A DNA stretch of 64,000 bases from Polymyxa betae A26-41. Taxonomy: Eukaryota > Protista > Endomyxa: Phytomyxea. Every line of letters starts with the position of its first letter. Position 1 is the stretch's first letter. Below are positions 1 to 64,000 of this stretch, piece after piece. The notes beneath the pieces are model-generated. The model was not told where the DNA came from. It saw only the letters and a list, made by a program, of their open reading frames with translations, and searched no databases. The position numbers and the translations under genes were made by a program. The stretch is taken from assembly GCA_003693705.1 (NCBI GenBank), contig RBZT01000219.1, forward strand, positions 1 to 64,000, written 5' to 3'.

Positions 1-809
1 GCAGAAATTTCTATTCGACCGAAGTGGTTCATTTTGCCTTGCCGCATAACTAAGACCAAGGCGTGGCAGTCGCTAAAACCTTCGTTCTCTAATCGCACAC
101 AGTGTAAATCTGGCAACTCCATAGCTCTGGCAGACTCCCCTCGCAGAATTGCATAATGTGACAGACAGAACGTGACCAAGTTGCTTAAACTCGTGCCCAA
201 ATTCTTGCTTCGACTCCAGAAATAGTCGGCTATACTGCAGATTTGTTGGAGAGTAGAATACCCATCAAGCATAGTTCCGATGCCTCTATCGTCATAATTT
301 GCTCGCCTTACTCTTTCGCGTTCATAATGAGTGTTACGAAGAAGGGCCTGTACATTGTCGTCTCTAGGATGCGGATACGAATTTATCCCAAGGCGACATT
401 GAAGTGTGTACAGATCAACGATTGCCGATGTATAAGCTTCGACAGTTGATTTGCCGATAATTTTGTCGACAGAATTGATGCTAATCCTGCTTCTCTTTCT
501 CGAAATACGGCCGATTACTTCTTCGACAAGAAAAAGATGCAGCTTCGGACCGGTAACAGTGAATCTAGTATCATCAGGAAAGTTTTTGTTTATGCACCAT
601 CTTTTAAACTCGTCCTGCTTGGAGCGATAGGTTTTAGTGGTATTCGAAGATCTAACGTCGTTCGCGTGAGAGTGTGTACGGTGGATCGCTTCTGCCATCT
701 GCACATCGAGCATCGCCTGCGAAAACGGCGCCGTGCATTGCGGCGACGATTCCGAAGGCGCTGGGCATTGCGGCGAGGATTCCGAAGGCTGGGTTACAGA
801 ATCCGTCAT
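1..809 (-). mobile_element. Crypton-type (CryptonF / NDC10_II-like) DNA transposon tyrosine recombinase ORF, 3' end runs off the window
   Basis: Manual translation from ATG at 809 is open to position 3 with no introns: MTDSVTQPSESSPQ...TYRSKQDEFKRWC...VTGPKLHLFLVEEVIGR...STVEAYTSAIVDLY...NSYPHPR...YDDRGIGTMLDGY...LSHYAILRGESARAMELPDL...LENEG..CHALVLVMRQGKMNHFGRIE. DRG.GT..DGY, LRGE (catalytic Arg) and GK.N (catalytic Lys) are recalled hallmarks of fungal/oomycete CryptonF and Ndc10-like recombinases. Confidence 0.85.
735..789. repeat. Two near-identical 30-bp tandem units encoding PSESSPQC(P/T)A in the recombinase N-terminus
   Basis: gcattgcggcgacgattccgaagg at 735 recurs as gcattgcggcgaggattccgaagg at 765. 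Confidence 0.9.
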
Positions 810-1283
810 TAGGAAAGCTCGCCGAAAGAATCAATAATGGGTGGATGACTGGAAGACGAATTCAACAATGTCCGTAACGCATATTTTGGTCGGGACGCCA
901 AAACAGTGGGTCGTTAGGACGGGGTCCTATATAGTGAGATATGCGTTAAACATCGAAAAAAACTTATCACAAAAGTTTAATGTGTAACTTTTTACACAAA
1001 CAACAAATCTGCGCGCATAAACTGCAATAATTGCGTACTCAGTTTCTGTCTCTTGGTATCTGAACATATTTGGCTCAAGTTAAATGTTAAAGAGGGCCCA
1101 TGTCCAGAATCAAGGCCGTCTATTGTCAAGTAATAACAACCACCTCATCTTGATTACAGGCATTGTCGCATCATGTCTGTAGACATCCATTAGAAAAGCA
1201 CGAACCCATATGCAAATTCGTTCTAAAATGGGAGCTGCTGTCCGTCGCGCGGTGTAATATAATCTCAGTTTGATCATACGGAG

Positions 1284-2015
1284 ATGGAGAGCGGCAGCGA
1301 GTTCCCGTGCCCGGCCCCAGCTCCATCTGAGTCTATCGAACAGTCCTTTGGACCCGATTACGATGATGATCCAGCAGTCTCTTCGAGCCAGGTGGCCCCT
1401 GTCCCAAAATCTTCGATCCCCTTCAAGCAGGCCCCGTTACCAGAAGGCTTCGATTTCGGTAGCCTGTGTTTTTTCAAGATTCGAAATCATCCATACTGGC
1501 CTGGCAGAGTCTGTCAGACATACTCTGTAATCGTGATATTCCTCAAATTTGGTTGTAGATTTCGGGAGCCGGTTTCGCATCCGATAGCACGATGAAAGCG
1601 TTGCGTGGGGAAGGCATCGTCGTTCTGAGCTTCGGCAATCACGACTACGAAGTCGTACCGGCCGAGTCGATCATCCCGTTTGACGAATGTATTTCGCAGA
1701 AATCGAAACGACAAAACAAGGCGCTGCGAAACGCTATCAAGGAGGCTATCAAGGTTCAGAGCGGCGACCTCGTCCTCGATGAATCAACATTGGAAATCGT
1801 AGGCAGTTTCGAACGTCGTCTGAGTCGATTTATCTGATTGTTGGGACAAGGATGAGAGCATACCAGATCGTGGCAGAGGCAAACGTCCTCGATCATCGGC
1901 TGGCCCAGGGCTGCCATTAACTGCCGAACAGCGGAAACAGTACAGGAGGAAGATTCTAAGCCAGCTGGGACTATTCCCACCAGATGTTCTGCTATCAGAT
2001 TATGGCTTAAGTTGA
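1284..2015 (+). CDS. PWWP-domain protein (3 exons)
   Basis: FDFGSLCFFKIRNHPYWPGR / ...VVLSFGNHDYEVVPAESIIPFDE...ALRNAIKEA is a PWWP fold with PYWP. GT-AG introns at about 1509-1558 and 1799-1850 join the frames to TGA at 2015. Confidence 0.8.
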
Positions 2016-2654
2016 CCGAAATGATGCACTCTGTATACAAATAGGGAGCGTCATGGTTTCTATGCACAACCTATGATGTTGAAATGTATTGGAGTTCTTC
2101 ATATCGCATATCTCCTCCAAACTTTGTGTAGACCCTCTGCTGTTCGATAATCATGCATTGTATCAATTCCAACCATGTTCATTGATAGATTCCGATAACT
2201 GAGTTAGCATTGATCTTGGCTTTACGACCATTAGGCAGCGCCGATTGGTGACAAAAGAAGCAGTTGAATTGATTAATCCACAGCAGCTTTGGAATCCAGT
2301 ATATTCGAATCTCTTCTATGCAAATAATCTCCATCGCAGTGTTTGTCACATTGAATTTCTCAGCCGAGATAGAAGCATTAAAGCTGTATTTTGAAAGTCA
2401 TCTTTTGACCAAAAAATTAGGCCGAGACATCAAACCGTCCAAAAATCTGTATGTTTGGAAGGAAGAATCAAATCTTGGAAACTGTTATCAAGACGAATGA
2501 AACTTGCAAAACTGCCTTTGAAGATGTTGATAGACGCAGTTTTACATCTGCGAGCGGAAATTTGAACGGAGTTGTTATGGTTGATTTTAGAAGAGAGGAA
2601 TAGTATAGGGCATTATCACCTTCATCATACTCCATTCTTACATACAGACACTAA

Positions 2655-5040
2655 ATGTCTTGTAACGGAGCGGAGATCGACGATCGACAAGACACGCACA
2701 GTCCAGAAGGCGTGGAATCACAGCCATCGCTCGACGGCGTAATGGAGCAGCTGTCGTCCGATGAGATGTCTGATGTGCCAGAGACTGTCTCGCGATCCGA
2801 ATCGCTCTCTAACATTGACGAAGCTGTCAATCTTGCGGAAGCCTATAAGGATCAAGGCAATGCTGATTTCAGAAGTAAATCCCTTTCTTATGCATCGATT
2901 TTCTTTTCGGAAGCTCTTTTGCTTCTGTTGCAGACACCATTGTTGGGTTATGTTTCTATATCTCAGCAACGCTACTACAGGTAATCGTTACCATGCCGCT
3001 CTATCGTCGTACACGATCGCCATCGAAACGTACGCGTATTCGGCTGTATATTATGCCAATCGAGCCTTCTGCCATATTCGTCTGGAGAATTTCGGTTTGG
3101 CTGTTGCTGATGCTACAAAGGCCCTTGAACTTGACCCATCTTATGTGAAAGCGTACCGAACCATTTTCTGTTTATCGCTTCTACCAGCATGTTTATGTTT
3201 GTGTTATGCATTACCGACTCACTCTGTTCAGGTATTATCGACGGGGAGCTGCTTACCTCGGTATGGGCAAGTACAACCTTGCTGTTCGCGATTTCGAACG
3301 TGTATGTAAGATTCATCCGAAGAATTCTCAGGCGCAGGTTAAATACAAAGAGTACGAAGTCGTTCATTTAGGTTCAGGTCTATCAGCTTTAATCTCATGA
3401 TTGCTGTTCAGATGTAAACGGGCGGCCACTGAGGCAGCTTTCTCACGAGCTATTGAATCGGAACGAAGCCTTCCACCATCACAAGTAATGGATTGGAGAT
3501 CTATTCCATTACCATCATCATACGATGGTCAGTATCTGAGCATAAATCCACCTCTATCGCAATTGTATTCAGAAACGCTTGCGTTTAGGACCTGAATACC
3601 CTGAGTCCGGTATTACCCGCGATTTCCTAGTCCAGGTCATGGAATGGTTCCGATCTCAGAAGAACTTACCGAAACGGTATGCGACGCGTATTGTCCTGGA
3701 GCTGATCGAGATCTTGAGGAAGTCAGTACCAAGTTTCTAGATAACGATTTTCAAATGGTTTCTTTTGAGCGACGGGGCTTTCGATTTTTAAACCTTCTTA
3801 TTACTATGATTGAATGGGGACGGGTTCTGTTATGGTCTTTTAAAGTAATATGAGCTGATGCAATGACATAGGGAAGTGAATGTTGTTGAGGTTAATGTAG
3901 CTCCTGAAGAGGAGTTCATTGTGTGTGGCGATATTCATGGCCAATATTATGACCTGCTTAACATCTGGAAGATGAATGGTTATCCTGGCCCTAAAAATCG
4001 GTTTTTGTTTAATGGGGACTTTGTTGGTATGTGCAAACTCTTATCTTCACTTGCAATCATCAAGTTTCCTCTCTAAATCCCTTCTTGTTTCCGACAATAA
4101 TCGTGTCGTTTAGATCGCGGCTCGTTTTCTGCTGAATGTGCTTTATCGCTATTCGCATGGAAGGTTCTTGATCCGAATTTTTTGATATTGACCCGAGGCA
4201 ATCACGAATCACGCAGCATGAACTCGATCTATGGTCAGGATAATGCAAATTCTAGTACGCTACTAACTATTATGTATTGCAGGATTCCAGGGCGAGATCA
4301 TTCACAAATACGATGCATCTGTCTATGAGCTGTTTTGTGAAGCCTTTTGCCTGTTGCCTTTGGCTGCTTTGCTGAAAGGCGATCCCAGCGAACAAAATGT
4401 ATCAAACATTTTCCCATTGAACATCTGCATATTCTTGATTGTCGTTTTCACTTTGTGCTTTTCACTGCTGGACTGAGACTGTGGTATAAAGGTGCTCGTC
4501 GTACACGGCGGTTTATTCACGCGCGATGACGTCACAATCGCCGAGCTGCAAACGATTGATCGAAACCAGCAGCCGCCAGAGACAGGCCTGATGTGTGAGA
4601 TGCTTTGGTCGGATCCGCAGAAAGATCCAGGTCGATCTGCATCAAGACGTGGTGTTGGCGTCTCATTCGGTCCTGATGTAACACGAAAGTTCCTACAGCA
4701 GAATGATCTCAAACTGCTGATTCGATCGCACGAGGTCAAAGATGAAGGATACGAGGTCGAGTGCGATGGACAGCTTGTGACCGTATTCTCTGCGCCCAGA
4801 TGTAAGTGCCAATCTCGTCAATTCGAGGTCGTACTGGCCACTGACACGCTCGTGCAGATTGTGACCAGCTGGAGAACAAAGGCGCGTTTATTCGCCTTAA
4901 TCATCGCTTGGAGCCCAAATATTGCTCGTTTGAAAGCGTGGTATGGATCGTTATTTCTGTTCTTCGATATTGCTGATTTATGATAGCCGCACCCTCCTGT
5001 GAGAGCAATGTCTTTCGCTCGTCCTCTGATGCAAATGTGA
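2655..5040 (+). CDS. PPP5C: Serine/threonine protein phosphatase 5 (TPR + PPP catalytic domain), multi-exon
   Basis: TPRs ([39 protein letters not shown]), GDIHGQ, NGDFV/DRG, RGNHE, HGGLF, LWSDP, IRSHE, and a C-terminal PHPPVRAM tail. Confidence 0.95.
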
Positions 5041-5639
5041 GCGTCGATGTCGTAATAAATGTTTTGCGATCGTCTTGGGCATATTTTGTAGTAGGGGATG
5101 GTTTCCGCGCTTGACGATCTATCCGACGTCCAATTCTGCCTGACTCGTCATCATTATCACTGGTTGTGATATCTTGATTGCAGTCGCCGTCGTGGCAGTA
5201 GAGAAAGCCACCAGGATTAGATCGTACCTCATCAACCGGAAAAGCTAGTTTTTGAATATGACTGCTTTTGGCAGCTCTTGGAGAATGACCTTCACAAACA
5301 AAGACGCTCGAGTAAGCTGTATGGATTGTAGTACCATTATACAACAATAATTGAAGATGCTTAGAGATAAGAATGAGCTGAATAAAATGAAAACCTCCTA
5401 GTTAGAGGGGGTTGGGAAAATAAAGAATGAAATTTCGATCGATCATGAAGATACTACATCCATCATGATCATTGCAATAAACCAGCTCTATCGCGTCTAC
5501 AGATGGATCCCATCGGCGATATCGTTTACTCGTCCTGTCATGCAATTGTCAGCGCCGTACTCGTACTAAACCCTATTGCAATCATTGATCATATCTCATT
5601 GAATGAACTCAGGACGGATGATGGAGGATATTGTATGTA

Positions 5640-6966
5640 TTAGACAGATGACGAAGCTTCCCGTTGGCGACGACGTTTTACACGACGTCCTATTCCACCT
5701 GCTTCATCATCATCATCATAACTGCCTGTACTAACAGCACTCTGGACAGATTCGCCAGCACCAGCTGCCGCCGTACTGGTCCCCGTATCCGCTGACGCCT
5801 TGCTGGTTGTCGAGCCAGATCCAGCAGCAGCGCCGCCTTCCGCCGTACTGGTCCGCGCCTCTGTTTTCGTGGATGTTGCCGTTGGTGGTCTTGACAGACG
5901 AGGACGTTTGCGATCGCATGTCATAGATGATAGTAATTGTACCATTTGTTCAGCAGATGGACGTAGACGTGAATCTTCATCGAGACAGGCTTCGAGGGCT
6001 TCAATCAGATCCGACGAATACGTCTCACGTAAACGTTCTGGGATCTGGAACTCAACAATGGGCTTGTTACGTTGAATACGACGTCGACGTTGTTTGTTCC
6101 ATTGATCGAATTGTTCCATAGCACCCATTAGCTCTAACATAACACCTATTAACGATATGATTGAGATATGCAGAACTCCTGTAATACATCAATTACATGC
6201 AAATGCGAACATATCATCAGAATAGCATGGTTTAGGTGGTGGTTGATCTTCATTCTCCCACGATGCCACAAGATTACTTGGCATAAATTCCAATGTACCA
6301 GCAACAGATGAGACCGGTTCACCTCTTTCAGCAACAAGACCAAGATCACCAAGTTTAGCTTCTTGTATAGTATCACCACTATCACATGGATATAATAGTA
6401 CATTGCCACTTTTAACATCACGATGTACAAGACCAGCAGCATGAATATCACGAATCTGTACATACTGTCAGTGAAACCCTAGAACCCTAATAACCACATC
6501 CTACCGCTTTTGCCAGTCGTAATCCGATCCATAGAGCCTGTTCAGGTTGTAAGATCTCTCCAGCTTGTAGATAATTATCAAGATCAGATCCAGCAGCTTT
6601 CTCCATAACAATAACACCAGCTTGTGCATCTTTATCTAATGCACCACGTTGTATACTAACAATATAACGAGAATCACCAAGAGCTTTCATAGCAGCAACT
6701 TCTTTCACAAAGCACAGACGATCATCATCAATATCATCTTCGTCAAATTCGACAACTTTTACAGCAACTTCGGTCTGTGTTTGTTCACACCATGCAGCAT
6801 GTACAGATCCAAATGTACCAGCACCAAGTTGATCAGATACTTTCAGATTTAATGTTGATAATGTCTCTCGTATACAGGACTCTCCAGCAACATTTATATC
6901 AAGTTGATCAACAACACTATCATCAAGTATCTTAGATGTTGATGATGAAGAGCCAGCACTACCCAT
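5640..6966 (-). CDS. Protein kinase (3 exons) with possible N-myristoylation site and low-complexity tail
   Basis: MGSAGS start; GAGTFG, VAVK and KEV in exon 1. Exon 2 (manual translation) reads HRDVKSGNVLL...KLGDLG...GTLEFMPSN...DDMFAFA. Exon 3 reads CLDEDSRLRPSAEQ. Confidence 0.85.
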
Positions 6967-7080
6967 TTCCCAATCAACTAATAAAATATGTTTCATTCAT
7001 ATTCCGTCGGAACGTAATTCCAGCGAATTCGTTCCCGTTCCGGGCGGGATCTGTCAAGATCGATCATCATGCTCAATGAG

Positions 7081-8444
7081 TCACGTCCATGTTAATGCAT
7101 CGTGTTTTCGGAGATACGATTTATGCTGGCCCATCTCGGTGCTATATGAGTACATATGTTAGGGTTGATTGCAGAGATCGGTCGTGCTGGTCCTCACCTG
7201 AGCTGGGCCAGTCGGTTCTCCACCCAGGCCTTGCGTTTGCGCTGCTGGGCAGTACGACCGGCGCTGGAGGTCGGGTACCGCATGAGTTCGGATTCCAACT
7301 GCTGATATTCTAATCCGCATTGGGAGAGCTGCTGCTGGACAGCCGTCACCGTATCATAGTCGAATCGGGCATCGTCCTGCTCTGCAGCAGCAGCAGCAGC
7401 AGCAGCAGCGGGCGTTGTGAGGTCGTCGTCGTATGTCTTGTCGGATCGTGGTATGGAGGCACCCATCACGTTCTGCCAGCGATGCTGTTCATCAGATCCT
7501 TCAGGATGGGCATCTGTGTATCCATGTCGGGATGGAGTCCGGGGTCGGTACTCGCTGGGGTAGTACGACGACTCGAGGTGCTGTCGTGGATTGACCCGTT
7601 CAAGAGCCTGTTGGCAGGCGTCTAATGATTTCTCAACACGTAATTGTTGTTGTACATTGTGCATAGATTCATATTGATGACGTTGTAGTGTATGTTGATA
7701 CATATCAAGCTGACCCTGAGCTCGACCTAATTCAACATTCAATGAGACGATCCTCTCGTGTGCTTGTTGTAGACCGCTCCTTAGATCAGCAATTGTATCA
7801 TCGCCAACACTCATCTAAACAAGAGAGCGACGGTTAGAAAACTATCGTTGGAGTCGAAAGCTATGTTTTTGCTGGAAAAGATGACAACGTATTGCTGGGT
7901 GAAATAGCTTCTAATCAACGAATAGCAGCGGTATTTCAATTACCTTCTGCTTCATTGCTATTAATTGTTGATGCATTTGTTGTTCCATCGCCTGAAACTG
8001 AGCCGATTGTGAATCAATTTCTTCCTGCAACTGTCGATTTGATTGACGTAATTGATCAACATCTTGTAATTGTGCTTCCATCACTGAAATCTCGTGACGA
8101 TATTTATCCTGTTGATTGGCAGCATCTTGAATTGAATGTAATTGTTTCTGTAATAACGCAATTTGAAGATGATCATGTTCATTGTTCTGTGATGATTGAT
8201 TTAGTTCCTGATTCCTCTTATCCAATTCACGTTCAAGTTCCTCAATATGTTCTGCAGATTGTTGTTCTGTATGTTTCAGTCGTTGAACCGCAATGGATAG
8301 AGACTTGTAATGTTCACATTCATCATGCTTGCTGAGGATCAACGAGCGATCTCGTCTACGTTTATGGCGCAGGTCATCCACAATACCTTCCAATGAGGCG
8401 ATGCGAGCTTCGAGAATCCCGACTAAATCACCTGGACCATTCAT
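7081..8444 (-). CDS. Coiled-coil protein with MPHOSPH9-like C-terminus (3 exons)
   Basis: Q/E/L heptad-rich exons. The spliced C-terminus LESELMRYPTSSAGRTAQQRKRKAWVENRLAQLSTEMGQHKSYLRKHDAL resembles the recalled C-terminal motif of centriolar MPP9. Confidence 0.55.
7384..7409. repeat. (GCA)n microsatellite encoding poly-Ala on the minus strand
   Basis: About 8-9 uninterrupted GCA units. Confidence 0.9.
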
Positions 8445-8568
8445 AAGAACAGATCAACCTCGTCACAGCCTTTCATGCATTTAGTACTCGCTGGAAAGTA
8501 TTGTTACATGGTGATTGGCAGCATGTGGCTGAAAAGATAGATCTGTTTATTGATGGGCGTCTCTCGAA

Positions 8569-9300
8569 TTACCTGTATGGATGATATCTATTAGCATGAT
8601 GAGCTTTATATTCTTGAGTTGGTTGTGGATGTGATACAAGATCATAGAGAAAGTCGAACTTCTTGTCATTGAATACAGCCCGAATAATGTCTTCTCTCTG
8701 AATAAAACAATCAGAATATGGACAACCAATATGATCACATTCTTTACTTGGATTGTACGACGTTTCTCAGCCTGTGCTAACTTCCAACTCTGATATGTGA
8801 GATCTGATATGAATAATGCACATGCTTTGGCCATTAGAGTTGGAGTTTCTGCTCCCACCATCTGATCATGATTTCAGTAATGTTTCATGTCATGACAACA
8901 TCTTCCATACCGAGATATCACCATCACGTTTGATCAATGCTTTAACGCGAGCATTCGGCAAATCAGCGTGTTGCCCGTTTTCGCTCTGCGTCTGGCCATG
9001 CGCGATCTTCAGAAACTTATCGTGAAGATATGGGGAAATTGAGGCAGTTGCCTTGCTTTCTTTGACGGGTTCTTGTTGAACCGGTCCTTGACGATGAGAT
9101 TCGTTTACTGGTGAAGATGGAAATAGCGATTGCAAGTAAGCGGTCAACTCTGGCGACGCCCCGATGGCTTCATCGATGCTAAAGAAGGGATTATCATCAG
9201 CGATGCTTGCAGAGACATTTTGAAGAGTCTGGTCAGGATTAAGTTGAGGCAAGGACGATGAGACCTCATTGAAAGGGTAGACGTTGCCTGATTGGGACAT
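8569..9300 (-). CDS. NFYC: NF-YC / HAP5-like histone-fold CCAAT-binding subunit
   Basis: LPNARVKALIKRDGDI / MVGAETPTLMAKACALFISDLT..SW...KRRTIQ / REDIIRAVFNDKKFDFLYDLV. The 3' end is uncertain; there may be one more small exon to about 8505. Confidence 0.8.
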
Positions 9301-9614
9301 AGAGCACCAAGACCTTCAATGTGGCTGATTAATTCGGGACCTTAAAAATTGTGATGTATGCGGGTGCAGTGTAAATGGTTATGATGTCGGCAATTGGGAA
9401 ATATCTGGTTTAGGGTCACCCATTCACATGTGGCTCAACATCGGCCGTTGTCCACGACAACTTCCATAGCGTCAGAAAGCTATGTGCTTGATTTATATAC
9501 TACAAAGTTAATAGGGGCTAGAGACATATATGATCAAGGGATAAATGTGCTTGGATAGATGATGGAATGTGCTTAAGTAGGTATATTTGCAGCGGGCATC
9601 TGTCAGCTACACGC

Positions 9615-12439
9615 TAATCTTGGCAGTCTTCTTTCGTGAGTGGTACTAGAATGGATTCAGAACCTGAAAGGATTCCGACACGATTGAGACAGACCTTGGC
9701 TGCACAAGAAACCATAATAAACGTCAAAATAACGGCAGAGATCAATGACACCGTAATAACTGAGATCAGCTGTGTCCGGTTTAGATCGCCAGGTCCTGTT
9801 ACTAAAACACATTAAGTTGAGAAATCGTCGATTCACAAAGATCTGAGAAATGATAACGAACATAAAAGCTGAGATATAAACAGAACAGGAAGACAGTGAT
9901 AAAACGAATCTTCTTTCGAAGCTCACTTTGAGGTTCGTTGGGCATCTGTTTGACGTCGTCAGCATCATGAGGAACTTGTTTGGCTCCCTAAATCGATCGA
10001 TCAGTAATAGATTCGCGGAAATTGGAAATTCCACTTTACGTGACTTGAATAATTCGGACACTCTGGCATCACCGAATCAAGTCGACTTTCCTAAAAAAAA
10101 ATTAGTTGAACATTTATAACAAACGTAACAGAGAACCAGACCATTTGGTTTCCGTCTGGCTGCTCTTCATTATCGACTGAATTTAAAGCGGCATCGTTGC
10201 CATCCACAACCTAAATGTTATTTAGAACAACTGTGCAATAGTTAAGGACAACGCCAAACTGTTATTGGCTCGATTTTGCTCAAAAAATTACAGAACAGCC
10301 TAGTCGATCTTACTTCAGATATGATATCACTGCAAGAATCCTGTTCTGGAGAACTGTGGCAGGGATTCAACTTGCAACTTTTCTGTGTGAAGCTCTCAGA
10401 AATACAATCACTCAAATCGAAGAAGCTACCTGTAACAGTGGAGTGGAACCTTGATTTTCTGATTGGCAATCTTGATTGTAATCAACCTTGAAGAGTTCGT
10501 TGTCCGAGAGATTCATGTCATTATGAACTGCTTGATCCTAAACAGCAATGAAACGTTATTAGAAAACAGGCAGTTGGGTCGTACCTCTGAACCAGTAGCA
10601 AGTTCATTGATTGGGCTTAACCCATCATCGGCGATTTCTTGATCAGAGTGCACAGAATCAGACTGATTCAAACTTAGCAAGTGAGAAGATGAGAACTGAT
10701 CCCATACTAACATTTGATCCATGAGAGGAATTTCTTTCTGTTGACTGAATGTTTCGCTGTTCGAGTGTTGGATGTGCAAACGAAGGAGCGTTGTCCTAAA
10801 GACGACCATTAGCAAAAGATAAATATTGCTACCAGCAACCTACTTCTCTTTCAAGCATTCCTGGATCTCGAGGTACGTCTGGATTCGGAACCAGATCAAC
10901 TCTTGTGATGCGCGATGAATGGACATTTGAATCTGGTTCATTCTCTGAGAATAAATCCAAAATAACTTGTACGATCTCGAATGGCGCCTATAATAAAAAT
11001 GAGAGAAAACTGAGAGCTGACGAGATGATCAAACCTCTGCTACTATCTCTGGCAGTTTTTCGGGACTCGATGACTTCTCAAAGTCGCATTGATTGGCTTT
11101 CTGCTGGAAACGGCCCAACTGCAGGTTTTCGCAACTGGAAGAAACCTCGTCGAACAAAGTTAATGTCGCTGTCGGTGGGGCAGTTTCATCTTCAAGCGAA
11201 CTCAGTCGTAAATCCTCAGTTAAAGACAGAACGTCTTTGTTAGGCTGCTCCATCTTCATATCTTCTTCCGTTTGATTTGGGAGTTTCTCGTATTTCTTGA
11301 AGTTCTCCAAACTGTTATTAGCTGCATCGTCAATGACCTTCGAGTTGGCAACTCCCAAAATTTTGGGAATCTGTGCAATCAGATGTGAAATATTGTCTTG
11401 CGACTCATTGAGCTTGCTAATGAGAGCCTCTCGTTCAGATAGAAGCTCGGCTGTACGTTCTTCAGACTGAAATTTACCGGCTGTAAGCTCCTGGATCCTC
11501 AAAAGGTATTCAGAAGAGTCCTTATCTTTTTGCTGCAATAATCGACTATTTTCTTCAATAAGGCGATTCGTTTCTTTTATCGCCAGGTCACATTTCTGCA
11601 CTTGAAGATCTCCAGACGTCACAAGCTCAGAAAGTTCGTCACCAAGACGAGACTTGGAATCATTCAAATCCTGAAGCATCTGCCGATATTCACCAAGAGT
11701 AGCGTCTTTTGCATCTATTTCGGATTTCTGCTTCTCAACAGTTTGGAGCGCATGTTTGAGGGAGTGCTGAAGTTTCTCTATTTCAGAGTTCTTGGCGTTC
11801 ATGAGCTCAGAAATCGACTCGCTAAGAAGCACCTTGGAACTGTTCAGCTCTTTGATTTCATCTCGTTGTTCAGCCAAAACTAAGTCTTGTGTTTGAAGTT
11901 CTAGGATTCGCCTTTCATTGACCTGGATCTCGTCACTCAGCGAAAGCTGAAGGTTTTTTATTTGGTCTTGCAAGCGACGAATATTGTCACTATGGACTTC
12001 AGTTGTGCCCTTTGAAGAATTAGATGTCATTACGCTGCAAAAAAGACTCTAAAAACCTTTTGCATTTCCTCAGCCGTGCTACCACATCGCAAGCAACGAA
12101 AATTCCTAATAGTCATGTCAGAAATGTTTACTTTCCTTTTTTTGCTACCAAATGACGATAGCCAAACCAAGCACAAACCTTAAAGTATTGAGTTCTGATA
12201 GAAGTTCGTCATATCTAATGCTCCATTCTGTAGCGCTCTGTTTCTCATCAGTAACGATCACAATGACATAAACGCAACCGACCAAATACTCAGTTTCGTC
12301 GAGTTCTTTGCGGGACTCAAAAGCAAGGTATTTCCTCAAAGGCACTGGCTTCGGCTTGGTCTATGACACATCAGTACGAGACATCATGAGCATTCCAATA
12401 TGGTCACCCAATCCATAGCGGACTGAAGCAAACCGCCAT
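9615..12439 (-). CDS. Large multi-exon coiled-coil protein, function unknown
   Basis: A 333-aa heptad-rich exon (11029-12030) plus flanking short exons with GT-AG introns; probable start MAVCFSPLW at 12439. Both ends are approximate. Confidence 0.55.
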
Positions 12440-12646
12440 ATGCTTGTTTATCCGAGCCGCTGGTGTAAGGACCCTGACAATAACTTCATGCCTGATTGCA
12501 TGTACAAGGCTAGCCTACCATTATCTTCCAATTAAAATCAATTATTAAAGAGACAAGATGCAAGGACATCTCTTGTATCCGTTCAAACTGGCAAGCACTT
12601 AGTCATGGCAATATAAACGGCAAGTTTGAACTCAATACTTACATCG

Positions 12647-13234
12647 TCAACAGAGCACTTTTTCTTTTGGCGAAGTTTCAAAGACAAGAACGATTTGGAT
12701 GCCGACTGTTCCGCTGGCCTCAACTTGATTTTTAGAGTTCCAGAAATCAGATTCAGCGATCGCCGCTAAACATGAATCAACAACTGAAGCGGAACTCGTA
12801 TAACTGAAACCCACGTTAAAATGATGCAATGAGGCAATCCACCATTCAGGCTTGTTTGTAGGAAAATGATCAATAGTCCTGAACATTAATACCAAATCTT
12901 TATACTGTTCACAAGGTTTATCAAGTAATCTTGAGCGATGACTGAAACCTACCAGATTATTAAATCCATTTTCAAGATCTGTCAGCGTGGGTTTGGGCGC
13001 CCTGTTGACAATGGGCAGAGATGCTTCCTTTATAAAACGTTCAAATAAATCCAGCGACTTAACGATATTCTGAATCTCATCAGCAGCATTCAAGTATAAT
13101 GGAATAAAACCCACTTGGAATGCTTGAATGGCACCGCCAGATACGTTGACGTCGACCGAAAAATCCCCGGCGTTTGGCTCTGGCCGGACGACATAACTTA
13201 GAAGGACGAATATAGCAAGAATTAGAGATGTCAT
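12647..13234 (-). CDS. Intronless putative secreted protein, unknown function
   Basis: Hydrophobic leader MTSLILAIFVLLSYVV; about 195 aa open frame, with alternative upstream ATGs to 13315; no recognisable domain. Confidence 0.55.
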   Translation of the reverse strand: MTSLILAIFVLLSYVVRPEPNAGDFSVDVNVSGGAIQAFQVGFIPLYLNAADEIQNIVKSLDLFERFIKEASLPIVNRAPKPTLTDLENGFNNLVGFSHRSRLLDKPCEQYKDLVLMFRTIDHFPTNKPEWWIASLHHFNVGFSYTSSASVVDSCLAAIAESDFWNSKNQVEASGTVGIQIVLVFETSPKEKVLC

Positions 13235-13557
13235 CAGATTTGAATATAAAAAAGAAAGCGGATCCATTAAAGCAATGAAGGGAACCACAGAGACACGACC
13301 CATCAAAGCCATCATCTGTGATTCCGACCATGCATGGAGGGAGCGACCTCCAGAGAGTCATGCCTCTCTCCTTCACTCTATTCGATGTACTGTATGACCA
13401 TATAGAAACAGCCAAACAGGTGCCAGATGGGGCTTAGGTTACATCAACATCGGGGTCATGGGGTGACCATGTATAGGTTTAGTAATCCAGATCTAATTCG
13501 GAATAAATAGAATTGGAAAAGTTGGCCATTGCCAGTTGTATTCATGTTTATGCCATT

Positions 13558-14457
13558 CTAGATGATATCGTGGAAGGGGATTCCTTTATTGGGCCACGAG
13601 AGAAGATCTAAGGCAGTGGCTAATAACAGCAAGTGTAGCATTTCAACGTTGTCATCGCCAGAAAAAACATCTTCAGGAAAGGTTATATGAGGATATAACT
13701 TCCTCAACCTCCATCTATGAAATCGATATTCGCGTTTCAGATATCGTTCAAAAAATCCCAACGTCATTGAACGAACAGCGTCCGAATACTCGGATTCCTT
13801 TTCTTCCGTGTTCAATTCCTCGGCGAGGATTTGACCGCCAGCCATAATCTTGGCTTGATGTTGGGGGTGCCTGCCTGCAATCGCTTGGCTCACATGCTGA
13901 ATCATTGATTGCATTCTAGGTGTATATTGATGGAAGAGAGACATTCGGGCCTGATATTCAGCTTCGTACTCTTTCCTCGTCATTTCTCTTAGCAGATTAA
14001 ATATTTGAAGTATCTCAGACGTGTCGTGATCTATGGTCGTCATTTCTTCTGGCAGATCAAACATTTGAATCAACTCAGAAATGGCAACAACAACCCCGAT
14101 CTGGGCTAATTCTTTCGCCATAGCATCTTCTGGCTCTAGGCTTGAGGTACAGTCTTTCTCGATAGTTACAGCATCATCTGGTTGAAGTGCTTCTTCTGGG
14201 TCGTTATCCTGCGATTCCGAGCAGAAAGTCATGATGGAATCGCCTGGTTTAATCCGGATGCGTTGTGGCTTAAGCATAGTCTTTTGCTGAATACAACTAG
14301 CCCCCTGAGGTCGATCAAATAACATATCAGGCTGATTAGGGGCAGAAAACCATCTGGCATTGAGAAGTGTAGGAAATGTGACAGTATTACTGATAACAGC
14401 TGCAGATGCATTTAATAGTAGATAGAGACTAACATAGCTGAACGTCAACGTAAACAT
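13558..14457 (-). CDS. Secreted family paralogue A (signal peptide + transit-peptide-like segment + conserved helical core)
   Basis: 299-aa intronless ORF with signal peptide MFTLTFSYVSLYLLLNASAA; the core aligns by eye with 16426-17229 and 17898-18692. Confidence 0.8.
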   Translation of the reverse strand: MFTLTFSYVSLYLLLNASAAVISNTVTFPTLLNARWFSAPNQPDMLFDRPQGASCIQQKTMLKPQRIRIKPGDSIMTFCSESQDNDPEEALQPDDAVTIEKDCTSSLEPEDAMAKELAQIGVVVAISELIQMFDLPEEMTTIDHDTSEILQIFNLLREMTRKEYEAEYQARMSLFHQYTPRMQSMIQHVSQAIAGRHPQHQAKIMAGGQILAEELNTEEKESEYSDAVRSMTLGFFERYLKREYRFHRWRLRKLYPHITFPEDVFSGDDNVEMLHLLLLATALDLLSWPNKGIPFHDII

Positions 14458-14747
14458 TTGATACGATAACCTGTAGCTGGAATGTCGATGTGACAGTCTT
14501 ATGCCTCAGTGCGTCTATCGGGCACGGCCAACTCGTTACCTCAACATATCTTATGTATAGAGGTACGTTCTGGGCTGCCGTCATGCTGGCACCCTTAAAC
14601 ATCTTTGACATTGGATGAAACCTGAGAGGTAAATGCGGGATAGGTTTATTGCAGGAGGTGGAGATGGAATCCTGTGAGATACTCTGATAGACAAAGGTTA
14701 TCGAGATGAGTGCATTTGAAGTTGGTATTGTTACCATGCATTTGAAG

Positions 14748-15464
14748 TCATTTAGCATTCAGCCAAAGACAGGGCTTCAGTACAAGAGTTATCAACGACA
14801 AATAGAGCAGACGGATCAGATTCTGATATGGATTACTGTCATAAACAATGATCTTTTCAGGGATCTCTATATATGGATATGATATTTTTAATCTGCTGCG
14901 ATAATTACGGTAATATGAACGAAGACATCGCCTATAGAAAGCCACTGACATGGTTGCATGTCCAACATCATAACATAGATAGGGGTCTGACCAATAAATT
15001 CAGCAAATACTCTGCCACCATCAATATTCTTGATCAGGACGAATCTCAGCAAATACAATACTCATTTCTACAATGGTAGATTGCATTTCTGGTGTAGCTG
15101 ATCAAGCATAGTGATTCGTGCATGAATAAATTCGGGATTATATTGCAGAATCTCGTATCTGGACATGTTAAAATCTGAATAACATCAGACAGAATGAGAC
15201 TCAGCCAATTGTTTGCTGAGGGCATGAAATAAATCTTTTTCTTTAATCCTGTGATTGTGAAGCAGATACCAAAACAGGATATCGCTGTTTCCCGGCCAAT
15301 AATGATTAGTTCAAGCTTGCTTTTGAACAGTAATCGTGCCGCTCTGAGGCGACGCTGAAGAGAAAGCATCCGCCCCTAGGCCATGACGAAAATGAGCAGA
15401 CAGTATTGGGCGAACAAGTTGGCACAAAATATAGAATAACTAAACTCAATACAAGGTTGAGCAT
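14748..15464 (-). pseudogene. Frameshifted paralogue B of the secreted family
   Basis: Family motifs are spread over several frames: MLNLVLSLVILYF (signal), LSKQLAE, LSDVIQI, FNMSRYE..ARITMLDQ, TPEMQSTI, IDGGRVFAE, MSVAFYRR..SYPYIEIPE..LLYLSLITLVLKPC. At least four frameshifts. Confidence 0.75.
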
Positions 15465-16425
15465 TTGCTCTCACGAGCATGATGCTCGAAAGAACTCCCT
15501 AATTGAAGCAGAAACCCTTGACAGTGACAGGGCCACATTTTGATAAGCGCAAAATGTTTCAACAGTTTTTCATTCACTGTGTTTCATGAATCATGACGAA
15601 AATACCGCGTTTTTTCTGGTCTCGTGGCTTTCGTCAACTATTTCGTAAAGCGGCATTTGATATGTTCAACTTGTTGCTGATACAGTGATGCATCCCTGAG
15701 GTGTAAAGCGCACGTCGTTGACCCCTGATATGATGACGTCGATTGCTGGACTTGTTATAAGGACCTCTTTTATATATAGCATACTCGAGGACGTGCTAAG
15801 TCCCAACTTATCCATCATTCAACCCATATCATTCCTAAAGAATCAGTTAACAGAATCTCTAATCTAGGCTGACAATGTCCTGGGCCGGTATGTCTGACCT
15901 TTCGACCATGCTCTCGAATCGAGTCCCGGTTCAGATGGGATCCTCTATTGTCATCTCAAAAGCGAATACGTCCGTCTAGAAGATAGATGCATATATTCTC
16001 CTATGATGGAAATGACGTACAAGATGAACCAGTAATATGAACCTGTGATTCCAAATGTGGACGGATATCACAGTAGTTAGTTGATCAAGATGATACTGCA
16101 ATATGTCTTATGATGTAAAGACAATATGGTCCAAGATTACACATTATAATTGTATACATGCTGCTGGATTTATAGCTAAGTTACATCCTGAATACCAATA
16201 AGATTACTGATAATGGAGAACGTACCGCTGATAATTCACTTGAAGAGGTTATGCTGATGAGTATAAAGCCCCGGATCTCATCTATTGCCAGGAAACCCTT
16301 TTATCTTTCACGGTATTCCATTGACAGGAAAGAATTTTGCGAATTGGCGCGGATCAATCACTCACTCTTGAGTGTTGTTGTCTTTCACAATCTGAGCTTC
16401 TCTCCTTTAGATTGCAGCAGTATTA

Positions 16426-17229
16426 ATGATGACTCCTGTATTAATATTCGTAATGATGATACATATGATATGTATTACATCATCAACTACTATTACCAAT
16501 ATCAATCATGTTGTATATACGGGCTCTAAACCTCTCTCTGCCCTCGGCTTCACTTCTGCTGCATTCCTCAAGAATCGCCCTTTGCCAACTTATTTTCAAT
16601 ATCAGCCAGGACTTCATTTCCAACCACTCTCTACAACTTCCCGCAAACGATTCGATGTGGTGAAGTGCTCGTCTCGGTCACCCGACGAAGTCCAACCAGA
16701 TGGTGATCCAATCATGTCACGATTCGACGAGTTCAGTTCTATCATTGTTCTCTCCGATATGATGAACATGTTCAACATGGAACGCGGCTGCTGGCTTTGG
16801 TTCAGCGAAGATGAATGCTCCAGGAGACTCTCAATGCTGGACCAGTATGTCCCACGTATGCAGTTCATGATTAAGCTGGTCTCTAAGGCAATTGCATTCA
16901 AGAATTCAGAACATACAGAGCGGATTCTGGAGTGTGGTGAAGTGATTGCTACAGCCCTGGCTGATATTTCATCTACAAGATTCCCTAGATGGTATACAAG
17001 TGGATCTCAAAACCTCGAAATTGATCCATTGGCGATGCAATTCTTTGAGCGATTTCTGATGAAAGAATATCAATCGTTGAAATCACAGGTGCACAAGTTG
17101 TATCCTCAACTGACTATCTTGGATCATGTCAAGATGGTTACGAAAGCATACGAAATCCAGACCCAGCTACTTCATCTCTGTATTCTCACAATCGCCTTGA
17201 AATCCTGCATTTTTACCAAACATCAATAA
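16426..17229 (+). CDS. Secreted family paralogue C (inverted orientation)
   Basis: 267-aa intronless ORF with a signal peptide and shared blocks LSDMMNMFNM, RLSMLDQYVPRMQ, FFERFLMKEY..LYPQLTI and LLHLCILTIALK. Confidence 0.8.
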   Translation: MMTPVLIFVMMIHMICITSSTTITNINHVVYTGSKPLSALGFTSAAFLKNRPLPTYFQYQPGLHFQPLSTTSRKRFDVVKCSSRSPDEVQPDGDPIMSRFDEFSSIIVLSDMMNMFNMERGCWLWFSEDECSRRLSMLDQYVPRMQFMIKLVSKAIAFKNSEHTERILECGEVIATALADISSTRFPRWYTSGSQNLEIDPLAMQFFERFLMKEYQSLKSQVHKLYPQLTILDHVKMVTKAYEIQTQLLHLCILTIALKSCIFTKHQ

Positions 17230-17897
17230 ACATCTTTTTCGTGGTTTCCATCAACCAAGAGAGAGCCTTTACTGCGGTTTACCAATGGGGTTCTGTCTGC
17301 AATGATTGTAGTATTGCAGTAAGATGTGACCGATTAGCGCCAACCAGTATAATGCCAACGAAACCAGGCCCTCGCACACAGTCGATGACAATGTTGGTAC
17401 CGCCTTGGATGATCCGTTGTCGGTGTTTGGTCGACTGGCATTCATCTGGCTCAGGTTTTAATCACGAGTTGTATCTGGCACATGTGCTGCCCCATTTCAG
17501 GCGATTATGGACTCTAAAACGCTGATTTTGAACATTAGGCAACAATCAAGTTAATGACGCGTTTTTTAAAATGGTCAAAAAATGAGCAACCAGTTATGCT
17601 TTGCTGGTGGTTTTTTGGTTGACAGAATATTCTGGGAATTTTACGTGATTAAGGCCAACAATGACAAGTGCCAACAAATGTATAGTATCGGGCTGGTCAT
17701 GCTGCTAAACATGTCTCTCAAGACGCTGAAAATGTCGCTTGATGTGATAACAATATAGGCTTGATTGCTGACACGTTATAAACTACAAACAAGCATACGA
17801 GAGTATATAGACAACTGCAGTTTACGCTGCTTTATTCTGAATAAACAAAGTATAATTAAATCAGATGAAACAAAATCAAAGTAGTAGACTTGATTAA

Positions 17898-18692
17898 TTA
17901 ATTCATTTCTATCAGAGCACAAGGCTTTAATGCAAGTGTTAATAAAGCCAAGTGTAGAAAATAAACTTCAACGTGATATGGATTATCTTGGTCGATGTCC
18001 AGATCTTCGGAAATCGTCAGATGTCGGTACCTTTTCCTTAAAACCGATCGGCAAGCACGGATTTCTTGCTTCAGGTAATGATGGTAAACCGAAACTGCCA
18101 TAAGACGCATGGCATTCAGCTTTATGGGCGTCTGATTATGACTGGTCCCATCGCTTGCATTGCGTCGGTAGATTGCCATTAGGACCTTATTCAGAGAGTT
18201 AGCTAAAACAGACCCGCCGTCGATAATTTTAGAGCAATGCTCTGGATGCCTTGAAGCCATAGCTTGGCTTCCAGTCAATATTGCATATTGGATCTTGGAT
18301 AGATGCCGGTAGAATACAGAAAGACGAACGACAACTTCGTCGTTATCGATATCCGACCAGTCCTTTTCAGACATATTGAAGATCTGGATGATATCGGAGA
18401 GAACTGGGATTACACCAATCTCAGCTAATTCCTTCACCTCCGTATTGTTAGGATCTGACGATTCGCCCGAAAATCTTGCAGCCTGAATAGGCTTGAGTCG
18501 ATTGCTGCGTAGCGCTTGAAACGAATTTGGTACGAGTCTCTTGATAGCGAATGGACATCTTCCAACTTGGAACGGAGCCAGCTTGTGTTCAAACAAAGAC
18601 ACCATATTGAAAGCTGTAGGTGCGACCACCGAAGTGGCCGTCGATGACGCTTGTTGCGAGAGAACGAAGACTATCACCAGGAGCGCATACAT
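17898..18692 (-). CDS. Secreted family paralogue D
   Basis: Probable start MYALLVIVFVLSQQASS at 18692; shared blocks KELAEIGV..LSDIIQIFNM, SQAMASRHPEH..KIIDGG and FLHLALLTLALKP. Confidence 0.8.
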   Translation of the reverse strand: MYALLVIVFVLSQQASSTATSVVAPTAFNMVSLFEHKLAPFQVGRCPFAIKRLVPNSFQALRSNRLKPIQAARFSGESSDPNNTEVKELAEIGVIPVLSDIIQIFNMSEKDWSDIDNDEVVVRLSVFYRHLSKIQYAILTGSQAMASRHPEHCSKIIDGGSVLANSLNKVLMAIYRRNASDGTSHNQTPIKLNAMRLMAVSVYHHYLKQEIRACRSVLRKRYRHLTISEDLDIDQDNPYHVEVYFLHLALLTLALKPCALIEMN

Positions 18693-19137
18693 TATAAATG
18701 AATGATAGGAAGAGTGATAAGCAGAGAGACGAGGTGTTTCCACTGACAGAGAAAGGAAGGTCGACCAGCGTGCCTTTTGCTCACATTGGATTGACAACGA
18801 GACAATGACACGTCGACCGCGTCCAGAGCACGTCCACAGGTCACCATGTGGTCGCACCTGTCCACTGTCCGTCAGTCAAGAACGTGACTGTCCATCCAGC
18901 TATTGGGCACTGGATCACAGTTGCGCCACAAAACCAAATAGACAATCAGTTCTCCCAATACGGCGGCAACCTACATTCGGTCGTTTGGAAGCGACAACGG
19001 ATTCGAACATGAACTGCTTTTTGTCACGGCGCGGTGTCAAACCATCACAACATCAAATGGGTTTTAAAAACAGCGATATTTCACTCAGCAGCAAACTGCA
19101 TTATTATTCAGGCCAGTAAGAGTCGCTGATAGAGATA

Positions 19138-21714
19138 CTATATGTATGTTGACAATAAGCTGGAAACGAGACTTCGAATAGATGTAGCTAAATGATCATC
19201 TGGTAGCAGCCATGACATCGTTAACAGCTCTGGTTCGTTGCCTGTGTGAATAGAGATGGATTTTGCTCTTAATTCAATCGATGATCCGCACTTGATAGTC
19301 TTCATTTCTAATCCGCAATTGGGCAAGTGCCTAACAATGATAAAAATCGAGGTTGATAGCAATATTCAAAAACGTTTGGACCTCTCGACAGCAGCTGCTA
19401 TATCTGTAAGGAACACAACTGGAGATAATTGACTTATAGGGATGTCTATGCTGAATTCGAGGACATGCTCAGGTAATCCCATACCATGAATAGTTTCTGC
19501 TGGTGACATTATTTGCAACTTGGAATCCGCTCCAAAGCTGACATATCCATCAACGGCGCCATCGTTCTACAAAAACGGTCAAACTCCAATCATGGCTTTG
19601 ACTGTCGGTTACGTTTAGCGCATTATATAGGATAGATTCTGAGACAAGCGCAGGAATGTCGCCGCCTGGCTCGATTGGAACAGCAGTACCGATTGCTGGA
19701 AAATGACAAGGAATTCCAAGGTCTGATTCAATCTTTTGCGCTAAAATGCTCCTAAATTAAGTCTTAATAAAACCTACGTATGAAAAAGAAAGCGCCAGCA
19801 GTACAGCCGCATAGAAGCCATCATTGCTTACATTTTGCTGCGCTCGCCATGAACCAAAACGACATGGCGCGGTCTGACTTGTCGAACAAGCTGAATGATT
19901 CCTAAAAAAAGAATAATCACATAGAAATTCCTGATTAACGGGAAATCCCATCCACCTTTGGCATCTGCATGAGCGGAAAAAGACACTTTTGATACACCGC
20001 AGTTAACGTCGACGGTTGTGTCAGGATCGATTTGGATCTGTAACAACGACGTTAGTTACGAAGCAGCAACCGTGATACTTTAAAACTATATGCTGGGGTG
20101 GAGCATAGTAAACAAGCTGTAAAGCACCTTTTTATGACCAGACAGAACTTTGTTGCCGACAGTACCGGCAACACAATAGCCTGGGAGGATTACCAGATTC
20201 TTCGCATCTGAGCACCTATCGCTTGCATGACCACACACATCTTCTCATTGAACACATTAAGATACCAATGTTTAAAGATCTCTAATGATTGACCAGAATG
20301 AAGCATTCCTGGAGTAGCAAAGACGACCATGGGGCCCGACCTGAATTCAAAACCCGTCTCAGATGAAGCCTATACCAAGCCTTACAGCAAACATTACTCA
20401 TGAACAGTTGATCTTTGCATAGGCTAGTATAGCATTTATGAGAAACTACTTTACCATCAGATGTTAAAAATTACCTTAATGTATTTAAAGTCGAAAAGAT
20501 TCTTTTCTAAGAAAGTCTTTTTTATGTTTTCGCTAGTCCAGCTGATGTAAAGCTTGTACTATATCAAATATAAGGTAAAAATGAGGTAACAGTGGGACAT
20601 GATAGAAGTCCATTACGTATTGAGTAGCTCTTGCTGATAATCCCTGACTAATGTATACCGGAACATCAAGCTGCATTCTTTCCCAGTACATTTCGATAAG
20701 CAACATTAATTCCTGAGCGCGCCCTGAGACAGATCATCAAGATCAAATGATCCAGGCAGCAACAAACACACCTAGCGCGAATACAGGAATCAGAACTTTG
20801 CCTCCCTGGGAAACACAGTCGTGAATCTGCTGTAAAATTTGGCGTTCACGAAGCCTCTTAGAATCGCGGATCGTGTTGGCATATGTAGACTCAGTGATTA
20901 ACACATCTGGCCTCAGAGATGGAGCGCTTGCAGCGCCTGACAGCAACAGTTCATCAAACAAAAGCGTTTCTTTCGGAACTAAAGTAATCACCAAGATGAC
21001 GGTCTGGAGTCATATTATAATCACCTAACACAAACTATCTTTCAGTTAACCCAAAACACTGCTGTCGATTACATATAACCTGTATACAGGGCAGATTGAT
21101 GCCCAACTTGTATATGAAACATGGCAGCGCCAAGAACATGGCCAGCATAGTACGGCGTCACTTGAATACCATTGACAGTTATGGTCTCACCCACTCGCAT
21201 CGGTGTCACCTTGGCCATGCAGTTTCGAATATCATCGGCAGTGAAGAACGTTCCAAGAGGGACAGCGCCGCCCAACTTTTCAACAGTGATTTTGCGGTAA
21301 TCTTCAAGCAGAATCGGACAGATGGATTTGGTCGGGTACGTCATCAGAACCGGGCCAGAATAACCTCTAACTTCGGTGAAGAAGGGCAGAGCTCCACAAT
21401 GGTCTAAATGGCTGAGTAAATCAGTGGAGTTCAAGCACATCGACGTCATCCTCTTACAAATGACTGATGATGGCGCAATCAATATAATCAGTTAGGTCTT
21501 GAGATCGTGAAATCAAATCAAAATCTGGAAACCTCCTATGGTCATCGTAGCCAGCGTGCATCCCTAACACAAAATAAACGCCCGAAGCAATCCGATGATT
21601 GACCACTAAACCTGCATCAAACATGATGGTTTTTCCTGCGATTTGGACCAAAATGCAACTTCGCCCGACATCTTGGCCTGCGCCAAGAGCCATGATTTTG
21701 ATATCCATGCTCAT
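19138..21714 (-). CDS. INTS11: Integrator complex subunit 11 (CPSF3-like metallo-beta-lactamase / beta-CASP nuclease)
   Basis: [73 protein letters not shown] and LVHGE. The QDVGRSC and RRFPDF forms point to INTS11 rather than CPSF73. Confidence 0.9.
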
Positions 21715-22068
21715 TACATTGGCCAAATGATGGATCCCTGAGGCCTGACTCTTACAGAGACGCAGTCGGCGCAACCTTTGATTTCGTCAGAGTGAAGCCA
21801 AAAACAAATTCAAGATGGTGTCAGCAATTTGCAGAGCATAATTCCACTCGTTTTAGGTGTGAGAACCGTCTATTTGTGATTTCGTTTGCAATTTTGAATG
21901 CTATGATCATACATGGGTTACCCAATTACAAACTTGGCTGTATCGCTGAACCCAGATCTGGTTCAATACTTGTCCGCTTTGACTTTAGAATGGAATGATT
22001 GTGTTGAGTCAGATGTTATGGCGAGAACCATGAAGATCGTAGCGATTCTATAACAGTTCGCTAATTGA

Positions 22069-24032
22069 ATGCTGCGTGCCGTCAAAAGCGTCCAGGCGGC
22101 GGTCGGCACTATCGATGTGGTCGTCATTGGATCAGGGCCGGCTGGCCAACGAGCTGCTACGTACCTAGCAGAACATAATCGACGGGTTGCCATTGTTGGC
22201 CCGCTCTTCTCAATGGGCTCCATTCAGCTTGATCTCAGTACCGGGGCTGCATTACCGTAATTGTCAGACGTTTGAACCTGATTTTCGCTTATTTTCGTGC
22301 AGATATTTCACATTTCGTGAAGCTGTTATGCATTTGTCAGGGCAACGACAAACTGCCTTTTATAAAGATAGCGATTTAGCTCGGCCGAGAATCCCGCTAT
22401 CTCGCAAGGCGGTATTACGCTTGGCTTCCAGTTGATTTCATCAATGATCGGCGAGTAGATCCAGGAACGAATCGAACGGGTTGCTGTTTGGGCCAATGAA
22501 ACAGCTGTGGCTCGTCTTCGGGCTGCTGGTGTCCAAATTGTTCATGGGAAGGCATCTTTTCTTGATAAGAACACATTGGCGGTCCTGAATCCGGAGGTGT
22601 CCAACCAGCCCATACTGTGTAAGTTCACTCAGTGCCATTCCTCTTCGACTATAATACGGGACGTTTTTATAGTGAAGGCAGAGCAGTACATTATCGCAAC
22701 CGGCTCCAGGAATATCGACGATGAGAATATACCTTATGATGGGCGACGAATTATTAACTGTGATCGGCTATTACAGACTTTAGGCTGGCAAATACCCAAG
22801 AAACCGGTTATTATTGGTGCCACTACTCAAGGAGTCGAATATGCCAGCACATTGGGTATTGTCTATAGGCTTTAAGTATGCCGTTCTTGGCTCTGATTCT
22901 CAATTGGTAGCTTCGTTAACAAACGTTCAGACGACAATCATCGATAGCAAAACCGAAATCCTACCAGCTGTAGATGACGAAATGAGAGAAATGCTAAAGC
23001 GGGAGCTGCAGAATAAAGGAACGACTTTCAGATTAGGAGATCGTGTAGCAACCGTTGCTGTGAACCAACAGGTATGTTCTGTATGGTCATCTATACTGAG
23101 TATTGCTTTCGTGTGGAGTTTTGTGATCGATGTCTGAGCAATATATTCTACAGGCTGAAACTGTTTGCGTCACTTTCAATGGCGGAGAGCAAATCTGTGG
23201 CGATTTAGTGATATTCGCTCGCAATAAGTTTGGGAATACTCAGGGCTTGAATTTAGAAGCGATTTTGGGTCCTGGTGCTCTCGACGATCGTGGATATATC
23301 ATCGTTAATGAAAACATGCAAAGTCGTCAACCACATATTTATGCTGTTGGAAACGTCATTGCACATACCGGGATCTCTTAGTAAGTATCGGACAAACCCG
23401 ACGTTGTCTTTCTGAAAGACTAACTCATTGCTCAGCTTAAGTAGCCAGCAAGGTTGTTTGTCGCATTGCCCAACGTTTGGTTCTCATAGTCTGCAGGAAT
23501 GGAAGCTGCCATGCATATAGTGGGCGAATGCGAAAAAGTTCGAGCGTTCGATACGAATCTCATCCCGCATACTTTGAATACAATCCCGTTGGTAAGCCGT
23601 GTTGGCCCGAATGAGCGGTCCCTTCGTGAATCTGGCCGGGAATTTGTTAGCGGGTATGCCGACTTCAATGAATTAGCCAAAGGACAAATGCTGCAACGGA
23701 AAGGTCAACGGGTTTATTGCGCTCGATTAGCTGAAATTGGTTCTCAATCATCTCGTAGGCGTCTTGAAGTTGAATGTTTGTCCGAGAACGAGAGAGCTGT
23801 TGGCCGTTCATGCAATCGGCACATCCGCAACAGAACTTGTCCATATCGGTACGAAATGAGGTTCTGGAGATCCGGGTTCACTTGGTTTATTTATCTGTTT
23901 GTAGGACAAGCGGTAATGTCGAATAAAGGGACAGTCAACGCTCTAATCAACTCGGTCTGGAATTATCCCAGTTTTGCGGAGGCATATAGGGTCGCTGCTT
24001 TCAGCGCTTTAGCCAAATGTTTAAAAACTTAA
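22069..24032 (+). CDS. Soluble pyridine nucleotide transhydrogenase (SthA/UdhA)-like flavoprotein, divergent, multi-exon
   Basis: DVVVIGSGPAGQRAA, TFREAVMHLSG, IIATGSR and VEYAS, plus the SthA-typical C-terminus GQAVM..GTV..LINSVWNYPSFAEAYRVAA. Confidence 0.75.
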
Positions 24033-24648
24033 CTCAGTTTCAACAGCTAAAAAGCAAACTAGAATGGCACACTACTGTGTTTTTACCACGTAATATACTA
24101 TGGAACCTGCATTTATTCTGTCTGACAGTTCTTCAACTAATTCATTGGGCCATAATCGCCATCAATTTGAGGACGTTATGATCAAGGTTTCTCGTTTGGT
24201 ATAGAAAACGCTGGTATGTTAGGGGATGTCCTTAGTTTTTATAACAATGAAATATGACCTGATTCGAAATGGGTAATGGCAAACATAGCCACGAACGAAA
24301 ACGATGATAACACCTTCATTGAAATGTAGCTACAACCTGGCAGCATTTCAGCCATAATGTTTCTTGTCCGGATTCGATCAAAATTCAAAAGCATGCCTTG
24401 TTTTCTGCCATCTTTATTGCACAAAATACAATGCAAGACGTTTCATTTGTATTTCAACCATAAGGTGAATGACAGTTCTGTTTATTCTTTACATCGAAAT
24501 GAAAACATAACCCTCCGAATGCGAAAAGAAAATTGGAGGGATTCGGACATCATGAACTCGGAGTGCATAATCAATTATTTATAGGCGCACAAGTTCTGAA
24601 ACTCAGATATCAATAGAGTATTCTTCACACATTATTGAAATCAACTCC

Positions 24649-26049
24649 ATGCCGCGATCTAAACCGCGCACAAGCAGCCCGCAAGGCGTTCGCCGCTCCA
24701 CGCGCTTGATAGATGTAATCAACGGCACGACTGGCCCTAGAAAGAGTCGCGCCTCTTTGCAGTCGAAAAACGAAGAGCCTCTGAGTTCGAATGGTGGCCG
24801 TAAACGCTCTGTTTCCAAAAAGAAACCCAAACTGGACAAACATGAAAACGAATCAAAAGGAACGGAGCAGAAGGCAACTTCAAGAAAGGTCAAAGACTCA
24901 GAGAAGAAAGTGAAAGAGCCCAAAAAGACATCTTTGAAGAAAGCTTCAGCTTCAGTTGGCAAAACAAAGCCCAAAGGAAACCCCAGACCGGAGCCGAAAA
25001 CCAGATCGAGATCTGTGCCGGCAACGAAGCGAGCCTCCAGTCGTTCAAAGTCGGCACCGGCAAGGCGTTCTAAGAAGGAAGCAGCCGCTTCACCAAGTGC
25101 ATCCGGCAAAGCTGACAAAAAGCGCTCCCGCTCGGGGAGACCATCGCGTGCGAAAGGCAGCAAAATTCGCGACGACGTCGGTGAAGTGAAACCTGGAGGT
25201 TTAGTCTCTGCATTAGGAAAACGTAAGACGCCCTGGGAAGTAAGTGACGATGAAGCCCACAAACGTCGCCAGCGCGCTCACCAGCATCGTCTTTTCCTGG
25301 TAAGTGTATCTATGTGGCATTCATGAGCGTCTCTCATTCTGGTCACAGGTTGGACGTCGCGATTCTGCTCAAGACTTAGCTGATGATAATCTGACCTACA
25401 TTGTCATGGGCACGACCGGCAACATCTATTATGCCACGCTGTCGCCTAAAACGATTCGATGTACATGCGTCGACCAGCGTGTTCGCAAAGGTGAGTGTCA
25501 TTCTACAATTTGTATCTGCTGCCTGATGACTAACATCATGCTGTAGTATTCTGTAAGCATATTCTGTTCGTCTTGTTGAAGGTCTTGAAAGTCCCCGAAA
25601 CCCACCCAGTCGTCCGCCGAAAATTCGCTGAAATTTCAGCGGAAGAACTCGCTGAAATCTACCAGATATCTCGACACAGCCAGCCCGACCAAGGTGCTGT
25701 CGCTCCCGATGGCGTTCGTAAGGCCTGGCAGAGTGCTACCGGCCAGGCCCCGACTTTAGAAGATCAAGAACCTGCTGAACCGGCGCCCCAACGTGAGATT
25801 GCTTCTGATGATGATTGCCCGATCTGTTTCGAGCCGTTAGACAGCGGTGAACCGTTACAATATTGTAAAGGGTCATGCGGACGCAGCGTCCATGCCGAAT
25901 GCTTCGCTAAATGGGCAGCTCGAAAGAAAAAGGATAACGAACCGGTTACTTGTGTCTATTGTCGACAGGCGTGGATCGGCGAAAAAACGGATGAAGATCG
26001 TACGATCAAACGGAAGCGCCTGAACCTGGAAGATTATGTTGAAGCATAA
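24649..26049 (+). CDS. SWIM zinc finger + RING finger protein with basic low-complexity N-terminus
   Basis: VMGTTGNIY...CTCVD.../CKHILFVLLKVL (SWIM); CPICFE...CKGSCGRSVHAECFAKW...CVYCR (RING); 3 exons. Confidence 0.85.
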
Positions 26050-26406
26050 ATGCTTTTGCATCTATATCAGCAATCGGAGATTTTTCTATTTAAGCTTAAA
26101 TTTATACATACCGGGCATGAAAGTTTGCGAAAAGTACAGTGTTACGAATGGCAAGAGAGAAAGATAGCGATGGGCCAGTATCATGTTTGATACTATATGG
26201 TTTACTTGTCGGGTTTGGCGTAATAGTGTGAAATTGCTCCAGCAAGTTATGTTACGTGGTACCTTTGCTGGACCCAGTCGAAAATGTGTTTTTAACGCGG
26301 CCTCCTGGTCGAAATCGGAAATTGTCGAGTGTGTTGCGGGCTGCCCCAGCTGGAGGCTGCCCTCGTTGTTCATTTCCTTTTGGATTTGTGATGTGATTGG
26401 CTTCTC

Positions 26407-27516
26407 ATGGCCGACCAGCTTCTGCAATGTTTCCCTGGCGATGATCAATCATCTCTGGCTGGTTGGCTTGACAACACATACGATTATCTGTCTAAGACGA
26501 ATTCGACTGTAGATTCCAAGCTTGCAGATCTTCTGGTTCATATTTATAAGTTTAAACCGTCGTTAAGACTAACGATTCCTTCTTTGCTTCGATCTGTCGT
26601 ATGGTGTGCTGCTCGTGGTCATGCGCGATCCTCTCAAACTTTAGCGAGATCTTCGCTTCTCAGTATTTCTTGGTATTCTGGCGTCCCGCTCATTGTAAAG
26701 CGTTCTTCCTTAGCAAGATCAGTTATGAAACAGCCTGAAGATCAATGCCTTTCAAAGCTTGATGATCTTATCCAATGCATTGCTCCGCCTATTTATTGCA
26801 TCGATAATATAGTCGACATGATGGTTGCATTTGTTGGCGAGAATTGCTTATCGTCCTTGATTGCGCTCACATCGCGATTAATTTCAGCATGGCTGAGAAC
26901 AGAAGGTGACTGGCGTATTGGCCGATTATTAGCTGCTATGCCCAGGGTATGGAATCGCTTGTGGCCTGATGTACCACCTCCTTTTCCTTCTGTTCTGTTT
27001 AATCTACTCTCATCGCCGACGACATTGAAACATATCGAGGCAGAAGTTCTAGAAGATGCTGATGATGACATTCGTGTGACATTGGCAGCGTTTCCCGAAT
27101 GGTTCGCGATGTCGGTTTTCACATTTCGGCCTGCCATTCCAAGCGTCATCTTGTCCAATCGCAGCAGTCGAGCAAGCTGCCAGAGATGGTTGACAAACAA
27201 CTTCTCGTCTGACGTCAACATTTCTGAATTTATCCGCACTGGAGGTGCTGCTGCGATTGCTGTCGGTGTCTTGCTTGTTCCGGTATCCGATGCTTTTTCT
27301 CAGCACGACCATTGGCCATATGATCGATTAATGACAGCTGTTGAACATTGGATTGACATTGCACCTGTTCTACCCAAAGCTAACCCAAGCGTAGGACTCG
27401 ATCGGCTTATTCGTGCTCTTCAGCTCGCCTCACAAACTGTTACTCATGAACTCATGGTTAGCGCTGAGGCGATCCGTGAAAGAGCGCTCACATTATGGGC
27501 TCAGTCTGATCAATGA
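26407..27516 (+). CDS. Hypothetical 369-aa helical protein, weak hyccin/FAM126 resemblance
   Basis: Long intronless ORF; the family resemblance rests on recalled terminal segments only. Confidence 0.55.
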   Translation: MADQLLQCFPGDDQSSLAGWLDNTYDYLSKTNSTVDSKLADLLVHIYKFKPSLRLTIPSLLRSVVWCAARGHARSSQTLARSSLLSISWYSGVPLIVKRSSLARSVMKQPEDQCLSKLDDLIQCIAPPIYCIDNIVDMMVAFVGENCLSSLIALTSRLISAWLRTEGDWRIGRLLAAMPRVWNRLWPDVPPPFPSVLFNLLSSPTTLKHIEAEVLEDADDDIRVTLAAFPEWFAMSVFTFRPAIPSVILSNRSSRASCQRWLTNNFSSDVNISEFIRTGGAAAIAVGVLLVPVSDAFSQHDHWPYDRLMTAVEHWIDIAPVLPKANPSVGLDRLIRALQLASQTVTHELMVSAEAIRERALTLWAQSDQ

Positions 27517-27658
27517 CCTCGTATTCAGCAACAAATAACTTCACGTTTAAAACGTTTTGCAGTTCTGATATTCGATTTCAGTCATCATGCTGGTCCGGAC
27601 CTTTTCAAGAGTGAAAAAATCTTAGCACGACGCGCGCCAGTGTTGTACTGACAAATCG

Positions 27659-28846
27659 ATGGATGATTTACCGCTTCGGCTAACGCTGCGGTTTGGACAA
27701 CGCTTTGCTGATTTAACTGTTCCATCGCAATGTCAGTTAATTCAGGAGCCCCATATTTGGGCTGCTCTTGAGTTTGACTCCCTTCAAATTCAGTTTCTGA
27801 CGATAATTGGTTTGCAATCGCTGCAAAACCAGCAATTAGCTCCAATGTGCCGATTTCGTATCGAAGACTGCTGTTTGATTCGTATTCTCGTTGAAGATGA
27901 GGATCATGGTGAGAATACCGCAATCCTCACCGGCATCCCTGTCCAAAGCATCACCTCACATGGAATCATTTTTGACGTCATAACTGAAGATATTCGCGAG
28001 CGCTTATTGCTTAAACTGTCAGATGAACAGCATGCAAGCGCCCAACTCGTGTGGAACATGATCGCTCCTGATGGAGAAGATCAAGTTGCAATGGAGGTAG
28101 CTCGCGCCCGCATTCGCAAACAGCAGATGGAGCTAGCACTAGATTCTGCTCGTGCAAACCCATCGCAGCGTCGTATTATCGAGCAAATATGTGCTTTACA
28201 GAATGATCATGAGATGAAAATGTGGGAATCGCTTGATATCCGCCAAAGCGGGTACTTGACTCTCCACCATTTGCTGATGACTGTTGCTCAGTCAGAATTC
28301 CTGCTTGGGAATATTGATGAAAGCGAACAAAGATCTGAAGACATGATTGGACAGGGACTCAATGTCGCTACACAAACGAACAACGTTTCTGATAGTAGCG
28401 ATGACGAAGCCGCCACACTTGTCAGCTTAAACAATGATGCTTTTGAAGAAATCCAGCGTCAGGTTACCTACGTCACCATTCACAAAAAGCCCTTATTGTG
28501 GCGTCAACGTACATCCACTCGTCTAATGCTGCTGCATTCCTCACCTAGTGGCACGTTGCATGCAATTTGGCTGAAAAAACCGAACGCAACCTGGCTCAAA
28601 TGCGAAACGTTGTTAATATCGGACATTGTCTCTGTAATCTCGGGGGCAACCAATTTTCCAGGGCCCTCTGATCATAAAAACAATCGTCGTCAACGACGTG
28701 GTCTCAGCATCGAATTTCGAACGCCGCATTCTACTGAATGGATCCATATGTCAATGAGGAGAAGCAAAATCAGAGACGCATGGATTGCTGCCCTAAGGGC
28801 ATTAATTTCTCATAGGCAAATATCGAGCACTATTTCAAGTTCATAA
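27659..28846 (+). CDS. 395-aa protein with C-terminal PH domain and possible degenerate EF-hand
   Basis: LLISDIVSVISG...GLSIEF...IRDAWIAALRALI is a PLC/Num1-type PH end; WESLDIRQSGYLT is EF-hand-like. Confidence 0.65.
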   Translation: MDDLPLRLTLRFGQRFADLTVPSQCQLIQEPHIWAALEFDSLQIQFLTIIGLQSLQNQQLAPMCRFRIEDCCLIRILVEDEDHGENTAILTGIPVQSITSHGIIFDVITEDIRERLLLKLSDEQHASAQLVWNMIAPDGEDQVAMEVARARIRKQQMELALDSARANPSQRRIIEQICALQNDHEMKMWESLDIRQSGYLTLHHLLMTVAQSEFLLGNIDESEQRSEDMIGQGLNVATQTNNVSDSSDDEAATLVSLNNDAFEEIQRQVTYVTIHKKPLLWRQRTSTRLMLLHSSPSGTLHAIWLKKPNATWLKCETLLISDIVSVISGATNFPGPSDHKNNRRQRRGLSIEFRTPHSTEWIHMSMRRSKIRDAWIAALRALISHRQISSTISSS

Positions 28847-29466
28847 CATCGTTTGCATTGAAGGTGTACTCTGCGCTGGCTGATGTAATGTAGCTAAAAT
28901 AATCACATTTCTAAATTATTTTTATGCATCAATTTCATTAGCGGAATGAAACCTCTAACGAAGCAGTGCCGCAAATGCATTCATGTGAGCGTCGCCTCGC
29001 ATGACTTGCTTTAATAAAGTAGAGCTTCCTCGAATACCACTTTATAATCACGTCTCACAACTCCCAACTAGATCGCCACACTGGTATCATCAACTGAAAG
29101 CAGAATGTTCAAACGGGACTTCGGGAACCCAAGCTGGGAGTGACTTCCGATATGAATCATTCACATTTTCATCGTTGAGGCTGAAGTGACTGAACGACAC
29201 TTCAATAAATATCAAGCATGGAGGCTTACCGAAGATGTTTTCACAACATTTGTTATCTTCATCCAGCTGTTTTCTGCTAGCTGCTTCAGCAATAAAAACG
29301 CCAAAATCTATTGTAGTCGTGGATCTGCGGTAGCACCTTGGGTGCGCGAGAATTTCTACAACGGTGCAACCCTGTGCTGAGAGTTGGCTTCTGATTCATC
29401 GCTACTCTTCTCACCGATCCATGGTGAGCCTATCATCTTGATTGACATACTAGGACCGACATTCAG

Positions 29467-31757
29467 ATGATAGCCTCCAATCATGTCTCACCAGATAGTG
29501 GAGTCCCTCTTCCTGCATTACTCGCGGATCACTTGCTATTTGTAGCAGCCGCTTCTCTTTTCGAGCAAATTCCGCTCTCGAATCCTGCTAGCACGTTGTC
29601 TCCTTCAACCATAATTTTTATCTTACAAGCATTGCTTGCCCTTCTGTTTAATGGCAGGAGGCTTTGGAATGTAAACAGGAAAGTGACTCGAAGACAAATG
29701 TCCTCGGCTGGGATTATGGCACTTGCTCTGATTTTTCAGCTGATGTGGATACTTTCTTCTGTCTCACGCCTTGGCGTATTTCAGACAGCTACTGTGTATT
29801 TCCTCTTTGAGATTCTTGTAGAAGTAACTCCACTGTTCGACATTGTGCAAAAGACATTTTTGTCTTCGCGGTTATCCCCAACCGCTCGAAAGAAAGGCCC
29901 TCAAGCCAGAAGAAAACCTGTCATCTTTCTAATTTGTGCATCTTTTATAGTAATTTGTTTATTCACAAGGCCCGATTCGACTACTAAAGCAGGTTTGCTG
30001 TTTAGCAAAAGCTGATCGGTTATCAACGTTAAGCTTTGTATAACAGATCCTTCGAACGATGCGGAGGAATCGCTGCATTTCTTATATTTGCCTGATTCTA
30101 GGCTTATATATGACAATGTTAAGGCCATATTCTATGTTTGCATCGCATCATTGATTGGCTATGTGAACCGGGGGTTCATGTCTGGTGGGATTAGAGCAAC
30201 CGGGTTTTCAAGCCTGAGGAGGGCGTATGGAATCTATCTTTGCCTTGCTGCATTCTTGCTGGTACCTGTCAATCTACTGTATCATCTATTATATCGTGGC
30301 GATAACGTCCAGCGGGAGTTCAGTAGCTCGTGGCTGCTATTTTATCCCTTAGCAGCCGCTGTATGGTTCCTGTTCAATTCACCTAACAGAGTACGGGGAT
30401 GGAAAATCCATTAGCATCAGTTTTAAATTCTGTTTAGGATCGCCCGCCCTCATCACGTTCATTGGTTGCTTTCGGCTCTATGGTCATTGGTTGCTTGCTC
30501 TTTGGGGTGATGTTACGTCGCGAATCAATATTTACTTTAGCTGAGGCCGCTGTTGCTTTGCTGTCCGGGTGTTCTATCTTAGCCCTAACATCGACTTCTG
30601 GAATCCCCTACCAGATCGATTTGTCATTTGCTCCCAACGAGCTCCGTTCCATTTTCCGCCATGTTATGGAAAGGCCGACTACAAGGAAAATCTTCATTTT
30701 TCTGTGCATGAATTTTGCTTTCACCTTTGTCGAGATCGTGTATGGTTACTGGACGAATAGCATTGGGTTGATTTCGGATGCTGTTCACATGCTATTCGAT
30801 TGCACTGCTCTAGCGATCGGGCTCTATGCATCTTACGTGTCACGAATGAAGGCAAATGATGAGTTTCCATACGGCTATGGTCGATTCGAGGTCGTCTCTG
30901 GCTACGTTAACGGAACATTCCTGGTCTTCATCAGCTTCAGTGTTTTTGTTGAATCTGTAGAAAGACTCTTCGACCCGCCTGATATCAAAGGAGCCGAGAT
31001 CCTGGTCGTCGCTGTCCTGGGCTTATTGATCAATATTGTCGGTTTAATTTTCTTTCGAGAGGCGCATAGCCACAGTCATGGAGCCGATGGTTGCCACAAT
31101 CATAACAGCAATATGCAAGGCATATTTCTGCATGTTCTTGCCGATGCATTGGGTAGTGTTGGTGTCATTATTTCGTCGCTTCTTGTCCATTTCTTCAACT
31201 TCACAATTGCGGTAATGATGATGTTATGCTTTATGCTTGGAATCCAATCAATTTTTTAGGATCCGATCTGCTCGCTGATTATTGCGGTTCTAATCTTATC
31301 CAGTGTCGTCAACCTTTTGAAAGAAACATCGCTTATACTATTACAGCGGTCTCCACCAGACCTCAATAAGTCCATTCCTAAGGTTCTAAACAAAATTTTA
31401 TCGATCAAGGGGGTCGTCGGGTTCCGTGATTTCAACATATGGTCGTTTCGTTCTGATGAAAGAATCAGTTCGATCTGCGTTCATGTTGATTCCGGTGCCG
31501 TTGGACAAGCGGTTCTCTCCGATATCAAGGCGGTTCTTAGGAAGTTAGGAATTCAGCACGTTTCTGTTCAGATCGAATCTGATGAATTCGTCTCGCGTTT
31601 GGAGCCAGAAATGCGAACACGATATCGTAGAGTGGAATCGGCTCTACAGGGCTCCCTCGATTCAGACGAGAGTATAACATCGGATTCAAATTCACATAGC
31701 CATGGACATAAATGTCATGGTCATAGCCATTCGGATCATTCTCATTCTCACAGCTAA
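29467..31757 (+). CDS. Cation diffusion facilitator zinc transporter (ZnT5/ZnT7/Msc2 type)
   Basis: NSIGLISDAVHMLFDC, YGYGRFEVVSGYVNG, a His-rich loop, HVLADALGSVG, an extra N-terminal TM region and a His-rich tail. Confidence 0.92.
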
Positions 31758-32154
31758 CTCTATTACTGTCATCTATCACAGATAGTCATTTATTTAATAC
31801 AATGTTAAATTCCAAGGATCGTAACCAATTAATAATTAATTAGTAATCTCGAGTTTACAATCGTTTTGCTTTACGTTTGATTCTGCCACTTTTAAATGTT
31901 GTTCAATTAGGCAATCGTTCGTAACTATCTACTTTCCCAATCAAGCTCATGCTGTGTTTCTGCATGTTCTTGGCGAATCTGAAAATGATGGTCTAAATTT
32001 TAATTCAAATTCCTGGGGAGAAAGGTATTGCTGCAGTTCACAAAATCCCGACTGCCCCGTTATTGGAATTAGGGTTAGGGTTTTGCCACAGTTGCGCCGC
32101 GTTAATCCTTCTGATTTGTCATTCTTTGATTCTTTTGCTTCCGTGGTTACCGTG

Positions 32155-32721
32155 ATGTCATCCGGCTCCAAAATTCAGGCTTCCTGTATGACTGCTGGAG
32201 CGGTCTGTGGTTTAGGATGGTGGCTCTTTATTGACGGCGCTTCGATCGCTGCTCTTCTAGGCCGTCCAATCCTTTGGTGGTATACGATTCCAGGGATTCT
32301 AGCCACTTTCGCTGCTATGTAAGAACTCGTACCCTATCTGTGTATACGTTCCGGTTCCGGTGGCGAAGTTTTGTTAGATTGCTTTGTTGAATCTAATGAG
32401 ATTTTGTAGAATGATGATTGGTATCGATTGGGAGGCTTTAAGGGGAAGCGTTTTCGGGGGCGTTGAGGTTACTCAAGCGAGAGCTTGGTTTCTGCTGTCA
32501 ATTGGCATATTTACCTCAGCTCTGATTCTTGCAATGTAAGTAGCTAACCTTCTGACGTCACTATATTAAGATGCCTTAGATATATTCTTATATCGAGATA
32601 CACGGGTGAAAGCAATATCGGTGTTGATCCTTGGCCTGGCACGTCCATCGTAATTCAGACATTCCTGGTTTATATCAGTGCTATTATATTTGCCTCCGGA
32701 CGCTACGCCTATAGCAATTAG
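32155..32721 (+). CDS. TMEM50/Vps68 (UPF0220) membrane protein, 3 exons
   Basis: AGAVCGLGWWLFIDG...IPGILAT..MMIGIDW...ARAWFL...WPGTSIVIQT. Confidence 0.8.
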
Positions 32722-33405
32722 CGGCTTGCTACTGAATATAAGGATGTGTTGGGATTCTAACAGATTTCTACCGTTAAGACCTTTCCATTAATTAATATTA
32801 TCAATAATCACGAATACAACTTGCCATATTACAAATTCCCTTTCTTGGCCCTCTAATATCGTTCAGAGTTTGCGCTTTGTTACGTGGAACGGCTTTAGCA
32901 TGTTGGGTGTTCTTATTACTGTGTTTCATGTCAGATCTTAATATCATATATTAATAATTATTAAATACACTCGTCTGTTTGCATTTTTTCAGTTGCGTGC
33001 TATGACAAGCCGCAAAACAAATCAGTTATGATAGCTTCTCGTATGCGAAGTTCCTCTATTGGGATCATCGTAATGGGTTCATTCCGTCATTACCTAAATT
33101 CAAAGCAAACATTGTCATTGCATGAATCATAGCGCAATCAGCTTTGGCATTAAATTGAGCAGATATTTAATTTCGCAGCCTGTCGCATTACATTTCAATG
33201 TGAAAAACAACTAAAAAAAAACTACCGCGCATTTGTTCAATCTATATTTCTAACTTAAAAAAGTTTGGAGAATTTTTCGTAAAAATGTGACTTTATTAAC
33301 TGAATTAACAGGCAACAAGACCAGGTTGCAATTGGGGACGGTCAAGGCGGCATCGTTGGTCTCGACGACGTTCGCATGTCGCTGCGTGAAGTGACGATCT
33401 AATCT

Positions 33406-36400
33406 ATGGAACCTAGTGTCATCATCGCCTTGTCATACAGTGAAACCGTCGCCCAGCTATTACAGGCTCGCGATGTGACACCCTGTCAGGCATTTCAAGG
33501 ATCTGAACCAATTCGTATTGGTATTGCATCTTTTATCCCATTTTGTCATCTATTAAGCATAGTTTTGTTTTGAATTTCTTGTTGTGCCTGATCTCTTTTT
33601 CACGTGCCATTTGAACACGTTTGTATACGATTACTAGGCCTGTAAATGTTGATGAATCAGAATAAAGCGCACCGAGGCGTCTTCGTTACAGTTTTCAATG
33701 AATTTGAAATTGCTGCTCAGGGAGGACTTTCCATTCGGCGTCTCGAAACTTCTCCATCGAGAGATTATCGGTGGAGTTTATTCCGATCTCCAGAGTGTAT
33801 ACACAACCATCAGCACCTGTCATTCCAAGCCTGACCGATAAACCGGACGCCCTCAAGCGTGACTTCATTGTTCGAGAGCCATCCGATGCTATCGAGCTGT
33901 TCCAAACGATGCCCGATCCGACCCCGTGGTTTGCCACATTCGTGGCTGATCTGGAAGAGGCGCTGTTGTTTAACCCGCTCCAATTCGTTCACGAGCCGCT
34001 TTGTGTGGTCTGCGTCGCCTCCGAGGTGCCTTTGCTCCTGCTCATGATTCAATGATCGTCAATAACGACTGCTGCATAGGATGATCCCGATCCTGTAGCT
34101 GCATTATTTGAGCAAAAGGATGCCATCTCCAACCATCCCAGCTTGTTCTCTTCGTTATCTCCTGACACAACATTTCCGGTACGATTACGATCTCTCGTTT
34201 CTCGCTTCGTTTTTTGTCTTGACGAATGGAGGGGCCTTTTGTTTTCCTGAGTAGTTCATCGCGAATGTTTGTTTGAATCTCTCGGTTCATTGCATTGAGG
34301 ATTTTGATGTTCTGCGTTCGCAGATGAAATTCGTGCTGCTATCGGATGCCACTCTGAATGGCGCCAAATCCAAATCGCTATTCGAATCAATGCAGTCGTC
34401 TTTCCATCCATCAATGTGCTCAGTGCTTGGAGTTGATTTCAATACGATCTCTGCGACCAGCCTCAGTCCCATGATCCGCAATTTCGTCTTTGATTTACTG
34501 ACTCTCACTGTTCTGCCCGATCTCGAATTTCGAATACGATCTCTGAATACTTCGATTTCTAACGTCAGAAAAGGTTCACTCTATGCGTCACACAATTTGC
34601 CGTCTTAGATGATGATTTAGGGTTCCGAAATCAGTTAAAAAGTCTGTTTGGTGGCAGGAAAGTAGCTAAATCTGGTAGTTGGATATTTGATCGGCTGCTG
34701 TTTCTATTGTTCTAATGTTGTCTCTTAGAATTGGTAGCCGGTTTCAATCCCAGTGCTCCCGTTGAAATTCAGACTCGTCAGGTATGTTTGTATGCTGGCT
34801 TGGAGCTTAACATATTTAACGCTGTTAGCTCGCTGATTACGCGTATCTGATCGGGGACCTACCATTAGCGCTGGAGAACTATCGGCTATTCGCCAGCGAT
34901 TGTCGTGGGAAAGAACGTCTTCGTTGTGAGCTGGGCTTAGCCGAGACTGGTGCCGCTGTAAGTGCTGCCATAATACTGTCCCAATCTCCAGAGCTTGCTC
35001 CGTCATTAACGTGGGTCTTTCGTATTTTCGCTTATCTCATCTCGCGAATGTTAACCGGATCAGGATCCGCGATGTTGAACAAAGCCTGGACGCAGCAGTG
35101 CATGCATTTCTAGGCAGCGGTTTGCTGGCATGCGGTGCACGAGTTGCTGCATTGGCAGCGCTGCTCTCCAGGAACTTGCCCGGATTGTCTCGATTATCTG
35201 CCGCTTTGTTACTTCGTGTCGGATTCAAAGACTACGGCCCAATGTGTGCGTGTGTTTTTCTCGTTCAATTTGATATCGATCCTTTCAATTGTATCTTTCT
35301 GATGTATCTTTTCCCTATTTGTCTGTGAAATTCAAAATCATTCTAACGTTGGTTTTAGCTGCTCTGTTTCTGGAACAGGCCGCATTCGCTTTTCTGTGCG
35401 CTCGACCTCCATTGCATCGTCAGTATGCGTTCCATCTGACTCGCGCTGGTCATATGTACCAGAAACTGCAACTTCGTTTACACGCCATCCGATGCTACAA
35501 GGACGCTCTTTCCGTTTATTGTGGAAAGTTCGTGCTGGTAGCGATATCATGAAGCCCCTTTAATGAAGCTTTTCAGGTCGTGGAATCACATCGAAGATCA
35601 TATTCGTTTCAAATTGGGTCGCGAGTCGTTCAACGTCGGCGATTACGACACGTCGCTCTCCCATTACGTTTCGTTGGTCGGTGGTGGTCGTCAACGTCAG
35701 GAAACGTTTTTAAAAGAGTTCATTATTGTGGCGAAAAAGGCCGGCATGCTGGACCAAACATTCAAGTGCTCATGGAACGTGATTTAGGAGTAGTGCTGAT
35801 TGTCTGTGTACAGTGTACAGTTACCGAGGATTCGTGTGGTCGAAGTCGTGTTCGGTGATCGGTTCACATTGCCAAATGTTATAGCTGCCGACGTCTGGCT
35901 AAAACCGGAACTATACTTTAAGCATGGTTGGATGCTATTGTGATAACGTTGTATGTTCAATAATGATGTGTATTGTTCACATGTAGATCTACGATCATGT
36001 TGGGGGTTATGTCTCTGGACACAGCCGGTATCGGTTGGTTCCGTTATTACGGTTTCTTGCTGTGTGAGGAACCCGCTGCAGCTGACACTGCAGATGTCCC
36101 GATTCCGTCTTGATTGTCGATTGGACGGCGACGATGTCATTTTTTTATTCGTTTCCAATATTATTTGTTCAAATGTTCAATCAGAGTGCGGTTACCGTCT
36201 CGGAACACGATTTCGTGCTATCTGAAATGGGCTCGATCGACTTGACTTTAACTGTCAAATGCAACGCACCAGGTCGCTTGCAACTTCGTGGGTTTCGCTG
36301 GATGATCTTGGATGTAATCCAGGCCGAGTCTGCGTTTACTTATGCCCCAACAGGTCAGTTGGGCTGTGATGCTGGGCGTCCTTTACTTGAATTTGTACAG

Positions 36401-38030
36401 ATATATTCATCCCAAAGCAATTAAATCGGATTAAACGCTGGATGCAGGCTGGTGCTCATGTATCGCCACTTACACCTGTTCCATTACCACCCCAATGTCG
36501 ATTCCAAGTACGATCCAATCTTCTTATAACTCAGATTAGCATCGCTGACGTTATTTAAGGTTGTCGATTTCTCTCCTGGTCTGCCACACATTTCCTTATC
36601 GTTCTCCTCGTTACCGACCGAGATTCTACATGGCGAAATACAATTGGTTCATCTGGTTGTAGATCTATCATATCAAGAAGCACTACAAGCCGAGCTAAAG
36701 ATCACAAACTCGAAAGTATTACTGCTCGCTGCATCCGATAACAATCTCCAGCTGGCTCTAAATCCCGGCATGTATCTTCACCATAGTTCCTCGTTTTCCT
36801 ATTCTAAACATTGCTAGCAATCAGTTCCCATTCATGCTTTATGGTTCGAAATGCGGGCCAGCTCGGTTTCAACTTCTGGTGCGCTGTGAGACGATATCTA
36901 AAACGCTAAATCATTTAGTCACGTCGTTTACACATGATATGCTAATCCATCCGAGTCTGCATTTGGAGGCTTCAGTAAGGCTGGCGTCCGATAACATCCT
37001 GAACCGCGTTCTCGATCTCATCGTTGATAATCGCTGCCACGATTCTGAATTTCAAATTGAACAGATTACATTACTGAACCGGTATTGACGGCTGGGCAAA
37101 TGTTGACTGCCTGCCAATTGAAGTGTAATTCTAGGAGCGATGGATCCGGATACAATCTTGAGGATTTAGGATCGCAACGAATTCGGATTCAGGTTGGCGA
37201 GTCAGCCAATATACTTCAACGGCTGGTTCCCTCGACATTGAATCGATCTGAGCTTATTTACTGCGACCACGAAATTGATGGTGGGTCCTTCTCAATAACG
37301 CCGATACGGTTCAACATTTGTGCTTCATAGGCGAATCGATTCTGCAGCAGTTTGATCGAAATCAATGGCGGATCTGCCTCTATTGGCGTTCACAGGTGCA
37401 AGATCGCTATGGAATCGTCGATACAACGTTCGACCCCAGCAAAACTGCGGATGGATCGACCTGTCCTCTTCGAGTAACTGTCGACTTTGAGTCGCCTGTC
37501 TCTCACGATTTCACCAAAGAATTGTTCGTTAAAGATTGCTTGGGATATTTATCGCCTGATATCTGGTTTCAGACTTAAATTTGTTCCTGTCAACGTTTCG
37601 ATCTTCAACGGGACAAATAAGGCAATAACATTTGATTTTGAATGCCTTGATTACGATCAATTCTTTGATCCCGAGTACGTCATTGACGAGTTCTTCAGTG
37701 CTTGTCGTAACAGTTGTCTTTTCAGAACTCGCCAATTTCGTGTCGTTTCGAGCTCCTTTTGCGCTGGTCGGTATTTTTGGTCAGGTCTCTCTACCAGAAC
37801 AAACATTCAACTTGGTAACTTGCTAGCAGTCTTGTTTTTTAAGTTTATCCACTGTTATTTTAGAACCAGATCAAACCACAATTTTCATATTGAACGCCTG
37901 CTTTTCCAGCGCTGGTGTATTCAACTTGAATCGATTCAAGTTCATGATTCAGGCGGACGTTCCACGTTTGTTCTTCTTTCCTATACAGCGCTTAATTCAC
38001 GTCCTCAACCTCCAACCTGGCGCTTCATAG
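33406..38030 (+). CDS. TRAPPC8: TRAPP III subunit TRAPPC8/Trs85, many exons
   Basis: PTPWF...FVHEPLCVV, FLEQAAFAFL....RQYAFHL.RAGHMY...HAIRCY..A....SWNHIEDHI, VRNPLQL and a C-terminal AGVFNLNRF. Confidence 0.85.
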
Positions 38031-38315
38031 CAAGATATCTTATCATCCGCAATAAAATATCGAGTGAGTGTCATCCGTCAACACCGTTCGCGTTCGTGGA
38101 TGACATAACAGACTGTATCAGCCCAATCGCAGATATGCATACGAAATGTAGAAACACCAATGTTGCATTCATGTAAAGCTTAGTGTAGTGTTGAAGTGTA
38201 ACATTTGAAAGATGTTGAACACAATGACGCAGGAGGCCGCACACCTCATCATTACATCTCACATTTTCTTCATTCTTGTGTCTTCGTCATTTTACATTTA
38301 AACACGCCGCCGCCA

Positions 38316-40253
38316 ATGGCGGCTCCACGCCGTATTTATACCAAAGCGGAAATCAGGTTATTGGCAGGCGCGCCTGGCGCCCTAGCTCGTCCGCCGAATC
38401 TGCTTGCTCTTATTGACCGGTGGGTATCAGATTGGCAAGGCTGGCTTCGAGTCAGCAGTTGATCTGATATGTAGGTCAAAATCTGAAAAGCATGGATCAC
38501 CCGACAGAACCCATGCCTCTGTAAGAACTCACCATAAAAGTCAAAAGCAGAGGAATGCGCTCCATGGTATATCTGTCTTTCTGTTTATGGAACTTTGACA
38601 TATGTGGTATAGGTTCATCTCAGATATCTCCTGCTCAGCAACGATGGAAGCCAAAGCACAGTGAGCAGAAATCTCACAACGGCTATACAACGTAACAATC
38701 GTATTCATTTTTTTACATGTTATTTACTAATTGTAGTCGACACTGGGACCAGGCCCCAGGTAAACAGATACTATGCATTGCTTCTACTGTGGTAAAAGTA
38801 TACAGCACATGTTGGGGATGAAGAAGAGGAACCTGAATGGGCTGACGAAATTGTCGATTACAATGAGAACTTTGATTTCAGGTAGTCATTGTTTAATACT
38901 CCCTGTAGCTTTCTGATTTATGTCGCAGTCAAGCTACCTTGGAGCGAGATAAAAACAAAGCAGGTATAAGCGGCTCACAAACGCCTTCGATTATTTCTGC
39001 CTTGCTGCTTAGAGCAACCAAGGGCTTCTTTGGATGCTGTCCCGGAAGTTACTGCATCCGCTCCTAAAATGTCGCGATTTGGGTTCGCTTTGGAAGAGTC
39101 CCTGGATCCGGATGCTTTCAGCCAGATGCGAGCGCCGATACCAGCGGTGTCTGAGCAAGTGCATTTATCAGATTCACAGCCACTTGAATATTCTCATGTT
39201 CGCCATTCGAGGTCAACCTTATCTTGTTGTTTATGTTTAATTAAATTGGCATTCAGATTCAAGTTCACTGAGACATTAGAACCCCCTGCTGATGAATCTT
39301 CATCAACCCTCCGGCAGGTTCGTCTGTTGTCATTTTACGAACTTCCTGATAAGGGCGCTTAGGGCTCCGTACCAACTTCACAGTTTGCGGTCCGCCATGA
39401 TCAAATGGAGCAATTGCAGATTGACGATCTTAATGCCCGTTTTGCCCCTCAACATGAATCGAGGGCTGATACTCGGGCTCACATTAGGCAAGAACGTCCA
39501 GCTTATAATCCATCATCTGTGGCATTGAATGCCACTCCACCAAGTCATCCGACGTCAGTTGATTTGACTCCGTCCCTATGTACATTGCGCTGACATTGCA
39601 TCAGTTCATCTGTCCCCAGAGGCAAACCTATTGAGGTCTCACAAATGTTCCAGATGTACGCGTTAACAAACTCCCTTCCTTCGACGCCATCCCATCAACA
39701 AATGATGCCACCACAACTTATGCAGCCGCCTAACCACCATGGTGTTGCTATGCACATGAATCTACCGTTATCGTCTGACAATATCCCCCCGATGGGCAGT
39801 ATGCCAGCATTCCACTCCAATTCCGTACCAGCCAACCTCTACAATCATACTTTACCTGGTCCACCTCCACCTGGTCTTCGCCCCGGTCTTCACACCCCAT
39901 CTGCTTCTAACAGGCCACTTATAATTGCCGGATTGGGTCATCAGCAACCACAGGTGCATCATTCTGGAAGACAAATTCCACAACCAGTGTCTACTCGTTC
40001 GAAATCGAGTTCAAGCGATAACAGGCGGAGTAAAGACGAATCTGGCCAATCTTCTAATCGGCCGAAAGCTCCTGTGCCAGCTCCTGCTGCTCCTCCATCC
40101 TACGTTCGTTCGTATATGAATATACAAATACCGCAGCAACCAGCAAACTCAGGTTATTATGTTCCACCTGGGATGACAACCAATCCTTCGCAAGGTTTTA
40201 TGGGGCAGCACTTATCTTATCCCCCACCGCCTCCGCATGCCCCTTATAGGTAA
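38316..40253 (+). CDS. Low-complexity protein with 4E-T/GIGYF-like short motifs
   Basis: N-terminal RIYTKAEIRLL....ARPPNL, internal EEEEPEWAD...FDF and SRFGF, and a Pro/Gln/His-rich C-terminal exon. Confidence 0.5.
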
Positions 40254-40627
40254 TAAATATATGACAGTCAATGAAATTCATACTTGAACGAATACGCTTG
40301 GATCCAAGTTTAGAATTTTTGAAAAGGAAAACGCTTTCTGTTGACTGCACTTCCGGAAACCAATTATTTGCATCATTTGTCCGCACTGAGACATTTTATG
40401 GATTGCAGACGTTACCCTCAATCTTGTCAATGTTTACGTCAATTCATCCTTTCAAATTTCCTGGGTTGAGATTCGAGTGCTTCCATCTACTTCTCGTCTA
40501 CAACCAGTGTGTAATCGTGAATAGGATCATCCTGATACCGTGATATGATGAGCATGAATGTAGTTAACATACCATGTTGATTGACCGTGACGCTGTTATA
40601 TTCATTTATCAACTCTCATTATTCACA

Positions 40628-41266
40628 ATGTCGTCCGAGGATGGTTATAAGATCGGCCAAAAGGCCCCGGATTTCGTTCTTGTCGACCAGAATAACCAGC
40701 CAGTAAAGCTATCCGATTTTCAGGGAAAACGCAACGTTGTACTGTTCTTCTATCCCAAGGACAATTCCCCGGGCTGTACCAAGGAGGCATGCTCTTTTCG
40801 TGATAAGATCACTGCTTTTAACCAGCTCGATGCTGAAGGTTGATTATTGTTTGTTATTGTTGATAGAGTTTTGTTGATGCTTGTGTAGTAATTGGTATCA
40901 GTAAAGATACTGTATCGTCTCATAAACGCTTTGCCGAAGATCAAGGCTTGACATTCCGGTTATTATCAGTACATATTTGGTCTAATATGAAGCTGAATTA
41001 TTAACTAACATGGTGCAGGATGAAGGTGGAAAGGTCAGGAAGATGTATGGTGCTACAAGCTTCCTTGGTATGGATGGACGGGTCACATTTGTCATTGACA
41101 AACAAGGCATAATTGCCGACGTTTATGATAGCCAGGTATAGAGCATGCACATCTTAGGGTATGACACAGCTTAATGAAGTTAACCCAGATCTGGTTCAAC
41201 GAACACGTCAAGCGAGCCAATATGGCGCTGCAGCGGCTTCTAGATCGATCGGGGTGTACGTCATGA
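40628..41266 (+). CDS. Peroxiredoxin, BCP/PrxQ family (4 exons)
   Basis: IGQKAPDF...VVLFFYPKDNSPGCTKEACSFRD (PxxxTxxCxxxxC type, with Ser for Thr) and GRVTFVIDKQG. Confidence 0.92.
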
Positions 41267-42161
41267 TCGCAAATGTTAATTTTGGGGAATTGCAGTGTTC
41301 AATTTTAACAACACACAGCATTAGTATTTGAGAATTGTCGGAAATTCATCCTACTTTTGTACGCCAAATATTCGTCCTGTTTTGGTTTTAGAATTCGTGG
41401 TCGTATCATTAAACACTGCGATCTGATAAACCGGGATGAAAACTTTCAGTAGTACCTGTATACAACTAGAATACCTCCCCGTATAACTCCAATTTGCGCC
41501 CTAACCTGCCTCCGTCCGGAATTACAGTTGCAGACATCTATACTCTATAGTACGTTATGGGCAACCATTCCAGGGATTATAGTGGGAGCCGCAGACCCTT
41601 GTATGGACCAAGCTTGATGTACAACGGTAGAGCTCGTTGAGTCCGCAGCACTCTTACGTCTCAAGGTCAGAAAAAAGTTGTTGAGACGTTATCACACTTT
41701 AAATTTGTATGAAGCTCGACAAAACTGTTAAGACCAGAAATGAGAAATACGATGGTTTTCGTTCAGCGCACCTTTTCTTCCAAATCTAATAAAGTATTTA
41801 CTCCATGTGTGAATTTTTTTTTTTGAGAATTCAAGCTCAGATAATGCCCTGCCTGGCTGCAGCGCTCAGAAAATATGCCCCGAAATCAAATCGTTACAAT
41901 TTATTACATTCGCATCAAAGATTTTGGAGGAAACTCATCATGTCGGCAAATTGGCATGCAGTCACGAAAATTCCTCTTCGGATCAGAACCTGATATTTTG
42001 CGGATATCGCCCTGATTTTGTATACGCACATTTATACAGACGCTTCTTTTTAAAAATTTCCGGCCAACTGCCAATAGTAGGCTTTGCCACAGACGCACTT
42101 TTATGAACACCTGTTTGTTTATAATAAAGTCTCAAAGTTATTGCCATTTTCAAACTGTTTC

Positions 42162-42887
42162 ATGTCGCTGCCGGCCGATTTCTTCTCGCCTTCCGCAGGC
42201 GTCGTCCCAAAAAAATCCAGCACCAAACGTGGACCGATACCGTCCATATCGTCAAATTCGCCTCCTGCTGCGAAGAAGGCGAAACCGTCTGCTGTGGACG
42301 CTTCTAAACCGTCATTAAGACCTGTTCAGATTCCAGTTCTTGTTGATTCCAATCCAGAAAACCTCATGTATTTTGGTTTTGTTTTCATTTTCTTTTCATC
42401 TTAGAACTCAGCCGTTATCTTGATATTATTCTAGATTTGAAAATGTGTTCGCAGTTGATATATTTGTGGGCCTTTTAGCGTCTTTCAATTCTTTAACTAA
42501 CATCGTTTGCGAAAGTGATGCTTTACGCGACTTCGAGCAAGACATGGCCGAGATTTCCACAGATCAGACTCGACAATCTCAGAAAATATCAAAGGCTTTA
42601 CAGAAGGAGCTGGCTGATCAAGAACAGACAGAACATGAGTAAACATATCTCTCAACGTAAAGACATTATTGTGCTAAATCATCAATTTCAGGGAGAGGCT
42701 TAATCGTGTCGCTGAACTCCGTCGTAAAACCGAAATCTATCGGCAAGGCAAACAGACGCCACAAGAACGCCCAGCGCCTCTATCCCCTTCATCGTCGAGG
42801 CCAGGAACGTCTAAAACAGGACCTCCTTCTGCGAGGTCGCTATCTCTGGATCCTGAATCGATCTGGAGGAAGCGAACCTTATACTAA
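42162..42887 (+). CDS. Small protein resembling the ZNF830/CCDC16 C-terminal region
   Basis: MSLPADFFS, coiled DFEQDMAE...ELADQEQ..ERLNRVAELRRK and terminal WRKRTLY*; multi-exon. Confidence 0.5.
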
Positions 42888-43003
42888 ATACATATTTATT
42901 GATAGGATTGGTGATGACCACAGCTTAGATGGTAGCGGACGCCTTCTCTTAACAAATTCATCCCATTCCGGAGCGGATCGACTGCTAGGCTGCCTCGCCA
43001 TCA

Positions 43004-45040
43004 ATGTCGTTAGTAATAGCACAAAAACGTCATCGCAAGCTTAATGGTGATTACCCAACTCCATTAATCTGGGTTCAGGAGGCATATCATCTTCTCGATC
43101 AATGCATCGGTTCTCTCCTTTATCACTTTTCAACAGTCACGTTGCGTTCGATTTTGACGTACTGACCCTCAGGCCCGAATTGGAATCAAACGATGACAGT
43201 TTGGGATGCTTCATGTGGAGCAGGCAATCTGGTGCGTCTTCGCTCATTCTCATCACTGATTGCAACAACATTGAAAGGTGAAGTAAGCACACATGGCGAC
43301 CTGATCGGCCCATACAAACGATATCTATTACAGGATCTGGATCTCATCCATACAGATACCCGAGTTCAGCGTCCACTCGATTTTCTGTCCTCCATAACGA
43401 TCAGCGACGATATCAGCGATATCCTTCTCCATTCAGATGCGATCCTGTTCCTCAATAACCCTCCGTACAAAACCGTTAATGAGCAGACCTTCCATGGACG
43501 GGTACGACGTCCGGCCGGTCATACGAACACAGTGGTAAAACAGGTGGGCCCGATATTAGATGTTTGACGTGAACAATTGATTGGCGAGTTATTAGGCGAT
43601 GAAGAGAGTATCTCTTAATCGTGCAGGTGATCAGGTTAAGTGAATGATCTCCTGGATCTATTGCTCTTATTCTCTAATATATTTACATATTAGTTATCAG
43701 TACAGTTTATGTTCAAAATAACAGAGATCATGCGCATGCAAATATGTAATCAAGCAAGATTTAATAATAGATCAATATATATGGGTATATTTATACCAGC
43801 TAATATATTGACAGGACCTGCATATCATTCGTTTCGAAGGTTTTGGACTCCCATATCTGTGCAGTTCAATTAATTCATTATCTATAGCTACTTGTTGCAG
43901 CATTGGGATTATACGTCTGCATTCATGATGCCAGCGAAGGCATTCTCAGGCGTCAACGGCATCTTCTCAATCGTATTCGTTATCTGGCGCTGCCGCATGG
44001 ATATGATCCCATCTCCATCTCATATTAAGTTTGATGTTCGTCTTTTACAATCTGATATTCATCATACTAATGTGGAGGATATTGGACATCTGACCTTATC
44101 ACCAGCACGATACGACCAACGCATCAATCTATGGGCAAAATCTCGCCGATCATCGACATCAAATCTGTGCAGTATGACGCCGCTCACCAGCCCATTGACT
44201 GTACAGACCACTTGCCGGTATTACTGTCGTTAAAACTTAGGATTTAGGGTTTAGGGTTTCGTTGCAGGTATTCTGCTCTGACGCAGCTACCGTCAGATGC
44301 AATAGGTTATCTTCATTCTAATGGAAACAGTGTTCAACATAATGGTCAGTTAGTGGGGCTGTATTCCTCAGCATTCGCTGCTGGTCATGGTGTAGTTGTC
44401 CGACCTGATAACTTTGAAAGAATTTGTGCTGTATTCACAGCTCGACGTCTGATAACACGTACATGGTCGAACTGGCTCTTGGAATATTGCTGGCCAAGAG
44501 TTGCTTCAGGGTTTGATTGTTGGTGTCGTGATGCCGTTATATTCGCTTTGTTCGATGTTAAGGCCAATCAGTCAGCATTAAGGTCACCCCGAATCATCAA
44601 TCAATGGTTCTGGATGGGTCGTGACCATATCCGTTCGTGTTCCTGCGATAAAGTCGCTGTGGATCTCGGCTCAGATCATCCGGCGTCGGAGAGGTTTGTA
44701 TACCAATGGATTCAACGAAATCGTTCTCTTTTAGGTCTGTCCAATCTGTTTGAGTATTGAGTTGCTCTGTTTGAGCTTGGTCTGCTTAACAGGAGCGGAA
44801 GCGGAAACATTATTATCATTTGCAGAGAATACTGTATCGGAATCTATGTGGTTAAGATTAGAAGGTGATTATGGTACCGATTCCTGGGATGCCGGATGGT
44901 ATCAAATAAGGAAATTGATCTGTTCGCATGGTGGAGATGAAGCTCGACGATTTCTTCACACATGGAATCAGTTAAGAGCTAGACTAGCAGCCCATCTCAT
45001 CGATGGCGTCTATAAATTCGGATTTCTACCTCGTCAGTAA
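43004..45040 (+). CDS. Bacterial restriction-modification-type amino (N6-adenine or N4-cytosine) DNA methyltransferase, about 7 introns, about 550 aa
   Basis: The spliced frame is intact: motif X GDYPTPLIW, motif I VWDASCGAGNL, LDFL, motif IV FLNNPPY, later MTase strands (QFMFKI, GIFIP..IL.G, AF.MPA.AF.GV...FSIVFVIW), then a long TRD-like region ending WDAGWYQIR...VYKFGFL. Confidence 0.85.
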
Positions 45041-45261
45041 GCTAATAGCGAGCTCATTAACAGTTTTGAAGATCAATTTTGAATAAACTTGAATCGATGT
45101 AACTCAGAGTGAAAGTTTCCATGAAGTTTTCCATAAAGTCAGACGCATGAGATGGCGTCGGATTAGGCCTTGAAAACCTGTGGTGACGATCGTCCGGCGG
45201 GCGGTGAATTTATGCCCGGAGCCATGCCGTCATTATCCAGGTCCGAGAATTCATTTCCATT

Positions 45262-46545
45262 ATGGTCATGGAACAATCAGCAGAGGGTCTCGTTAATCTG
45301 CCTTATGGTCTTCAATCCGAATATTTCTATGATGCCTCCCATCGTCTAATGTATAATTATGACGCTGATAGCCGTCCTTTCTTTGTCCCGCCGGGCTACA
45401 TGCGTATCGGTTTGGAAGAGCATCGCATCCGCTGTTGCCCGCCGGGCTTGTACGACCTGGAACCGCACGAGAAATTCCAGGCGGTCCAGATGCGATTCTG
45501 TGCACCTAATACTGACATGGGTAGCAACGTTGTTGTTGACGTGCCTACTGGCGATTTCACTGAAGCGGTCTTAATACGACAGCCAACTCGCGACATTTAT
45601 GAAATGCAGCTGATCGTACAGGCCCGCATCACAGCCATGAAGAAATTCGCGATGGCGAACTCTTCGAACCCCGGTGCGGTCGTCTACATGATCATTCGCA
45701 ACGAAGTTGTGCAGAATTTACAGAGTCTTGAGGCGCCGCAGACGCTGTCGTCGAAACGCGTTCTGAATGCCCTGAATGAGAAGACGGCGTCAATCGGTCT
45801 GTCGATACGATCGGTATTCGTTGATACGGTCACGTACGATCACAAATTTCGCTCGAACCGTGGCCCACCGAAACGTTTTCCAGCTTACACAGGACCAGCA
45901 GCAAAAAGTGTGCATTCTGATGGACCTGTAGCAACACCGTTAGAAGACGTTGACCCGGTTGTAAATCTTCGAACGGATATCCCACCTTTACGTTTAGCAA
46001 AGCTGCATCACATGAACAGAAACGATTTACAGACAGACAAGTCGATGTCGGGATTAAGTTCTGATATCGCACCATCTGTAATATTACAGGCTGGTAGTCC
46101 TGCATCTGCTGATGTCTTAAAGCCACAAATCACCAGCCCAATGGTGCCAACTGATGTTAATGAAACCAAAAGCCAGGTTGAGTCCTGCGATAATATCCCT
46201 GTTGTTGACACGACGCCGCCACCGATGATGTTGGGACGCAAGTATAACAGTTATTCGGCATCTGATAGTGATGATATCACTGGTACATTCGAATCGAACC
46301 GTTTTCGTCCACGTCGACGTGAATCAAGTTTGTTAGCGCGTATGGCAACAGCAGCCCAGACGAGTTTGTTCCCTGGAAAAGCAGCAACTAAGGATAGTGG
46401 CCGCGAACATCTTTCGAGTTCATCGTCTTCAGCGTCGACCTGGTCGCTCTGCAATTGTGAGGCCCGAGATGAAGATGAGGATGCTTATCTGTCTGAAAGC
46501 AATAATGATGATGATGATGATGACGTGGCAAAAGAGCAATCATAA
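45262..46545 (+). CDS. 427-aa protein, possible divergent SPFH/band-7 domain plus disordered acidic tail
   Basis: VPPGY..IG.......PPGLY, TRD....L.VQARIT and LNEK...IGLSIRSVFVDTV follow the SPFH pattern; intronless. Confidence 0.55.
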   Translation: MVMEQSAEGLVNLPYGLQSEYFYDASHRLMYNYDADSRPFFVPPGYMRIGLEEHRIRCCPPGLYDLEPHEKFQAVQMRFCAPNTDMGSNVVVDVPTGDFTEAVLIRQPTRDIYEMQLIVQARITAMKKFAMANSSNPGAVVYMIIRNEVVQNLQSLEAPQTLSSKRVLNALNEKTASIGLSIRSVFVDTVTYDHKFRSNRGPPKRFPAYTGPAAKSVHSDGPVATPLEDVDPVVNLRTDIPPLRLAKLHHMNRNDLQTDKSMSGLSSDIAPSVILQAGSPASADVLKPQITSPMVPTDVNETKSQVESCDNIPVVDTTPPPMMLGRKYNSYSASDSDDITGTFESNRFRPRRRESSLLARMATAAQTSLFPGKAATKDSGREHLSSSSSSASTWSLCNCEARDEDEDAYLSESNNDDDDDDVAKEQS

Positions 46546-46639
46546 CGACCACAGATCCAATTCATTAATACAACAAATGTGCTGGTTGCTGTCCATCTTG
46601 TTTGTAAAAGTTTACAATATTGTATTGACATGATGATAG

Positions 46640-49600
46640 CTAATTAGACTCATCAGCTTCAACATTCTCACTGACATAACTCGAGACAAAGTCAACAGCA
46701 AGCTGCGTGTGCGATACTTTACGAATTATTTCAGCAACTGTCAAAACATGAGCAGAATGAAACTTGAATAATAGTGCTTACGATGTTCCAACGAGAGACG
46801 TGATAGATAATGCCCATAGAGATCGACAAATGATCCATATGATGCTGAAGTAGGAGGACGGGCTAGAAGGACCTCTGACAGGTAATCGATTAGAATTACA
46901 GACTCGGTCAAACCTGGAACTGATTCTGTCTCTTGTAATTCGCGAATACGAGGAGCAAGACGTGTAAGAATAGCCACCGTCTAATAATCATCAATTACGA
47001 AATCAGACATGCACAAGTGAATGTTCGAAAAATGGAATCATGTAAAATAGGAAAGTTCAATACTAACACGGTCGTTGACAGCATTTCGGACAGATCTGTA
47101 TGCATCAGTGCCACCACTAAGCACGACTTTATAGTCCAGAGATATTTGACCTGACCGAAGACGTTCCAAGATCTAATGTCAATTAATAATGGGAAAGACT
47201 TGGTCAGCATATACATACGCTGATATGTTTCTGTAAGCGAGATTGAGATGATGGTGATATATCTGATTGACGACTTCTAAGTTGGTATAGTAATAAGAGC
47301 CGGGTGAAATCAGTGCCATCTGCCGAGGACATGGCCAATTCGAACCATGATCCAGACACCGATTTTATGCATGTTGCACTTAACTGATATAAAAGTCAGA
47401 GAAGGATTTCACTGGATTAAACACCAACTTGATCCATGTGGTGCTCAAGAGCAACGGGATCCTTAATGGATTTGAAAGCGAAAGAGAGATGTTGGGCGAA
47501 TAATTGTCCAGGGTCGTGATTGTATTGAGCAGCAAGAGATATAGCCGCATGAACATCGCCAATTCCCAAACTACAATGAGCTCATTTAGGAACTGAAAGT
47601 ACATAAAACCACCACATAATGAACCTGAGCACAAGACGTGATAGAGTTTCTGATGCGTATTCATTACTGGATATAAAATGTTCTAGATCAAAATCAATAT
47701 CAACACCATGTAGTAAATTGCTTGTGCGTTCTATTTGTCGTCGGCGTTGCTGAAGGGCAACGATCGAGCGTTCCTCCGATAATTCGCTGAGCAACGTCTC
47801 CGTTGATGCCGATAACAAATCACAAACATCTGCACCACGATCCGCTAAAAGTGTAGTTGATACGAACCTTAGCGCAAAATCGGCATCATCAACGGTAGAA
47901 ATGGTCTGCTCTAGAAGTGCAATCGCTTCTGAGCGTGGTAATGACCAAAGATGTGCCATTAAAGAGACATAACTGTCATGCATCAATGATATGATCTTAT
48001 CTTTGGCATCGATAGAAGTTCGTGGTGGTAGCTTCTCTAAAGAAAGGATATCAGCAAATTCCAGCAAATACGAACAAGTTTGTCAAAATACTGTGTAGAA
48101 TCTGATCGACGACGTTCAAAACACAAAGTGATTCGAGGCGTTCATCGATGTCGTCTCGTTGATCAGCTTCATTGGCTGCATGAACACATTGTAGCAATTG
48201 TGAGTCTGGGCACGACCAGATGGCGTGACAGTACAGATCGCGACCACCAATCTCCACACAGCCCTTCCAGCCATCAGAAAACGAATGCGTTGCCATTGCC
48301 AACGAAGCCATCGATTCCTGTAAAACGTCACGACAGTAAAGATGATAACTGTTTAGCAGTTACCGAAAACGATCTTAGCCTGGGTGATGTTCTCGATGCT
48401 TCAACGGCGCATTGCATCAGGAGGCGAGATGTCGCTGCTGAATCGAGATTGAGGATGCGGGCGAACTCCTGAACCCAATTAGAATGCATCGCTTCTAAGC
48501 AGACTATTAAAACAAAGACACTATTTCGGCTGTGCAATCTACCTTCATGATGAACAACACAGTGCTGAATGAATCTCTGCAATAATTGATCCCGGTACAA
48601 TTCCGAACGCAATTCGATCGGCTTTAAGCATCGCATTCCTGGAGTTGGTTCATATCAAATGCTGAAACTATCAGCAGATCAAAAATTCACAGGCCGTACC
48701 GATTTTGTAAATGAAAGACCATGCGTGCATTAGGGATCGCTCCAAGGCGACGTCATCAGAATGATCACAAAGAGCCAGAATGGCACGAGCTGTCAGCATG
48801 TGCGGATCAGACCCAACGTCAACATTCTCTGAGCCCAGATTGAATTGATGTCGCGCCTCCATTAAGGCGATCTCCTGGAATCTCTCACGATCAATCAGGT
48901 TGGAGAATTGGCGCCCAATATCGATCTGTCCACTGCCTAAAACTGCCGCCAGAAACAGCTCCTGAATGTCTGTCAGACACGAAATGAATGTGGAAAAAAG
49001 ATATCAAAAATAGGAGAGAATTTTGGCATGATTGAGTTACCTGACATCCTGATACATGTTTGGGTCCAACAATAGTATACAGATCATCAAGTAGACCTGC
49101 ATATCGTCTTGATATTGTTCCAGTATTAATCGGTGATGTTCGAATTTCATCCATAATCAGTCTGTTTACCAATTCCAACGTTGGCTCAAGCTATCTGTAA
49201 GTTTAGTTCCAATAAGAACGATATCCAGTAATGTGACATACAGCATCCGGTGCTGCAAAAAACGAAGGAGAATGGGGCTGTCGGCGACGAGCACTAACAG
49301 CAGCGCTGCTCACCCAGCGACCAGTTTCTGGATCACCATCGACATCAGCCAGAAATCGCAATGATTCCAGATCACCAGGTTCTTCAATGCATCTGGCAAC
49401 ACACTCTCCAGCGACCTGAATGGCTTCGGGAATCCCAGAGCGAATCATAGAGACTACCACAGCAGAACGTCGCTCAGCGAATTGTTCCACAATGTAACGA
49501 GCCAATGGCTGTCCTCGTAAGTTCGATAGAAGGCGATCGGAAACAGCATCGGCGATTTCGTCAAGCGTTGCATTATGTAACAATAAAGCGATTTCGGACA

Positions 49601-52600
49601 TAGTGTCGGCCTCGTGAAATGATTTTAGTGAGAGCGACGGATCTGCATTTAAGTCCCATTCGTAAACTAGACGAGATAACAGTTCAGCGGACGACTTTAA
49701 GACAGCCAGGTCAGTGTCTTCCGGATACGCGTCAGCTCCAATTCGTAACAGCTCCAGTCTTTAGATCATTTTAACAAAGGATTAAATCACAATCTGACCA
49801 TAATCGTACGCATTGGAGAGAAGACCGCAAACATTGTCAATATGCAGAGCTCGAGTTCTGAACCAAACTGGTGGCGATGCGCCCGGCTGCTGAGGCTTAC
49901 TTGTCATACATTGCAGCCAGGGCTGTAGATCAGCACACATAAGAACGGAGTCGCAGGCCAACACTCTATCCAAGTATAACGGATCCGATTCCACCCAATC
50001 CGCAGGCCGAGACGATTTTGAGCGTTGTGGTCGAGGGGAAAGATTTGTTGGGATGAGGAAGGAGTACCTGCATTGAGACGTCACAAACAATATATCGAAA
50101 TAGTGATAATGGGTTTAATTTACATGGAGATGGGCGTTGTTTCAGGAATACAATCAAGTATATCGTAGATATGAGGATTGAGCAGAGCACCGTGCCGATA
50201 TAACAGCACTTGAAGATTGGATACTCGCTCACTACGAGCATTAGCCATGGCCGTTTCCAATAACGATGTAAGACGGAACGACGAGTACCTGAAAGTTATC
50301 GTGAGTACTTAAACCATTGAGGTGATTAGAGAGGACACTGACTTATCCATATCGTACGGTTGCACTAAGATAAATGTTTCGAGTAAGTCGAGATAGTAAA
50401 AGAACACGAGCCGATACGCCCACAGCACTTCGTTGCCCGAATCCAGACTGTCATTATATTCAGCACATTCAAGCGTTCATACTTGAGCCATACTCTTTAG
50501 AAGCGGAATCAGTTAAGGATAAAGCGGATTGCAGCAGATGGCGTTGGGCGTCGATGTCGTCAGCGCAGCGTAATCGGCATTGTTCGAGCTTCCAGTAGAG
50601 GTCACCTTTGACAGGCATCAAGTATTGGTCAATGGCAGCCGAATTAATCGGGTCAGCCAGCGCCCAACGACGTTTGTAGACTGGATCGGCGCAGAGACCG
50701 CGATCCGAACAGATCTGCATTGCAGCGTCGAATTCATTTCGAAACAGAAGGCGGGAGAAAGCTTCCTCGGCAGCAACTCTGCAAAATCATTTCAGCAAAA
50801 AGACAAAAAGAAGAACGATTGGATGGTTAAACGAAGGGAAAGGTCGGAAACTTTGCAATCAAGTAAAAAACAAAAACGGAAATTGAGGGATGACGTTTGC
50901 AAGTAAAGCAGATTAAAGCTGGTTTGCTCGATGATGTTCTCGGAGGGACTGGCTGCTTGCGCTTCAGGCCATGAGCGTCGCGCTTGCAGGTATCGGACTG
51001 TCGACTCCAAAACAAATAATCCCGATCCAGAATTCAAGTCGTTGATGGATGTCAGATTGATGGTAGAAGGGCTTTCATTCCCTATGAATCGAAATTAGAG
51101 CAAAGTTGGACTCGAACAAAACGAAGCGAGCGAATGTAATAAAATCGTTCAGGATCTGCATATGCAAACAATGTACCTGAAACTGACAGCTCTGCGGGCT
51201 CGAGCAGAGTGAATCTGTCATTATTGATCTTGATCTTCCATATTCGAACAGATCCAGATTCATAGGCAACAGCCAGCTCTAAACAGTGTGCATGTTAGCC
51301 ATTAAAATAAACAAAGTTAGGGGCGCCACGTACCCGTCTCAGACCAGAACGTGATATCCACCGGACGCGATGGAAGGTGAATGGTGCCAAGAGCTCGGCC
51401 AGAGTCAACTTGCCATAACGACACATGACCATACACATCCAGTGTCGCAGCCAGCGTTGATTTCGAAGAGCGGACAACGGACACATCAAATACGGAAGCC
51501 GGTGAAGCGTGCGTCAGAATCGAGCGTGCTTGTCCTTTACCAAGATCAGTTCCGAGTTTGAACGGATCTTACGACGATACCGAGCAATTGCGCCAGGCGA
51601 CGACTCGGTGTGAAATTCTCGTCGTTGTGTATGACATCCAGTGCTTTAATGTCAACACGACCACTGAGATCAACATGTATTTGGATGGTCAGGAAGACCA
51701 TTTGAGATGAAACCTGAACTGGCTCATGCGGAGGAGACTTCTCTTCCGGAAGAGGATCAGAACGTGGTCCAACAATCACGAAGCGATTATGGTCAATCCG
51801 GACAGCTCCCGATGCGCATTCTAAAGCGTATTGTAGCGACAGCTCGGTACCAAAGCTACAGGAATTAAGTTAGCGATTTCTGAATTGAACAGAAATTAGA
51901 CAGGATATCTTGCTCAATAAAGGAATAAAAGTAGAAATTTTCACGACGAAAAAGTATAACCTTGAGAAGTTAAACATGAGAGTGTCTGTGAGTGATCGGC
52001 GTGGTGAATACGATTCTGTGATGGTCTTCGCCTTCCGTACATCAACTACAAGGACCAGAGCCTCTACAGTGACAACGCAGACAAAGCAGTCTGGTCCAGG
52101 AGTGTCGTTCACGAACTGGATAGCGACAATAGTGCCATTTATGGGTAGAACGAGAACCCGGTGCAGATTGTCACTGCCAAATGGGTCACTCAAGTCGTAA
52201 ACATGCAATTGGCCATCAAATGAGAATGTAACAAGACCGCTATCTTGTGATATATCCAGGAAACAGGGATTAACGAATGTTTTCCCGACTCCTAAGCACA
52301 GGAACAGTAAATTGTTAGAAAATTGAAATTTGGGTGCCAAAGTAAAGCAAATACGAGAACAGCTAATCTTCAAGAATGAAATGTAAACAATCAGTAATGC
52401 TGCTGTAATACAAACAAAACAGATAGACTGTAACAAATTGAGAAAGACGTGTTGAGAACGACAAACGATAGATCAGCTTACGAATGACGTCAAAGAGGTG
52501 ATGTGATCGCCGCATAAAGCGACCATCGGATGGCGAAAATCGAATGCATTCGATTCCATCGAACGTGGCGACAACTAGGAGTGACCCGTGTCGAGCCATA

Positions 52601-53054
52601 TGCCAGGATCGGGGTCTGTTGGCTGTCATCGGTGCTGCTGGCGATATCGACCGATTCATTCGTGCTCGATTTCTTCGAGAGCACCACCATATCCTTTCAC
52701 ACCGACTACAAATAACAGAAGTCACAACTAGAAGTGAATTAACTAGCGATAACAGATTTTCTTTTAAAATCAAAAAAACATTTTAAAATAGAATGAAACT
52801 GCTACGATTCGAAACTGTGTCAAACAGCCTTATCAAATCCAGAAAGAAACAAAATTTCCAGCACAACCAACAGCAGACCTGCGGCGACCTTCATTATCGG
52901 GAGCTGGCTCGGCCAGGGTGAGGGGAACCGGCGGTAGATCGACTACATCATAGTTCTGGCCCTGGCGGTCGATATCAGACGGCAATGACCAGGTCGTGAT
53001 CGGAAGAGCATCGTAGAGTGGTGATGTCTGGGACGGCGTCTCATTCGCAGTCAT
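46640..53054 (-). CDS. NBAS: NBAS / Sec39 homologue (ER-Golgi retrograde tether), many exons
   Basis: LYDAL...W start and a beta-propeller-like N-region. GLCADPVYKRRW...IDQYL...W.LEQC...DIDAQRHLLQ.AL..TD, YSFLIP, DWVES and WFRTRALHID match recalled NBAS segments. Confidence 0.8.
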
Positions 53055-53396
53055 CACATTGATGGAATGAACTATGATCCAGTATCACTCTATCAAACAA
53101 GGCAGGACTTCCCGCCTATTTCTATCCATTTTATAGTCTGAACGTAGATGGAGCAAAACGCATATCAATTATGTTGAGCAATGGTAATTTACACCCTGGT
53201 CCAGTCAACGCATGTCTTGCGGATTGGAGAAGTTTAAGAAAGTCGTTCTATTCTCTGATTCATCCAAAACCAAGCTGAGACATAGGATTCATTTCCTGTT
53301 TTCCTGTGTTAGTAAAATCTTGTTGACAAAATTGTTTTTTATTCTCTAAAAGATTTCGGATGGATGATACTGGTATCTCTGCTCGATGAACCCTAT

Positions 53397-54624
53397 TTAT
53401 TTGCGGCAAAATGTCGACAGAATACGAGCGATGATTCCAGGGCGTACAGATTCTGGAATCGTGCTTGCCAGACACTCACGACCAACAGAATCGATAGCGT
53501 CAATAGATAAGCCTTGATCGAACAGGAATCGCATAGCCATGGCCGCCGCCCTAATTTCAGCTTCGAATGGATTCCATCGGAACGTCAATGAGATCGACAT
53601 CGGATCTGCCTCGGCTTCTACCTGATGTAGCCTGCAAACGTATGTCAATAAATACGGAATCTGTTGAATCAAAAAAAGAAAGTTTCACTAATGAATAGTA
53701 CCATCCATATGGAATGTAGAGAGCATCGCCGGGTCCAATCACAGCCTGAACAGCGCTATGCTTCCTAAATGCAGCGAACTGGATAGGATCAGGCTTGTGA
53801 ACGTCACTGATTAAGGACTGTCGATCATATTGATCTTGGACATCGGGCATAGCAGCATCTGGGATGACATCCGGACTGAACAGCAAGACTCGTTTGATGC
53901 CTGCCATCTGTACCAAAACGCCATCGCAGAGATCGTAATGTAGTGGCGAACATGTTGATTGTGCTGAGACCCAGAGCAACGTCGATGTCAACGATTCCTG
54001 TTCGAGGAATGGCAATGAAGGCAACAATGATGTCAGTGGTGGCGGTAGAGGCTCGCCGTATAAATACAGGGATTCATTGGCCGAACGAGAGTTAAATTCT
54101 TGTAAGGTCATGGAGCATTTGCTAGTAGATTGGCGAGCATATTTGAAGGTGGACGATGTTGGCGAATGGAAAACATTTTTTAACAGATGATCGGGTGGAA
54201 GTAGCGAAGTAATACGATCCATGGTCCACGGTTGATCGGCAACATTTGTCAATAAAGCGGGACAGCCGCGTTCCAGGCGGGTGACGTCTTTCTGAATTGT
54301 GATTCCCGAATCGATGGCATCAGCATCCCTAAACAGAATCAGGCACGAGTAACCGATAATTTCGTAAGATGTAGAAAGCGATTGGTGATCAGAAAACGAC
54401 TGATCTTCATAGTCGGTTAGGGAATCAAAGACTGATGTGTTGATACCTCTTGGCCCAGATCATAGGATTCCTATCAGGGGCAGAACACTCGGGCGTAATG
54501 GGGGGCATAACGAAAGCGGGGAAGGGGTTGGCTGATCCTGCCAAGATCGCCCGTAGGCCCCCAATCTGTCGATGACCCACGATATATTGCGAAGGGTCGT
54601 CTGAGCGCGACCGACTGAAATCAT
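53397..54624 (-). CDS. JmjC (cupin_8) 2-oxoglutarate/Fe(II) oxygenase
   Basis: LWVS....SPLHYD..DGVLVQMAGIKRVLLFSP...IGPGDALYIPYGW/LHQVE; the HxD...H triad is present. The 5' exons are approximate. Confidence 0.85.
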
Positions 54625-54809
54625 CTATAGATTCGAAATCATAACGGCTACTGTTAGTATATCGCAGACAGATTTAGACATTATGCTGACTGTAACATAA
54701 CAAATCCAGAGCATTGCATTCACTTTATCAGAAAAACGAAACTAAGCGTAAATAATCTCATGAGCAGCAAAGCAGGCGTGCTACAAGCTGATATAATCTT
54801 GTTCGCAGC

Positions 54810-55787
54810 TCATCGCGAAAATGTCCCAATTCTTTCATTAACTCGAACCAGGGTTTCAATTCCTCTGAATGACCACTGAGCCAGGTCGCGGTCCCAATCA
54901 ACAGCTCGCTCATATACAACCAAGATGTCGCTGCCGCCGAACTGGAACATACCAATTTCGTCGCCTTTGGCGATATCAGCGCCCTCCTCGATAGACATTG
55001 TTACGGTCCCGACGTCTTCGGCGCCAATCGGAATGAACAGGACAGCGCCGTTTAAAGGAGACTCAATCAACACGATTGTTCGCGTATTTTCACAAAGCAC
55101 ATTGACATCGCTCTGTAGCGCCTTCGATTTGACTGTAAAATATTCGCCTGGGATGTGCTCCATCAGAGCGACCTTGCCGGAAACTGGAGCGTGGAATCGA
55201 TGGTAATCCATCGGGTGCAATCGGAAATTAGCCACACTTGATTCGGGGGTAAAGCGATGCAAGAGGTCAGGACGACCGTGACACACACGATTGCCCAGTA
55301 GGGCAGAGAAATTAAAACGTTTTCCCTTGATGTACAGACGGCGTGCTTCTCGTAGCGAATCGAAAACAGTAAGGCGACAGTCGGCAGCCGATGTGATAAC
55401 AGCATCATCATCAGGAGCAGCGACCGGGCGGCATTCAGGACGAATCTCACGAATGAAGAAATCGTTGAAATTACGGAAAGCGTTGGGATTATCTTGAATA
55501 AAATCGCTCATGTTAATCTCATAGAAATCAACGAAGGACGGTATCTGCAATGACGATGTGTACGTCGTATGCGATTTGCGTGATCGGAAAGTTTGACGCT
55601 TCAGCCAGCGTCGAATGAAGTGGAAGCGGTCAAATATATCCATGGGCCAGGAGTACAGGATTTCGTTCACGAGCCAAGCTAAAATCGGTTCGCGCTCCCG
55701 AGCCATGGCCATCCGATGTCGGTCATACATCTCTGGACCAAGTTCGCGTGTGTAAAGATGATAAATCAGACCGATAACGGCGCCCAT
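54810..55787 (-). CDS. PSD: Phosphatidylserine decarboxylase proenzyme (type II / GGS-type), intronless
   Basis: FNDFFIREIRP, SAADCR, RLHPMDYHRFHAPVSG and KGDEIGMFQFGGSD (autocleavage GG/S). Confidence 0.92.
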   Translation of the reverse strand: MGAVIGLIYHLYTRELGPEMYDRHRMAMAREREPILAWLVNEILYSWPMDIFDRFHFIRRWLKRQTFRSRKSHTTYTSSLQIPSFVDFYEINMSDFIQDNPNAFRNFNDFFIREIRPECRPVAAPDDDAVITSAADCRLTVFDSLREARRLYIKGKRFNFSALLGNRVCHGRPDLLHRFTPESSVANFRLHPMDYHRFHAPVSGKVALMEHIPGEYFTVKSKALQSDVNVLCENTRTIVLIESPLNGAVLFIPIGAEDVGTVTMSIEEGADIAKGDEIGMFQFGGSDILVVYERAVDWDRDLAQWSFRGIETLVRVNERIGTFSR

Positions 55788-56765
55788 GACCCGATAACTG
55801 ATAACTTTCTTGCTGAGAGAATCGATTCAGTAACAAACAGGCTTTCGAAGATCGCAATGAATATTCGGAGTTGGAAAATGAGTGAATCCAAACCAATGCA
55901 GAACGATGGTATTCGGTGTTTAATGATTAGCACCGAACAGCACTCTCTTTCTTTCTTGCAGTATTTCGTGTAAGCGTAATTGTAAATCTCCAAAGTGAAT
56001 TCAGCATGAAAAGATTTTGAAGTACATGAAAGCTACTGTCTCATGGCCACTACAATCTAAATTCATAAAGGGAGAGATGCTTGAATACCGATCGTTTGTC
56101 ATTCGCTTTTTGCTCTTGATGTACGATTAAAGTTTTCAATTGCTACAGAGCAAGTAGTCAACATCATATTGTCATTTCCATAATCCCATAGAACACATTC
56201 GCTTTAGTGAGAGTCGTACTCGGCTTCTCAGGTGAAGCCTACCATTAAGCAGCAGGCATCGTCCGCTGCCTATTGGAAGTACCGACGACCTGACGGTTCA
56301 ATTTAAAAGACCACAATACAGAAAGAAAGTGGTCATATAAAGGCAAGAGAGTCCACAAGTGTAAGCTGACGACGTACGTGTATACGACAAGGACAGACGT
56401 GGCAGTGACAGTGGTAAAAGGCCAAGGCGGTATCGGCTCTAAGTTGTACCGTAGGTAGACCGAATGAGAGACACCAAGGAGCAGCAGTCAGAGACATCAG
56501 CGCCCGTCGTCGAGCCCAAGTGTCATGCAGTGGTGAGGGGTGGCGGGACCATCTGAGGTGGTCCCCCATCGCACTGTAGCCACACAGTGTAACGTACGCA
56601 GCTGGACTCGACAGGGACAGGGTCCACCCGTCATGTCACGCAGTTTCCCTGCACCGATCGGTCTTACTATTTCTGTCCCGTCCATTGCTGCTACGACGCG
56701 CCCCCTTGACCTCTCTTCGCTTGGAGGCGCATTTTGTATTCGCCTCTGGCGGCGATAATTTTGCT

Positions 56766-57545
56766 ATGACCGTCGCTTATCCGTTGATCCCGATCCCTCG
56801 CCGCCTTAGCAACTGCTGGGCGTTACCCTCCAAGGCGATCCCCTTTTCGTTTCCGTTCCCCATCGACGGCATAGCAGCTGGGCCCTGGGTCGCTTCGCCA
56901 ATTGTGGCTGAAACAGCTCGGGATTCGTCCAGATATTATTGTACTTGTTGCAACAAGTCTTTCTCGAAACCGAGTACATTGAAGTCGCATATGAGGGTGC
57001 ATACAGGTACCATTCGGTTACGCATGCATAACTGGCTCTTATTTATATCATGATATAGGAGAGCGGCCCTTTGCTTGCACTGAATGCTCGAAAGCGTTTT
57101 CAAATTCCGGCGATCTCAGAAAGCATGCCAGATTGCACTCTGGCGAACGCCCCTTTATCTGTTCGCATCCCGGATGCGGGAAGGCGTTTACAAGAGCAGA
57201 CCACGTACGATATTATCTATGCTACTCGGGCAATCATCGACTAAAATCGATCTTTAGCTGAAAACTCATGGCAGGACACATTCCGGCAATAGACCTTTTC
57301 AATGCGGGATCTGCGAGAAGACGTTCAGCACAGCTTCGAACGCCAAAACTCATCAAAGGACACATACAGGCGAAAAGCCGTTCGTCTGTGCCTGCGGGAA
57401 GCGATTCAGTACGGCCGGCAACCTAACCGTTCACGAGAGAACACATGCTTCTGGCTCGGTCACCAGGAACGTGGCTATAGCTAGGCCTATAATCGTCGAT
57501 GAAGACCGATCAGCATCCAGCATTGGCACAAGACAATCACCATAA
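56766..57545 (+). CDS. C2H2 zinc-finger transcription factor, five fingers, 3 exons
   Basis: Five CxxC..H...H fingers with TGERPF/SGERPF/TGEKPF linkers after splicing introns at about 57008-57058 and 57205-57257. Confidence 0.92.
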
Positions 57546-57748
57546 CGAAACAGTCATGCTGTTTGCGTGCTATTGACCAGGATGGCGCCATTAGGCGCTT
57601 CCTCGGGCTTGTCCCCGTTATCTATGTATCTATCTAGCCTGAATTCATTTAGTCCTCCATTATATAAATTTACATGACTTAATTAGTTTATTTCTTTAAA
57701 CCGAACTCTCTTATACGGTAGTTAGCAGCTGCGGTGCTTGTTCCGGGT

Positions 57749-58780
57749 TCAGCCAAATATATACCAAAGAGTAAATAGCATACAGGCCGCGATTATCGCA
57801 GCCAATACGATTCGGTCTCGTTGCTGATATCTACGGGGATATCTATCAGCTTTGACACATACCTCATCCGAGGAAAACGAACCTCCTTATCCTTGTCATT
57901 GTATTCTGAATAAGAGGAAACCTTTGGACTAGTTCATTCAGCTTGCTGGCCGTATTACTGAACGTCCCTTTCTGCCACGATAAGTGCTCGCGAGTAGCTT
58001 CAGCACGCCTAGAATCGATAAATTAGCGGATGGCAACGAAAGAGATAGTGGTCTTTGTTTTACCCGATTAGCTCATCGATCACGTTAATAGACGCATGCA
58101 ATTGATTCTGTTCGCGAAGTAATATTTCGGTCTCAGACTTGCTGCCTTCCTGCCGAGAAGAATTCCCAGCAAACAATTCAGCCCGCTGAAGACTGGATTG
58201 GAGCGATGCCTGCAATGGAATTCGTTATGACATCAGTGATCCTTACCAGAGCGAGAGCATACTCGAGTCCTGTTGAATTCCAATTGGTAATCCCGATGAA
58301 CTTCACGAAACCGATCAACAGCACGTTCCATATTGACGGGTGGAGGAACCGCGCCCGACGTCATGGCATCGGTCATTCGAGAGATAATTTCTTCTAGCTA
58401 CACGAAATATCAATTTTCCTACAGATTGTAAATGGCATTATAATAGCAAAAGGTTGCTTCGTGACTAATAATGGAAACAAAGAGTTGACGAGTAAACAAG
58501 CTGTTCGATGTCGAATTCGAAACTGATAAAAAAAGGAATTTGAATGTTCAAATCTTCCTGGACGAACCTTATTCAGCAATTCCTCGATGGTCTTCTGTAA
58601 AGAATGGGCATCTTCCTGCAACTCATCCCGTCCTCCAGTTCCCAGACTGATCGAAGCCTGAACCTGCCTTAGGACGCCGACATTCAACTTGGCCAGCTCA
58701 TCAAGCTTAGAATAGATCTGCTTTTCCAAGCGACGCGCCTGCAGCCGATATCCATCGAGATCGGACCCGATCGAGTCCAT
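57749..58780 (-). CDS. GOSR1: Golgi SNARE GOS1/GS28
   Basis: RLQARRLEKQIYSKL, RHREILRDY-like helix, LLREQN and a C-terminal RDRIVLAAIIAACMLFTLWYIFG TM anchor. Confidence 0.8.
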
Positions 58781-59367
58781 GCCAGGCACCGACTTTCAAC
58801 TCGTCTCAGTCTGATATGGAAAGGCCGCACCGCTCTATAAATCCATCATGATGTTTAAAATGCATCTCCGATCAGAGTTCTACGAAAGCAAGATTCGCTA
58901 TACAAATCTAATGCATGCTCAAAGATTTTAGCTAAGGGAAGGCTCCCATAGAAATTTATCATGGTGAAACGGTTATCGTCTGATCGTTATTGAACTGAAA
59001 TGACTTTCATGGCCCAATATACCCGGGGCTGATACCATGGCGAGCTGCACCCGAACTGTCTGTCTGCTCGACACACAGTTCGAGCGCCTGGCCGTCTTCA
59101 ACCAAACAGAACCGCGATCGTACATTGTCCCTGGTCATTGCAGGTCCAGGCTTTCCGGCTGGTCTGTCTCCCAAACCTGCGCCTCTGTCACTGCGCATAT
59201 CAGATCACGCCTCCTACAGCTGCTTTAATCGGTTGTTGTCCATCGTCGGCAAGTTCCGGGCCCTATCACCGTCGCCAATTTCTGCACCTGTTAAGATCGT
59301 CTTTCCTCCAACGACGATCTTCTCTTGTTTCGTGCGACGGTTAACAACCGTCGGCTCCCGGTTGTTT

Positions 59368-60125
59368 ATGACGACTGGACAGCGGCCGCTGGTCGTGGTA
59401 GGGCCGAGCGGTGTCGGTAAAGGAACTTTACTCAACAAGCTTCGAGAGCGATTCCCAAATGCTTTCGGCTTCAGCGTCTCACATACGACCCGTTCACCCC
59501 GAGCCGTAAGGCTTCGTTTATCAGCGTCATAGACTTCCATTAACCCACATGGTGGCTTGCAGGGCGAGATCAATGGCGTCAATTACCACTTCGTCACTAA
59601 AGAACAGATGCAGGCAATGATCAATGCGAACATGTTCATCGAACATGCCAATGTAAGTTCAATACGGTTACTGGTCGCTAATTGTTTCTTAATAAATGGG
59701 GACTTACAGGTCCATGACAATCTGTATGGAACATCACTTGCCTCGATCGATGCTGTGCAGAATTCCGGCAAGATCTGCCTGCTGGAAATTGATGTCCAGG
59801 GCGCTGAACGTATTCATGAGGCCAAAGTCCCAGCTCGATTCTTATTCATTTCTCCTCCTAGTGCCGATATTCTTAGGTTAGCCTAGCGAGGAAAAGTCGA
59901 TGGTCGCTCAACATAGTTTGATGTATTGGCAGGGATCGACTGGTTGGACGCGGGTCGGAATCGAAGGAATCGCTGGGGCTGCGGTTGAAGAACGCCATGG
60001 GCGAGCTGGAATTCTATAAGAAGGCGGGATTCTTTGATGCCAATATTGTTAATGATGATCTGGAAGAGGCCTTCAAAAGGCTCGAAAAAACCGTAATGGA
60101 TTGGTACCCTCATTTAAAGCATTAA
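59368..60125 (+). CDS. GUK1: Guanylate kinase (4 exons)
   Basis: [41 protein letters not shown] and IVNDDLEEA. Confidence 0.95.
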
Positions 60126-60771
60126 AAAAATCCACGGATCATCATGATGTATTCTTCGGCAGCGGTTGAGAAAGATTAGCACAGCGGTAGGCAGATAGAT
60201 GTTAGATACGGTAATCGGAAAAGACCATCATAGTGATAGAAGCTGCAGTGAAGGAATATCCAGAAATCGGGCACCATCTACCTACCTTCGAATGCCGTGT
60301 CGTTGATATTAAAATGTGTCGGGGTTTAGCCTATCTTCCTTTCGCGATTAAGGTAACGACTTTTTGATTGGTTCTATTCCACGTGTTGCTGTTTGTGGAT
60401 TTTGTTTAACTTGAACTATTTCTCCAGCAACTAAAGGACATGATTTGTGACCAACAGTGACTTATCCACCTGTTCTCGTAAACATTGTGCCAGCAAATAC
60501 AAGTTGGTCTTAACCCAATAGACAAGTAGACTATGAAGCTTGGCCAAAGCATTCTACTATTGTAGTGCAAGCGGTCAGAAGGTATCACAAAAGGAAAATC
60601 ACGAGCTTCTTCTACATTATTCGCGCCTTTACGAAACAAGATGGCGCAGTTTGTTGTGCGTCTAGCAGTATTGTAGATGCGTAAGTGCGAGGCTGTCTGT
60701 GAATATTATTTCTGTTACAGAGAGAGAGAATAGAGAGACATTGTTACTCTGTTTATGCATCAGATCGACAT

Positions 60772-61732
60772 ATGGTCTCTAATCATGACCAATACAACGA
60801 GACCATGACCGATGATCACGATTCTGTCGTTAGTCAGCTAAAGCAGGAGATCCAGAGGCTAACGGCTTCTAGCAATCAAGCCGCCCAATCCCATGAGCAG
60901 CAGGTATTCCTGGCCCTGCTGCCACTTTCACATAATTCTTATACTCTCCTCGTAGCTCTATGCAGCTGAAATTACAATTGCTGCTCGGGAGAAAGAGCTC
61001 GATCAGCTCTACAAACACGTGCACCAGCTGACGGCCGAAAACGAAGCCCAATCCGGGTCCATACATGATAGAAGTGGTCTTGAAGAGTCGAGGAGAGAGC
61101 TGGACGCTGCTCAGAAATACGCTGCCAGCGTATCGACGTCCTTACACCACACTCAGCAGAAATTGAAGAATGCGGAGAACTTGCTCGCCTCGCTTCGGCC
61201 CCAACTTGACGCCGCCAACAATCATATCAAATCGTTAACGGGCGAGAATCAGCGCCTTCGCAGTCAGCTGCTGGGCGCTGATGACGCAATTATGCAGATT
61301 CGTCCACAGCTGGATGCAGCTCGTTCTGAAGCGGCGCGCCTCTCTGAGGAGCTGGATCGGGTTCGGTCGAGTAAAGCGGCCGGCCTTGTCCCATTGCAGA
61401 ATCAACTGCAAGAAGCCGAGACGCATATCGCCAAGCTCGATTCCGAGCTGGTGGCGGTCGACCGGGCCCGGTTCGAATTCGAAACAGAATGCGTTCGCCT
61501 GCGCGAGTTGCTGAGATTTAGCGGCGGTCTTGGACCACAACTGTCGAGAGAGATTGAGAGGCGACAGGCCGCCCAGCACGATCTTTTAAAGCTCGATAAA
61601 TACTGCAGGTATCTGCGCGAGCAGATCGCCATGATGCAGGCTGGCAAGCCGCTAAAATCGTTTCCACCACCTCCGCATCCTTACGCCCCCACAGGCGAGA
61701 TGCCGCCATCACCGCTCGATCGCATACGATAA
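60772..61732 (+). CDS. Coiled-coil protein, 2 exons, unknown function
   Basis: Heptad-rich ORFs 60772-60903 and about 60954-61732 joined by a GT-AG intron. Confidence 0.7.
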
Positions 61733-61950
61733 CGTTTTTAGATTCAGGATAGAAGATTACCCACCATTCATCGTTAAACAATCTACATTATTCTACTTGT
61801 TTACTAATCGTATGATATCTTATTGAACATTTATTACAATGAGCGTCGATTTTGACGTTTTGGTCACACAGGTTTGATGTTTCCAGCTTGACTCGATTGA
61901 CGATCGCCAATCGCCAATCGCATGTACTTCTTTCGGTGATGATGTTGAGA

Positions 61951-62502
61951 TTATTGTAGCGGTTCGGGATAGTTGGCTTGAAGAAATCTCAAGGTGGCCT
62001 GTGCTTGATGTTCGGCAGCGATATCAACACAGTAACGAACAGCAGATGAACGTAATTCAGGTGGTAGTTGAACCATCAGATATTGAATAGCGAATAGATT
62101 GGAGTATTTAGATGCTATTCGTAGGTGTGTCAGATCCCAATAATAACCTTCTCGAACATTTTGTCGCAAGCGTTGAATATCGTTATTGACGATAAACCAC
62201 TTATCGACCTTGGGCAATGTCGCCCGATCTTTGAAATATCGCCGCAGACGGTATAAATCGTTTCGGGTCGCGGATTGATTTCGAATCCGGTTGTCATACT
62301 GGACCGTAATGGGATGTACGTCAGACCTGCCTGCGATATTCTCACTATTATCAGATGATGGTCTCTGTGTAGTGATTGATGTCCTTCTGCCATTCAGATT
62401 GAGTTTAGTTGCAGCTGCCAATAAGCAGGTCCAGATGAATGTCGCTGACGTCACCGCCTGCGACATGATCGCACTCAGTGTCGCCCCCCGAACCGATATC
62501 AT
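61951..62502 (-). CDS. Small putative secreted protein with ankyrin-like helical C-terminus
   Basis: Hydrophobic ATFIWTCLLAAA near the N-terminus; HLRIASKYSNLFAIQYL and VDIAAEHQAQATLRFL resemble degenerate ankyrin repeats; intronless. Confidence 0.5.
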   Translation of the reverse strand: MISVRGATLSAIMSQAVTSATFIWTCLLAAATKLNLNGRRTSITTQRPSSDNSENIAGRSDVHPITVQYDNRIRNQSATRNDLYRLRRYFKDRATLPKVDKWFIVNNDIQRLRQNVREGYYWDLTHLRIASKYSNLFAIQYLMVQLPPELRSSAVRYCVDIAAEHQAQATLRFLQANYPEPLQ

Positions 62503-62822
62503 CGATTTCTGCGAGATCTCTGCAATAACCGGACGTGCTGACGTGGCCCCTGCCCTGAGCTAAACGTTGCAGCTGCAGCATCAGCAGGTTCAGAGTAGAT
62601 CTTGGTTGCGCTTCATACTCAGCCGGTAACGATACACAGTTAGACTGCACCGGGCCAGTACCGCAGCTGCTCTACTGCTGGTAATGTATGCTGGACTGGA
62701 AAAGGCCAGCCCGACCCCAACGATACAGTAATCATCTCATGGCCCTGAAAGATATGTTGTCGGGGTCGTTGTAGTACGCTGAGGATCCAAGGTGGTTAAC
62801 GACCAGGATCAGGTCGGCCTGG

Positions 62823-63971
62823 ATGGCGCCGTTTCGGCCGAAATCAGCGCTGGGCGCGTCTGTATCACAGGCTCAGCTACCTGTTGTACCATCACGTCCA
62901 AAGACATCATTACTGCAACGTTCTTCGAAATCTGAGACGACCTTATCCATGCCTGGCAATGCTGATCCCCGTAGGGCACCGCCACCGCCTCGCCTACAAC
63001 GCTCCGAGTCGGCGAAATTTCGTCGGCAGCGATCGGCAGCTGGACGTCGTTTGATCTCATGCCTGAATGATGAATGTCCTGGGATATCAAACAGTGTCAG
63101 ATTCCTTCCACGACATCAGATTCATGATAGACGTTTCTATCGATGCAATCAAGAGAATTTCTGGAATAACATCTGGCGAGTTCCAAAATCACGTTTAAAG
63201 TATTTGACACCAATTGTTAACAATCAATGTATGTCTAGATGTATGTACCAGATCACAATATTTAATTCAACAGATGCCATCGATGCAATTGACGCCCGAT
63301 TTCATGAACAACGCGACGACGATAAAGATGAGGAGCGTCTGCGTCGTGAACGTCATGATGAGATTCTATCACAATTCCGAGTGCAACGATTGAAGAATGT
63401 AAAGCGTGATCTTCGTTGTAGGTATCCTACTACATGTTTGGCTGGTAGAAGAGAACCTTTAGCTATTCGAATATACAAGACAGAATCAGCAGCTGCTCTT
63501 CATCAGAAACAGGTCGGTGTTTCATTATCATCAACAGAATAGTTGCTGATAAAGATCGAGGTTAGATCTGTGATAGATTATCACATCCACGACAACGTCG
63601 AAACCGTCCTGAATGTTCAAGTTCCGATATGATAGAATATCGTGGTCTTATTGTTGGTGATGATATTGATTATTTCTACAAAGATCAATATGATACAACT
63701 AATGCAGCTCTGGCATATGCTCATGATGTTTATCGATCTATGTTTCCAGACCAGGAGAAGTTTGTGAAATAGGTCGAGGTCACATTACCGAGCTGACATA
63801 CATTCTAGGATGCAAGAGACAAATGATGAAATGGAAGTGCACGAGGGCCGACCTGTCAGGTGTCTGAGGCGACGTCAAAGCACCGGATCAATAACCAAGA
63901 TCGCGGATGAGACACGACGGGAACTGAATGATTTCGAGACGCGGCTGATTATTGCCAATAGAGGGGGTTAG
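62823..63971 (+). CDS. Hypothetical basic protein, probably 3 exons
   Basis: A 239-aa first ORF; plausible GT-AG introns at about 63513-63566 and 63760-63808 give a continuous frame to TAG at 63971. Confidence 0.55.
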
Positions 63972-64000
63972 CTAACAGCCATAATAGAGAGCGGTAGAAA

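What the first reader, a model, noticed from the sequence alone, without database searches (positions are those of the whole stretch)
13558..18692. Secreted family with signal peptide + chloroplast-transit-peptide-like leader: candidate host-plastid-targeted effectors
Seen: in each intact paralogue, a signal peptide of about 20 aa is followed by 50-60 residues rich in S/T/P/F/R/K and poor in acidic residues (one Asp in C, one Glu in D, three Asp in A). These end RKRFDVVKC|SS (C), RSNRLKPIQA|AR (D) and RIRIK...MTFC|SE (A), then switch abruptly to an acidic run before the conserved core. Established: plant chloroplast transit peptides have this composition and often a (V/I)-x-(A/C)|A/S cleavage site, and some pathogen effectors mimic them. 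Inference: this is a family of effectors secreted into a plant or algal host and imported into its plastids or mitochondria. If the organism has its own complex plastid, these would instead be ordinary bipartite plastid leaders. I do not recognise the core domain.
Basis: partly seen in the sequence, partly recalled or inferred. Interest (0 to 1): 0.82.

Follow-up and report, generated by a model that had tools for sequence, protein, structure and literature searches.

The report
Polymyxa secreted family with transit-like leader
A sugar-beet root parasite (Polymyxa betae) carries a small private gene cluster whose proteins start with a secretion signal followed by a stretch resembling a plant plastid import signal, so they may be sent into the host's plastids, but no import or expression was shown here.

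Summary
Three intact paralogues (A, C, D) and one frameshifted copy (B) sit in one cluster and occur nowhere else in the genome. Each intact copy has a signal-peptide-like start, then 53-61 acid-poor, net-basic, Pro/Phe-rich residues that are poorly conserved and model as disordered. An acidic run and a conserved all-helical core follow. Ser/Thr enrichment is clear only in C.

The assembly matches the Polymyxa betae draft (1,001 contigs, about 27.09 Mb). P. betae is an obligate parasite living inside sugar-beet root cells. No plastid hallmark family (TIC20, TIC22, Tic110, SufBD, DXR, LytB, FabZ) was found in the genome. Its ATP synthase beta has a classical mitochondrial presequence.

The family has no detectable relative in 1.84 billion representative proteins, the PDB or JGI metagenome contigs.

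The scan had noted similar leaders on other DNA of this genome. I confirmed two, on bacterial-type ArgC and argininosuccinate lyase, enzymes that are plastid-located in plants. This suggests a real sorting class.

Host-plastid import remains plausible but untested. No predictor or RNA evidence was available, similar composition occurs in about 17% of sampled ORFs, and A fits poorly. It would be a new member of a known kind, the transit-peptide-mimicking effectors.

The parts
13558..14457 (-). Paralogue A, intact, 299 aa. Signal-peptide-like residues 1-19 (14401-14457); leader residues 20-79 (14221-14400); acidic run about residues 80-112 (14122-14220); helical core residues 113-299 (13561-14121). 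It contains a 60-nt tandem duplication at 13964-14079.
   Evidence: structure model (leader pLDDT below 35, core all-helical)
14748..15464 (-). Paralogue B, broken. Signal-peptide-like start at 15464. Recognisable core pieces lie in at least three different frames. The C-terminal piece 14748-14951 matches the family profile. It was left as it is.
   Evidence: E 6e-4; E 5e-10
16426..17229 (+). Paralogue C, intact, 267 aa. Signal-peptide-like residues 1-20 (16426-16485); leader residues 21-81 (16486-16668), the most transit-peptide-like of the three (21% Ser+Thr, 1 Asp), ending VVKC|SS; acidic run about residues 82-102; helical core to 17226.
17898..18692 (-). Paralogue D, intact, 264 aa from the first ATG. 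Signal-peptide-like residues 1-17 (18642-18692); leader residues 18-70 (18483-18641) ending PIQA|A; acidic/polar linker residues 71-86 (18435-18482); helical core (17901-18434).
14491..14496 (-). CTGTCA motif 39 nt upstream of the ATG of A. The same sense-strand hexamer lies at 15519-15530 (twice, upstream of B) and at 18744-18749 (upstream of D). C has only an inverted copy, at -104.
   Evidence: 0.077 copies expected per 200 nt on one strand

Best explanation
This is a Polymyxa betae-specific, tandemly duplicated family of secreted all-alpha-helical proteins, that is, candidate effectors. It evolves by gene birth and death.

Proposed route:
1. The N-terminal signal peptide takes the protein into the parasite's ER and out across the plasmodial membrane. 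Because the plasmodium lies in the host cytoplasm, this releases the protein into the sugar-beet cell cytosol.
2. Signal-peptide cleavage exposes an unstructured, acid-poor, basic leader rich in Pro and Phe. This leader then acts as a mimic of a plant transit peptide and engages the host plastid import machinery, possibly also the mitochondrial one.
3. The leader is removed near the (V/I)-x-(A/C)|(A/S) site, releasing an acidic helical protein inside the organelle.

Shown here: the architecture, the paralogy, the lack of relatives, the identity of the organism, the absence of plastid hallmark genes, and the recurrence of the leader type on plastid-pathway enzymes.

Inferred only: secretion, arrival in the host cytosol, import, cleavage, and any activity of the core.
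For: 1. Organism. G000 has 1001 contigs and 27,085,814 b. The P. betae draft has 1,001 contigs, 27,085,946 bp and 45.1% GC (PMC6328671).

2. Real genes. Three open frames of 264-299 codons share 28-41% identity in the core, while a fourth copy has decayed by frameshifts. A sense-strand CTGTCA lies upstream of A, B and D.

3. Signal-peptide-like starts occur on all copies, with h-regions of 10-14 apolar residues and small residues at -3/-1.

4. Leader. It has 1.6-5% acidic residues and net charge +4 to +6. It models as disordered. It is poorly conserved in sequence but conserved in composition. Its length of 53-61 aa is like that of plant transit peptides (own knowledge). The single [VI]x[AC][AS] site of C and of D lies exactly at the leader end.

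5. Same architecture on bacterial-type enzymes of the same genome:
- ArgC has an 89-aa extension before the TIGR01851 match. Its best relatives are Burkholderiales proteins at about 59% identity that lack the extension.
- Argininosuccinate lyase has a 69-aa extension before the TIGR00838 match.
- Their leaders have 26% Ser+Thr, 12-13% Pro and no acidic residue.
- Both enzymes work in plastids in plants (established knowledge). Neither would find its substrate in a secretory lumen.

6. The leader is not the organism's mitochondrial signal. ATP synthase beta starts with a classical Arg/Ser/Ala presequence and has no hydrophobic start.

7. No sign of an own plastid: no hits for TIC20, TIC22, Tic110, SufBD, DXR, LytB or FabZ.

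8. Precedent. The rust effectors CTP1-3 have a signal peptide followed directly by a functional, cleaved transit peptide, in a lineage-specific polymorphic family (bioRxiv 10.1101/019521).
Against:
- Leaders A and D have only 13-15% Ser+Thr. A has three Asp and no cleavage-type motif.
- By alignment, the leader end of C falls inside the acidic run of A, so the supposed cleavage sites are not at homologous positions.
- Comparable acid-poor, basic N-proximal stretches occur in 13 of 76 sampled ORFs.
- Regions just after the signal peptide of effectors often give false transit-peptide calls: 5-21.8% with plant predictors, and 15.6% for HaRxLR candidates (PMC5353544).
- A conserved hydrophobic C-terminal helix (Kyte-Doolittle 19-residue mean 1.36, 1.51 and 1.86) could hold the proteins in a membrane.
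- The leaders of the family and of ArgC show no significant sequence similarity (E 0.19 and 0.37).
- The host tissue is root, so the target would be non-green plastids.
Confidence: 0.4

Rival explanations
1. The family is secreted as candidate effectors, but the leader is only a disordered spacer, a pro-region, or a trafficking or processing region. The mature proteins act in the host cytosol or at the host-parasite interface, not in an organelle.
For: - Signal-peptide-like starts and an orphan, fast-evolving cluster.
- The leader composition is common in this genome (13 of 76 ORFs).
- A and D are poor in Ser and Thr.
- Effector N-termini are known to give false transit-peptide calls.
Against: - No RxLR, PEXEL, LFLAK or CHxC motif, and no conserved dibasic site in the leaders. 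A has no dibasic site there at all.
- The same leader type on ArgC and argininosuccinate lyase is hard to explain as a mere spacer.
Confidence: 0.3
2. These are parasite-resident proteins of the secretory pathway or cell surface, for example of the plasmodial envelope, the zoosporangium wall or the spore wall. They would be held by the conserved hydrophobic C-terminal helix and never released into the host.
For: - The C-terminal segment with the conserved pattern L-H-L...L-T-x-A-L has a Kyte-Doolittle 19-residue mean of up to 1.86 in D.
- The signal-peptide-like start would give a type I membrane topology.
Against: - The uninterrupted apolar run is only 11-13 residues and is followed by a conserved Lys (Asp in A). 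A and C fall below the usual 1.6 threshold.
- The sequence of the helix is conserved, as expected for a packed helix rather than a membrane anchor.
Confidence: 0.12
3. These are ordinary bipartite leaders for an organelle of the organism's own that is reached through the ER. That would be a cryptic complex plastid or another endosymbiont-derived compartment, or the contig would come from a contaminating alga.
For: - The architecture is that of complex-plastid leaders, and it also occurs on ArgC and argininosuccinate lyase.
- Other unchecked notes of the scan list plastid-like genes in this genome.
- The assembly was binned from a metagenome.
Against: - No TIC20, TIC22, Tic110, SufBD, DXR, LytB or FabZ anywhere in the assembly.
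- The nearest relatives of ArgC are Burkholderiales, not algae or cyanobacteria.
- The argininosuccinate lyase gene is a 60-66% GC island with flanks falling to 40-50% GC downstream. That fits an acquired gene in this genome, not a foreign contig.
- Plasmodiophorids are not known to have plastids (established knowledge).
Confidence: 0.04
4. These are unexpressed or decaying ORFs without present function, and the leader pattern is a by-product of composition.
For: - One of the four copies is already broken.
- The products are absent from the public protein collections searched.
- There is no RNA evidence.
Against: - Three frames of 264-299 codons stay open at 42-45% GC even though synonymous sites are saturated.
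- The core is conserved at protein level.
Confidence: 0.06

Closest known systems
Melampsora larici-populina CTP1/CTP2/CTP3 (rust effectors that mimic chloroplast transit peptides; bioRxiv 10.1101/019521, later Petre et al. 2016)
   Same: - A signal peptide is followed directly by a transit-peptide-like region. In CTP1 it is 83 aa, is predicted, and was shown to be necessary, sufficient and cleaved.
- The family is small, lineage-specific and polymorphic, with no similarity to known domains.
- The pathogen is an obligate biotroph of a plant.
   Different: - There is no sequence relationship (0 hits).
- The CTPs are built from Cys-containing modules, whereas this core is an acidic helical domain.
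- Rusts deliver from haustoria across an extrahaustorial membrane, whereas Polymyxa lies in the host cytoplasm.
- Import is demonstrated for the CTPs and untested here.
Plasmodiophora brassicae small secreted proteins predicted by LOCALIZER to go to chloroplasts or mitochondria (PMC7317818)
   Same: Same order of parasites and the same logic: of 32 candidates with a signal peptide, 3 were predicted chloroplastic and 3 mitochondrial.
   Different: - Those are predictions on unrelated proteins.
- No homologue of this family was detected in any public proteome.
Bipartite plastid-targeting leaders of algae with complex plastids and of apicomplexans
   Same: A signal peptide followed by an acid-poor, basic transit-like peptide of 50-60 residues, then the mature protein.
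   Different: The organism shows no plastid import, SUF, MEP or FASII genes. The plastid reached, if any, would be the host's.
Puccinia striiformis Pst_12806 (haustorial effector translocated into wheat chloroplasts; PMC6895047)
   Same: A secreted effector of a biotroph that enters host chloroplasts (abstract).
   Different: It is an unrelated protein with a known host target. Nothing is known about the target of this family.

Membership tests
Transit-peptide-mimicking secreted effectors (functional class, CTP1 type) | N-terminal cleavable signal peptide | tested here: inconclusive
   Heuristics only. The start is uncharged and hydrophobic (best 11-residue Kyte-Doolittle mean 1.85 in A, 2.82 in C, 3.06 in D), with small residues at -3/-1. 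A is weak. SignalP was not available.
Transit-peptide-mimicking secreted effectors (functional class, CTP1 type) | The producer is a pathogen of a plastid-bearing host and has access to the host cytosol | tested here: met
   The assembly matches the Polymyxa betae draft in contig number and length. The intracellular lifestyle is taken from PMC6328671 and established knowledge.
Transit-peptide-mimicking secreted effectors (functional class, CTP1 type) | [quoted passage not shown] | not testable with these tools
   This needs GFP fusions and import assays.
Plant-type chloroplast transit peptide (compositional definition) | Very few acidic residues, net positive charge, unstructured, about 40-80 aa | tested here: met
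   1.6-5% acidic, net charge +4 to +6, 53-61 aa. pLDDT below 35 and no secondary structure across the acid-poor stretch (about residues 38-109).
Plant-type chloroplast transit peptide (compositional definition) | Enrichment of hydroxylated residues (Ser+Thr about 25-30%, own knowledge) | tested here: inconclusive
   C has 21%, A 15% and D 13%. The ArgC and ASL leaders of the same genome have 26%.
Plant-type chloroplast transit peptide (compositional definition) | (V/I)-x-(A/C)|A type processing site at the end of the leader | tested here: inconclusive
   Present once, and only at the leader end, in C (VKCS) and D (IQAA). Absent in A. Such motifs are loose.
Bipartite leaders for an own complex plastid | The genome encodes plastid import and housekeeping machinery (TIC20, TIC22, SUF, MEP, FASII) | tested here: not met
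   No hits for PF16166, PF04278, PF16940, PF01458, PF02670, PF02401 or PF07977 in the whole assembly. Caveats: the search works exon by exon, the assembly is 91% complete by CEGMA, and the Tic110 control rang nowhere.
Mitochondrial presequence of the organism itself | Arg-rich amphipathic N-terminus without a preceding hydrophobic core | tested here: not met
   The ATP synthase beta of the same genome has that form. The family starts with a hydrophobic segment, and the helical hydrophobic moment of its leaders is low to moderate (0.32-0.55).
RxLR, PEXEL or Kex2-processed effector leaders | Conserved RxLR, RxLx[EQD] or dibasic motif in the leader | tested here: not met
   No RxLR or PEXEL motif. 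A dibasic site is present in the leaders of C and D but at non-aligned positions, and none in A.
Any known protein family or fold for the core | Significant sequence or structure match | tested here: not met
   Pfam none; word search none; exhaustive HMM search 0 hits; PDB profile search 0 hits; Foldseek on a low-confidence model gave best E 1.2. The protein atlas gave only weak neighbours of ARM/HEAT helical-repeat type.

The most novel reading that the evidence does not exclude
Polymyxa betae runs a general route of signal peptide plus transit-peptide mimic into the plastids of the sugar-beet cell. The route would carry not only this orphan helical family but also horizontally acquired bacterial enzymes of arginine synthesis (ArgC and argininosuccinate lyase, and perhaps the ACCase, GNAT and CPS noted by the scan). 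The parasite would then re-equip the host's plastid metabolism with its own enzymes.
Probability: 0.2. Interest if true: 0.9.

Novelty: new member of a known kind. Interest (0 to 1): 0.55.

Why it matters
Plasmodiophorids are hard to study, and almost nothing is known about how Polymyxa betae, the vector of rhizomania virus, handles its host cell.

A parasite lying naked in the host cytoplasm needs only a signal peptide to reach the host cytosol. A transit-peptide mimic would then be a simple way into host plastids, which are the seat of amino-acid, fatty-acid and defence-hormone synthesis.

If this family is imported, and especially if the acquired arginine-pathway enzymes with the same leader are too, it would be the first case of a eukaryotic parasite sending its own proteins and enzymes into host plastids on a broad scale. 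Standard localisation assays can test this directly.

Tried and rejected
Searches for relatives or a fold, all empty:
- Pfam scan of A, C and D.
- Word-index search with the family alignment.
- Exhaustive HMM search of 1.84 billion representative proteins.
- PDB profile search.
- JGI metagenome scan.
- Protein atlas: nothing for A; only weak helical-repeat neighbours for D.

Structure: both AlphaFold models were poor (mean pLDDT 42 and 50). The Foldseek search on the better one gave only meaningless helical matches.

dN/dS: synonymous sites are saturated, so no estimate was possible.

The control therefore rests on 241 kb only. For the same reason the N-termini of ACCase and CPS could not be read.

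Literature: the two Polymyxa papers of 2022 are not in the library. The supplements of the eLife secretome paper hold no sequences to map onto this locus.

Readings rejected:
- RxLR, PEXEL or Kex2-type leader.
- Own mitochondrial presequence.
- Own plastid.
- Homology between the family's leaders and the ArgC leader.

Paralogue B was left broken. It was only read frame by frame.


Full report
**What is there**

Between 13558 and 18692 lie three intact paralogous ORFs and one decayed copy.
- A: 13558-14457 (-), 299 aa.
- C: 16426-17229 (+), 267 aa.
- D: 17898-18692 (-), 264 aa from the first ATG.
- B: 14748-15464 (-), broken.

Searches of the whole assembly, both with protein A and with a profile of the family, find only these four copies, all in this cluster.

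B keeps a signal-peptide-like start and recognisable core pieces, but they lie in at least three frames. I left it as it is.

The intact copies align over a helical core of about 165-190 residues at 28-41% identity. The N-terminal 70-110 residues align at only 13-22%. Synonymous sites are saturated, so no dN/dS could be obtained. Three frames of 264-299 codons that stay open at 42-45% GC, next to a copy that has broken, argue for genes under protein-level constraint. A sense-strand CTGTCA lies 39-66 nt upstream of the ATG of A, B and D, where 0.077 copies are expected per 200 nt.

**The leader**

Each intact protein begins with an uncharged hydrophobic segment with small residues at -3/-1. It is strong in C and D and weaker in A.

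The next 53-61 residues have these properties:
- Acidic residues: 3 (A), 1 (C) and 1 (D), that is 1.6-5% against 12-18% in the rest of each protein.
- Net charge: +4 to +6.
- Pro 8-10% and Phe 7-9%.

An acidic run follows, with 20-33% Asp+Glu over 30 residues, and then the core.

AlphaFold gives no structure for the leader (pLDDT below 35) and an all-helical core at low confidence.

The pattern [VI]-x-[AC]-[AS] occurs once in C and once in D, each time exactly at the leader end. It does not occur in A.

- Ser+Thr is clearly raised only in C (21%). A has 15% and D has 13%.
- By alignment, the leader end of C falls inside the acidic run of A.
- The composition is not rare. Shuffles give p of 0.006-0.02 per protein, but 13 of 76 ORFs of at least 150 aa in a 241-kb sample of this genome have a comparable stretch at residues 21-75. 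Among the seven ORFs with a signal-peptide-like start, only C and D do.

**The organism**

The assembly has 1001 contigs and 27,085,814 bases. The Polymyxa betae draft genome has 1,001 contigs, 27,085,946 bp and 45.1% GC (PMC6328671).

P. betae is a plasmodiophorid, an obligate parasite living inside sugar-beet root cells, and the vector of rhizomania.

TIC20, TIC22, Tic110, SufB/D, DXP reductoisomerase, LytB and FabZ/FabA give no hit anywhere in the assembly. The controls rang for all of these except Tic110.

The organism's mitochondrial ATP synthase beta starts with a classical Arg/Ser/Ala presequence and has no hydrophobic core. The two-part leader is therefore not this organism's way of marking mitochondrial proteins.

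**The lead that changed my reading**

Earlier notes of this scan list two-part leaders on other DNA of the same genome. I checked two.

- An intronless ArgC (L039:850-2055:-, 402 aa) matches NCBIfam TIGR01851 over residues 90-396. Its best relatives are Burkholderiales proteins of about 313 aa at about 59% identity that lack the first 89 residues.
- An argininosuccinate lyase (L037:212-1618:+) matches TIGR00838 from residue 70. The gene is a 60-66% GC island with flanks falling to 40-50% GC downstream, which fits an acquired gene rather than a foreign contig.

Both extensions are a textbook signal peptide followed by 47-64 residues with 26% Ser+Thr, 12-13% Pro, 9-13% Lys+Arg and no acidic residue. 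The ArgC leader ends in P-I-Q-A followed by an acidic patch, much like D. The similarity is not statistically significant (E 0.19), so the leaders are analogous, not homologous.

In plants these enzymes work in plastids (established knowledge). Neither would find its substrate in a secretory lumen or in the host cytosol. This makes it likely that "signal peptide plus transit-like peptide" is a functional sorting class in P. betae, and the family's leaders belong to its weaker end.

**No relatives and no fold**

Every search for a relative was empty: Pfam, the word-index search, an exhaustive profile search of 1.84 billion representatives, the PDB and JGI metagenome contigs.

The atlas gives only weak neighbours of the ARM/HEAT helical-repeat kind for D. 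Foldseek on the low-confidence model gives nothing (best E 1.2).

The family is thus private to Polymyxa, or too diverged to be recognised. [quoted passage not shown] Its files hold no sequences, so I cannot tell whether this family is among them.

**How it most likely works**

1. The signal peptide leads to secretion across the plasmodial membrane, directly into the host cytosol.
2. The exposed leader is taken for a transit peptide by the host plastid import machinery, perhaps also by the mitochondrial one.
3. The leader is cleaved near the end motif, and an acidic helical protein acts inside the organelle.

Every step after the architecture is inference. I put this at about 0.4.

The main rival (0.3) is a secreted effector whose leader is only a disordered spacer or pro-region. 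No RxLR, PEXEL or conserved dibasic motif supports a specific alternative. However, such regions are known to give false organelle predictions (PMC5353544).

A second rival (0.12) is a parasite surface or wall protein held by the conserved hydrophobic C-terminal helix. That helix has only 11-13 uninterrupted apolar residues followed by a conserved charged residue, so a membrane span is doubtful.

An own ER-routed organelle (0.04) and dead ORFs (0.06) are minor rivals.

**Comparison with what is known**

The closest known system is the rust CTP1-3 family. It has a signal peptide followed directly by a functional, cleaved transit peptide, in a small lineage-specific family of unknown function (bioRxiv 10.1101/019521).

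In Plasmodiophora brassicae, 3 of 32 small secreted candidates were predicted chloroplastic by LOCALIZER (PMC7317818).

The idea is therefore not new. The family is new, and the setting is favourable, because the parasite lies naked in the host cytoplasm and enzymes carry the same leader.

**Not done**

- SignalP, TargetP and LOCALIZER are not available here.

Noticed in passing
L039:850-2055 (-), G000:C503: Intronless ArgC of the bacterial argC_other type. Its best relatives are Burkholderiales proteins at about 59% identity. It carries an added 89-aa N-terminal extension: a signal peptide, then a Ser/Pro-rich leader with no acidic residue that ends P-I-Q-A.
   Followed up: partly
L037:212-1618 (+), G000:C935: Argininosuccinate lyase with a 69-aa two-part extension. 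The gene is a 60-66% GC island (GC3 78%) with flanks falling to 40-50% GC downstream, as expected for a recent bacterial acquisition. The ORF leaves the ASL frame near its 3' end, and the ASL_C2 domain continues in another frame, so there is an intron or a frameshift.
   Followed up: partly
L045:2146-3060 (-), G000:C439: ATP synthase beta has a classical mitochondrial presequence (Arg/Ser/Ala-rich, no hydrophobic core). It serves as the in-genome contrast to the two-part leaders.
   Followed up: yes
window 13964-14079: A 60-nt tandem duplication (77% identity) inside the core of paralogue A. It adds about 20 residues that C and D lack.
   Followed up: yes
window 14491-14496, 15519-15530, 18744-18749: A sense-strand CTGTCA lies 39-66 nt upstream of the ATG of A, B (twice) and D. 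C has only an inverted copy at -104. It may be a shared promoter or initiator element.
   Followed up: partly
window 12647-13315 (-): The neighbouring 222-aa orphan ORF has a hydrophobic N-terminal region, no Pfam match and no similarity to the family.
   Followed up: no
window 54810-55787 (-): Phosphatidylserine decarboxylase gene. Its closest named relatives are fungal (Zoopagomycota and others) and Plasmodiophora brassicae (34% identity). The best hits (74% identity) come from unnamed public assemblies.
   Followed up: no
window 18693-18857 (-): The open frame of D continues 55 codons upstream of its first ATG, to a GTG, with no ATG in between. The gene most likely starts at 18692.
   Followed up: partly
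whole assembly G000: No hits for TIC20, TIC22, Tic110, SufBD, DXR, LytB or FabZ. Unchecked notes of the scan nevertheless list plastid-like genes elsewhere in this genome (a phosphate translocator, HCF101 architecture, PLGG1-like).
   Followed up: partly

Follow-up and report, generated by a model that had tools for sequence, protein, structure and literature searches.

A spliced nuclear gene of prokaryotic restriction-modification origin in Polymyxa betae and Plasmodiophora brassicae encodes a putative sequence-specific DNA adenine methyltransferase

The stretch of DNA analysed here (the window) comprises 64,000 nucleotides of contig RBZT01000219.1 of Polymyxa betae A26-41. On its forward strand, at positions 43004-45040, it carries a methyltransferase (MTase) gene whose eight exons are separated by seven GT-AG introns, each 48-63 nt long. 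The coding sequence has 1656 nt (551 codons or amino acids) with no internal stop once the exons are joined, in agreement with the initial annotation, which had proposed about seven short GT-AG introns and an open frame. The exons were joined only for this check of the frame, and the database searches were made exon by exon. At the sensitivity of the genome search the gene is single-copy in P. betae. Its neighbours are ordinary eukaryotic genes, with a spliced gene that ends just upstream and a peroxiredoxin nearby. The features of the locus are given below, together with the joints seen in RNA-derived contigs (by run) and the equivalent introns of the Plasmodiophora contig L005 and the metagenomic contig L008.

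43004-43109, +: exon 1; start codon and motif X GDYPTP (43046-43063); 43% identical to Plasmodiophora PBRA_006996
43110-43172, +: intron 1; 63 nt, phase 1; common to Plasmodiophora (L005 2207-2277); joint in X1 and X4
43173-43282, +: exon 2; SAM-binding motif I WDASCGAGNL (43202-43231)
43283-43333, +: intron 2; 51 nt; common to Plasmodiophora (L005 2388-2437); joint in X1
43334-43543, +: exon 3; DFL motif and catalytic motif IV NNPPY (43454-43468)
43544-43595, +: intron 3; 52 nt; no joint among the RNA contigs; same position in the Plasmodiophora model
43596-43634, +: exon 4; 39 nt, 13 codons in both species
43635-43693, +: intron 4; 59 nt; common to Plasmodiophora (L005 2766-2823); joint in X9
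43694-43839, +: exon 5; 30% GC; QF motif and next strand of the MTase domain
43840-43887, +: intron 5; 48 nt, with an in-frame stop; absent from Plasmodiophora; no joint among the RNA contigs
43888-44217, +: exon 6; end of the MTase domain (family-invariant Phe retained) and start of the recognition half
44218-44267, +: intron 6; 50 nt; common to Plasmodiophora and L008; joint in X9; telomere-like repeats (TTTAGGG type) at 44237-44256
44268-44734, +: exon 7; target-recognition domain (TRD), with the frozen, putatively base-reading segment at 44299-44400
44735-44792, +: intron 7; 58 nt; common to Plasmodiophora and L008; joints in X5 and X1
44793-45040, +: exon 8; stop codon, preceded by the helical C-terminal domain with the family signature WDAGWYQ (44885-44905)
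42903-45265, -: spliced antisense RNA, possibly more than one transcript; GT-AG introns 43118-43166 and 44954-45029 (run X5)

The first residue of motif X is residue 15 (43046), and the part of the protein beyond the catalytic domain is about 300 residues long. The motifs X, I and IV in gamma-class order, with a long TRD-like C-terminal half as had been recognised from the start, lie at the positions listed, and this order with a C-terminal TRD is that of gamma-class N6-adenine MTases. From the ATG of exon 1 the frame is preserved in RNA contigs of a related lineage, despite an indel directly upstream. Among contigs of four public runs, recognised as RNA-derived by their spliced joints, five of the seven introns (1, 2, 4, 6 and 7) were seen spliced, with the joints of introns 4, 6 and 7 in near-identical contigs and those of introns 1, 2 and 7 in the related lineage, which is about 95-99% alike. 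RNA confirms the predicted introns only in part: for introns 3 and 5 these runs gave no spliced contig, and no piece spanning the whole mRNA was found among their contigs. Intron 5 is supported by the Plasmodiophora protein, which runs uninterrupted through that position.

A search of exon 7 against 1.84 billion representatives returned 400 matches, including L005, a eukaryotic contig with 59% GC. Its protein was identified by a profile search as PBRA_006996 of Plasmodiophora brassicae (CEO98882.1, A0A0G4IUG6; alternative model SPQ92952.1), which has 623 aa and is annotated only as hypothetical. This ortholog is 45% identical to the window protein over 540 aligned residues (38-55% by exon), has all the catalytic motifs and the same domain content, and shares six of the seven window introns in position and phase. 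It differs in its intron set, where window intron 5 is missing and one intron is its own, in its neighbours, which are the ferritin and FANCI genes, and in its longer termini. One Plasmodiophora model has 60 additional N-terminal residues that show at most a faint likeness to the helical linker between nuclease and MTase of the prokaryotic family (2 of 500 shuffles were equal); on that faint likeness alone, this extension would point to a longer donor.

The metagenomic contig L008 (protein P0001), of 605 nt, is 73% identical to the window and contains introns 6 and 7. Between the two, dN is 0.19 and dS is about 3, which is near saturation. This excess of dS over dN, together with the retained motifs, bears out the purifying selection that had been inferred from the window alone. 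Two further fragments, P0006 and P0015, have the same signature. P0006/P0151 (ENA ERZ23498364, ERZ27279858) form the deepest eukaryote-like branch and contain low-complexity inserts, with a 390-aa ORF, probably the MTase half, about 50 nt upstream. The tree, the low-complexity inserts and the split gene call are the grounds on which P0006/P0151 and P0015 are inferred to be eukaryotic. Scans of metagenomes and viruses with eukaryote-specific patterns gave no further eukaryote-type loci.

All relatives outside the eukaryote-like set are unnamed prokaryotic or phage proteins, found in Clostridium, Bacteroidales, Treponema, Saccharibacteria, a nanoarchaeon, plasmids and uncultured phages. Most have about 810 aa and consist of a nuclease-like domain, an MTase and a TRD, as in Type IIG/IIL enzymes. 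Their N-terminal domain has the invariant pattern E..DG..ExK..QxxxY, which, going by the motif pattern, fits the PD-(D/E)xK nuclease of Type I and IIG enzymes; no sequence match to this domain was obtained in Pfam or the PDB. No characterised member of the family was found, and no Pfam, NCBIfam or PADLOC model scored above its cut-off; Pfam and PADLOC searches with single window exons were likewise without significant match. PBRA_006996 matches the family profile with an E-value of 1e-123, from position ~274 of 814 onward, and its MTase and TRD, held in one chain, are homologous to full-length Type IIG/IIL-like members with 29-32% identity over ~580 aa. The profile also matches M.BseCI by sequence (E 0.002), in an alignment that places motifs X, I and IV opposite one another.

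Nuclease-free members of 530-570 aa, which begin just before motif X, are known in both phages and bacteria. Several of them lie on phage contigs close to terminase, portal or tail genes, and in those tested no gene for the N-terminal domain lies upstream. The nearest Atlas clusters are of nuclease-free size and about half viral. The viral members come from metagenomic contigs only, and cultured phage genomes gave no match to exon 7 or to a nuclease-free homolog. An identity with the Borrelia BBE02-type protein was dropped given that no Borrelia plasmid matched. Some phage-like members, P0002 (L004 698-3712), P0004 (L009 10001-12232) and P0008, have two to five tandem recognition cassettes; in P0002 the order is circularly permuted as well, so that the protein starts with the otherwise C-terminal helical domain. 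Many proteins of ~305 aa contain the recognition half alone. Together, the tandem-cassette members and these recognition-only proteins suggest an unnamed family of multi-specificity MTase or restriction-modification (R-M) proteins.

The N-terminal PD-(D/E)xK nuclease is missing from the chain in both protists, which therefore do not meet the definition of a Type IIG/IIL enzyme. An exon-wise search of the P. betae genome, of limited sensitivity, did not reveal the family nuclease domain at any other locus, and no nuclease-like sequence was found upstream of the Polymyxa or the Plasmodiophora gene. Judged by its sequence, the protist protein is derived from the Type IIG/IIL-like family without being a functional member of it. 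Since phage members of equal size lack the nuclease, it may already have been missing at the time of transfer. The initial description of a nuclease-free, domesticated enzyme is thus correct in that the nuclease is absent, but its loss need not belong to domestication, given the nuclease-free members in phages and bacteria.

In a tree of the C-terminal region (FastTree), which places the eukaryote-like rows among 182 others, apparently prokaryotic and viral, a single clade with an SH support of 100 unites the window exon, PBRA_006996, P0001 and P0006. P0006 is the deepest within it, and the full-length tree agrees. The homologs, the tree and the ortholog demonstrate a horizontal origin from a prokaryotic family of R-M type followed by domestication, as the initial annotation had proposed. 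The sister group is unresolved in the FastTree trees and the donor was not identified. The simplest reading of the sequences would be one acquisition, with a prokaryote or phage as donor, in a common ancestor of Polymyxa and Plasmodiophora. A giant-virus origin is not favoured, given that nucleocytoviral MTases reach a TM of about 0.3 versus 0.65 for a siphovirus protein.

The fold was assessed with an AF2 model of PBRA_006996 (111-row alignment, pLDDT 90.6, pTM 0.90), used as a stand-in for the window protein. The top match is DrdV (Z 19.3, residues 2-582), with M.BseCI at 17.9 and MmeI at 17.8, and further matches are Type I M subunits, LlaBIII, M.TaqI, CamA and BpuSI. DrdV, M.BseCI, MmeI and CamA align over almost the whole model, whereas KsgA and METTL5 reach a Z of 15 or less and cover the catalytic domain only. 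A prokaryotic family member gives the same list of structural matches. The fold of the ortholog model is therefore nearest to M.TaqI-, M.BseCI- and MmeI-type enzymes, as expected for the gamma class. No sequence matches were obtained to HemK/N6AMT1, METTL5, Trm11 or KsgA, for which the structural Z-scores are lower and the coverage partial, and HemK-, METTL5- and Trm11-like genes exist separately in the P. betae genome. A grouping with HemK/N6AMT1, Trm11 or METTL5, which would have refuted the initial annotation, did not occur, since both matches and fold point to DNA N6-adenine MTases. The hallmarks of MT-A70/AMT1 enzymes (circularly permuted fold, DPPW, PF05063) are absent from the protein.

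Although the two proteins are 55% divergent, both keep NPPY and the SAM-binding motif I intact. Of the 89 columns with at least 85% conservation in 110 prokaryotic and phage homologs, 67 are retained in the window protein and 63 in the Plasmodiophora protein, including the D and G of motif I, NPPY, QF and the invariant Phe. A few residues conserved in the family have changed, among them the Tyr before QF, which is Ser/Ala. The region after motif I is the most diverged (18-22% between the protists).

The opposite is observed in the recognition half. Between the two protists, the 34-residue segment encoded at 44299-44400 is 85% identical, and identity over residues ~351-390 of the ortholog is 85-91%, compared with 42% elsewhere; the 34-residue segment is 76-91% identical among five eukaryote-like sequences, although three of these were found with exon 7, which introduces a bias. 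Among prokaryotes the mean identity is 34-35% over the region of residues ~351-390, and prokaryotic pairs with a background of 40-50% have a mean of 36% in the 34-residue segment. To allow for the post hoc choice of the segment, the best window was taken for each of 3101 prokaryotic pairs of matched divergence; the largest excess was 0.49, and none reached the 0.57 of the protists. The segment falls within the unit that is tandemly repeated in P0002, P0004 and P0008, which, together with the recognition-only proteins of ~305 aa, is as expected of a specificity cassette shuffled in conflict. That a segment so variable in prokaryotes is almost invariant between the protists points to a conserved target sequence, and the recognition sequence has probably remained unchanged across the plasmodiophorid lineage. 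That the segment reads bases is inferred and has not been shown.

The reading that we prefer, at a probability of roughly two in three, is that of a captured R-M protein with MTase, TRD and helical domain that makes N6-methyladenine (6mA) at a fixed site in double-stranded DNA, where catalysis, target and role are inferred from family and fold. Encoded by a single-copy nuclear gene, the protein retains these three parts of a Type IIG/IIL-like R-M protein and would act like the nuclease-free MmeI-type DnmA or like CamA, binding SAM and reading a fixed double-stranded site of 5-7 bp with its own TRD. The adenine would be flipped out and methylated at N6 by means of NPPY; as with MmeI-type enzymes, the site would probably be asymmetric and modified on a single strand. 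The mark would be regulatory or a mark of self, of the type made by orphan MTases, and not part of restriction; this is an inference and the weakest step of the proposal. Given the absence of both a nuclease domain and a chromatin-reader fusion, the mark would depend on DNA sequence alone.

A first-look, exon-wise search of the draft P. betae genome found neither a C5 methylase (PF00145) nor a Dam-type enzyme. METTL3/14 and AMT1 were not detected in it, and the one MT-A70 gene found (L149) is METTL4-like. The captured MTase could therefore be the main DNA methylase of the organism, with the reservation that absence from a draft is unproven. A methylome of bacterial style in plasmodiophorids, in which one conserved genome-wide 6mA motif, independent of chromatin readers, is the main DNA mark, is a tentative extension that we put forward with less than even confidence. 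The same genome contains a decayed fragment of a beta-class N6/N4 MTase (L153, G000:C964:23341-23502), interrupted by stops and lying in an AT-rich region, which is apparently a second, dead MTase of prokaryote or virus type.

The explanation that can be set aside most firmly is that the sequence is a contaminant from bacteria or phages, or a pseudogene in decay. In its favour, the assembly is the product of binning from a mixed sample (PMC6328671), and many of the contigs over the gene keep introns or are antisense. Nonetheless, the frame is open, dN is far below dS, and the GC content is host-like in both species (44% and 65%). Because intron positions are shared with Plasmodiophora and introns are seen removed, bacterial contamination is excluded, as had been argued from the introns at the outset. 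A eukaryotic self/non-self system, with this protein as its methylase half and an unrelated nuclease or reader elsewhere in the genome, would require just such a fixed target, but it is very improbable: the family nuclease was not found in the genome, within the limited sensitivity of the search, or upstream of either gene, the neighbours are ordinary eukaryotic genes that differ between the two species, and conflict systems usually diversify their specificity, while the protist MTase froze its own. The identity of the product leaves slightly more room for doubt. Amino-MTases share their chemistry, and some with NPPY or NPPF modify cytosine. N4-methylcytosine (4mC) is also the product in the rotifer precedent (PMC8885841), but it is SPPY that is typical of 4mC writers (PMC4738411, PMC8885841), and the nearest structures are N6-adenine enzymes, which makes 4mC an improbable product here.

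Two unlikely alternatives that carry somewhat more weight concern the use to which the recognition half is put. The protein may be a sequence-specific DNA-binding factor in which methyl transfer is weak or lost. The recognition segment is indeed far more conserved between the protists than the catalytic domain, in which divergence peaks after motif I, but motifs X, I and IV and the conserved aromatics are intact in both species at 55% divergence, so that we grant this only a small chance. A marginally better one is left to recruitment to another substrate, such as structured RNA, with the frozen segment recognising a conserved RNA. Four to five R-M-derived N6-adenine MTases have become RNA methylases (PMC4738411), a frozen segment suits any conserved target, and retention in single copy is typical of housekeeping enzymes. 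However, the entire DNA-type TRD and helical domain are retained and match DNA-bound enzymes, no RNA-binding domain is fused to the protein, and HemK-, METTL5-, Trm11- and METTL4-like genes are present separately.

Among the known systems to which a 6mA writer of fixed specificity can be compared, MmeI (5hr4), DrdV (7lo5) and BpuSI (3s1s) also have a gamma MTase followed by a TRD and a helical C-terminus and are the best structural matches. The protist protein shares only 8-13% sequence identity with such Type IIL/IIG enzymes, has no nuclease and belongs to a separate, unnamed family. DnmA of B. subtilis, CamA of C. difficile, M.BseCI and M.TaqI also combine MTase and TRD without a nuclease, but they are prokaryotic and belong to other sequence families, whereas the protist gene is nuclear and spliced. 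DnmA, a homolog of MmeI without the REase motif, marks a non-palindromic site and gives no phage protection (PMC9973331); by inference from this analogy, it may be the closest functional analogue of the protist MTase. AMT1/MTA1 enzymes of the MT-A70 type would make the same base, but have an unrelated permuted fold and methylate ApT symmetrically.

According to the main text of PMC4738411, R-M systems have supplied eukaryotes with adenine MTases on at least 13 occasions, and in two clades of M.EcoKI/M.TaqI-like enzymes (5 and 6), noted in rhizarians and/or basal fungi, the MTase carries a fused specificity domain. These Group-2 clades of Iyer, Zhang and Aravind resemble the protist MTase in structural group, R-M origin and fused specificity domain. 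They differ in that the same main text describes a Type I MTase-S domain in Reticulomyxa, while the protist MTase has no Methylase_S match; no Reticulomyxa or fungal proteins were among its homolog matches, and Plasmodiophora is not mentioned in that main text. Membership of clade 5 or 6 is therefore unlikely, although identity with clade 6 is not excluded on the main text alone. The bdelloid N4CMT (PMC8885841) and the fungal MetB (cited in PMC12695648) are also bacterial amino-MTases captured and kept by eukaryotes. N4CMT, the precedent that has been tested, is a beta-class enzyme with SPPY that makes 4mC and is steered by a chromodomain (PMC8885841), whereas the protist enzyme is of gamma class, with NPPY, a frozen TRD and no chromatin-reader fusion.

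No report on this gene, or on 6mA in plasmodiophorids, was found in the literature, and the plasmodiophorid MTase is very probably undescribed. The suggestion of an undescribed eukaryotic system made in the initial annotation holds to that extent, but the capture of R-M amino-MTases is already known and recurrent (PMC4738411, PMC8885841), so that the present case is a new instance with a distinctive design and not a new principle. What distinguishes it is that the prokaryotic sequence reader has been kept and frozen, which predicts a methylome defined by a motif in a eukaryotic nucleus. To our knowledge, 6mA and 4mC in eukaryotes are written either by the ancient AMT1 system or by enzymes of bacterial descent that a fused chromatin-binding part has redirected. 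If our reading is correct, this would be the first DNA modification system for Phytomyxea and would give a function to a large unnamed family of prokaryotic and phage proteins. The hosts are a protist that parasitises roots and the related clubroot pathogen, in which a mark of bacterial style has seemingly never been sought, and an enzyme confined to this lineage and maintained by strong selection might offer a target for the control of such crop parasites.

With regard to expression, the depth of RNA contigs is 1-18 over most of the MTase gene compared with 60-150 for its neighbours, and the sense mRNA looks scarce, although contig depth is a poor measure. Several RNA contigs over the gene retain introns and some are spliced in antisense. 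The longest ORF of the antisense RNA has 66 aa. Its start may be the promoter of the next gene, and the MTase may be regulated by it. The scarce sense mRNA and a spliced antisense cover without a long ORF may mean that expression is confined to some life stage, which is an inference. Further possible antisense introns were noted at 43445-43488 (X9) and 43008-43061 (related lineage, X4). Downstream, at 45262-46545, lies an ORF of 427 aa without introns that matches Band 7/SPFH only weakly (E 0.12) and has far deeper RNA-contig coverage than the MTase gene.

Exon 5, reported initially as AT-richer at about 43694-43839, indeed has 30% GC against 44% for the whole MTase coding sequence. Together with intron 4 and the Polymyxa-only intron 5, it makes up the most AT-rich 256 nt of the window (43635-43890, 30.5% GC). 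The equivalent Plasmodiophora exon has 64% GC, like the rest of its gene, and for this reason a relic of donor DNA was rejected and the AT-richness is considered a local feature. In run X5, coverage by RNA contigs is interrupted at precisely this interval, 43635-43890.
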